From the NCBI RefSeq assembly GCF_006345805.1, contig NW_021835497.1:1-45699 (forward strand): a DNA stretch of 45,699 nucleotides, written 5' to 3'. Numbering within the stretch: the first letter of the stretch is position 1; the number at the start of each line of letters is the position of its first letter. The notes beneath the pieces were generated by a model. It was not told the origin of the DNA, made no database searches, and saw only the letters and a program-made list of their open reading frames with translations. The position numbers and the translations under genes are program-made. The stretch is from Octopus sinensis. Lineage: Eukaryota. This document shows, one piece after another, positions 1 through 45,699 of the stretch.

Positions 1-1029
1 TTCCACAAGGACATGTGTTACATCAAAAATTCTTGTTGGGGATGCAAATCCTCTCATTCACATACGACATAATGCGGCAGCAGCATAGAGTTGAAGCGTC
101 CATCTCTTTCTTCTCTCAATGTAGAATGAGGAAAATTGGATGTTGAGGTAATGTAAATAAATAAATACATATATAGAGGTGAAGATGGAGGGGCGAGAGT
201 TCGGACGAAGGGATAAAAAATGTATAAAAAGTGTAAGTATAGAATAATATAAAAATGTAGAGGATAAAGGGTTGTAAGGAGATGTAAGGGGGTATAAAAG
301 AAATATAAAGTAAAAATAGAAATAGAAATAAAAGTAAAAAAACCTGATAAAAACATGATAAAAGTGTAAAAGAATGTAAAGATAAGGGATGTATAGAGGT
401 TATGGACCAAGCATGGTGGTCAGGAGATTGATAAAATTTAGTTGTAGAATTGTCAGTACATCAACAGTTTCGTCTGGGGACTTAATGCGTTGTAAATCAG
501 AGCTGATGAGCATTTAATCCCTATGTAGTCTCTTTAATCCCCTATATCTATACCCTTTCACATTTCTAACTCAGATGTTGAACGCACACCGCCAAACTCC
601 ACTTCCCACCCTCCAATTTTCCATTTTCAGTTCCCCCCGCCCACCCCTACGTTTAACACACACCTCTAACTTTCAAACCACCTTCATCTCATGTTAAACT
701 TTACAAATTATATTTTTATCTTATTTTATTTTTATTTTATTTTTACTTTTATTTTTACTTTTATCCTACTTCCATTTATTTTATTTTTATTTTTAATTTT
801 ATTTTTACTTTTATTCTACTTCCATTTATTCTCATTTTCATTTTCATCCCTTACCTTAACTCTTATAATTTTTATAATTCTTATACTTCATTTCTAACTA
901 TTACGTTGTATTTCTTATTTTATACTGTATTTTTTATTTCTAATCTTTACCCTTACCCTCATTCTTACCCCTAACTTATCACTTTACACTTCTATTTATG
1001 TTTATTTACTTACCTATGGATCCACCTTT

Positions 1030-1520
1030 TGAATATACGAGCGTCCGCGTACGTGTGTATACGCATACATACATATGCACGCGCATATATGTACATGCAT
1101 ACTTCGATATCTTATAGCTATACCCATGTGCGCGTGTGTCTCTGTGTGTGTATATGAGTGTATATGTGCACGCACATACGGACACACAGCCGTGTGTGCG
1201 TGCGCGTATTGACATGAGTACGGATTCTTTACATACGTTCTTATACACATCCTTTAATATCTTATACCTGGACCTAGAGGCGTGGGCATATACGTGTGTG
1301 TATGTAGTGATGGGCGCGCGTATATACATGTGAGCGTGTACGCGCGTAATGTCCGTGTATATATGCGGATATTCTGTTGTATGTATGTGTGTGTACGCGC
1401 GTGCGTGTGGGTGCGTGTGTGTTTATGTACGTGTTTACACGCGAATGCGTGTGTATGCTTATAGGCTTGGAGGCGTATATGTACGCGTGTATGTGGGTGT
1501 ATATATCCATGATGATATGT
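1030..1520. repeat. Cryptic alternating purine-pyrimidine (TG/CA/TA/CG) tract in the PLE spacer
   Basis: Nearly uninterrupted RY alternation with many CpGs (e.g. GCGCGCG, CGCGCGT), unlike the CpG-poor surroundings. Confidence 0.7.
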
Positions 1521-2084
1521 ATGTACTAGAAGTCCATTTAATTCAAGGAACCAGATTAAATGCTCATCAGCTCTGATTTACAACGCATTAAGTCCCCAGA
1601 CGAAACTGTTGATGTACTGACAATTCTACAACTAAATTTTATCAATCTCCTGACCACCATGCTTGGTCCATAACCTCTATACATCCCTTATCTTTACATT
1701 CTTTTACACTTTTATCATGTTTTTATCAGGTTTTTTTACTTTTATTTCTATTTCTATTTTTACTTTATATTTCTTTATACCCCCCTTACATCTCCTTACA
1801 ACCCTTTATCCTCTACATTTTTATATTATTCTATACTTACACTTTTTATACATTTTTTATCCCTCGTCCCGAACTCTTGCCCCTCCATCTTCACCTCTAT
1901 ATATGTATTTATTTATTTACATTACCTCAACATCCAATTTTCCTCATTCTACATTGAGAGAAGAAAGATGGACGCTTCAACTCTATGCTGCTGCCGCATT
2001 ATGTCGTACGTGAATGAGAGGATTGATTCCATCCCCAACCAAGAATTTTTGATGTAACACATGTCCTTGTGGAAGCTGTTGTGC

Positions 2085-2160
2085 GCGGCTGAAGAAGGCC
2101 ACAGACATACATTATGCATTGTTATAAATCTCTAATAAAGGCCCGAAACATATGTACCGC
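2085..2160 (+). ncRNA. Minimal type I hammerhead ribozyme motif
   Basis: GCGG (stem I) CTGAAGA AGGCC [39-nt loop] GGCCC GAAA C-ATAT-G TA / CCGC. Both conserved core strands are present, stem I is 4 bp, stem II is GGCC/GGCC, and stem III is short and palindromic (CATATG). Predicted cleavage after A2156 (GUA). Confidence 0.7.
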
Positions 2161-2270
2161 TGAATCCTTCGCATCATGTTTTTATTTTATTTTGATCAAT
2201 TTACTCCACCACCTACACCACCAAACGGTATACACAGGTGCTTATAATTATCAAGTACTCACCCCGAATT

Positions 2271-2309
<39 letters not shown>

Positions 2310-2311
2310 TA

Positions 2312-2455
2312 TGACAGGCTTCTTTCAGTTTCTGTCTACCAAATCCACTCAGAAGGCATTGGACAGCCTGAGGTCATGCAATGGGACTGAACCCACAACC
2401 CTGTGGTTGGGAAGCAGGCTTCTTACCACACAGCCATGCCTACACCTATATATAA
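2312..2455 (-). mobile_element. Octopus tRNA-derived SINE (family A), 5' fragment
   Basis: Reverse complement of the head shared with 44305-44678 (GGGACTGAACCC...CTTACCACACAGCCA; CTTCTTTCAGTTTC). Confidence 0.75.
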
Positions 2456-2469
2456 TGTACATATAACGA

Positions 2470-2660
2470 TCAGCATCCTCATCATTGAAGCTCCATTCTC
2501 CCTGCTGGCATGGGTTGGATGGTTCGATGAGCTGGCATGTCAGAGGGCTGCACTAAGCTTTACTCTCGGCTTTGCGATGGTTTCTAAAGCTGGATGGCTT
2601 CCTTAATGCCAATCACCACAGAGTGGACTGGACGCTTTCTACATGGCACCAGCAGGGTCA
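2470..2660 (-). mobile_element. Decayed 3' tail fragment of the RTE family seen at 25569-29254
   Basis: Degenerate match to CATGCTAGCATGGGTTGGACGG and TTTCTACAGCTGGATGCCCTTCCTAACGCCAACCAC. Confidence 0.6.
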
Positions 2661-3284
2661 CCGAGTAACTTACAAGACATGGCCACCACAACGGAGAGCG
2701 GAGTTGTGTTGTTGGGGCTTTGTGCCAGGTGAGGAGAGTTTTGAGAGCGAAGGGGGGGACCAAAAGAGGGGTCTTGCTGCGGAGGAGATACGCGGCCACT
2801 ACAGTTGGAAGAGGCACATCGGGAGAGAGAGAGAGAGAGAGAGAGAGATGGGGACAAAGGTGTGTCAGGGTGTACCCCCAAGTCACAGGGGGTGGGGGGA
2901 GTTGAATATAAAGTGGTAGAGGGGTGTGAAGAGGGTGAGAGAAAATGCAGGGGGTGGATACAGGTGAAGGGGGACAGGGGTTAGGAAGACAAGTCGTGAG
3001 GGAGGGTTCATCCAGGACAGATTGTATGCAGGGGCCCAGTAGACATAAACAACATGGCTTCAGGGTCTCAATTTTACTTAGATGAACAAGTGTGTGCGTG
3101 TGTATATACACATGTGAACATATATATATCATTATATATATATATATACACACACACACATACATACATAATGTATATGTATTTGTGTATATATACATGT
3201 ATACACACATGCACATATATGTATGGATGCAACGACAAAAGATTGAGGCCTTTGCTTGAGAAGAAGACCCATGAAGCCAAGGAA

Positions 3285-3400
3285 AATTGTAGCCGTGGCA
3301 GATGCTGGTGTCACACAAATGGCACCCGTGCCAGTGGCATGTAAAAGCACCCATTACACTTTCAAAGTGGTTGGCATTAGGAAGGGCATCCAGCCATGGC
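3285..3400 (+). mobile_element. RTE 3'-UTR fragment
   Basis: GTGCCAGTGGCATGTAAAAGCACCCA...GGTTGGCATTAGGAAGGGCATCCAGC matches 29070-29135. Confidence 0.65.
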
Positions 3401-3548
3401 AATCATGCCATAACGAACGTTACATAATGGACAACGGACATTACATTAATGATGATGGTAATAATACACACACACACACACACACACACTCCCATGGATA
3501 TACACAAGTACATGGACACATACTTATACATGCATATATATATAATAC

Positions 3549-3589
<41 letters not shown>

Positions 3590-3833
3590 GATAGATATAT
3601 AGGAGTAAATCTAAGGATAAGCCAAATGCTTGCCCCTACATTTACTCCTCCACCTGTGCTCAGTTTAAACCCCTTGAGCATTACAAAGTATATTCTACAC
3701 GAAGAATATCTGATTCTCATCATACATATGTATGTGTGTGTGTATGGAGTTCTTGGTGCAGAATAATATATTTGAGAAAATGAGTAGAGATGGCTTTGTG
3801 GGGGAATAATTTTTATTTTAATGGTAATGTTTA

Positions 3834-3881
3834 CAGTTACTCCAAAGAGTTTCCAGCTTTTCAATAGCCATTTTCAAACTG
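3834..3881 (-). ncRNA. Hammerhead ribozyme motif with U3-A8 core variant
   Basis: Minus strand reads CAGT TTGAAAA T GGCT ATTGAAA AGCT G GAAA CTCTTTGGAG TA ACTG: stem I CAGT/ACTG, stem II GGCT/AGCT, stem III ACTC/GAGT, core UUGAAAA in place of CUGANGA. Confidence 0.6.
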
Positions 3882-4074
3882 AAATTCTGTGGTTTAGAAG
3901 GTTGTTTATATAGCAAAAGATTTTTTTTTCTTATAAGAATATGAATAGAAAATTAAAAAAATATATAAAAACTGATATAAAAAATGATATAAAAACAATA
4001 ATAAAAGAAAACAAAAAGTACAACAACAGTGAAAAAGAAAGAAAAGGGTGGAAAGGAAAAGAGTAAGAGGCTGT

Positions 4075-4141
4075 ATATGTATGTGTGTGTGTATATATAT
4101 ATATATGTATGCATATAATTGCTTATATATATCTGTGCATA

Positions 4142-4181
<40 letters not shown>

Positions 4182-4211
4182 CATATAATTGCTTATATAT
4201 ATCTGTGCATA

Positions 4212-4269
<58 letters not shown>

Positions 4270-4432
4270 TATACACATGTGTATGTGTGTATGCATATAT
4301 GTATATCTATGCGTGTGTATGTGTGTGGATATTTGTCCATATACTTATGTGCATGTGGGTGTATGTGCAAATGTATGTGTGTGTGGATGTAGAGGTGTGT
4401 ATATGTGTGTGTCTGTGTGTGTGTGTGTGTGT
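4075..4432. repeat. Compound (TA)n/(TG)n microsatellite with an internal ~70-bp duplication
   Basis: Direct reading; GTATGCATATAATTGCTTATATATATCTGTGCATATGTGTGTG occurs twice. Confidence 0.9.
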
Positions 4433-4751
4433 GAGTAAATAAGGACACACCATACCAACTGTGAAAGATGAATAAAATGACCTCAAATCAAAAGATTCAC
4501 AAAGGTCATCTTCTGACAAGAACCCAACATCTTTGACCACTCCTAAGAATATTCCGTTCCTTTATTCCTCATAGACTAATCTCTTCTCCCTACCATTTCC
4601 AGCTACTTTTTGTCTTCTTCCTCTTACTCTTTACCTTTTATCATTGCTTTTATATTTTTTGTTTTCTGTTTTAGTTTTTAGTTTTTTATTTACATACTTG
4701 TTAGAAAAAAAATCAATTGCTATATAAGCAACCTTCTAAACCCCAGAATTT

Positions 4752-4786
4752 CAGTTTGAAAAGCCTGAAACTCTTTAGAGTAACTG
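4752..4786 (+). ncRNA. Deleted copy of the U3-A8 hammerhead in the opposite arm
   Basis: CAGT TTGAAA AGCC T GAAA CTCTTTAGAG TA ACTG lacks 13 nt between two TTGAAA repeats relative to 3834-3881, which removes the 5' strand of stem II. Confidence 0.5.
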
Positions 4787-4894
4787 TAAACATTACCATT
4801 AAAATAAAAATTATTCCCCTCCAAAAACGATCTCTACTCATTTATATATATAATATACATATATAAGTATGTATGTATATATATATATATATAT

Positions 4895-7800
4895 GTCAGG
4901 TCACCTTCGAGTGCTACTGGTAACATGTAACCCAGTACAACCTGTTGCATGGTCGGGTCGTCGGCGACTAAATCGGCAACCCCATCAAGCTTGCTTGGTG
5001 AGGAGGGTGTTTATTGGACACCCTGCGGAATGAAAAACAAAACCCGTCAAAGGGCGGAGGACCTCTTGAGAGTCAACGGCCACCCAATAAATGTTAGCAC
5101 GGGTACGTAGAAATTCCGGGGTGGTGTCCGGCGTGCTGAAAGACCACTGGGAGTGAAGTGCCCCTCAGCTTTTGTTAAACCACGTCTCTAGGAGAAGGTC
5201 ACTCTGATATAAAACCAGATATGCAGGGAATGGCATTGAACATTTTGGGGATCTTTGGTTTGTGCTAGAGATCACGGCGCTCCCACATCCCTGAGCCTGC
5301 GACTCATATTGGCACCAGACATCTTGCTCCGGCTTGTCTCTGGATAATGTCAATAGAGTAGAGAGGGTCTATGAGGTGTTGTGCAAGCCTTATTGGACCT
5401 AAAACTCTGCACAGGCATTGCCGACCTCCTCTTTTTTTTTTTATATATATATGTATCTTATTTTTAGTATATATTTTCTTCATTTTTTTTTTTTATTCGG
5501 AAGTCCTGCGGCGATGGGAAGGTGGTGAAGCATGCAGACCTGACGGGTTGGAAGCATGTAGTCAGCGACCTGCACGTAGGCGGCCCATGCCAGATATAAA
5601 GTCGTCTCCTTGTCGCCCAAGACAGCGGTAGGATTCGGTTGCTGCATGGGTGTCTGAGCAGCTCCATTTGGAGAGGGCACTGCTCACTCGGAGATCAGGG
5701 AGGTTCTAGAAAAGGTGAACCAAAAATTGCCTGTCTTTCCATATCTGGTCAGTTTAGCGCGACTGACGGATGTCCACTCTGCGCTCGAAAAACAAAGAGT
5801 CTTTTATCTATAAAATCTGGACGGAACTTAAACATTTCATGTTGGAATATGCGTACTCTGTTGGACAACAAGAATGTTTGCAGGCCTGAAAGACGCACTG
5901 CACTTGTTGCTCGTGAGCTGAACCATTATAAAATTGATATAGCTGCACTCTCAGAGACTCGTATAGAAGGTGATGGTCAGCTTGAGGAAGTAGGAGGCAG
6001 ATACACCTTTTTTAGGAAATGAAGGCAGAAGGAGGAGCGCAGAGAGGCTGGTGTTTGTTTTGCAGTCCGATCTGATATCCTAAAGAAGTTGGAAGAGCTC
6101 CCTGTTCCTATAAATGAACGTATAATGACCCTACGGTTGCACTTGAAAGGTAAGCGGTTTGCTACTCTAATAAGTGCCTATGCACCTACTTTGACTAGCT
6201 GTGATGAAGATAAAATAATCTGTTATACCCAGCTGAGAGCCATACTTAGAAAAATCCCCAATTCTGATAAAGTCATTCTACTGGGGGATTTTAATGCGAG
6301 TGTAGGAACAGACTGGCAAACATGGAACTCTCTAGGACGTTTTGGTGTAGGAAAAATGAATAGCAATGGTCTCATGCTACTGGAGCTTTGCGAAGAACAT
6401 GGACTTTACATTACAAGTACTCATTTTGCGCACAAAAGTGATCACACAACAACATGGATGCATCCAAGGTCCAAAGTTTGGCACTTGCTGGATTATGTCA
6501 TCATCCGCAAGCGCGACATTTATGACATTTGTAATGTCAAGTCCTTGCATAGATCAGAATGCTGGACGGACCACAGTCTGGTGCGAGCAAAGTTCCGAAT
6601 GGTGATTAGGGCGAAAGAGAGAAGAGGACCAGTCAGCATTCCTCGCCGTCTAAATGTCCACGAGGTATATGACATTGTGGTTAGGAAAGAGCTTCAGACT
6701 CACTTGTCCAGCATTGAAACTGCTGCAGGATGGGAAGATTTTCGAGACCAGGTTGTTCAATGTGCAGCCGAAACACTGGGGCATGTTACTGCCAGACACA
6801 GAGACTGGTTTGATGAGAATGATGCTGAAATTCAACGACTATTAGTGATGAAGCGCCATGCCCACAGTGTTTGCTGCACAGAGAACTGTCTACTGTGCAG
6901 TGAAGTCTAGCACTTGCCCACTATAACAGTGTAAAATCACTACTGCAGCGATCTCTCAGGAAGATGCAGAACACTTGGTGGGAGGATCTTGCTCGTGATG
7001 TTCAGGCTGCTGCTGATGCAAATGACAGCAAGAAGCTTTACCATCTTATGAAGCGAGATTATGGACCTAAGAGCTCCACATCAGCTCCTTTGCTTTCCAA
7101 GGAGTCTTCCACTCAGTTTACTAAATCAACAGAAATCACAGGTCGCTGGATCGAACACTTCTCTGAACTCTTAAACCATGAGTCAGTTGTGGACGAAACA
7201 GTGATTGATACTATAAAACAAAGACCTATCATTGACTCCTTAGACTCCTCGCCATCAATACATGAAGTAATGACATCAATAAGTAAATTGAATCTTGGTA
7301 GAGCACCTGGAAAGGATGGAATTTGTGCTGAGGTCTTGCGATTTGGTGGTAATTGCATCACACAGTCCCTTCATGAACTTATTAGTGCAGTCTGGAGGGA
7401 TGGTGCAATCCCTAAGGACTGGAAGGATGCAATTATTCTTCCTCTATATAAAGGAAAAGGAGCCAGAACAATGCGTGGTAACTACAGAGGTATTGCTCTA
7501 CTATCAGCTGCTGGCAAGGTTCTGGCAAATATTCTTCTTACCTGTCTGAATAGGTGTCTCGTAAGTGATGTCCTATCTGAATCTCAATGTGGCTTCCGAT
7601 CTGGTAGAGGGACAATGGATATGATTTTCACAGCAAGACAGATGCAGGAGAAGTGCTATGAGCAGAATATGGATCTTGTCCAGGTATTCATTGATTTAAC
7701 TAAGGCCTTTGATACTGTAAATAGGGCCTTTCTATGGAAAATACTTGGCAAACTTGGATGTGCGGATCACTTTGTATCTATAATTGAATCATTTCATGAT

Positions 7801-8682
7801 GGGATGGAGGCTTGGGTCAATGTTGGTGGTGCCATGGCGGGACCCATTCCTGTAGAGAATGGTGTTAAGCAGGGTGACATCCTTGCCCCAACTCTCTTTT
7901 CTTTGTACTTTGCTGCTACTTTTACTCATGCTTTTGCTAAGGTTAGCTCTCTGGGGATATATGTCAGATATCGATCTTCTGGCCGCCTCTTTAATCTTCG
8001 CCGATTTGCTGCCAATTCAAAGGTTTCCCAGTCTATTATTCGTGACCTCCTTTATGCAGATGACTGTGTCTTAGTCACTCATACAGTGGATGACATGCAA
8101 ATACTCATGAATTGCATTTCTGCTTCTTGCAGGGCATTTGGACTCAGCATTAGCCTGGACAAGACTGTTGTAATGTTCCAGCCTGCACCAGGAAATCCAT
8201 ATATAGAACCAGCTATCTTGGTTGAAGGAACAATTCTGAAGGTTGTAGACAAGTTTATCTACCTGGGGAGCACACTCAGCCGTTCTTGCTCCCTGGATGA
8301 GGAAATATCTTTCAGGTTGCAGAGAGCAACAAATTCCTTCCGGTCTCTTCAGTCTTGTGTCTGATCCCAACATGGCATCGCAAGGAGAACAAAAGTTGCT
8401 GTGTACCGTGCTTGTGTACTGACATCGCTTCTCTACTCATGTGAGACATGGACTCTGTACAAACGTCAGATAAGGGTCCTTGAACGTTTTCATCAGAGAT
8501 GTCTCAGACACATTCTCAATGTTGGCTGGACCTCAAAAATTCCAGACACACAGATCCTGAGGACAGCTGATATATTGAGTATTGAGGCGATGGTACACAA
8601 GCACCAGTTACGTTGGACTGGACACCTTATTAGAATGGAGGATAGAAGGATTCCTAAGCAGATGCTCTATGGAGAACTGAAA
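4895..8682 (+). mobile_element. Decayed RTE-clade (BovB-like) LINE: long 5' UTR, APE endonuclease and reverse transcriptase; 3' end missing
   Basis: APE motifs LNISCWNMRTLLD, IDIAALSETR, ISAYAPT, ILLGDFNASVG, LLDYVII and TDHSLV (5827-6600). RT motifs KAPGKDG, NYRGIALLS, QCGFRSGR, FIDLTKAFD, GVKQGD, LLYADD and FIYLGS (7280-8280), then LRWTGHLIRM and QMLYGELK. In-frame stops at 6020 and 8362 plus a frameshift near 6870. Confidence 0.92.
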
Positions 8683-8773
8683 ATATGTTTGCTGAGTTGT
8701 CAAACATTTAGACCCAATTTTCTCAAAACAACTTGTCCGACAGTCCCATAGGCCACCCCTTTGAGAAGCACTG
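8683..8773 (-). mobile_element. Possible hAT-type MITE end abutting the truncated RTE
   Basis: TTTGAGAAGCACTG at 8760-8773 resembles a CAGTGCTTCTCAAA hAT terminal repeat. The partner end was not found. Confidence 0.3.
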
Positions 8774-9229
8774 ATTTAACCTAAATTTGAGACACCAGCA
8801 AAAGAAGAAATAAAGATAGACTTTTTTTCTATTCCAAAGAAAAACGATTTTATTCACACAAATATGCAACCGAAGAGTTTAAAGTACCAGAAATGATAAG
8901 TCTGTAGACTGGGAGAACACAAACATGGAAAATCATTTATTAACAAGAAAATAATATTTTCTTCCTTGAATAAAAAGCAATCTGTGTTTTCTTTTCATTA
9001 AAAAATAATTAAGCATGCCTTTATTTCAATAAAATTTTTGGTTTTGTTAAACGAAATTAAGGCAAAAAAAAAAAGAAAAGACTTCTTCAGAAACAAAATA
9101 GTTTTTCCTTCCTTCATGCCAAGTTTGGAGAAAATATCTCTTTTGCATCTTACTTTTTTGGTCTCTTAAATATTCTGCATTTTGTGGCATTATTTCAAGC
9201 CAGCCGGCTTTTTTGCGCAAACTGCACGT

Positions 9230-9472
9230 GCAATTTTCTCGCGTATGCGTAGTATCGATCGCAACAGCTAATGTACTTGCATGTACAAATGCACGTTCCC
9301 ACGGCTTTATCGATCACATTCTCAACTGGAATCAATTTTTGTAATTTTTTAAAGACTTATACATGCCCTGATACCATTGGTATCTACATATCAAATTTGA
9401 GTGTAATCGGATGGAGGATGCCTGAGATCCTAGAAGACACACAGACAGACAGAACGGGTTTTATAAAAGAGA
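9230..9472 (-). mobile_element. Non-autonomous Helitron-like element, 5' end
   Basis: Plus strand CATATCAAATTTGAGTGTAATCGG...ACAGACAGACAGAAC...TTTTATAAAAGAGA|T gives A|TC on the minus strand, the usual Helitron 5' terminus and subterminal motif. Confidence 0.5.
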
Positions 9473-10867
9473 TGTATATATATATATATTTAATAACGAA
9501 CCATGTAATTCACACTCTGGAAAATTTATTTCTGTAAAATGTTGGGAGTGGGTACAATTTCCTAGGCTTCTGCCTCGCCCCACCCCGTTTTGCAGACCCA
9601 AAAAGGGTTTTGTAGCATAATAGGTCACAGGAATTCATCCAACAAAAACCAAAAATAATTTCCAATGATTTGGGAATGGGGTGGGAGTGCGTCCCCGTCG
9701 TGGCACCCTTTTCTTCTGAACCATAATAAGTGATTTCCAGCATATTTGGAGGTCAGGGTACTTCATTCCATGCAAAAAAAATTCTTGGTGAAAATCGTGC
9801 GGGTGTTAATCTGAAAGTTTACCGAGGTACAACACCCCCCTCCCCGCCACTGCTAACAAGATATTGTATATAAAGGGTGCAGTGTAGCAGCGATAACCCG
9901 CTGGTGGAGAATCTGCCTGGGGTTAAACTAGTAGTAACCTTCAGCAGCCACTTTGATGTGCTGACTCACTTTACTTCCTGAGATTTTACAAACTACACAC
10001 ACACACACTATAACGGCTCTCACTCTCTCTCTCTATCTATCTATCTATCTCTCTCTCTCTCTCTCTCTCTCTCCCTCTCTCTCTATTTATTATGTAATGA
10101 AAGAAAGGACATGACCATCATGAAATACAACAATGTCTCTTTCAACACGCAACTTCACATGAAGAATCCAGCAAAACAAATGCATAAAAGTATGCCTGTG
10201 TCTGTGTGAATCTTTTATCTTTAACGTGTTTCAGACATTAGACTGTGGCCATGCTGGAGCAACACCTTGAAGAATTTCTAGTCGAAGAATTGAACCCAGT
10301 ACATCTTTGTGTTAAGCCTTGTATTTATTCCATCGATCCCTCCATATAGCACCTTCTTTTTCACTCGCTCATCCTCTCTCTCTCTCTCTCTCTCTTTCTA
10401 ACAAACTGAGTCACAATGCAAATATTTCCTTCAGGCATTACACAGTATAATGTGTGATTTAAAGGGATTTGACTGCTATTTCTGCAAGAGAAAATATCGA
10501 TACAACTATATTCACAGATATACAAGAAGTGACTCCCAGACCTCAAAAAGAATTATAGTTCCTCATCCACGCCAGAAATTTTAAGGGGACGGGTTAAATC
10601 GACATTTACCGAAAGTGGTCTAGTCACCAGATAGGGGTCCTGCATGGCCTCATTAGACACACATAAGAGAGTACGCTGTAATTAATTGGTAATTCCAACG
10701 AGCCTACTTTCATTGCAGATAATCCCCCCAGATATAACACAGTATGATGTGTGATTTCAGGAGATTTGACTGCTATTTCTAGAAGGAGATGTATTAGTAC
10801 AACTATATTGATATATATTATTGTTGCTATGGTGTGTGTGTTTGTGTGTGTGTGTGTGTGTATAAGT

Positions 10868-11075
10868 GGGGAAATTGGTAGAATCGTTGCCATGCTGGAG
10901 GAAATGTTTAATCGCATTTTGTATAGCTTCATGTTGTGAGTTCAAGTTCTGCCTCAGTCGATTTATCCATTTCATCGTTCCAGGGTCAATAAATTAAGTA
11001 CCAGTCAAATACTAAGGATGAAGTCATTGATTAGCTGCCCACAGTAATTGCAGGCCTTGTGCTAATAGTAAAAAG
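10868..11075 (+). mobile_element. Octopus SINE family B (GGTGAGCTGGCAGAA head), decayed
   Basis: Aligns by eye to 12583-12797 (GAGTTCAA...GGGTCAATAAATTAAGTACCAGT...CAGGCCTTGTG). Confidence 0.65.
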
Positions 11076-11080
11076 TGAAT

Positions 11081-11116
<36 letters not shown>

Positions 11117-11379
11117 GATAGATCTGTTATAGTATGTGTGTGTATAAGCCGATGAGGTGACAGAATCGTTCACACGCAGGGTCGTTGGAGTCAATTAGTT
11201 GCCTCTACTAGAATTCCAGGCCTTGTTTTCTTTAGACAAAGAATGATTACATATGTGTATGGTAGAAAGCAGAAGTCTCCATGGGTGCCCTGGGACTGAA
11301 TGTCGATGTGGGTGAAGATTACAAGGAAAATTTCTGCTCCCAAATTCTGAGAAGAAAAGAGAGTAACAGACAAATGGAT

Positions 11380-12238
11380 AGATGGATGGCTGTGAGATTT
11401 GGCTGTTATTTCTTGCAGCAGGTCTACTGTACATTAAGCATTGATACGTTATATATTTAGATCTTGTTTTTTTCTGCATCCTTCTCTGGTTTTCTGTGTC
11501 CGTCTTTGCATATATTTTTGCTAAACTCTTGCTGTTGTTTCTAGCATATGAAATGTTGCAGTTTCATGGACCTGTTGTATTGGATTTGTGTCGTGTGACA
11601 AATAGGTGTACAATTTATAAACTGCAATTAATTTCAGAAGAACAGTAGATTGGAGGGGCATTTAGCTGCTATTTCAAACAACTCTAGCTATCATGTACAC
11701 TTCAGCTTTCATCAGCTAATATATAAATATGTATGGAGTTAGAAGAGACGGTATGATGTTGTTTCAAAGTAGATTTGGCTGCTATATCTAGCAGCTCTGG
11801 CATTCGTTTGCATTTTACACATGATTAATTTAATTTTCTCATTAAATTAAACTTTAATTTGCATTTAAGTATTACAGTGAAATTAATACAACAACCAAAA
11901 CTAGTTACAAACACACACTTACATATGCTAGAAACAGCAGCTATATAGAAGTATTTCATGTTTCTTTTTACACAGTTTCCTTTCCAAAAACGTGTGTCTA
12001 AGTAAAGTTTGTGCTTCAGTACAAGAGACTGAGTGAATATGTATAGGGGATGGGGGTCGGTTTTCTGAAATAAAATCTGTGAGACTGGTGCCCCTAAATC
12101 AACATAAGCAACAAGAGTATGGATGTATTCGGCAGAGGAAGGAATGGAACCCACATTTAGGAGAATATCTTTGCATCGTTTAGGAGTGTGTGAGGGAAGA
12201 CGACTGGGAACAAACGAATGGATTGATATCTATGTATA
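11380..12238 (+). repeat. Diverged ~0.85-0.9 kb unit, copy 1 of 3
   Basis: Shares ordered blocks with 13305-14225 and 14780-15579: GATTTGGCTGYTATTTCT, GCTGTTGTTTCTAGCAT, CAAATAGGTGTA, GATTGGAGGGGCATTT, AAATAAAATCTGTGAGACTG, TCGGCAGAGGAAGGAATGGAACC. Confidence 0.8.
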
Positions 12239-12297
12239 TACATTTGTACTTATATATTATATATCTCCCTCCATCTAACTATACAACATGCATTCAC

Positions 12298-13083
12298 ATA
12301 CAGGTGTGGCTGTGTGGTAAGAAGCTTGTTTCCCAACCACACACTCGGGGGTTCAGTCCCACTGTATGACAACTTGGACAAGTGTCTTCTACTACAGCAT
12401 CTGGCCAACCAAAGCCTTGTGGGTAGAATTTGGTTGGCGGAAACTAAACGAAGCCCATCGTATATTTATACCCATACATACATACTATATATATATATAT
12501 ATATATATATAGTATGTATGTATGTATGTATGTATGTATATATATATATATATATATATACATATATATATACAGAGAGAGAGAGGTGAGCTGGCAGAAT
12601 TGTTAGTGCACCGGACAAAGTACTTAGCGCTGTTTCACCTGTCACTATATTCTGAGTTCAAATTTCGTCAGGGTCAACTTTGCCTTTCAACCTTTCAGGG
12701 TCAATAAATAAAGTACCAGTGAAACATTGGAGTCGATGTTATCAACTCGCCCCCCTCCCACCAAACTTTCAGGCCTCGTACCTATAGTACAACAGATATA
12801 TATATATATATGTGAGTGTATATATCTGTGTGTGTATATATATATAATATATATAATATATATATTCATGTGTGTATATCTGAACCCCACCCCACATAAC
12901 CATCATTTGACAACCTATGTTGGTCTGTTAACAACCCTTTAAGTTCGTTTGGCAAAAGAGACTGATAGAATAAGTCCTGGGCTTACGAAGAATAAATCCT
13001 GGGGTCGATTTGTTTGACTAAAACCCTTTAAGGCAGTGCTCCAGCATGGCCGCAGTCAAATAACTGAAACAAGTAAAAGAAAC
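12298..13083 (+). mobile_element. SINE family A copy with a family B SINE (12583-12797) nested in its central microsatellite
   Basis: Head GGTGTGGCTGTGTGGTAAG...GGTTCAGTCCC at 12303-12361, tail GATAGAATAAGT...GTGCTCCAGCATGGCCGCAGTC...GAAACAAGTAAAAGA at 12965-13080, and a family B body between them. Confidence 0.85.
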
Positions 13084-13106
13084 AAAGAATGTAATATATT
13101 TAGATG

Positions 13107-13291
13107 CAGGGTTTCCCATCCAGGGGTGCACACACCGCTTGGGGGTGCGAGCAGGGCTGGATTTATATGGGGTCAAAGTCGGCAATTGCTCCGGGCACCT
13201 TTATTCTTATATAAACTATTACTTTAAGGGGTGTGAGAACATATTAAAGGTTTTTAAGGGTGCAGGGCATAAAAAAGGTTGGGAACCCCTT
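13107..13291 (+). mobile_element. hAT-like MITE (~185 bp)
   Basis: Imperfect terminal inverted repeats CAGGGTTTCCCATCC / GGTTGGGAACCCCT. An 8-bp target-site duplication is not convincing. Confidence 0.5.
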
Positions 13292-13304
13292 CGATAGATA
13301 AACA

Positions 13305-14225
13305 GACAGATGTGAGATTTGGCTGCTATTTCTAGCAGTAACTCTGGCATCCATTAAGCATTGAAACATTCTATATTTAAATGTCTTTTCTTTCTGCCTC
13401 CCTCTCAGTATTTTCTGTATCCTTCTTCGCATATATTTTTGCTCGAGTCTTGCTGTTGTTTCTAGCATAGGAAACGTCTCAGTTTAATGGACCCTTTGTA
13501 TTTGTCTTGTTTTGCATGACAAATAGGTGTAGAATTTATAGACTGAAGTTAATTTCAGAACTACAGCAGATTGGAGGGACATTTGGCTGCTATTTCAAAC
13601 AAATCGAGCTATCATTTTCATTGGCTTCAATTTTTATCGGCTCATATATAAATATGGATGGAGTTACGTGAGGCAGTATGATGCTGTTTCGACGTAGATT
13701 TGGCTGCTATTTCTAGCAGCCCTTGCTTTCATTTACTTCTTATACATCATGAATTTCGTTTCCTTTTCTAAATTAGACTTCATTTTCCATTTAATTATTC
13801 CAATAAATTAATACAAAACTGGAAAACCATATAAGACAAATAGATAGATAGACAGCTGTGATTCAGTGAGTTTTGACTGCTATTTCTAGCAGCAAGTCTA
13901 TAAAATAGTTACAAATGCACAATTAAATACAAGTTGAAGCTAGAAACAACAGTTAAAGGAATGTATCACATATTTTTTATAAAGTCTCCTTTCCAAAGCT
14001 TTGTGCCTAGGTTTAGTTTGTTGTTTGAGTAGAAGGGACGGAGGGAATATGTTTGGGGTCGATTTTCTGAAATAAAATCCTTGAGACTGGTGCCCCAGAA
14101 TTGACAGAAACAACAAGACAACGAGTAAAATCGGCAGAGGAAGGAATGGAACCAACATGTTGGAGTATACCTTGGTGTCGTTTAGGAATGTGTGTGGGAA
14201 GACAATCGGGAAGAAACGAGTCGAC
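13305..14225 (+). repeat. Diverged ~0.9 kb unit, copy 2 of 3
   Basis: Same block order as copy 1. Confidence 0.8.
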
Positions 14226-14254
14226 ACAGGTACCAGTAATGCAAACTGGCATCG

Positions 14255-14705
14255 GCCAGGCTCTGTCATAAGAAGTTTGCTTCTCAACCACAGGTTTCCA
14301 GGTTCAATCCTACAGTGTGGCACCTTAGGCAAGTGTCTTTTAAATGACCCTTAAGCCAACCAAAGCCTTGTGAGTGGATCTGCTAGATGGAAACTGAAAG
14401 AAGCCCGTCATATATGTATGTATGTATATCTATTTGTATGTGTGTATATATATATATACATATACATACATATATATATATATACATATTCATTTGTGTG
14501 TGTCTACCCTACACCACACATCACCATCGTATGACAACCGATGTTGGTCTGTTTATGTCCCTGTGACTTTGATTTGACAAAAGAGACTGATAGAATAAGT
14601 ACTAAAGTTACAAAGATTTGTTTGACAGAAACCCAGGAAGGTGGTGCTCCAGCAGGGCCACAGTGAAATAACTGAAACAAATAAAAGAATAAATAAATGT
14701 ACAAG
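14255..14705 (+). mobile_element. SINE family A copy
   Basis: GGTTCAATCC...GGCACCTTAGGCAAGTGTC...GGAAACTGAAAGAAGCCCGTC, central (TA)n, then tail to GAAACAAATAAAAGAATAAA. Confidence 0.85.
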
Positions 14706-14779
14706 AATAAAAGAATGTATATATATATATATTTATATAAATAGAGAGACAAACAGACAGACAGACAAATAGATAGACA

Positions 14780-15574
14780 GACAGCTGTGATTCAGTGAGT
14801 TTTGGCTGCTATTTCTAGCAAGTACATTTAACATTGATACATTATATATTTCGATCTTTTTTGGTTTTTGCTTTCCTCCCAGTTTTTTCTTTGTCCGTCT
14901 TTGTATATATTTTTGCTAAACACTTGCTGTTGTTTCTAGCATATGAAATGACACAGTTTAATGGACCTGTTGTATTGGATTTGTTTTGCATCACAAACAG
15001 GTGTAGAATTTTAAACTGTAGCTAATTTCAAAAGTACAGTGGATTGGAGGGGCATTTGGCTGCTATTTCAAGCAACTCTAGCTATATAACTATGTATGGA
15101 GTTACGTGAGACAATATGGGGCTGTTTTCTCTGTAAATTTGGCTGCTATTACTAGCAGCTCTTGCATTCAGTTGCATTTTATATGTCATGCTTTTAATTA
15201 TATTTTTAAATTAGGCATTAATTTGCATTTAATTATAAAATGAAATTAATACAACAACAAAAAACTAGTTACAGACACAAACTTAAATACAAAGTTTGCT
15301 AGAAACAACAGTTATATGAATGTATTGCATATTTTCTCACAAAGGGTCCCTTCCCAAAATATACGTCTAGATTTGGTTTGTGCTTCAGTACAAGAGACTA
15401 ACTGAATACGTATGGGGTGGATTTCTAAAATAAAATCTGTGAGACTGATGCCCCCAAATCAACATAACGAGACTACGAATATAATCGGCAGAGAAGGAAT
15501 GGAACCCGCATGTCAGAGTATATCTTGTCATAGTTTACGAATGTATTTGGGAAGATGACTGGGAGCATATGAAT

Positions 15575-15579
<5 letters not shown>
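14780..15579 (+). repeat. Diverged ~0.8 kb unit, copy 3 of 3
   Basis: Same block order as copies 1 and 2. Confidence 0.8.
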
Positions 15580-15623
<44 letters not shown>

Positions 15624-15804
15624 CATCATTCTAGCTATACAACATACATTTACATATATATATGTTTATATATCAGGGCATTACCATACATAAATGCTTC
15701 ACACTACGAGGGACTATTAAAGTCAAACTACCATAATAAACACATTATATGTGTGTGTATATATATATATATACACATGTTTGTGTGCTCCACAAATGTA
15801 TAGG

Positions 15805-15983
15805 CACAGGTGTTCCTGTGTGGTAAGAAGTTTGCTTTCCAACCACAGGGTTCTGTGTTCAGTCCTACTGCATGGCACCTAGGGCAGTTCTCTTCTATTT
15901 TGACCCCGGGCCTTGTAAGTGGACCTTGTCAGATGGAAACTGAAGTGAGCCCATCAGACATAAATATATGTATATATATACAT

Positions 15984-16019
<36 letters not shown>

Positions 16020-16260
16020 GTGTGCATGTAGGTGTGCCTGTCTGTGTGTCTGCCTCCCTCTCACCCTCATCATAACTTGACAACCGATGGTGGTGTGTTT
16101 ACATCCCTGTAATTTCATTCGGTAAAAAAGACTGCCAGAATATGTACTAAGCTTTCAAAGAGTAAGCCCTGGAGTCGATTTGTTTGGCTAAAGCCCTTTA
16201 AGGCATTGCTCCAGCATGACCACAGTCCCATTGCTGAAACAAGTAAAAGAATAAAAGAGT
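15805..16260 (+). mobile_element. SINE family A copy
   Basis: Same head, middle and tail as 12298-13083. Confidence 0.85.
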
Positions 16261-16434
16261 GTTTATATATCTATACAGATGGATGGTTAGATAAATAGAT
16301 AGAAAGAAAGATAGAAAGATAGAAAGATAGAGAATATGATGATACTGTGGCGCCCCTGCATGGCCGTGACCTTTACACTAGAGGTCAATACTACATATGT
16401 ATATATATGTGTGTGTGTGTGTGTATAGATATTC

Positions 16435-16625
16435 TTTTAGTTACATGACAGTGGCCATGTTGGAGCACCACCTTCAGTCAGGCATATCAACCCCAGGACT
16501 TATTCATTGTAAGCCTTGTACTCATTCTGTCAGTCACTGTTGCTGAACCACAAAGTTACAGGGATGTAAACACACCAACATCGGTTGTCAAGCAATGGTG
16601 TGGACAACCACAGACAAACAAATAT
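16435..16625 (-). mobile_element. SINE family A, 3' half
   Basis: GTGGCCATGTTGGAGCACC...CATCGGTTGTCAAGC is the reverse complement of the family A tail. Confidence 0.75.
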
Positions 16626-16630
16626 ACATA

Positions 16631-16660
16631 CAGTGGTGGGGAAATAAATATTCGTGATGT
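16631..16660 (+). mobile_element. Possible Tc1/mariner-type left terminal repeat
   Basis: TA|CAGTGGTGGGGAAATAAATATTCG resembles Tc1-family TA|CAGTG termini. No matching right end was found. Confidence 0.35.
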
Positions 16661-16697
16661 GTCATAATTCCTCATTTATTTGATTTCTAATGAACAT

Positions 16698-16874
16698 AAA
16701 TGGGATATACCAATACTATATTTGCATTCACTTGCATAAACTAAGAATACTTTTTTCACCCCTAAATATTTATAATTGTATATAAACTCCTTAGTTACTA
16801 TAATTTATTAGTTTCATTTGCATATTCTTAGTGTATGCATGTGTATGCAAATATAGTATTGGTATATCCCATTT
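16698..16874. repeat. 52-bp inverted repeat (3 mismatches) around a 73-bp spacer; MITE-like fold-back
   Basis: AAATGGGATATACCAATACTATATTTGCAT... (16698-16749) pairs with 16823-16874; the outer 30 bp are perfect. Confidence 0.85.
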
Positions 16875-17154
16875 TCCTATCATTTTCCCTAAACATGTTA
16901 GGTATTTAACCAGCAACTCCTTGAATGGTGCCATCCCTTAACTAAGGCGAAATTCACCCCTAATTGAACTTATGAATATATGAAAACATCCAAGATTGTA
17001 TTCTGATAGGAAAAAGGAAAACACCCAAAGGTGCTGCTTCACCTTTTTAATCAGTGAACGGAAATAAAAATAGAATAAATAAATTTCCCTCTCTCTCTCT
17101 TTCGGAGAGGCACAAGCACCTACACGCACATATACACACACGGCAGTAACTTCC

Positions 17155-17292
17155 ACCTACCGAATTCAATCACAAAGCTCCGGTCAGCTCGGGGCTATAG
17201 TGGAAGGCACCTACCCAAAGTTCCATGCAGTGGGACTGAACCCAAAACCGTGTAGATACGAAGCAAGCTCCCTAACCACACAGCCATGCCCG
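17155..17292 (-). mobile_element. SINE family A head fragment
   Basis: GTGGGACTGAACCC...CTAACCACACAGCCATGCC. Confidence 0.75.
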
Positions 17293-18042
17293 ATTTTTAA
17301 TAAATTCAAAATAACACAATGATTGTGATGGTGATGTTGATGATGATGAAGGTGATAATGCTGTTGTTGTTGGTGGTGGTGGTGGTGTTGGTGGTGGTGG
17401 TGGTGTAAGTATTTGCATCCAGACTGAAGAAAGTGAAATTTATACTGAACAATGCATATTCATTAGAAAAACCACAGTTTCTAAGGGTTTTAAAAGCAAA
17501 ACCCTTGAGATGACCCTGAATCTGTAAATGAATGTGTTATCAGTTTGCAAAGAGGTTTCAATTATATTTATTTTTGTCTAAAGGCAGCTTAGCCATTGTG
17601 ACACAAAAGCAGATTGTTAGATGTTGAGAGGGAGGGAGGGGAAACGAAATCAAAAGAACAAGGATCAAATGATTTCAGAGTGATTATTTGAAGAGAGAGA
17701 GGGAGAGAGAGTGAGAGAGAGAGAGAAAGAGAGAGAGAGGAAAGAATGAGGTCCTGTACAGGAAAACAAAAACAATACACAAAGCATTATATTTTTAATA
17801 AATGAGAGCTGAAACAAATGAATAAGATGATGATGATGATGAGAGTGGGGTGTTTTTTTGTGGTGGCGGTGGTGGTGGGGATGTGAATACTTGCATTTTG
17901 GGGACCAATGTGTAAACAAACCCTTGAGTTGTTGAGTAAATGTAAATGAATGCTTTATCAGTTGGAAACAACTGGAATTATTTCAAAATGGATTTTTAGA
18001 CCTTAAGAGGGAGGAAGTGAAAATCAAATCCAAATAACAACA

Positions 18043-18200
18043 GGAGTGTCTTTGTGATAAAAGGCTTGCTTCCCAACTACATGGTTCCAGGTTCAGTCCC
18101 ACCGTGTGGCACCTTAAGCAAGTGTCATCTACTATAACCAAAGCTTTGTGAGTGGCTTTGTTAGACAGAAACAGAAAGAAGTCCATCCTGAATATATGAG
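18043..18200 (+). mobile_element. SINE family A head fragment
   Basis: GGTTCCAGGTTCAGTCCCACCGTGTGGCACCTTAAGCAAGTGTC. Confidence 0.75.
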
Positions 18201-18325
18201 TGTGTGTTTGTGTATATATGTATATATATATGTATATATGTGTGTGTGTGTTGATAAATATTTGAGTGCAATTATGAAGGTGTTTAATCTGTTCTAGTGC
18301 ATGTGTGCTTGTGTGTGTGTGTGTG

Positions 18326-18359
<34 letters not shown>

Positions 18360-18360
<1 letters not shown>

Positions 18361-18427
18361 TAGCTGAAGGTGACCCGCTCTACGCGCGGGTAAGAGTGTG
18401 GTTGTTACTTTCTGTTGCTTCCTTTCA
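18360..18427 (-). mobile_element. Helitron-like 3' terminus
   Basis: Minus strand: hairpin CCCGC...GCGGG (18374-18390), then 11 nt including CTAG|T. Confidence 0.6.
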
Positions 18428-18737
18428 GCACGTAAAATGCCCCATCCGAACGTGGCCGATTGCAGCACCGCCTTGACTTGCTTCTGTGCCGGTGGCACGT
18501 AAAAAGCACCAACTGATCGTTGCCACTGCGAGCCCCCTGGCACCAGTGCCGACGGCACGAAAAAAGCACCCACTATACTCACAGAGTGGTTGGCGTTAGG
18601 AAGGTCATCCACCTGTAGAAACACTGCCAGATCAGACTGGAGCCTGGTGCAGTCTCCTGGCTTCCGAGACCCCGGTCGCACTGCCCAACCCGTGCTAGCA
18701 CGGAAAACGGACGTTAAACGATGATGATGATGATGAT
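18428..18737 (+). mobile_element. 5'-truncated RTE 3' end with (GAT)n tail
   Basis: Near-identical to 28940-29254; ends GGACGTTAAACGATGATGATGATGATGAT. Confidence 0.9.
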
Positions 18738-19737
18738 CCTCCATATTTGTTTCTCTCTCCTTTCTCTCTCACTTTCCCACTCTCTTACTTTTCTTTTCTC
18801 TCGGACTCTCCCTCGCTTCTCTTACTCTCTATCTTTATCTATCTTCTATCTCTCTCTCTCATTTATAAACAACAGAAGATCTTGAGTAAGTTGAGAAATA
18901 AAATATTTAGAAAGATCAATCAGAAATATGAGGCAGTGGCAATGGAAAGGTCTGCTTGAAGGCAGACAGCAAAACGCTAACATTAAAAGGGACAGACGAA
19001 CTTGCGAGCTGAATAAAAATAAAAAAAATATTGGAAACCAAAGTTTGAAGGGATAGAATCTGAGGATAGTAGAGTCACCATGGCTGGCATTTGTTAACGA
19101 CGGACAACAACGTAGTGACAGTTTAACAGCTGGCATAAAATTTTGAACTTGATGTAAAAGAAAATTCGTAAACACCAAGTTTTGAAGTGATTCTTTCTCA
19201 CGACAGTAGACTCACCATGGCAAGCATTCAAAACTTCTTTATCATGGACGGCAACACATTGACGATTAAAAGGATGGCGCAAATTTTTTAGCTTGATGTA
19301 ACAGAGAATTCCTAAACACCCGCTCCTTGAAATTTTAATCCCCTTCCAGCCCCATTTAGACCCCTTTTCACATTTTGGTTAATATAACCCGATTTCATTC
19401 GGGTCTACTGGGGCCACATTTTATAAGATGAGGAATTTTTTCCTAGAGGTGACGCCTTTCATTTGAGGAACAAAATAGTTGTCATGCAAACTTGTCAGCA
19501 CCTTTAACATAGGTGCGCATATTTTCAGCTGAATCGACCGACTACGTAATGCACACATTATATATATATATATACATATGTGTATATATATATGTGTGTG
19601 TGTGCACGCATTATATATACAAATGAGATATATATCTGTATAAATTAAATTAGAGATAAAACCACTAATAGGCAAATCAAACAGTGAAAAACCAAAAACA
19701 AAAACATAAAAAAAGAAAATATAACATAGAAAATATA

Positions 19738-20721
19738 TCTACATATATAAAAATGTAGTTGTGTGAGTGTCTGTCCCCTTCGATTTAGATTCCTAACTAC
19801 TCCCACATTTTGCGGTGCAGTTTAACCAAATTCGGGTATCTTATAGTCGTGATTCATTTCGAGCCCGTCTGGGTATTAGCGCGCGTCTACGATGAGTCTA
19901 CGATTTTAAAAATAATTTAACATTATTTTTTTATTCCATTTTAATGCATATTTTTTCGTGTGTCGATGGCGGCGGAGTTGGCGTCCACGCTCACGCCTGC
20001 AGCTGTGTTGCTTCTCCCCCTTCCCTCCCTCGTGAAGCTGTGGGGAAGGGAGTGTAAGGAAATCAACGTCGTAATGCGTTGTGAAGGAGACCAGCGTTCT
20101 TTTAGAACAACGACTTCATGGCTTGAAGTCGCCAAAACAGAAATCGCTAAAAAAGCTGAAACAGATCTACAAAAACGGCAAAAACCGCCACACAGGGCAG
20201 GTTTCCTGTGCAAACAATTTGTTTTAGTTGTTGCACAAATCTTTATATATAAAAGTAAGGTTGTGTGCCTGTCTCCTACGATTTAGATTCCTAACTACTC
20301 CCACATTTTGCGGTGCAGTGTAACCAAAACCGGGTATCTAATAGTCATGATTCATATCGAGCCCTTCTGGGTATTAGTCTACGATTTAAAAAAAAATTAC
20401 CATCATTCTTTATTCCATTTTAATGCATTTTTCGCTATTATATAAGGGAAGTAACTCTCTAAAAATGTCTACGATGAGTCAACGATTAAAAAAAAAATTA
20501 CCATCATTTTTTATTCCATTTTAATGCATTTTTCGCTATTATATAAGGGAAGTAACTCTCTAAAAATGTCTACGATGAGTCAACGATTTAAAAAAAAATT
20601 ACTATAATTTTTTATTCCATTTTTAATGCATTTTTTGCTATTTGTTTTGCTATAACTCACTAAAAATGCTTATATAGTTATTTCCCTTACAAACCCGAGC
20701 AACGCCAGGCGATACTGCTAG
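19738..20721 (+). mobile_element. Non-autonomous Helitron composite with two 5' ends (19738, 20240) and one 3' end
   Basis: A|TCTACATATATAAAA at 19738 and A|TCTTTATATATAAAA at 20240, each followed by the same GATTTAGATTCCTAACTACTCCCACATTTTGCGGTGCAG block. ~105-bp internal tandem repeats at 20380-20630. 3' hairpin CCCGAGCAACGCCAGG, then CTAG|T at 20718-20722. Confidence 0.8.
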
Positions 20722-21314
20722 TAAAATATAAAATTGAAAACTTTAAATTATTTAAATTGAAAATAAAATTATTAAATTATATTTATAATTTGTTTAAAAA
20801 TTATATACTATGAAAAAGTATGAAAAAGTTAAATATATATAAATACAGATACATACACTTGTATATATACATTATATATACATATTTATATATAGAACAC
20901 ACACACACACACATACCTTATATATACATATTTATATATAGAACACACACACACACGCATACATTATATATACATATTTATATATAGAACACACACACAC
21001 ACACACATACATTATATATACATATTTATATATAGAACACACACACACACATAAATGAACGCAAGAATATCTGATTCATAATATTTGTTCTCATGCTCGT
21101 GTGTCGTTTGTTGGTGACAGACATATACTTAAAAGAACAACGCCGATGTGATAGGAAGGTAGGAAACAGTGTCAGTGAAAAAGAAAGGAAATAGCGATAG
21201 TGACAGATACTTTAAATAACCGTAGTGGACTTCTGAAAGTTATGAAGAGGAGTGAGAGAGTACTGGAGGAAGTAGGGTGAGTGAGGAAGATGGCCCCTAG
21301 CAACCACACCTTTT

Positions 21315-21676
21315 AAGATAGGGATTTCTAAGGTAGCCCACGCGCATCGTCACCTCATTCTACATGTCCGTGTAAATTTTGGAGCGAATCGGACGGGATG
21401 TAGTGGCATTGAAAGCGATCCAAGAAGATAGGGATTTCTAAGGTAGCCCACGCGCATTGTCACCTCATTCTACATGTCCCTGTAAATTTTGGAGCGAATC
21501 GGACGGGATGTAGTGGCATTGAAAGCGATCCAAGAAGATAGGGATTTCTAAGGTAGCCCACGCGCATCGTCACCTCATTCTACATGTCCCTGTAAATTTT
21601 GGAGCGAATCGGACGGGATGTAGTGGCATTGATAGCGATCCAAGCGGTAAAAACGCATTTCAGTTTTATATATAGA
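21315..21676 (-). mobile_element. Helitron-like 5' end with a 110-bp subterminal unit repeated three times
   Basis: AAGATAGGGATTTCTAAGG...GTAAATTTTGGAGCGAATCGGACGGG...GCGATCCAAG at period 110 (GATA at 21317, 21427, 21537), then TTTTATATATAGA|T, which is A|TC on the minus strand. Confidence 0.6.
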
Positions 21677-21691
21677 TATATATATATATAT

Positions 21692-21715
21692 ATAGATAGA
21701 TAGATAGGTAGATAT

Positions 21716-21766
<51 letters not shown>
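21692..21766. repeat. (GATA)n microsatellite
   Basis: Direct reading. Confidence 0.95.
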
Positions 21767-21868
21767 TGGAGTTGAACAAGGGTGTTGTTCAAATTCTTTT
21801 ACTTCCTGGTACCTGTTTATGTATTTTTCTTTGTGTTAATTGTTAACAAGGAAAAATACTCATTCATT

Positions 21869-21916
<48 letters not shown>

Positions 21917-21919
21917 TTA

Positions 21920-22125
21920 TTGTCATCTGTGACTGTCCACCCTCACCATCGTTTGAGAACCAGTGTTGCTGTGTTTACACACCCCTATAACTTGGCAGTT
22001 CAGCAAAAAAGACCATAGAAAAACTACTAAGCTTACAAAGAGTAAGTCCTCGGATCGATTTCTTCTACTAAAGGTGGTGCTCCAGCATGACCACATTCAA
22101 ATTACTGAAGCAAGTAAAGGAATAA
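21920..22125 (+). mobile_element. SINE family A, 3' half
   Basis: GTGTTTACAC...TAACTTGGCAGTTCAGCAAAAAAGACC...GGTGGTGCTCCAGCATGACC. Confidence 0.75.
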
Positions 22126-22469
22126 GAGAATACATATACATGTGCACACATACATATAAGTTAGTTCCTGGGAGATTATTTGCAGAGAAACCCACCTGAG
22201 CTCTGGGCTGTTGGATTCCAGACCAATACCAAAATTCTTCAAGCATAAGAATGCCGGTTTCCCAACAGTAACACCATAGTTGTGTTACACAGACATATAC
22301 ACAGATATATATATATATACATACATGTGTATATATAAACATGTGAGTGTGTATGTGTATATATATACACACATATATATATATATATACATACGTATAT
22401 AAAAATAAGCATATCTATATATATATGTGTGTATTTATGAGAAGGTTGTATGTTATTTCAGGAAAATTT

Positions 22470-22800
22470 CTTTATTATTTCTAACAAGACTATGGCTATG
22501 CTGGAGCACTGCCTTTAATTGAGCAAATCGACGCCTGGATTTTTTCTTTGTAAGCCTAGTACTTATTCTATCAGTCTCTTTTGCTAAACTGCTAAGCTAT
22601 GGGGGACATATACACACACATACATATATATAGAGAATGGGCTTCTTTCAGTTTCCATCTACCAAATCTACTTACAAGGCTTTGGTTGGCCCCAGGCTAT
22701 AGTAGAAGTCACTTGTGCAAGGTGCCACACAGTGGGACTGAACCGAGAGCCATGTGGTTGGTAAGCAATCTACTTACTACACAGCCGCTCCCACACCTAT
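22470..22800 (-). mobile_element. SINE family A copy
   Basis: Reverse complement of tail (ATGCTGGAGCAC...TACTTATTCTATCAGTCTCTTTTGC) and head (GTGGGACTGAACC...TTACTACACAGCC). Confidence 0.8.
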
Positions 22801-22978
22801 ACACACATAGAAATGTATATACACACAGACATGTACATATGTGTATATCCATCTATATATACATACACAAAGATGTATACACACACACACACGAGGAGGC
22901 AATGCCTACTACTCCCGGATATATTATAAGTATCCTCTTAACTGTTGCCATATCTTCATTGCTGTTCGAGCGAAGCAG

Positions 22979-23044
22979 ACTCACAGGATATTTCTGAGAC
23001 AGAAAGACTTCAAGCCAGTATCAAAAAACCCATAACCAACCCTG
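22979..23044 (+). other. Candidate internal exon of an unidentified plus-strand host gene (5' boundary uncertain: 22971, 22979 or 22987)
   Basis: Branch-like CTTAAC at 22937-22942, several AG acceptors, open frame ...SQDISETERLQASIKKPITNP and donor CTG|GTAAAT at 23044/23045, in non-repetitive sequence. Confidence 0.35.
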
Positions 23045-23473
23045 GTAAATAATATTCTTCTCCTATTTATTTAACACACAATTTACCACCACATTTACAT
23101 TGCTAAACATTCATTAGACTTATTTCAAACATAAATATACTGTTATATAGATATTGTTTTATTTGCACACACCATTTTATAGACTAAACATTGTTTAAAC
23201 ATTTTGCAGTGTCACATCACAAGTAAAACCTTTCATTTCCAGAATATAATATAAAGTATGGTTTGGTTATAACTGTCAAAACTATTTGATGGAAATGTTC
23301 ATCTAAGGATACATCATTTTACGTAGTTTAAAGTGGATTTCTAAGTCTCAAGTGAAATTTAAAATTTGCAAATTAATTTCATGGCAGATAAATTAATTGG
23401 CTGTTTTTCATAAACTTAATTTTTTAAAAGCTTAGTCAAGAACGGCCCTGCATATAACCCTTTCTTTTTCTAG

Positions 23474-23487
23474 GGTCTTCGACAGTG
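23474..23487 (+). other. Candidate 14-nt microexon
   Basis: CCCTTTCTTTTTCTAG|GGTCTTCGACAGTG|GTAAGT: long pyrimidine tract, TAG acceptor and consensus donor. Confidence 0.45.
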
Positions 23488-23699
23488 GTAAGTGGGAGAA
23501 AGACATTCTCAAAACAAGGGGCCTAAAGTGATTGCAGACAAAAGAGAAATCCTCTGCTAAAAGCAGCTCAGGGGCCAGCTTTTGGTGTGAAATTTGGTGA
23601 TAGATTTAGTCTGCAACATAGGGTGGCCACAATGGGATTTGAACTCAGTTCATAATGAACCACATTACCTACTGGTAGGCATCGTGTCCAGTATTTAAT

Positions 23700-23825
23700 T
23701 CTACCACCTCAAACTAGTATTTAAATTATTGACCCCTGCATAATAAAAGTCAAAGTTGACCATGCCAGAATTTGAACCCAGAACACAATTGTCAGTACTA
23801 ATACCATTCTAACGACTCTACTAAT
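23700..23825 (-). mobile_element. SINE family B fragment
   Basis: TTATTGACCCC...AAAGTCAAAGTTGACC...GAATTTGAACCCAGAAC...CTAACGACTCT is the reverse complement of the family B body. Confidence 0.6.
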
Positions 23826-24758
23826 GAATGTTTTAAACTGATTTTTTATTTCAATATTAAACTTTGTATATAAATGGAATTGTTCTGGTGATTTCATTTC
23901 CATTTTATATCTTGAAGCAAACAAGAAGAATTGTTTAAATATTAAACAATTGGTGACAACATATATTTTCTCTCTCAGCACATCTTTATCCTACATCAAC
24001 ATTTTAATGTGCAATGCATTAATATGTTTTCTCACCATCTTTGATATTATTTATCAGATGGATGGCTTCTGAGAATTATTTCAAATTGTCTGCATTTATT
24101 ATAAACTCTTACAAACTAACAACAAAGTCCCTAAAATGCCCCTAAAAACATATTCAATCATGACAACTTATGGGAGGGTCATGGTTAGAAAGTTTTGACT
24201 ATAGCATTGCTAGACAAGAATTAACTTTCAGGTAAAAATCAAAAATGGAAATCATAGTTTTAATATATTTTAAACAAATGTATTTCTTTCATTTTAGATA
24301 TATTTACTGTTTATAAAAATAATTTTAATGATTCAATATTTCAACTTTATAAATTGTATTTCGGAATTATGAAAGTTAAACATCCTATTAAATTTAAAAA
24401 GATTGTATTTTTAATATATTTTTACAAATTACATTTAAATATTGTATTTTTAATAATAATAATCTATGTTATAAATTTGTATATTTCTTTAAGTTAACCA
24501 AGAGAATTGTCTAAAAATTAAACAATTCCAAGGTAACATCAGATATACCAATGAACATGCACCTGTGTATAATGTAATTAATCATTTGTTATTACCTGGC
24601 CAAGGTACGACCTGGTTATGTTTCTCTAATGATGCTCTCTCAAGCAATAATATATTCATAGAAATCAAACAGTTAAACAAGTGAACTTATTCATGTAAAA
24701 AGGGGTCAGTTGGCAAAGGCATTCACACATTTTACTAAAATTTTGGTTCAATTTCGAT

Positions 24759-24992
<234 letters not shown>

Positions 24993-25002
24993 CTTTTATA
25001 TA

Positions 25003-25102
25003 TAAATTAATCAAAATAAAAGCATGATGCCAAGGATTCAGCGGTACATATGTTTCGGGCCTTTATTAGACAGATTTATAATAATGCATAATGTATGTCT
25101 GT
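25003..25102 (-). mobile_element. Second copy of the PLE end seen at 2101-2203 (3' half of the hammerhead)
   Basis: Minus strand CAGACATACATTATGCATTATTATAAATCTGTCTAATAAAGGCCCGAAACATATGTACCGCTGAATCCTTGGCATCATG matches 2102-2178. Confidence 0.75.
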
Positions 25103-25283
25103 TTTTTCGGTATGCGGTCAAGCAACCTGTTTGCCTGTCCCTTTTTCTTATATACAATATATATACTGAACTTTACAGAAGTTCCTGCCGGTAATCGGCT
25201 ATATTTACATACCGAATTGTACCAGTAAATAATTGGGGTTTTTTTAAAAGCCTTTATAGAAATTATTTACTCTTATTATTATT

Positions 25284-25338
<55 letters not shown>

Positions 25339-25339
25339 G

Positions 25340-25555
25340 TGTGTGTGTATATGTTTGTGCTTATGTTTGTCCCCCAGCTTCGCTTGACAACCGATTTTGA
25401 TGTTTGCGTCCCTGTATCTTAGCGATTTGGCAAAAGAGACTGATAGAATAAGTATTGGGCAAAACAAAGAATAAGAACTGGGGTCCATTTATATTTGACT
25501 ACAGGTGGTGCTCCAGCATGGCTGCAGTCAATTGACTGAAACAAATAAAGGAATA
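25340..25555 (+). mobile_element. SINE family A, 3' half
   Basis: GCTTGACAACCG...GGCAAAAGAGACTGATAGAATAAGT...GGTGCTCCAGCATGGCTGCAGTC. Confidence 0.8.
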
Positions 25556-25568
25556 CAATATATACATA

Positions 25569-28500
25569 TATAAAGTCTTCTGGCAGGGTAACATGGATGG
25601 GGTAGGGGGTGTAGGCATTCTCCTTGCGGAGAAATGGGTGGATAAGGTCATAGAGGTTGTCAGGGTTTGGGACAGAGTGCTTAAGCTCAGGTTAGTCCTA
25701 CAGAGTGGCACAGCTACGATTATCTCCGCCTATGCCCCACAAGCGGGCCTACCAAATGATCAGAAGGACCACTTTTATGATACCCTTCTACAGGCTACCT
25801 CAAAAACTAGTGGCAAGGACCTCATCTTTGTGGGTGGAGACTTTAATGGGCATGTTGGGCGGGAATCGGGTATCTTCACTGGGGTTCACGGTGGCCATGG
25901 TATTGGCTCCAGAAATGAGGAGGGAACTAGACTACTGGAATTCTGTGATGCATGTAACCTTTTAATCTGCAACACTAACTTCAGGAAGCCTGACTGCCAC
26001 CTTATAACCTATCAGTCAGGGGACTCCGCTAGCCAAATAGACTTCATCCTCACCAGACAGCGGGATGCAGGGTCGCTCTTAAATACAAAGACCCTCCCGG
26101 GTGAAGAGTGTATCCCTCAGCATAGGCTAATAATTAGTGACTTTAGGCTTGAGGCCAGAAGGACTCCAAGAAACAGACCAATCCAGAAAAGAAGGATTTG
26201 GAAGCTAAAGAACCCTTCACATGGTCAGAGATTTAGGGACATCCTCATCAAGAAATTTGATGAGAGGGAGGAGGAGCTACAGACGTCGGACATAGAAGGT
26301 AGCTGGAAATTCCTACGGGACAGCTTGCTGAGTGCCACAGACCAAGTCTGTGGATGGTGCAAAGTTCCTTCCAGACCTAGAGTTACGTGGTGGTGGAATA
26401 GTGCAGTAGACAAAGCCATTAGTTCTAAGAAACAGGCCTGGAGAGCCTGGAGGGATGGGGGTAGCAGGGAACCGTACCAAGTAGCCAAAAGGGAGGCCGG
26501 GCGGCAGGTATACATAGCCAAAGATATAGCAGAAAAGAAGAAGTTTGCCAATGTCCAGCGACGTGAGGACCAAAGAACTGAGGTATTTCGTATTGCTAGA
26601 CAGTGTGTGAGAGAAAATAGTGATGTTACAGGAGAGAAATGTGTCCGCATGGATGATGGGGCACTTGCCTTTAATGTTGGTGAAAAGAAAGAGGCTTGGA
26701 GAAGCCATTATGAAAGACTGTTGAATGTGGAGAATGAATGAGAGGAGGAGAGCCTGCCAAATGTTGACCCAGTAGAGGGACCAGCTATCCGAATAGACGG
26801 CTCCCTAGTAGATAAAGCAATTAAGGATATGAAACTGGGTAAAGCCCCCGGCCCATCATGAATCACTGCTGAGATGCTTAAAACAGCTGGTTATGTGGGC
26901 TATGGCCTAGTCACCCGCATTGTTAACCAGGTAGTTCACAATGGAGTCATACCCAATGACTGGCGTAGCAGCACCATAGTCAACTGCTACAAGGGTAAGG
27001 GTGATGCTCTAGATAGAAATAACTACAGGGGTATTAAACTGTTGGATCAGGTGATGAAGACCACAGAGAGGGTCATAACCCATCTCATTAGGGAGAGAAT
27101 TTGCTTAGATGAGATGCAGTTCGGTTTTGTGCCAGGTAGAAGCACCACTGATGCTATATTCCTGGTCTGACAACTGCAGGAGAAGTACCTAGCTAAAGAT
27201 AAACCCCTCTACATAGCTTTTGTGGACTTGGAGAAAGCCTTTGACAGGGTTCCCCGATCCCTTATCTGGTGGTCGATGCGGAAACTGTTGATTGACGAAT
27301 GGCTAATAAGGGCTGTACAGGCTATATACAGAGAGGCTGTCAGCAAGGTTAGGATTGGCAACGAATATAGTGAAGAATTCCGGGTAGAAGTAGGTGTACA
27401 TCAGGGCTCAGCCCTCAGTCCCCTTTTATTCATCATAGTCCTCCAGGCAATAACAAAGGAATTCAAAACAGGTTGCCCCTGGGAGCTCCCCTATGCTGAT
27501 GACCTGGCCCTCATAGCAGAATCACTACCGGAACTAAAAAAGACATTTCGGATGTGGAAACAAGGGTTAGAATCTAAGGGCCTTAGAGTAAATGTAGCGA
27601 AGACCAAAGTTATAGTATGCAGAAAGGCGAACTCAGCACACCCCCCATCGGGCAGGTGGCCCTGCTCGAGCTGTAGGAAAGGTGTAGGTAGAAACTCCAT
27701 AAGATGCACCCAGTGTAAGCTATGGACGCATAAGAGGTGCAGCAACATCAAAGGGAAATTAACTGATAAGATAGCTTTCATGTGCGGCAGATGCACAGGG
27801 ACAATAGACACCACAGACACTCAAAAAACAGATTCCATCACACTCCAGGGGGATAAACTAGAAGTAGTTGATAGTTTCCGCTACCTGGGTGACCAAGTTA
27901 GTAGTGGGGGTGGATGCTCAGAGAGTGTCACCACTAGAATACGAATAGCCTGGGCAAAGTTTAGAAAGCTCCTACCCCTACTGGCGACAAAGGGTCTCCT
28001 ACTCAGAGTGAAAGGTAGATTGTATGATGCATGTGTGCGAACTGCCATGCTTCACGGCAGTGAAACATGGGCCGTGACTGCAGAGGACATGCGTAGACTT
28101 GAAAGAAATGAAGCTAGCATGATCCGCTGGATGTGTAATGTCAGTGTGAATGCACGACAGAGTGTAAGCACCCTGAGAGAAATGCTAGGCATAAGAAGCA
28201 TCAGATGCGGTGTGCAAGAGCGACGCTTGCGATGGTATGGTCATGTACTGCGGATGGATGAGGAGAGATGTGTGAAGAAGTGCCACTCCCGAACAGTTGA
28301 AGGAATCAGGGGGAGAGGTAGACCCAGGAAGACATGGGATAGTCAAGCATGACCTCAGAGCGTTGGGCCTCACTGAGGCAATGGCCAAGGACCGAGACCT
28401 CTGGAGATGTGCTGTGACTACTAAGACCCGGGATGCTCCTGGCACCAGTTCCGCATACCCCCTGCCCATCCAAAGTACCTTGGATCCTGGAACATCTCGC

Positions 28501-29254
28501 TGTGCTTGAGGAGACCTGTCGAGTCAAGTGCATATACATGAACATCGAATCAAATATCAATGGAAACAGTAGTTGTGATACCTGTGCCGGTGACACATAA
28601 AAAGCACCATCCGAACGTGGCCGTTGCCAGTGCAGCCTCCACTGCCTTCTGTGCCGGTGACACATAAAAAGCACCATCCGAACGAGACCGATGCCAACCC
28701 CGCCACGAATGGCTTCTGTGCCGGTGGCACATAAAAAGCAACATCCAAACGTGGCCGATGCCAGCACCGCCCCGACTGGCTTCTGTGTCGGTGGCACATA
28801 AAAAGCACCAACCGATTGTGGGATCCCGGAACATCTCGATGTGCTTGAGGAGACCTGTTGAGTCAAGTGCATGTACATGAACATCGAACCAAATATCAAT
28901 GGAAACAGTAGTAGTTGTGATACCTGTGCCGGTGACACATAAAAAGCACCATCCGAATGTGGCCGTTGCCAGTGCAGCCTCCTCTGGCTTCTGTGCTGGT
29001 AGCACAAAAAAAAAAAAAAAAAAAGCACCAACTGATCGTGGCCGATGCCAGACCCCTCTGGCACCTGTGCAGGTGGCACGTAAAAAGCACCCACTACACT
29101 CGCGGAGTGGCTGGCGTTAGGAAGGGCATCCAGCTGTAGAAACACTGCCAGATCAGACTGGAGCCTGGGGCAGCCTCTGGCTCCCCAGACCCCGGTCGAA
29201 CCGTCCAAACCGTGCTAGCGCGGAAAACGGACGTTAAACGATGATGATGATGAT
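25569..29254 (+). mobile_element. 5'-truncated, decayed RTE-type LINE: APE, RT with an internal PHD-type zinc finger, repetitive 3' UTR and (GAT)n tail
   Basis: APE motifs GVGILL, IISAYAPQ, GDFNGHVG, SQIDFIL and QHRLII. RT motifs KAPGP, NYRGIKLL, QFGFVPGRST, DLEKAFD, GVHQGS, YADD and FRYLG, then LRWYGHVLRM and RGRPRKTW. In-frame TGA stops near 26739, 26858 and 27168, and a late frameshift near 28340. The 3' UTR has GTGCCGGTGGCACRTAAAAAGCACC repeats and ends ACGTTAAAC(GAT)5. Confidence 0.93.
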
Positions 29255-29349
29255 ACACAACATATATATATATATATTATGAGAGACAACGTAAAGGGGG
29301 AGTGGTAATGTGGGAAGTGACAAGAATTAGAAGCAGTGGGGCAAGGGCA

Positions 29350-29700
29350 CAAGAGTGGCTGTGTGGTAAGAAGCATGCTTGCTAACCACATGGCTCTGGG
29401 TTCAGTCCCATTGCATGGCACATTGGTCAAATCAAAACCTTGTGAGTGGATCTGTTAGACGGAAACTGAAAGAAGCCCATCAGATATATTTATGTGTCTC
29501 TGCTTCTCCCACCAACAGAGCTTGGCAACCAATATTGGTATGTTTACATCCCTGTAACTTAGCAATTTGGCTAAAGAGACCAATAGAATAAGTATTGGTC
29601 TTAGAAAGAATAAGTCCTGAGGTTGATTTGTTTGACTAAAGGCAGTGCTCCAGCATGGCCACACTCAAATAACTGAAGCAGGTACAAGAATAAAAGAATA
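29350..29700 (+). mobile_element. SINE family A copy
   Basis: GAGTGGCTGTGTGGTAAG head to GCTCCAGCATGGCC...AAGAATAAAAGAATA tail. Confidence 0.85.
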
Positions 29701-29724
29701 TATATATATACACATGGCCTTACT

Positions 29725-30041
29725 TGTGCCTGGGCTAGTAGGGTGCTAAGAGCACCATCCAAGCGTGATCGTTGACAGAGTGGTTAACTGGCTTCCGTGT
29801 CAGTGGCACGTAAAAGACAGCATTTGAGTGAGGTCGTTGCCAGTACCGCCTGACTGGCATGTAAAATGCACCCACTACACTCTCGGAGTGGTTGGCATTA
29901 GGAAGGGCATCCAGCTGTAGAAACTCTGCCAGATCAAGATTGGAGCCTGGTGCAGCCATCTGGTTTGCCAGCCCACAGTCAAAATCGTCCAACCCATGCT
30001 AGCATGGAAGGTAGACGTTAAACGATGATGATGATGATGAT
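29725..30041 (+). mobile_element. RTE 3'-end fragment with (GAT)n tail
   Basis: GCACCCACTACACTCTCGGAGTGGTTGGCATTAGGAAGGGCATCCAGCTGTAGAAAC...GTTAAAC(GAT)6. Confidence 0.9.
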
Positions 30042-30159
30042 ACACAATATATATATATTATATATATACATATGTATATATATATACATATATATACATA
30101 TATATATATATTATATATACAATATATATAACATATATATATATATATATATATATTAT

Positions 30160-30484
30160 TAAAGACTCCGCCGGTTACGACGACGAGGGTCCCAGCTGAT
30201 ACGATCAATGGAACAGCTTGCTCGTGAAATTAACGTGCAAATGGCTGAGCATTCCACAGACACGTGTACCCTTAACGTAGTTCTCGGGGATAATCAGCGT
30301 GACACAGAGAGTGACAAGGCTGACCCTTTGAAATACAAGTACAACTCATTTTTGCCAGCTGAGTGGACTGGAGAAACGTGAAATAAAGTGTCTTGCTCAA
30401 GGACACAACGCGTCGCCGGGAATCGAACTCACAACCTTACGATCATGAGCCGAATGCCCTAACCACTAAGCCACGCGCCCTCAC
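30160..30484 (-). mobile_element. tRNA-derived SINE, family C, apparently full length
   Basis: Minus strand: A box TGGCTTAGTGG, anticodon-like loop CTCATGA, B box GAGTTCGATTCC, then GTGTCCTTGAGCAAGACAC central motif and a distinct tail ending CCCTCGTCGTCGTAACCGGCGGAGTC. Confidence 0.8.
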
Positions 30485-30522
<38 letters not shown>

Positions 30523-30707
30523 TAATATATATATGTTTATGTAAAAGAAGGGAAATGAAATGTTGAAGTTGATATTTAAAAGGAGACAGTGAATGAGAGA
30601 GAGAGAGAGAGATGAAAGTAAAAGGGGACATATGAAGGATATAAAATAGGAAAAGTATGGTTGTTGTTGTTATTGTTTCTTATGATGATGATGATGATGA
30701 TGATGTA

Positions 30708-31410
30708 GGTGGTGAGCTGGCAGAACAGTTAGCATGCTGGGCAAAATGCTTGGCAGCATTTTGGTTGTCTTTACGTTCTGAGTTCAAATGTTACTGATGT
30801 CAACTTCCATTCTTTCAGGGTCGATAAAATAAGTACCTTTCGAGTTCTGGGGTCGCTGTAATCAACTTACCTGCTCCCCTGAAACTGCTGGCCTTGTGCT
30901 AAAATTTGAAGCCATTCTTATTATTATTAATATTATGATGACTCGTTTGCCGCTACAGTCTGAGTTCAAATTCCACCAAGGTCGACTTTGCCTTTCTTCC
31001 TTTTGGGGTCAATTCAATAAGTACCAGTTACACACTGGAGTTGTGCAACTGGTACTTATTCCACCAAATTCCACAAGGTCGACTTTGCCTCTCATCCTTT
31101 TTCTGATTGATAAAATAAGAACCAGTTAGGGGCTGGGTCTGATGTAATCAACTAGTCCCCTCACCCGAAATTTCAGGCCTTCTTCCTATAGTAAGAAAGG
31201 ATTATTATTATTATTATTATTACTGTGACAAGCCGGCAGAATTATGTGAATGCAAAGCAGAATTTTGACCGTCTTTACATTCTGAGTTCAAATTCCACCA
31301 AGGTTGACTTCGCCTTTCATCCTTTTGGGATTGATAAATTAAGTTCTAGCTGAGTACTGGCGCCCCTTTCCTTGAAATTGCTGGCCTTGTGCAAAAATTT
31401 AAAATCAGTT
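30708..31410 (+). mobile_element. Cluster of three family B SINE copies or fragments
   Basis: GGTGAGCTGGCAGAA at 30711, and repeated TCTGAGTTCAAAT...GACTTTGCCTTTC...GGGGTC.ATAAAATAAGTAC at ~30778, 30959 and 31281. Confidence 0.8.
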
Positions 31411-31419
31411 TTATTATAA

Positions 31420-31660
31420 TAGAAATATCGTAAAAAATAGGGATTTTCATAGAAAAAAAGCACCTTTTTGATGTAAATAACTTTTGGTGTTAACATGGTC
31501 CAATTTGAATTTCTTCTTCTACGGAAGGAAGAGCAAACCTTCTTCTATCATACTCTCAATTTTAGTCAACTTGCGCCGCAGGGTCTCGGAGGAGACAGTG
31601 TTAGTTGAAGGCTAACAAACCTGCCATACACAGACAACTTCAACTTTATATAGAGAGAGA
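31420..31660 (-). mobile_element. Helitron-like non-autonomous fragment, 5' end
   Basis: ...CATACACAGACAACTTCAACTTTATATAGAGAGAGA|T gives A|TC on the minus strand, the same terminal layout as 9230-9472. Confidence 0.4.
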
Positions 31661-32065
31661 TAATTAGGGTTCAGCTAACTGCTTCACCATATCCCGAAAT
31701 TAGAAATGGGAGTTAAAAATTCCTTTTCTACTACTATAAGAATCTCCATGATGGTAAACATACTTTTTTACGAAGGCACAGAGAAAGACAATGAATCAAC
31801 ATGACCAGAATTAATTATATTTGTGTTTCGAGATTAAAGTAATTTGAATTTTACTTACTTCTCTCTTCAGTATAATATTTCCAATTTTTATACAGTTTCA
31901 AAGTGCTATGACTGAATATGTACACAATCGAGCCTAATTATAATTAAATGGATAATTTTACCTATAAAGGTAATTTTAACTTACCGATCTACTTGGTAAA
32001 ATTGTTAATTAATTGATTAATTAATTAATTAAATTACTGTGCTAACGGGGTGCAAAGATCACCAT

Positions 32066-32398
32066 ACGAGTGTGGTCGCTGACAGAGTGGCCAACCGGCT
32101 TCTTTGCCAGTGGCACATAAAAGGCACCATTCAAGTGTGATCGTTACCAGCGTCGGCTTACTGGCACTCAAGCCCTGTGCTAGTAGGGTGTTAAGGGCAC
32201 CATCCGAGCATGATCGTTGCCAGAGCGGCTATCTGGCCTCCATGCCAATGGCATGTAAAACACACCATTCGAGTGTGATCGTTACAGCATTGCCTTACTG
32301 GCACCTATACCAGTGGCATGTGTAAAAGATTCGAGCGAGGTCATTGCCAGTACTGCCTGACTGTCCCCGTGCCAGTGGCATGTAAAAGCACCCACTAC
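32066..32398 (+). mobile_element. RTE 3'-UTR tandem-repeat fragment
   Basis: Repeated GCCAGTGGCAYRTAAAA.GCACC units. Confidence 0.75.
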
Positions 32399-32521
32399 AG
32401 TTGGGTGCTGGGGTTGATGTAATCGACTAGACCCCACACCCAAAATTTCAGGCCTTGTGCCTATAGTAGAAAGGATTATTATTATTATTACTATCTTCAA
32501 AATATCACCAAAAAAAGATGG

Positions 32522-33000
32522 GGGCATGGCTGTATGGTTAAGAAATTCACTTCACAACCTTGTGGTCTCAGGTTCAGTCCCACTTTGCAGCACCTTAAAG
32601 AATTAACTTCTTCTAATGTTCCAGGTTGACTCAAGCCTTGTGAATGGGTTTCGTACATGGAACTGATAAATCCTATGGTATATATATGTGGGTGTGTATA
32701 TTCATGTGTGCGTATCTACATTTGTACTTGTATGTGTGTGTGTGTGTGCGTGTGTGTGTGTGCGTGTGTGTGTGTGTGTGTGTGTTTGTGTGTGTGCGTA
32801 TGTCTGCTCATGTCTCCTTGTCTTGACATCTGCTGCGAATTATAAACAAATGTCACGTCACACAAACAGTGTCGTTTGTTTGCAGTGTTCCACCAGAAAA
32901 CATATCCAACCATTGTGCTGTTCATGTTGGAAGAACTTGGGGAAATATTCTCTTGCTTGAAGCCAGGTGAGGATTGGTGACCCTCATCGAGTGTAGTCAT
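32522..33000 (+). mobile_element. SINE with a family A head, (TG)n middle and a different 3' body
   Basis: GGCATGGCTGTATGGTTAAG...GGTTCAGTCCC head, then (TG)n, then TGTCTCCTTGTCTTGACATC...GGGGAAATATT...CAGGTGAGG instead of the family A tail. Confidence 0.6.
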
Positions 33001-33745
33001 AGACTTGACTGAGTGGGACTCACAAGAACCTGGCAAGAAACAAAACAAAATTATGAGAGGGAAAATACAGAAAAGAAAATACATCATCTGATGTATTATA
33101 AAGGTTTTGACATCCATTTTCCCTAACTGGCATGCGTAGGACAGTTGACGAGGAAGTAGTGAACCAGAGGACATTGCTGAGCTCCAATGAAAGATTTGGC
33201 AAGATTTGGCAAGATTTCTACAGCTGGATGATCTTCTTAACACCAGATGCACACATACACGTGTGTGTGTGTGTGTTTATGCATGCATAAGAGTATATGA
33301 ATGCATAAACATGGGTTTACTTATGTTTTATTGCACATCTGATTTTGTATGCTAGCATGGGTTAGGTGAATATATTATTGTAGCCTTGTTTTACAGACAG
33401 ACAGCCTTCCTATTGCTCCCCCAAAACCATTTTGCAAGAACAAAAGTTCTTATTTCCCATGTCTTCCAAGGTGGGGGTGATTGGTTGACAGATGTTTCTG
33501 CTTGGAGCAACTTAAAAAGATTGCAAACATAAACAAATGCACAGACACCTACGCGCACACACACTCAGCTCGAGTTCACTGCTTCCTGTAGCAGAAACAG
33601 CTGGAAGCTAATGAAGGTGTCTACGTAACTCTTGTTCTTTTGTCGTTCATTGATTCATAGCTATAAACATACATAGACACAGATATTTGTACATGGGTGT
33701 GTGAAGGTATATATATGTATATATATACATATATATATATATATA

Positions 33746-34108
33746 TCATCATCATCATTTACCATCCGCTTTCCATGCTAGCATGGGTTGGACGGTTCAA
33801 ATGGGGTGTGGGAGGCCTGAAGGCTGCACCAGGCCCAGTCTGATCTGGCAAAGTTTCTACAGCTGGATGTCCTTCGTAACACCAACCACTCCGTGAGTGT
33901 AGTGGGTGCTTTTTATGTGCCACCGGCACGGGGGCCAGGCGATGCTGGCAATGGCCATGATCGGATGGTGCTTTTTATGTGCTACCAGCACGAAGGCCAG
34001 TCGGGCGGCGCTGGCAACGGTCACGTTCAGATGGTTCTTTTACATACCACCGGCACTGGTATCACAACTACAATTTCCATTGATGTTGATCGACTTGGAT
34101 TTTGATTT
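33746..34108 (-). mobile_element. RTE 3'-end fragment
   Basis: (ATC)n then CGCTTTCCATGCTAGCATGGGTTGGACGG...TTTCTACAGCTGGATG...GTGGGTGCTTTTTATGTGCCACCGGCAC. Confidence 0.85.
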
Positions 34109-34559
34109 TGATATATATATATAAATATTTAGCAGAAGTAACAAAGTGACCCAAGATCCAAAAGTTTCGTTTAATAGCATTTATCAAACTGGTTCTTTGG
34201 AGGTATATTCCCAGACCTCCAAAATCCAGTTTGATGAGTGTCAACTCTCGGACCTTGAGTCCCTACTGTCACGCCCCTATCACCCCTACCTCTATCTTTC
34301 ATCTCTCAACCACTCTCTCTTCTTCTTTTCACTCTACTATCTTACTGCTGTAACAAAGATTGGCAGTAAATCTCTTCTCTTCACCATTCTTCCAATGAAA
34401 CTAGGGATGTTACTGGACCTACCTGAGTCTCTCCCCAACACTCAGCCACTCCTTTTCATATATTTATTACCCTAGATCTCTCACACATCCCAAGGTATAT
34501 ATCAAACCCAGATATTGAGGGAAACCTTTAGTTTTGTCAAAGACATGGCCATCGTCTCT

Positions 34560-34725
34560 AGCGATGGTGCCATAAGATGCACCCATTGCACATTGTGCAG
34601 TGGTTGGTGTTGGGAAGAGCATCCAGCTGTGGAAAGATAACCAGAAAATGTAACTTCAGGCAAGATATTCTTTGAACCATCCAACCCATTCCAGCATGGA
34701 AAGTGGGGGTAAAATGATGATCATC
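34560..34725 (+). mobile_element. Decayed RTE 3'-end fragment
   Basis: GCACCCATT...GTGGTTGGTGTTGGGAAGAGCATCCAGCTGT...CCATCCAACCCATTCCAGCATGGAAAG...ATGATGAT. Confidence 0.6.
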
Positions 34726-35229
34726 ATACATACATACAGATGTATGGATGTATAAATATACATGTGCATCCTTGTGTATATATTATACACATTCATTCTA
34801 TCATATATACATATATATGTATGTATATCCTGAAGAAGGTCTCTTTTATTTTTCATTCCTCCTGGGGTCAATAGAGTAACAGTCATTATTTCATAGACCA
34901 AGGAGGCGGTGGAGGATCATTCTGATGATGATGGGTCACCAGAATGTCATTAAACACCCCACCAATATTTCCTAATCCACCTCATTAAACCCCCAATACT
35001 TCATAATAAACTACACCAAGTTATAACTCCTCACCTCACACAAAACAAAACACACTTCACCTGCCAAACCCCTTTTTCATACAAACACATCTTTCTCATT
35101 GCTACCCAATCATTGTCCCTTATATTAAAGATAATTAAGATGAACCTACCTTTCATTAATTGGGCTTATTCATTAACCAATCTTTATGATCTCAATCAGC
35201 AACAAATAATAACGATCCTCTCAACATGC

Positions 35230-36060
35230 TGTCTATCAGTGTGATTATATGAAAGCCCATCTTTGGATAAGCTTTCCGAGCTAATCAATGTTGTGTATGA
35301 TAATTGTGTGGATTATATTGAAATGTCGAGAGATTTACAAGCATTTGTCAGGTTAAGAACAGTTTTATCTCCAGCTTTATTCGTATCTGTGAATCCAGGT
35401 AAATATGATGGAAACCAAGCCAACTGTCACATCATTTCCAGTGCATATAATTATTAATAATACTTATATTCCTGATTTGTAGGGATGTGGCATTTCATTA
35501 TGCAACCATAAATTCCTGTAAAATATATTAAATCGTTTTAGAAGTCAACACCACATTCTACTTTGTTAGCAGTGTTTATCACATTATTCTATTGATATTC
35601 CATAGAAATTATAGTTGGCTCTGATTTTTTGCTAAAACCTTTCCTATCGAGATGTCAGATGTAAACAAACAATGAGATACACAATGAGAACAAAAAACAG
35701 ATGTTTTTCTCTTTGATCCCATTGTTTGTTTCCGTCTGACATTTCGATATGAAATGTTGTAGCAGGAAATCAGTCCTGGCTATAATTTCTACCGATAATA
35801 TCTGTAGAAATAACCTCAACAAAATATTTATATTCCTTCTTACTACAAAACCTTTCACCATCACTTATATTCAGTCAATAAAGATAATGGGTTATTTATA
35901 TCTTCAAGTTTTATTTCTAATGATTATTCCATTGGAAACAGTTTAAATGTTTAACTTCACTGTCAAATAAACAATTTGTTTAATATATTTAATGAAATGT
36001 GTGTTTCCTTGAAATTCTTTGAATGAATCAAGTAAATATTATTTTATCAAAAGCTTTTCA
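35230..36060 (+). pseudogene. Heavily decayed coding-like segment, possibly an older relative of the downstream beta-propeller gene
   Basis: Non-repetitive, protein-like patches (DKLSELINVVYDNCVDYIEMSRDLQAFVRL; MKCCSRKSVLAIISTDN...KIFIFLL, which resembles MKICHIVSNKCLAVTTTEN...VHILL at ~37760), separated by many stops. Confidence 0.3.
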
Positions 36061-37347
36061 CAAAACTAATAAAGTTTTCATTTTATTTCAGCTTTCATGT
36101 AAAAATTAGTGAATTTTGAAGAGATAAATTGTATTCGAAAGGAAGAAGAAAACAAAATCCACAGAAAAGAATATATTTAACAGAAAAAGATAATAATTCT
36201 ATATTCATAAAATGGAGAAGATTAATGAAGAAAACAAAATGTTGGCTCTCATTCCTGCCACAGTCTGTGATACAACAGCAATTTATAAGGAAACTACACC
36301 AAATCTTCCCCAAACATTACACACAAAACACAAAGAAAACAGAAGAACAGGAAGAAAAGACACAAAGAAATCTAAAGAACAGGAAAAGTCCATGTTACCA
36401 AGTTTTCTTCATATTGTGACATGTTACCGAACACTAATCAAAACAGACCACATCAATATGTTTATAGATTATGTAAAGGATAAATGTAATCACATGGACT
36501 CTCTGGGTTTAAATGGATCTCGAATTTTACGTAATATCAAACGTAAAATGCCAAGATTTCTGGAATTTGCAAAACAAAATAATGATTTTGTTCACCTAAA
36601 CCTTGATTGGTTTCAACAAAGACTCTTTGACATTTATGTCACCTGTAACCCATACAACCACAAGACCATTGAACCACCAAAAGTAACCACAAAATTTCGT
36701 CCTCTTCGGCCAGTTGTGACCAGAGAAGTAGAGATTGAGGAATCTGGTGAAGACTTAAGCAACCCAATATCCAATATTGTTGTCATACAAGGGGGTATTG
36801 TAACATATTCCCGCCACTTTATGACATATGTTGTATAACAAGAGACGGCAACAGAAACGATGTTCGTTGCTCATCTTCTGTCACTGATTTTACCAGAATC
36901 AGTGAAGACACAGTCCTCGCCACCCTGCCCTTCCGAAAAATGATTCTTATTATCAACCCTTTAAGTTTGAGAATCAAAAGAATTCAGCTAGGATTAATCT
37001 TGGTTTCTTATTTGGAACATTCTACGCTTATAGGTGTAGAAATGTTTGGTCGGACCATATACGTCATTGACTGGGAAGAGAATAGAATAAAATACGAATT
37101 CATAACGAAAGAAACCCCTTCAGATTGCTGTAGGAGCACAAAATAAACTCTTAGTATCCTTTTCCAATATTAACAGGGTTACCTGTTACAATGTGGATGG
37201 TCAGCAGTTATTTGAGGTGGATACAAATTCCCTGGACATTCCAAGCCACATCTCTGTGTACCAAAACCATTTTTATGTCCTTCAGGGACATATTATTTAT
37301 CGGATATCAGGTACAGGTGCTGTGACAACAAGAGAAATTGGCATGAA

Positions 37348-40146
37348 ATGCCGCCATATTTCTGTTGGCAAAGAAAACATTTTTGTAAACGATTATTTGA
37401 TGTCCTTCATATCATTGGAACAAATGAAGACTTTTGGCCCAGGCAGTCATATAACCCCCAGCTATGGACCCCAACATTGAACAACTATATTTATATTGAG
37501 GATTGCTACAACATTACTAATATTCTACCTATGTCTACATCTTCTATATTAATAATTTACAAAAACAAGAAAGCTAAATTATTCACTGATAACGGGGAAA
37601 TAATTAACCAAAATAATTCAGTTTTCCTTGAGCCTCCTTCTTTCTGTTGTAGAATAAACGCAAACAGATTCCTGGTATTTTATTGTGAAATGAAAGGATT
37701 TCAGTATATCACCTGTCCTGAACTAAGAAAAGGCCCTTTAATAAAGGTGCAAACTGGTTACATGAAAATATGTCATATTGTATCAAATAAGTGTCTGGCT
37801 GTGACCACCACTGAAAACAAAAGTGAGGTCCATATCCTCTTGATCAACGAAGATAAAGTTGACATTGCAGAAAGAATTTCTCTGGGACATCATAATGTCA
37901 GCATTGCTGCAACTCCAATTAATTTTGTAGTTGTAGATGGAAACGAAAATAAAATGGTATTTTATTCCACATGTGGTGAAGAACTTTTTCAAAAATACCT
38001 TCCATTCTATGGCCACCCTCATCACATTTACTCTGATAATGTTTATTTCTATGTCCTCTTCAGGAGACACTCTATTCTCAGATGTTACGATCTATATGGA
38101 CAAATGAAGTGGCAGTGGGAACTGCCTTTCCCTGTTCACACTCACATTGCTGTTTTCCAAGGAACTCTTTATGTCCCGGACTCTCAACTCAACAGGGTTC
38201 TTCTTTACAAGTATCAAGACCGGTCGTCTGCCTGCCTTTTACCCATTAAAAATCCTTACATCAGAAATCTAAATCTACGACTCAAAGAAAAGGAGAATGA
38301 CCAAAAACTTGTCATTGTCGAAATATGTAATCTGTCCAATGGACAGTTGGTGGTGTCCGACATCAACCATGATTGCTTGTTGTACATTTCTGAGGAAGGA
38401 GACATTGTGTCCAGATTATCTCTGCCGTCTACAGCCACAGATATATGTCGATGGGATTCTAATCATATAGGGGTCACATTACCCCTACAGAAACAATTAA
38501 GGGTCATTGGAAACCAATCAAAGACAGTGAGAAGTGTATCATTTAGGCAGCCTTATGTACGGATGTGTAAGATGGGTGAATGTGAAATTGTTTGTTATTG
38601 TGATAAACCATCACATTTAGACATTTTAGCAATCAATTATTATAATCAAGTCGAAGTAATTAAGACAATTAATATCCCTGTGTTTGTGAAATCATTATCA
38701 ATAGACAAGAAAACAGAAAAGCTATTAATTGTTACTAGGGGAAAAGTTTTTCAGTACAACACTAGAATAGGTGGTGGTGGTCATGGCGTTTGTCAGATGG
38801 TCCCCAGTGTTTTAATGTCCCAAGTGAAATGTCCCCTCAGTCTCCAAGGTGGATCTATTGACCAAACGTTTGTTTATCTGATAGACAGAAGCCGTATGTT
38901 TGCCATAAACGATCAGAATTTGTTGGTTAATGATCTCGTTACTAATAATCAACTTAATTATTATATCGACCTGGTGGATGTATTTTCCAGACACATTTCT
39001 CTCAGTGAAATGTTGTCTTCCACTTTATATCTACAGGACCTGACAGTTTCTGATAAAGCCAGACATATTCCTCTCCCTAAACATTTGGGAGACATAGAAC
39101 CAGCAAAGATTGAACGTTTGGTTCTTACTGAAAATAATCTGATTGCAGGATATGACTGGAAGAATGGAAACATTAAGATATTCACATTGGATGGTCACCT
39201 ATTGGATTCAATCAAAGTGAATGTTTATGATTATACTAAAATGTGTCGATGGCAGTCAAACACACTGGTCATTACTAATAGGGATCTTTATTATAATAAA
39301 TACCAACTGGTCATTACGAATAGGGATCATTTTGATGATAATAAATACCAACTGTTGACATTAAAAGTGGAATTACCATTGTCGTTGGTAATTTACAAAA
39401 CGAGAAATAAATATGAATGTGTGGCTTCTTTATCAAATAATCAACTGGTTTTGAGTGAAGAGGGAGATGGAAGACATTTGCATTTTGTTGATATTGATGA
39501 AATACATTCGAGTGTGAAGGAAATAAAGAAAATAAACATACCTGAACTATTAATGGAGAGAAACGAAGATGGAAATTATTCTGATGGAATCCTGGAAATT
39601 AAAGTTACTGATGGAGATGTCATCATTGTCTTAAACACGAGATTCATCATTTTCTTCAACAGAGGTGGTCAATATTTACATTCAGTCAGACACTACATGG
39701 AGGATTTGGGGGGTGATGATGACACGATGACAATTGATGACAGTTTTTTGTACATTCAATGTGGGTGGGAGAAATCTTTACATTTATATAAATATCGAAA
39801 CATTTTGTGTTTGACCCAGAATGGGGAATACAAGAGAATATTTTTAAATAAAAGAATTTATAAAGATAAAGTAGATTTCTTCAGTATAGACTGTAAAGGA
39901 CCAAGGTTTGTTGGAAGCCCCTGGAAGGAAGAAAGGAATGAATTGTATGTTGAAGGGTTGTTTATGGTGAATCGAGACAGCTTCCCAGTTGCTCGTTTAC
40001 AAACAGACGAATGTCCTGTTCAAGTAAAAGATTTTGATGTCTCTGAGGAAGGAAAGACAGTGTGTGTGAAAAAGCCAATAATGGAAATGTTAAAATATTC
40101 GATGAAGATGGCCAGTTGCTACGTCACAGAAATGTTGCAAGTTTAG
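37348..40146 (+). CDS. Longest intact ORF (932 aa) of the multi-propeller gene; true frame probably ~37395-40062
   Basis: 2.8 kb stop-free in AT-rich DNA, no low-complexity sequence, repeated propeller-blade patterns. Confidence 0.65.
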   Translation: MPPYFCWQRKHFCKRLFDVLHIIGTNEDFWPRQSYNPQLWTPTLNNYIYIEDCYNITNILPMSTSSILIIYKNKKAKLFTDNGEIINQNNSVFLEPPSFCCRINANRFLVFYCEMKGFQYITCPELRKGPLIKVQTGYMKICHIVSNKCLAVTTTENKSEVHILLINEDKVDIAERISLGHHNVSIAATPINFVVVDGNENKMVFYSTCGEELFQKYLPFYGHPHHIYSDNVYFYVLFRRHSILRCYDLYGQMKWQWELPFPVHTHIAVFQGTLYVPDSQLNRVLLYKYQDRSSACLLPIKNPYIRNLNLRLKEKENDQKLVIVEICNLSNGQLVVSDINHDCLLYISEEGDIVSRLSLPSTATDICRWDSNHIGVTLPLQKQLRVIGNQSKTVRSVSFRQPYVRMCKMGECEIVCYCDKPSHLDILAINYYNQVEVIKTINIPVFVKSLSIDKKTEKLLIVTRGKVFQYNTRIGGGGHGVCQMVPSVLMSQVKCPLSLQGGSIDQTFVYLIDRSRMFAINDQNLLVNDLVTNNQLNYYIDLVDVFSRHISLSEMLSSTLYLQDLTVSDKARHIPLPKHLGDIEPAKIERLVLTENNLIAGYDWKNGNIKIFTLDGHLLDSIKVNVYDYTKMCRWQSNTLVITNRDLYYNKYQLVITNRDHFDDNKYQLLTLKVELPLSLVIYKTRNKYECVASLSNNQLVLSEEGDGRHLHFVDIDEIHSSVKEIKKINIPELLMERNEDGNYSDGILEIKVTDGDVIIVLNTRFIIFFNRGGQYLHSVRHYMEDLGGDDDTMTIDDSFLYIQCGWEKSLHLYKYRNILCLTQNGEYKRIFLNKRIYKDKVDFFSIDCKGPRFVGSPWKEERNELYVEGLFMVNRDSFPVARLQTDECPVQVKDFDVSEEGKTVCVKKPIMEMLKYSMKMASCYVTEMLQV

Positions 40147-40153
40147 TTGTGGT

Positions 40154-41641
40154 GTGTGTTTTACACAAGAATCACACATAATGGCCACGGTTCCTAAAAG
40201 GAAAGAAAAATTTCAACTGAATGGAGAAGATTTGCAGACATCTCAAGTTTGGTCGAGTCTCATCCCTTATGGTGTAATATGGAGAAAAGTGGCGGGTATT
40301 TACTGGTGTGTACATAATGAATTGATTGAATGTCATTGCATAAAAATTGATGGGGACCAAGTGAACATTCTGGAATCTGTGTCATTATCAATTCTTGATT
40401 CTGGTCTTCGTTTCCCTTCCATTACATCTGAAACGAACAAGGAAATATTCAGTAATGAATTAATTAATAAATTGGAATACAGAGGAGGAGATGGAGAAGT
40501 AGGAGGAAGAAGAAGAGGTAAATCAGGTGAAATAATTGGTAAAGGTAGATTAAAGGTGAGATGTGGTAATTACATAGCGGAGATTAATAATTCAGGAATT
40601 GATGAAATATCAGTGAGGAGACTTCCATATAGGACAGCAATGGTCCCTTTTTCCATTCCTGCATTCGAGGAACCTGTTGATTATGATTGTGGGGACATTA
40701 GGGACCGGAACAGTAAACTAATTAAGTTAGATGAGAATGTGAGTGTGTTGATGTTTCGAGAAAGTGTCACATTAATCAGAACAACAACAACAACAGTGGA
40801 CATACTTCAACATGAACAACAACAACGACCAGCACTGGACATATGTCGGTGGACAGAGGAATGTTTCATTGTCGCCTTTGGGAGAGAAATGAGGGTCTTC
40901 AACAGGGATCTCCGTCGTTTAAAAACCATCAGAACTGAGAAATACTACAACAGGATTTATAAATACAACGACAATCAACTCGTGTGTGGTGGTCATTATA
41001 TTAGAGACATAACTCAAGAAGAGAGAGACAAGAAATATGAAAGAATATGGAGAAACAACAAGGATTACTATTATTGCAAAGACCGCAACATCTTTGACCC
41101 TTATTATGTGGATGTGGTTGATATCAAAGATGGGAAATGTAAAGATGAAGTGTGTCGTGGGAAGATGGGGAGATGGGAAAGGTTGGAGGGAGATGAAGGG
41201 GTGTTGGATGATGTGGGAGTCACATCTTTTGGTGATGTTGTTGTTGTGAGGAGGGAGATGGAGTCTAGATATTGGGAAGATTTGTGTTTTGTGGAATGGT
41301 TCAGGGAAAAGTCTTTGGTGAGGAGGATAAGAATAGAAGAAGGAAGGTTTTTTGGTTGGGAATATTATATTGCAAGACCTCGTCTGACCATAATTGGTGA
41401 ATGTGTTTATATAACAGATTTCAGAAACAATATTTACGAAATACCTGGACATATTGAAGAGGAAACATCTGAAGATGATGAAATCCTGGGATTAAAAGAT
41501 AATCCAAAATATTTACTCCTCAGAAAGGATGATAATGAAGTCGTTGAAGTTCTTGGTTTGGATGTTTCAGACAATTCTTTGATGGTTTTTGGAATTATTC
41601 CTGGACGTCAATCTTTTGCTTTCTTTTATTTTGACAAATAA
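40154..41641 (+). CDS. C-terminal ORF (495 aa) of the multi-propeller gene
   Basis: 1.5 kb stop-free, continues the same blade patterns (DICRW, VYITDFRNNIYEI), and ends with TAA at 41639-41641. Confidence 0.6.
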   Translation: MCFTQESHIMATVPKRKEKFQLNGEDLQTSQVWSSLIPYGVIWRKVAGIYWCVHNELIECHCIKIDGDQVNILESVSLSILDSGLRFPSITSETNKEIFSNELINKLEYRGGDGEVGGRRRGKSGEIIGKGRLKVRCGNYIAEINNSGIDEISVRRLPYRTAMVPFSIPAFEEPVDYDCGDIRDRNSKLIKLDENVSVLMFRESVTLIRTTTTTVDILQHEQQQRPALDICRWTEECFIVAFGREMRVFNRDLRRLKTIRTEKYYNRIYKYNDNQLVCGGHYIRDITQEERDKKYERIWRNNKDYYYCKDRNIFDPYYVDVVDIKDGKCKDEVCRGKMGRWERLEGDEGVLDDVGVTSFGDVVVVRREMESRYWEDLCFVEWFREKSLVRRIRIEEGRFFGWEYYIARPRLTIIGECVYITDFRNNIYEIPGHIEEETSEDDEILGLKDNPKYLLLRKDDNEVVEVLGLDVSDNSLMVFGIIPGRQSFAFFYFDK

Positions 41642-41707
41642 TATTTTCCAGAAATATTAAACTTCAATCTTCTTCTTCTTATTATTGTTGTTGTTGTTGT
41701 GTTGTAA

Positions 41708-41760
41708 ATGGCTTCGCCCGGGAATCGAACCTGCATCGCATACATTGCATTCTACACACT
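41708..41760 (-). other. tRNA-like remnant (T arm / B box only)
   Basis: Minus strand GCAGGTTCGATTCCCGGGCGAAGCCA. D and anticodon arms are not recoverable, so it is not called a functional tRNA. Confidence 0.3.
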
Positions 41761-41905
41761 AACACTTATTGTTGTAACATTCTCAACACACTCTCTTGTG
41801 CGTGTGTGTGTATATTTATATACAGTATATGTACATGTGTTTATATATATATACACAGATATTTAGGAATGTATGTATAGAAATAAGGCTATAAGTATGT
41901 ATGTT

Positions 41906-41956
<51 letters not shown>

Positions 41957-42039
41957 GCATGCATGTATGTATAGGAATGTCTGGTCCGAAACCAGAGACT
42001 TTCATAATCATTGATTCTCCATTAAAAGGCAGACGACCA

Positions 42040-42160
42040 CCACCGCCGTCTCCGCCGTCGTGGTCGTCGTCGTCGTCGTCGTCTCCGCCGTCGTCGTCGT
42101 CATCATCATCATCATCATCATCACCATCATCATCGTCATCATCATCGTCGTCGTCATCAG
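42040..42160. repeat. Compound trinucleotide repeat (CGT/CAT/CCG)n
   Basis: Direct reading; produces the spurious poly-Asp and poly-Ser ORFs in the track. Confidence 0.9.
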
Positions 42161-43689
42161 CGTTGTGTGTGCGTGTGTGCAGTCTGCAGTTTTTAACGTT
42201 TAATAAGAATAGATTGTTGTTGTTGCAGTGACATTCCAACTGCACACACGCACAAACATTGCCTTTCGTCCTCGTAGGGTTGTTGTTGTTGTTGTTGTTG
42301 CTGTTGGGGGTTCATAAAAAAAGAGAAGGACACTTTAAGAAGCATTCAGTAAAAGCTTTACCATAGCTGGTCATTTTTCCTGCTAGAAATAGAAACCACT
42401 CCATTTTTCATATAAAATTTGAAGGACACTTTAAGAAGCATTCATAAATAAAATAACCTATATATGGTCTCATTTCATGCTAGAAGAGCCACCTAAACCT
42501 TCACATTTTTATTTCATCACAAATAAAAATCGAAGGACAATTTCAAACCATCCATGTCAAATATTGTCCTATAGATGGCTAACATGATGCTAGAAATAAC
42601 AGCCAAATACTCTGAAATTTGTATCGTTTTTCATAAAAAAATTAAGGAGACTTTAAGAAGCAACTCTAAGATATTGTCCTGCGGCGGTTTAAGTGTAAAA
42701 TATTATAAAAGTATGCATCTATGAGTTTTATGTGTTTAAAAAACATAGCAAAGACATGTGTGTATATGTAGGTATATACATGTGTATAAAGGTATTCATT
42801 TGAATGAAATTTGGTAGAAATAACTTTCAAACGATGTAGATTACGATTAAAAAGAAATGTGTTGGCAAAATGTTTTGTAAGGTGTCGAGGGAAAAAATGT
42901 GTGATTTAAGGGAGATTTGGCTGTTGTTTCTAGCACACCACCCTCCTTGTTTTCTTTTTTTTTTTCTCATTTTTTCCCTCAGAAACACATTTATGTTATA
43001 AAAAAATAAAAAGTATATTTAAAAAATCTCTGATTATTTTTAGCCCCACTACCCGGCCCCCGATTCTTTCTCTTTATATAATTGTAAAATATTGGAGAGC
43101 CTGAGAAGATTCTTGCTGGGATTTATCCACAGGGATGTAAATAAGAGCTTTGTAAAAGAGGATTTCTTTTGAGAGCATCCTTTTCTGTTAGAAAATGAAA
43201 GTGGAAGTTTCATTAAAAATATCCATTTTCCTGGAAGTTATGAGGAAACAAAGTCGATGGGGTGTTCATCTGTAGTTATGCCACAGGATGTATATATATA
43301 TATATATTAACTGTAGAAATGTAGGTGTGTATATATATATTATATGTATGTGTGTTTGTGTATACATTTATTCATGTATATGTACAAGTTTAAAAAAGAA
43401 ATATCAAAAGATGTTGGAATATTTGAGGTATTGGATAATTTCCGACTCTATTGTATAGGATTGCCGATACATTTATATAGGAATATAAATATACATCATA
43501 ATTATACCCACAGGAAAGCAGAATATTATATATACATGCATATTCACATATAAACTCAGATATATATACATATAATTATACATTATTATACGTAGACTTC
43601 TTGCACACACATAGAAAAGACAACGGGTAAATCCATCTGTGACAACCCATGCTTAAGGGTGTCTGGTGATATTTCTGGTCTGGTATCAC

Positions 43690-43810
43690 ACAAACCGCCC
43701 AGTCTGGAGTCTCTCTATAACTTCTGCCGCTTCCCGTTCAATTGTTTCTATCTGTTGCCTAGCAACGCTAATTTGAATGACAAAAAACGTGGAGAAAAAG
43801 GCGGGAAATT
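43690..43810. promoter_or_regulatory. Candidate promoter with an RFX X-box-like palindrome and an E2F-like site
   Basis: GTTGCCTAGCAAC at 43754-43766 and GGCGGGAAA at 43800-43808, in a locally CpG-richer non-repetitive patch. Confidence 0.35.
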
Positions 43811-44263
43811 TAGACAAAACTTTGTCTAAATTATTTATTTAAAATCAAAGAGACATTGTCAGCATTTTTATGAATTAAATAATAATTAATGAGATTAAAG
43901 GTCTCACAATTAAGTCATTAATTAGGAATTATAATTAATTTGGACGTGAAAAAAAGGGAAAACTAACGGATGTGTGTATATGTATGTATTTATGTATGTA
44001 CATAAGCAGGTAAATATTATATATGTAAGTGTGTATGAATATTTACATACGTCTATAGAGAGAGAAAGGGGGAGAGAGAGGGTGGAGTATTACACATGTA
44101 TACACATAAGACGAACGATGACTGGGGTGTGTCTGTGTGTGTGTATACACGCCTGTTTATGTTTGTGCGTGTGTGTGTATTTATGTGTGATGTTGTGTGT
44201 GTGTGTGTGTGTGTGTATCCGGGAACGTCACTTTCTGCCTCTCTCTCTATATCTGACTGTCTC

Positions 44264-44303
<40 letters not shown>

Positions 44304-44304
44304 G

Positions 44305-44678
44305 CCATTTGACTGCGGCCATGCTGGAGCACCGCCTTTAATCGAGCAACTCGATCCCGGGACTTTTTCTTTCGTAAGCCCAGTACTTATTCTATCGGTC
44401 TCTTTTGCCGAACCGCTAAGTAACGGGGACGTAAACATCGGTTGTCAAGCAATGCTAGGGGGACAAACACAGACACACACACACACACACTCATATATAT
44501 ATATATGCATATATACGACGGGCTTCTTCAGTTTCCATCAAACAAATCCACTCACAGGGCTTTGGTCGGCTCGAGGCTATAGTAGAAGACACTTACCCAA
44601 GATGCAACGCAGTGGGACTGAACCCGGAACCATGTGGTTGGTAAACAAGCTACTTACCACACAGCCACTCCTGCGCCT
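44305..44678 (-). mobile_element. Best-preserved, near full-length SINE family A copy
   Basis: Minus strand GCGCAGGAGTGGCTGTGTGGTAAG (A box), GGGTTCAGTCCC (B box), central (TG)/(TA), tail GGCGGTGCTCCAGCATGGCCGCAGTC. Confidence 0.9.
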
Positions 44679-44679
44679 A

Positions 44680-44733
<54 letters not shown>

Positions 44734-44826
44734 ATATTAATTAAGGGTAGAAATTGATATTTATCAATTAAGACCAGTGGTCTAGCATATTAAAAAAGAA
44801 TCCGAAGATTAAAAGGGAGACAGAAA

Positions 44827-45699
<873 letters not shown>

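What the first reader, a model, noticed from the sequence alone, without database searches (positions are those of the whole stretch)
36092..41641. Giant single-exon gene for a chain of about six divergent NHL-like beta-propellers
Seen: 5.4 kb of TE-free, microsatellite-free coding sequence after a strong acceptor and a good start context, in a region otherwise saturated with repeats. After frameshift repair it divides into ~250-290-aa units of six ~40-aa blades with recurring DICRW, GNIKIF.DG.LL and P.HI...FYVL motifs. Established: TRIM-NHL-like propeller proteins are expanded and fast-evolving in molluscs but usually have one propeller after a RING/B-box, and none is visible here. Inference: an octopus-specific multi-propeller family, possibly a ligand- or RNA-binding or immune receptor, embedded in and duplicating with a C2H2 zinc-finger cluster (second copy at the window end). 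This is the best candidate for an undescribed system.
Basis: partly seen in the sequence, partly recalled or inferred. Interest (0 to 1): 0.75.

Follow-up and report, generated by a model that had tools for sequence, protein, structure and literature searches.

The report
Octopus six-propeller NHL-like gene family
This stretch of an Octopus sinensis contig is one copy of an unnamed, octopus-only family of single-exon genes encoding about 1,800 amino acids: a short helical head followed by six NHL-type beta-propellers, two of which evolve unusually fast, as in recognition or immune proteins.

Summary
Window 36212-41641 (+) is a 5.4-kb coding stretch with no internal stop codon. It is broken only by five 1-2-bp deletions in short base runs.

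It belongs to a family found only in octopods (Octopus vulgaris, O. sinensis, O. bimaculoides and Argonauta hians). Intact copies are single exons of about 1,780-1,800 aa. Every source calls them "uncharacterized", and no Pfam domain scores above threshold.

Profile self-comparison shows six tandem units of about 270 aa. Each matches a profile of molluscan NHL propellers at 95-99% probability. AlphaFold2 models of units 1-4 are all-beta, with about 23-25 strands per unit. Unit 1 superposes best on the Brat, TRIM2/3 and Thin NHL domains. There is no RING or B-box, only a disordered tail and a helical domain of about 95 aa.

The frameshifts are absent from the O. vulgaris orthologue. About 6.5 nonsense changes are expected under neutrality and none is seen. 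dN/dS is 0.2-0.5 in units 1-2 and 2-4 in units 4+6. The copy is therefore probably an intact gene with long-read assembly errors.

Paralogues are mosaics, which points to gene conversion. Variable residues in unit 4 sit in loops. Function is untested. The best guess is an intracellular multivalent recognition protein. Linkage to zinc-finger genes is weak.

The parts
36078..36092 (+). Candidate 3' splice acceptor (pyrimidine tract plus CAG) ahead of the single coding exon
   Evidence: Read from the sequence only. Homology with paralogues runs about 1.4 kb upstream of the ATG. No transcript evidence was available.
36212..36364 (+). N-terminal K/E-rich tail, predicted disordered. A possible alternative start lies at 36225.
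   Evidence: The AF2 model of the intact paralogue P0049 has pLDDT below 50 for aa 1-62. No signal peptide is conserved across family members, and no membrane-helix-like stretch was found. A 2-bp (AC)n length difference at 36318 is shared with the O. vulgaris orthologue, and a further 1-bp deletion at 36351 is private to the window.
36365..36646 (+). N-terminal helical domain of about 95 aa: one long helix and three shorter ones
   Evidence: AF2 predicts helices at 52-97, 102-122, 124-129 and 131-145, with block pLDDT mostly 68-85. Pfam gives no hit. hhalign finds no similarity to the coiled coils of molluscan TRIM-like proteins. Two very divergent N-terminal types exist among paralogues, with dS 0.7-1.7 between them.
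36704..37545 (+). Propeller unit 1, the most conserved. It contains the frameshifts at 36825, 37123 and 37395.
   Evidence: AF2 of the paralogue gives about 24 strands, with block pLDDT mostly 86-93. Foldseek matches virginiamycin B lyase, Brat NHL (TM 0.70), TRIM2/3 NHL and Thin NHL. hhalign against an NHL profile gives 96.8% probability. dN/dS is 0.21-0.37.
37543..38355 (+). Propeller unit 2
   Evidence: In the AF2 model of the window's own translation, residues 28-272 form 24 strands, with block pLDDT mostly 66-84. hhalign against an NHL profile gives 96.1%. dN/dS is 0.16-0.68.
38353..39162 (+). Propeller unit 3, with a variable Gly/Ser-rich loop insertion site and a short helical linker after it
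   Evidence: AF2 residues 307-512 form strands, and residues 428-554 are of low confidence. hhalign against an NHL profile gives 98.1%. The orthologue L001 carries a 257-bp low-complexity expansion here.
39160..40082 (+). Propeller unit 4, which is hypervariable. It contains a 48-bp in-frame tandem duplication at about 39291 and the frameshift at 40060.
   Evidence: AF2 residues 556-853 form about 23 strands, with block pLDDT about 75-90 over most of the unit. hhalign against an NHL profile gives 99.3%. The Sepia pharaonis RING/B-box/NHL protein P0088 aligns to this unit at E = 2.7e-8. dN/dS is 1.5-3.4 among young copies. Variable residues lie in loops: 60 of 154 non-strand against 24 of 144 strand residues, P = 2e-5.
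40080..40750 (+). Propeller unit 5, shorter at about 220 aa. It contains the frameshift at 40148.
   Evidence: hhalign against an NHL profile gives 95.2%, but over only about 100 columns. This unit was not modelled, so its blade number is unknown.
40748..41641 (+). Propeller unit 6, which is hypervariable, followed by the stop codon TAA at 41639-41641
   Evidence: hhalign against an NHL profile gives 98.2% over 193 columns. Self-alignment links it to units 3 and 4. dN/dS is 2.4-6.8 among young copies. This unit was not modelled.
44827..45519 (+). Degenerate C2H2 zinc-finger array downstream of the gene
   Evidence: Pfam zf-C2H2 and zf-H2C2_2 hits. Stop codons appear after 45345. TRF finds an 84-bp period.
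45514..45698 (+). Second family copy, 5'-truncated and starting inside unit 2. It is joined directly to the zinc-finger array and cut off by the end of the contig.
   Evidence: tblastn to P0057 aa 598-648 at 78% identity. The junction reads ...FHCDI|[10 protein letters not shown]... and a frameshift follows at about 45543.

Best explanation
Shown: window 36212-41641 is one copy of an Octopoda-restricted family of single-exon genes. The product of about 1,800 aa has a disordered tail, a helical domain of about 95 aa, and six tandem homologous units of about 220-295 aa. These units are remote homologues of the six-bladed NHL propeller of molluscan TRIM-NHL-type proteins. There is no RING and no B-box. 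Eight further family loci were retrieved. Six lie between 5.7 and 22.7 Mb of one 29-Mb O. vulgaris chromosome, where about 35 gene models of the family also sit. The other two lie on one O. sinensis and one O. bimaculoides chromosome. Paralogues are unit-level mosaics. Units 1-2 are under purifying selection, and units 4 and 6 show dN/dS above 1 among young copies. In unit 4 the changes are concentrated in loops.

Inferred, about 65% likely: the five frameshifts in the window copy are long-read assembly errors and the gene is intact.

Inferred, about 35% likely, but my preferred mechanism: the protein is cytoplasmic and acts as a multivalent recognition scaffold. The helical head would mediate self-association. 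The conserved propellers 1-2 would dock an invariant partner. The hypervariable loops of propellers 4 and 6 would bind fast-changing ligands such as viral, transposon or other non-self RNA or protein. Duplication, gene conversion and diversifying selection would renew the repertoire. This would be an innate-immune or genome-defence role, parallel to expanded TRIM families but without built-in E3 ligase activity.
For: Family and lineage: all 47 and then 70 hits are Octopus or Argonauta proteins that are unnamed or annotated only as uncharacterized or hypothetical. An exhaustive HMMER search of 1.84 billion representatives found only 40 proteins, and the fragments I looked up are all Octopus.

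Single exon: ORFs L002 10001-15397, L003 10001-15352 and others.

Six units: shifted self-alignments at 98%, 97.5% and 96.6% probability.

NHL relationship: significant hits to proteins that carry Pfam RING, B-box and NHL domains. Every unit matches the NHL profile at 95-99%. The AF2 models are all-beta. Foldseek gives the best TM-scores to Brat, TRIM2, TRIM3 and Thin NHL domains and to Pizza6.

Intactness: none of the five deletions is shared with the orthologue L001 or with paralogues, and all lie in 2-4-nt base runs or an ATAT repeat. No nonsense codon is seen where 6.5 are expected, P = 0.0015. Between the window and L001, dN/dS is 0.19 in units 1+2 (P = 0.0009) and 2.0 in units 4+6 (P = 0.04). 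The O. vulgaris assembly is ONT R9.4.1-based, and the same paper cites the O. sinensis assembly as PacBio-based (PMC10700109).

Recognition role: dN/dS in units 4 and 6, loop enrichment and mosaicism. No conserved signal peptide and no membrane-helix-like stretch.
Against: No expression, localisation or binding data exist for any member, and no paper mentions the family. Pfam NHL does not score above threshold on any member. Sequence search against PDB gives only E of about 0.7-0.9. Units 5 and 6 were not modelled, and unit 5 is short. The three-unit AF2 model has a mean pLDDT of only 60.8. The dN/dS values above 1 rest on few synonymous changes (2-11 per comparison), and gene conversion makes the pairs non-independent. 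The ratio of frameshifts to substitutions (about 0.1) is also compatible with real neutral indels. The NCBI model at this locus is a 550-aa artefact, so there is no curated support that the gene is intact.
Confidence: 0.7

Rival explanations
1. The window copy is a genuine, recently inactivated pseudogene of the family. On this view the five frameshifts are real mutations.
For: There are five frame-breaking deletions in 5.4 kb. The orthologue L001 has about ten frame-breaking indels of its own. Whole-gene dN/dS between the window and L001 is 1.08. The indel-to-substitution ratio of about 0.1 is typical of neutral DNA. Truncated copies of the family exist, one at the window end. The NCBI model at this locus is only a 550-aa fragment.
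Against: No nonsense codon is seen in 1,798 codons, where 6.5 are expected under neutrality. dN/dS is strongly heterogeneous along the gene in the very pair concerned: 0.19 in units 1+2 against 2.0 in units 4+6. All private small indels but one in the window and L001 are deletions of 1-2 bp (one of 5 bp). The window's deletions all lie in short base runs. Both assemblies are from error-prone long reads. Other copies in the same ONT assembly are intact.
Confidence: 0.3
2. The ORF belongs to a transposable element or an endogenous virus, which would explain the single exon and the many copies.
For: The gene is single-exon, has dozens of similar copies, and sits in repeat-rich DNA with LINE ORFs in the same window.
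Against: The ORF has no transposase, integrase, reverse-transcriptase or capsid domain. Paralogues share several kb of flank of variable extent, with no common sharp boundary. The locus is collinear between O. sinensis and O. vulgaris over at least 20 kb. Selection differs by unit. The nearest relatives are cellular TRIM-NHL-type proteins.
Confidence: 0.03
3. The units are generic WD40- or YWTD-type propellers and the NHL label is wrong. The protein would then be a scaffold like EML, IFT or DDB1, or an LRP-like receptor.
For: The Foldseek top hits for the three-unit model are WD40 multi-propeller proteins, IFT-A, LRP2 and DDB1, at E of about 1e-15. Pfam NHL is below threshold.
Against: Those matches have TM of 0.3 or less and rmsd above 22 Å, which reflects multi-domain alignment. 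For the single unit 1, NHL domains give the best TM (0.6-0.71), against 0.3-0.56 for WD40 proteins. The eight remote hits matched over a propeller unit that gave Pfam domains carry NHL repeats or the RING/B-box that precedes an NHL propeller, and none carries WD40 or Ldl_recept_b. All six units match the NHL profile at 95-99%. There are no EGF or LDL-A modules and no signal peptide.
Confidence: 0.05
4. The architecture is the same but the job is different. The family would be RNA-binding post-transcriptional regulators like Brat, LIN-41 or Mei-P26, or cytoskeletal or vesicle adaptors like TRIM2/3, used in octopus neural or developmental programmes rather than in defence.
For: The best structural matches include the RNA-bound Brat NHL domain, TRIM71-class domains and TRIM2/3. 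Units 1-2 are conserved. One divergent member, P0071/P0123, has copies at 90% identity or more in three Octopus species.
Against: Developmental regulators are usually single-copy and conserved. Here there are dozens of young copies, dN/dS above 1 in two units, loop hypervariability and gene-conversion mosaics. No electrostatic or RNA-binding test was possible.
Confidence: 0.2

Closest known systems
TRIM-NHL proteins (Brat, TRIM2, TRIM3, TRIM32/Thin, TRIM71/LIN-41) and their molluscan relatives, e.g. Sepia pharaonis CAE1315789 (RING + B-box + NHL)
   Same: Each of the six units is a remote homologue of their six-bladed NHL propeller (hmmsearch E = 2.7e-8; hhalign 95-99%; Foldseek TM up to 0.71). 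The 'DICRW' motif parallels 'GICLW' in the cuttlefish protein. A helical region precedes the propellers.
   Different: There is no RING and no B-box. The helical head shows no detectable homology to the TRIM coiled coil. There are six propellers in one chain instead of one. The gene is single-exon, restricted to octopods and highly multiplied. Pfam NHL does not reach threshold.
Multi-propeller scaffolds and receptors (EML/WDR proteins, IFT-A subunits, DDB1, LRP2/megalin YWTD arrays)
   Same: Several beta-propellers are strung in one polypeptide. These are the top Foldseek hits for the three-unit model.
   Different: They use different propeller superfamilies (WD40, YWTD) and have low TM (0.3 or less). 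The octopus family has no EGF or LDL-A modules, signal peptide or membrane anchor.
Virginiamycin B lyase and bacterial NHL-like six-bladed propellers (DUF4934, Pizza designs)
   Same: They give the best Foldseek E-value for unit 1 (3.9e-12), and there are weak Pfam DUF4934 hits. The fold is the same six-bladed propeller.
   Different: These are bacterial single-domain enzymes or designed proteins. No evidence was found here for an active site in the octopus units, and this was not examined. The similarity is at fold level only.
Expanded, fast-evolving animal recognition families (e.g. vertebrate TRIM5/TRIM22-type restriction factors, NLRs, lamprey VLRs). This comparison rests on general knowledge, not on tool results.
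   Same: The evolutionary signature is shared: lineage-specific tandem expansion, gene conversion between paralogues, and dN/dS above 1 focused on surface loops of a repeat scaffold.
   Different: The fold is different (NHL propellers rather than SPRY or LRR), and no effector domain is recognisable. No functional evidence links the octopus family to immunity.

Membership tests
NHL-repeat six-bladed beta-propeller superfamily | Pfam NHL (PF01436) scoring above its gathering threshold | tested here: not met
   No NHL hit on the window pieces or on 11 intact members. Only DUF4934 appears, at E = 0.01-0.06.
NHL-repeat six-bladed beta-propeller superfamily | Significant profile-level homology to bona fide NHL domains | tested here: met
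   hmmsearch with the family profile hits the RING/B-box/NHL proteins P0088 (E = 2.7e-8) and P0089, the RING/B-box protein P0094, and the NHL proteins P0090, P0093 and P0097. hhalign of units 1-6 against the NHL profile gives 96.8, 96.1, 98.1, 99.3, 95.2 and 98.2%. The NHL profile was built from hits that the unit 1-4 profile had found, so the test is fully independent only for units 5 and 6.
NHL-repeat six-bladed beta-propeller superfamily | A fold of six blades of four antiparallel strands that superposes on solved NHL domains | tested here: met
   This holds for unit 1: about 24 strands, pLDDT about 90, and TM 0.70-0.71 to Brat NHL and 0.59-0.61 to TRIM2/3. Units 2-4 have about 23-25 strands each at lower confidence. 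Units 5-6 were not modelled.
TRIM (tripartite motif) family, NHL subclass | N-terminal RING finger | tested here: not met
   No RING hit in any member. The outside relatives P0088 and P0094 do have one.
TRIM (tripartite motif) family, NHL subclass | B-box zinc finger or fingers | tested here: not met
   No B-box hit in any member.
TRIM (tripartite motif) family, NHL subclass | Coiled coil between the B-box and the C-terminal domain | tested here: inconclusive
   A helical domain precedes propeller 1, but hhalign against the N-terminal halves of the TRIM-like relatives gives 0.3% probability.
WD40 or YWTD (LDL-receptor class B) propellers | Pfam WD40 or Ldl_recept_b repeats, and for YWTD the flanking EGF modules and a signal peptide | tested here: not met
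   No such Pfam hits. There is one sub-threshold WDR90 propeller hit at E = 0.042. No conserved N-terminal hydrophobic signal was found.
Transposable-element or viral ORF | A mobility or replication domain in or beside the ORF, with repeats bounding the copies at fixed positions | tested here: not met
   The ORF has no such domain. Flank homology between paralogues varies in extent. The locus is orthologous and collinear in O. vulgaris.
Pseudogene (this copy) | Disabling mutations that are real and accompanied by neutral evolution | tested here: inconclusive
   Five frameshifts are present. However, there are no nonsense codons (P = 0.0015), dN/dS differs by unit, and the source is a long-read assembly. 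Reads were not available.

The most novel reading that the evidence does not exclude
Octopods may have built a new class of intracellular recognition receptor by stringing six TRIM-derived NHL propellers into one single-exon gene. The repertoire would be diversified by tandem duplication, by unit-by-unit gene conversion between paralogues, and by positive selection on the loops of propellers 4 and 6. This would be an invertebrate, propeller-based counterpart of the fast-evolving LRR or SPRY immune and genome-defence families.
Probability: 0.3. Interest if true: 0.8.

Novelty: new variant of a known kind. Interest (0 to 1): 0.62.

Why it matters
Cephalopod genomes are known for large lineage-specific expansions, and protocadherins and C2H2 zinc fingers are the usual examples. 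This family is another such expansion. It has a domain architecture I could not find elsewhere: six NHL propellers in one chain with no E3 ligase module. It is invisible to Pfam, annotated everywhere as "uncharacterized", and not mentioned in the papers I searched.

Its evolutionary signature is the one usually seen in immune or genetic-conflict proteins: a conserved front half, two hypervariable propellers, mosaic paralogues and loop-focused change. It is therefore a concrete, testable candidate for octopus innate immunity or genome defence, about which little is known.

There is also a practical point. Many gene models of the family in the long-read assemblies, including the NCBI model in this window, are fragmentary (550-1,300 aa). 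In the window and in L001 the cause is 1-bp deletions that are probably assembly errors.

Tried and rejected
1. Pfam scans of the five window pieces and of 11 intact members gave nothing above threshold.

2. Sequence searches against PDB, with a single sequence and with a profile, gave only E of 0.015 or worse, though the weak hits were designed propellers and TRIM71, TRIM2 and Thin NHL domains.

3. Homology of the N-terminal helical domain to the TRIM coiled coil was rejected. A Lebercilin hit (E = 2.8e-4, below the Pfam cut-off) is most likely a compositional match to the K/E-rich tail.

4. Foldseek with the three-propeller model returned only generic multi-propeller proteins, so it could not classify the fold. 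A one-propeller model was needed.

5. TE or viral origin was rejected.

6. I first suspected that the 257-bp insertion in the O. vulgaris orthologue was a TE. It is an expansion of the Gly/Ser-rich loop of unit 3.

7. Co-duplication with zinc-finger genes: zinc-finger arrays lie near only 3 of the 9 family regions inspected. P0053, which appears to be a ZNF-propeller fusion, is a 42-kb gene model joining a zinc-finger exon to a propeller ORF about 36 kb downstream, so it is probably an annotation artefact.

8. Eight literature searches, including by LOC identifiers, found no description of the family.

Full report
**1. What is in the sequence**

- On the + strand between 36197 and 41641, five overlapping open frames follow one another: 36197-36835, 36751-37143, 37106-37477, 37216-40143 (976 codons) and 40106-41638. 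The last ends at TAA 41639-41641.
- Intact relatives align collinearly across all five (tblastn).
- A pyrimidine tract plus CAG ends at 36092. The ATG at 36212 has a good context.
- Tandem Repeats Finder reports only two short tandem duplications inside the CDS. One is the 42-bp-period array at 39264-39354, which corresponds to an in-frame 48-bp insertion at 39291. The flanks are full of microsatellites.
- Two LINE-type endonuclease/reverse-transcriptase ORF pairs lie upstream, at 6089-8364 and 25593-28352.

**2. Source and family**

- The 550-aa NCBI protein LOC118761855 of Octopus sinensis is 100% identical to the window and sits on a 45,699-bp contig. The window is therefore an unplaced O. 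sinensis contig.
- That NCBI model joins "...NDQKLVI" directly to "GDGRHLHF...", skipping the coding sequence between them, so it is an artefact.
- A search with the longest frame found 47 proteins, all from O. vulgaris, O. sinensis or O. bimaculoides. All are unnamed or annotated as uncharacterized or hypothetical.
- A profile search raised this to 70 and added two Argonauta hians proteins of about 1,913 aa at 40% identity.
- Intact members are about 1,780-1,800 aa and are encoded by uninterrupted ORFs. Examples are L002 10001-15397 and L003 10001-15352; four more were extracted.
- An exhaustive HMMER profile search of 1.84 billion representative proteins found only 40 proteins at E of 1e-3 or better. 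The fragmentary hits I looked up are all Octopus.
- Eight literature searches, including by LOC number, found no description of the family.

**3. Architecture**

- Pfam finds nothing above threshold in the window pieces or in 11 intact members.
- Self-comparison of a 26-sequence family profile gives long shifted alignments: 529-1349 on 269-1051 at 98%, 200-1051 on 453-1349 at 97.5%, and 438-1189 on 978-1731 at 96.6%. Residues of about 150-1783 are therefore six tandem homologous units of about 220-295 aa.
- Beyond the family, the profile search hit a Sepia pharaonis protein carrying Pfam RING, B-box and NHL domains (E = 2.7e-8, aligned over 225 columns of unit 4). It also hit other proteins with B-box, RING or NHL domains, including bivalve ones.
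- Each of the six units matches a profile built from those NHL propellers, at 96.8, 96.1, 98.1, 99.3, 95.2 and 98.2% probability. Units 5 and 6 had not been part of the search profile, so their match is independent.
- AlphaFold2 of the window's own translation 37396-40077 (units 2-4) is all-beta, with three blocks of about 23-25 strands. Mean pLDDT is 60.8, and most 10-residue blocks within the propellers score 60-90.
- As a multi-domain query, that model retrieves only generic multi-propeller proteins.
- AlphaFold2 of aa 1-443 of the intact close paralogue P0049 gives a disordered tail (aa 1-50), four helices (52-145), and a confident propeller of about 24 strands with pLDDT about 90.
- The best superpositions of that propeller are virginiamycin B lyase, Brat NHL (TM 0.70-0.71), TRIM2/3 NHL, Thin NHL and the six-bladed Pizza designs. 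WD40 proteins score lower TM.
- The helical head shows no similarity to the coiled coil of the TRIM-like relatives.
- No signal peptide is conserved across family members, and no membrane-helix-like stretch was found.
- Units 5 and 6 were not modelled, and unit 5 is short. "Six propellers" is therefore shown by homology for all six units and by predicted structure for four.

**4. Is this copy alive?**

- The O. vulgaris locus L001 (OX597841.1:9.256-9.278 Mb) is collinear with window 20853-43808 at 93-97% identity. It is the orthologue.
- Aligned with L001 and the intact paralogues L002 and L003, the window's frame changes are five private deletions: 36825 (AA to A), 37123 (ATAT to AT), 37395 (TTTT to TTT), 40060 (TT to T) and 40148 (GG to G). 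A sixth at 36351 compensates a shared 2-bp (AC)n difference.
- L001 has about ten private frame-breaking indels of its own, nearly all 1-bp deletions, and none is shared with the window.
- Neither copy has an in-frame stop in 1,798 codons. Given 152 substitutions between them, 6.5 nonsense changes are expected under neutrality (P = 0.0015).
- Whole-gene dN/dS between the window and L001 is about 1.1. That average hides strong heterogeneity: units 1+2 give 0.19 (P = 0.0009) and units 4+6 give 2.0 (P = 0.04).
- A dead gene should drift towards 1 everywhere.
- The O. vulgaris assembly is ONT R9.4.1-based with hybrid polishing. The same paper cites the O. sinensis assembly as PacBio-based (PMC10700109).
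- I therefore rate assembly error at about 65% and recent real pseudogenisation at about 30%. Only reads can decide.

**5. How the family evolves**

- The loci I retrieved on the 29-Mb O. vulgaris chromosome lie at 5.70-5.76, 9.26, 9.57-9.60, 21.87-21.93 (at least three copies) and 22.66 Mb. About 35 gene models map to this chromosome, many of them fragments.
- Paralogues share several kb of flank of variable extent, with no common sharp boundary. This indicates segmental duplication, not transposition.
- Across nine coding sequences, unit 1 is always constrained (dN/dS 0.21-0.37) and unit 2 mostly so (0.16-0.68).
- In the young clade (window, L001, L002, L004, L005), unit 4 gives 1.5-3.4 and unit 6 gives 2.4-6.8. 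Older comparisons give 0.4-0.9.
- Pooled over units 4+6, omega is 2.0-3.7 with P between 0.0008 and 0.04.
- For a single pair of genes, dS can differ 30-fold between units. For L002 versus L004 it is 0.87 in the N-terminus, 0.72 in unit 1 and 0.02 in unit 2. For L002 versus L006b it is 0.01 in unit 5 and 0.35 in unit 6. The paralogues are therefore mosaics made by gene conversion or unequal exchange.
- In unit 4, residues that differ among the five young copies are enriched in non-strand positions of the model: 60 of 154 against 24 of 144, P = 2e-5. They cluster in a few loops.
- The Gly/Ser-rich loop of unit 3 varies in length. It carries a 257-bp expansion in L001.

**6. Mechanism**

Shown:
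- a cytosolic-looking protein with one helical head and six NHL-type propellers;
- a conserved front half;
- two hypervariable propellers;
- a multiplied, recombining gene family.

Inferred: NHL propellers in known proteins bind RNA (Brat, LIN-41) or protein partners on one face. That statement rests on established knowledge and on the structures retrieved. I propose the following:
- The helical head mediates self-association.
- Units 1-2 dock an invariant partner.
- The loops of units 4 and 6 recognise rapidly changing ligands, most plausibly in innate immunity or genome defence.

The main functional rival is a role as an RNA regulator or adaptor in neural or developmental programmes. Nothing here tests binding, localisation or expression.

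**7. Comparison and novelty**

- The family works like, and descends from the same domain as, the TRIM-NHL propeller.
- It fails the TRIM membership tests. It has no RING, no B-box and no demonstrable TRIM coiled coil, and it has six propellers instead of one.
- It also fails the Pfam NHL threshold, although profile-profile and fold evidence place it in the NHL superfamily.
- It is best called a new architectural variant of a known domain kind, restricted to octopods.

**8. The zinc-finger link**

- The window contains one decayed C2H2 array (44827-45519).
- It is joined directly, at "...FHCDI|[10 protein letters not shown]...", to a 5'-truncated second family copy that starts inside unit 2 and runs off the contig.
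- Zinc-finger arrays lie 1.4-2.9 kb downstream of the O. sinensis paralogue L008 and about 36 kb upstream of L004. None lies within 10 kb of L001, L002, L003, L005, L006 or L007.
- The apparent ZNF-propeller fusion protein P0053 is a 42-kb gene model, probably an annotation artefact.
- Co-duplication with a zinc-finger cluster is therefore not established.

Noticed in passing
window 45514-45698, with 44827-45519: A second, 5'-truncated family copy begins in the middle of propeller unit 2. It is fused directly to a decayed C2H2 zinc-finger array (junction ...FHCDI|[10 protein letters not shown]...) and has a frameshift at about 45543. It looks like a rearrangement breakpoint or a chimeric pseudogene, and the contig end cuts it off.
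   Followed up: partly
L002, L004, L005, L006, L007, L008 compared with window 36212-41641: Paralogues are unit-level mosaics. For one gene pair, synonymous divergence ranges from about 0.01 to about 0.9 between neighbouring units. This implies frequent gene conversion or exchange of whole propeller modules and of two very different N-terminal types.
   Followed up: partly
window 39264-39354: An in-frame 48-bp tandem duplication (LVITNRD...NKYQ repeated) lies inside a loop of propeller unit 4. It is private to this copy. AF2 confidence is low there.
   Followed up: partly
L001 12573-12830 (corresponds to window ~38790): The Gly/Ser-rich loop of unit 3 is a length-variable low-complexity insertion site. 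The O. vulgaris orthologue carries a 257-bp expansion encoding DGSISS-like repeats, and P0008 has a similar insert.
   Followed up: partly
window 36212-36420: A shared 2-bp (AC)n length change at 36318 puts the orthologue L001 into the frame of an alternative ATG (window 36225). In the window a further 1-bp deletion at 36351 restores the frame of ATG 36212 instead. The true start codon depends on whether that deletion is real.
   Followed up: partly
window 37348-40146 (NCBI LOC118761855, P0018): The public 550-aa gene model starts at an internal ATG and joins '...NDQKLVI' directly to 'GDGRHLHF...', skipping the coding sequence between them. Many models of this family are fragmentary (550-1,300 aa). 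In the window and in L001 the cause is 1-bp indels in the long-read assemblies.
   Followed up: yes
window 5639-8751 and 25593-28352 (+): Two LINE-type retrotransposon remnants are present, each with an endonuclease (Exo_endo_phos_2) ORF and a reverse-transcriptase (RVT_1) ORF. The second also has a weak PHD-finger hit.
   Followed up: partly
window 54-410 (-) and 1663-2013 (+): Two ORFs on opposite strands give nearly identical translations (MVHNLYTSLIFTFFY...). This indicates an inverted repeat of about 350 bp with arms about 1.25 kb apart at the start of the window.
   Followed up: no
window 42056-42158: A (CGT)n/(GTCATC)n microsatellite about 400 bp downstream of the stop codon yields long poly-Asp or poly-Ser pseudo-ORFs on the two strands. 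These are not genes.
   Followed up: no
P0071/P0123 (O. vulgaris CAI9717522, O. bimaculoides LOC106882419; other chromosomes): This is a divergent full-length family member (789 bits to the profile). Copies at 90% identity or more occur in three Octopus species, on large chromosomes away from the main cluster. It may represent the conserved founder of the family.
   Followed up: no
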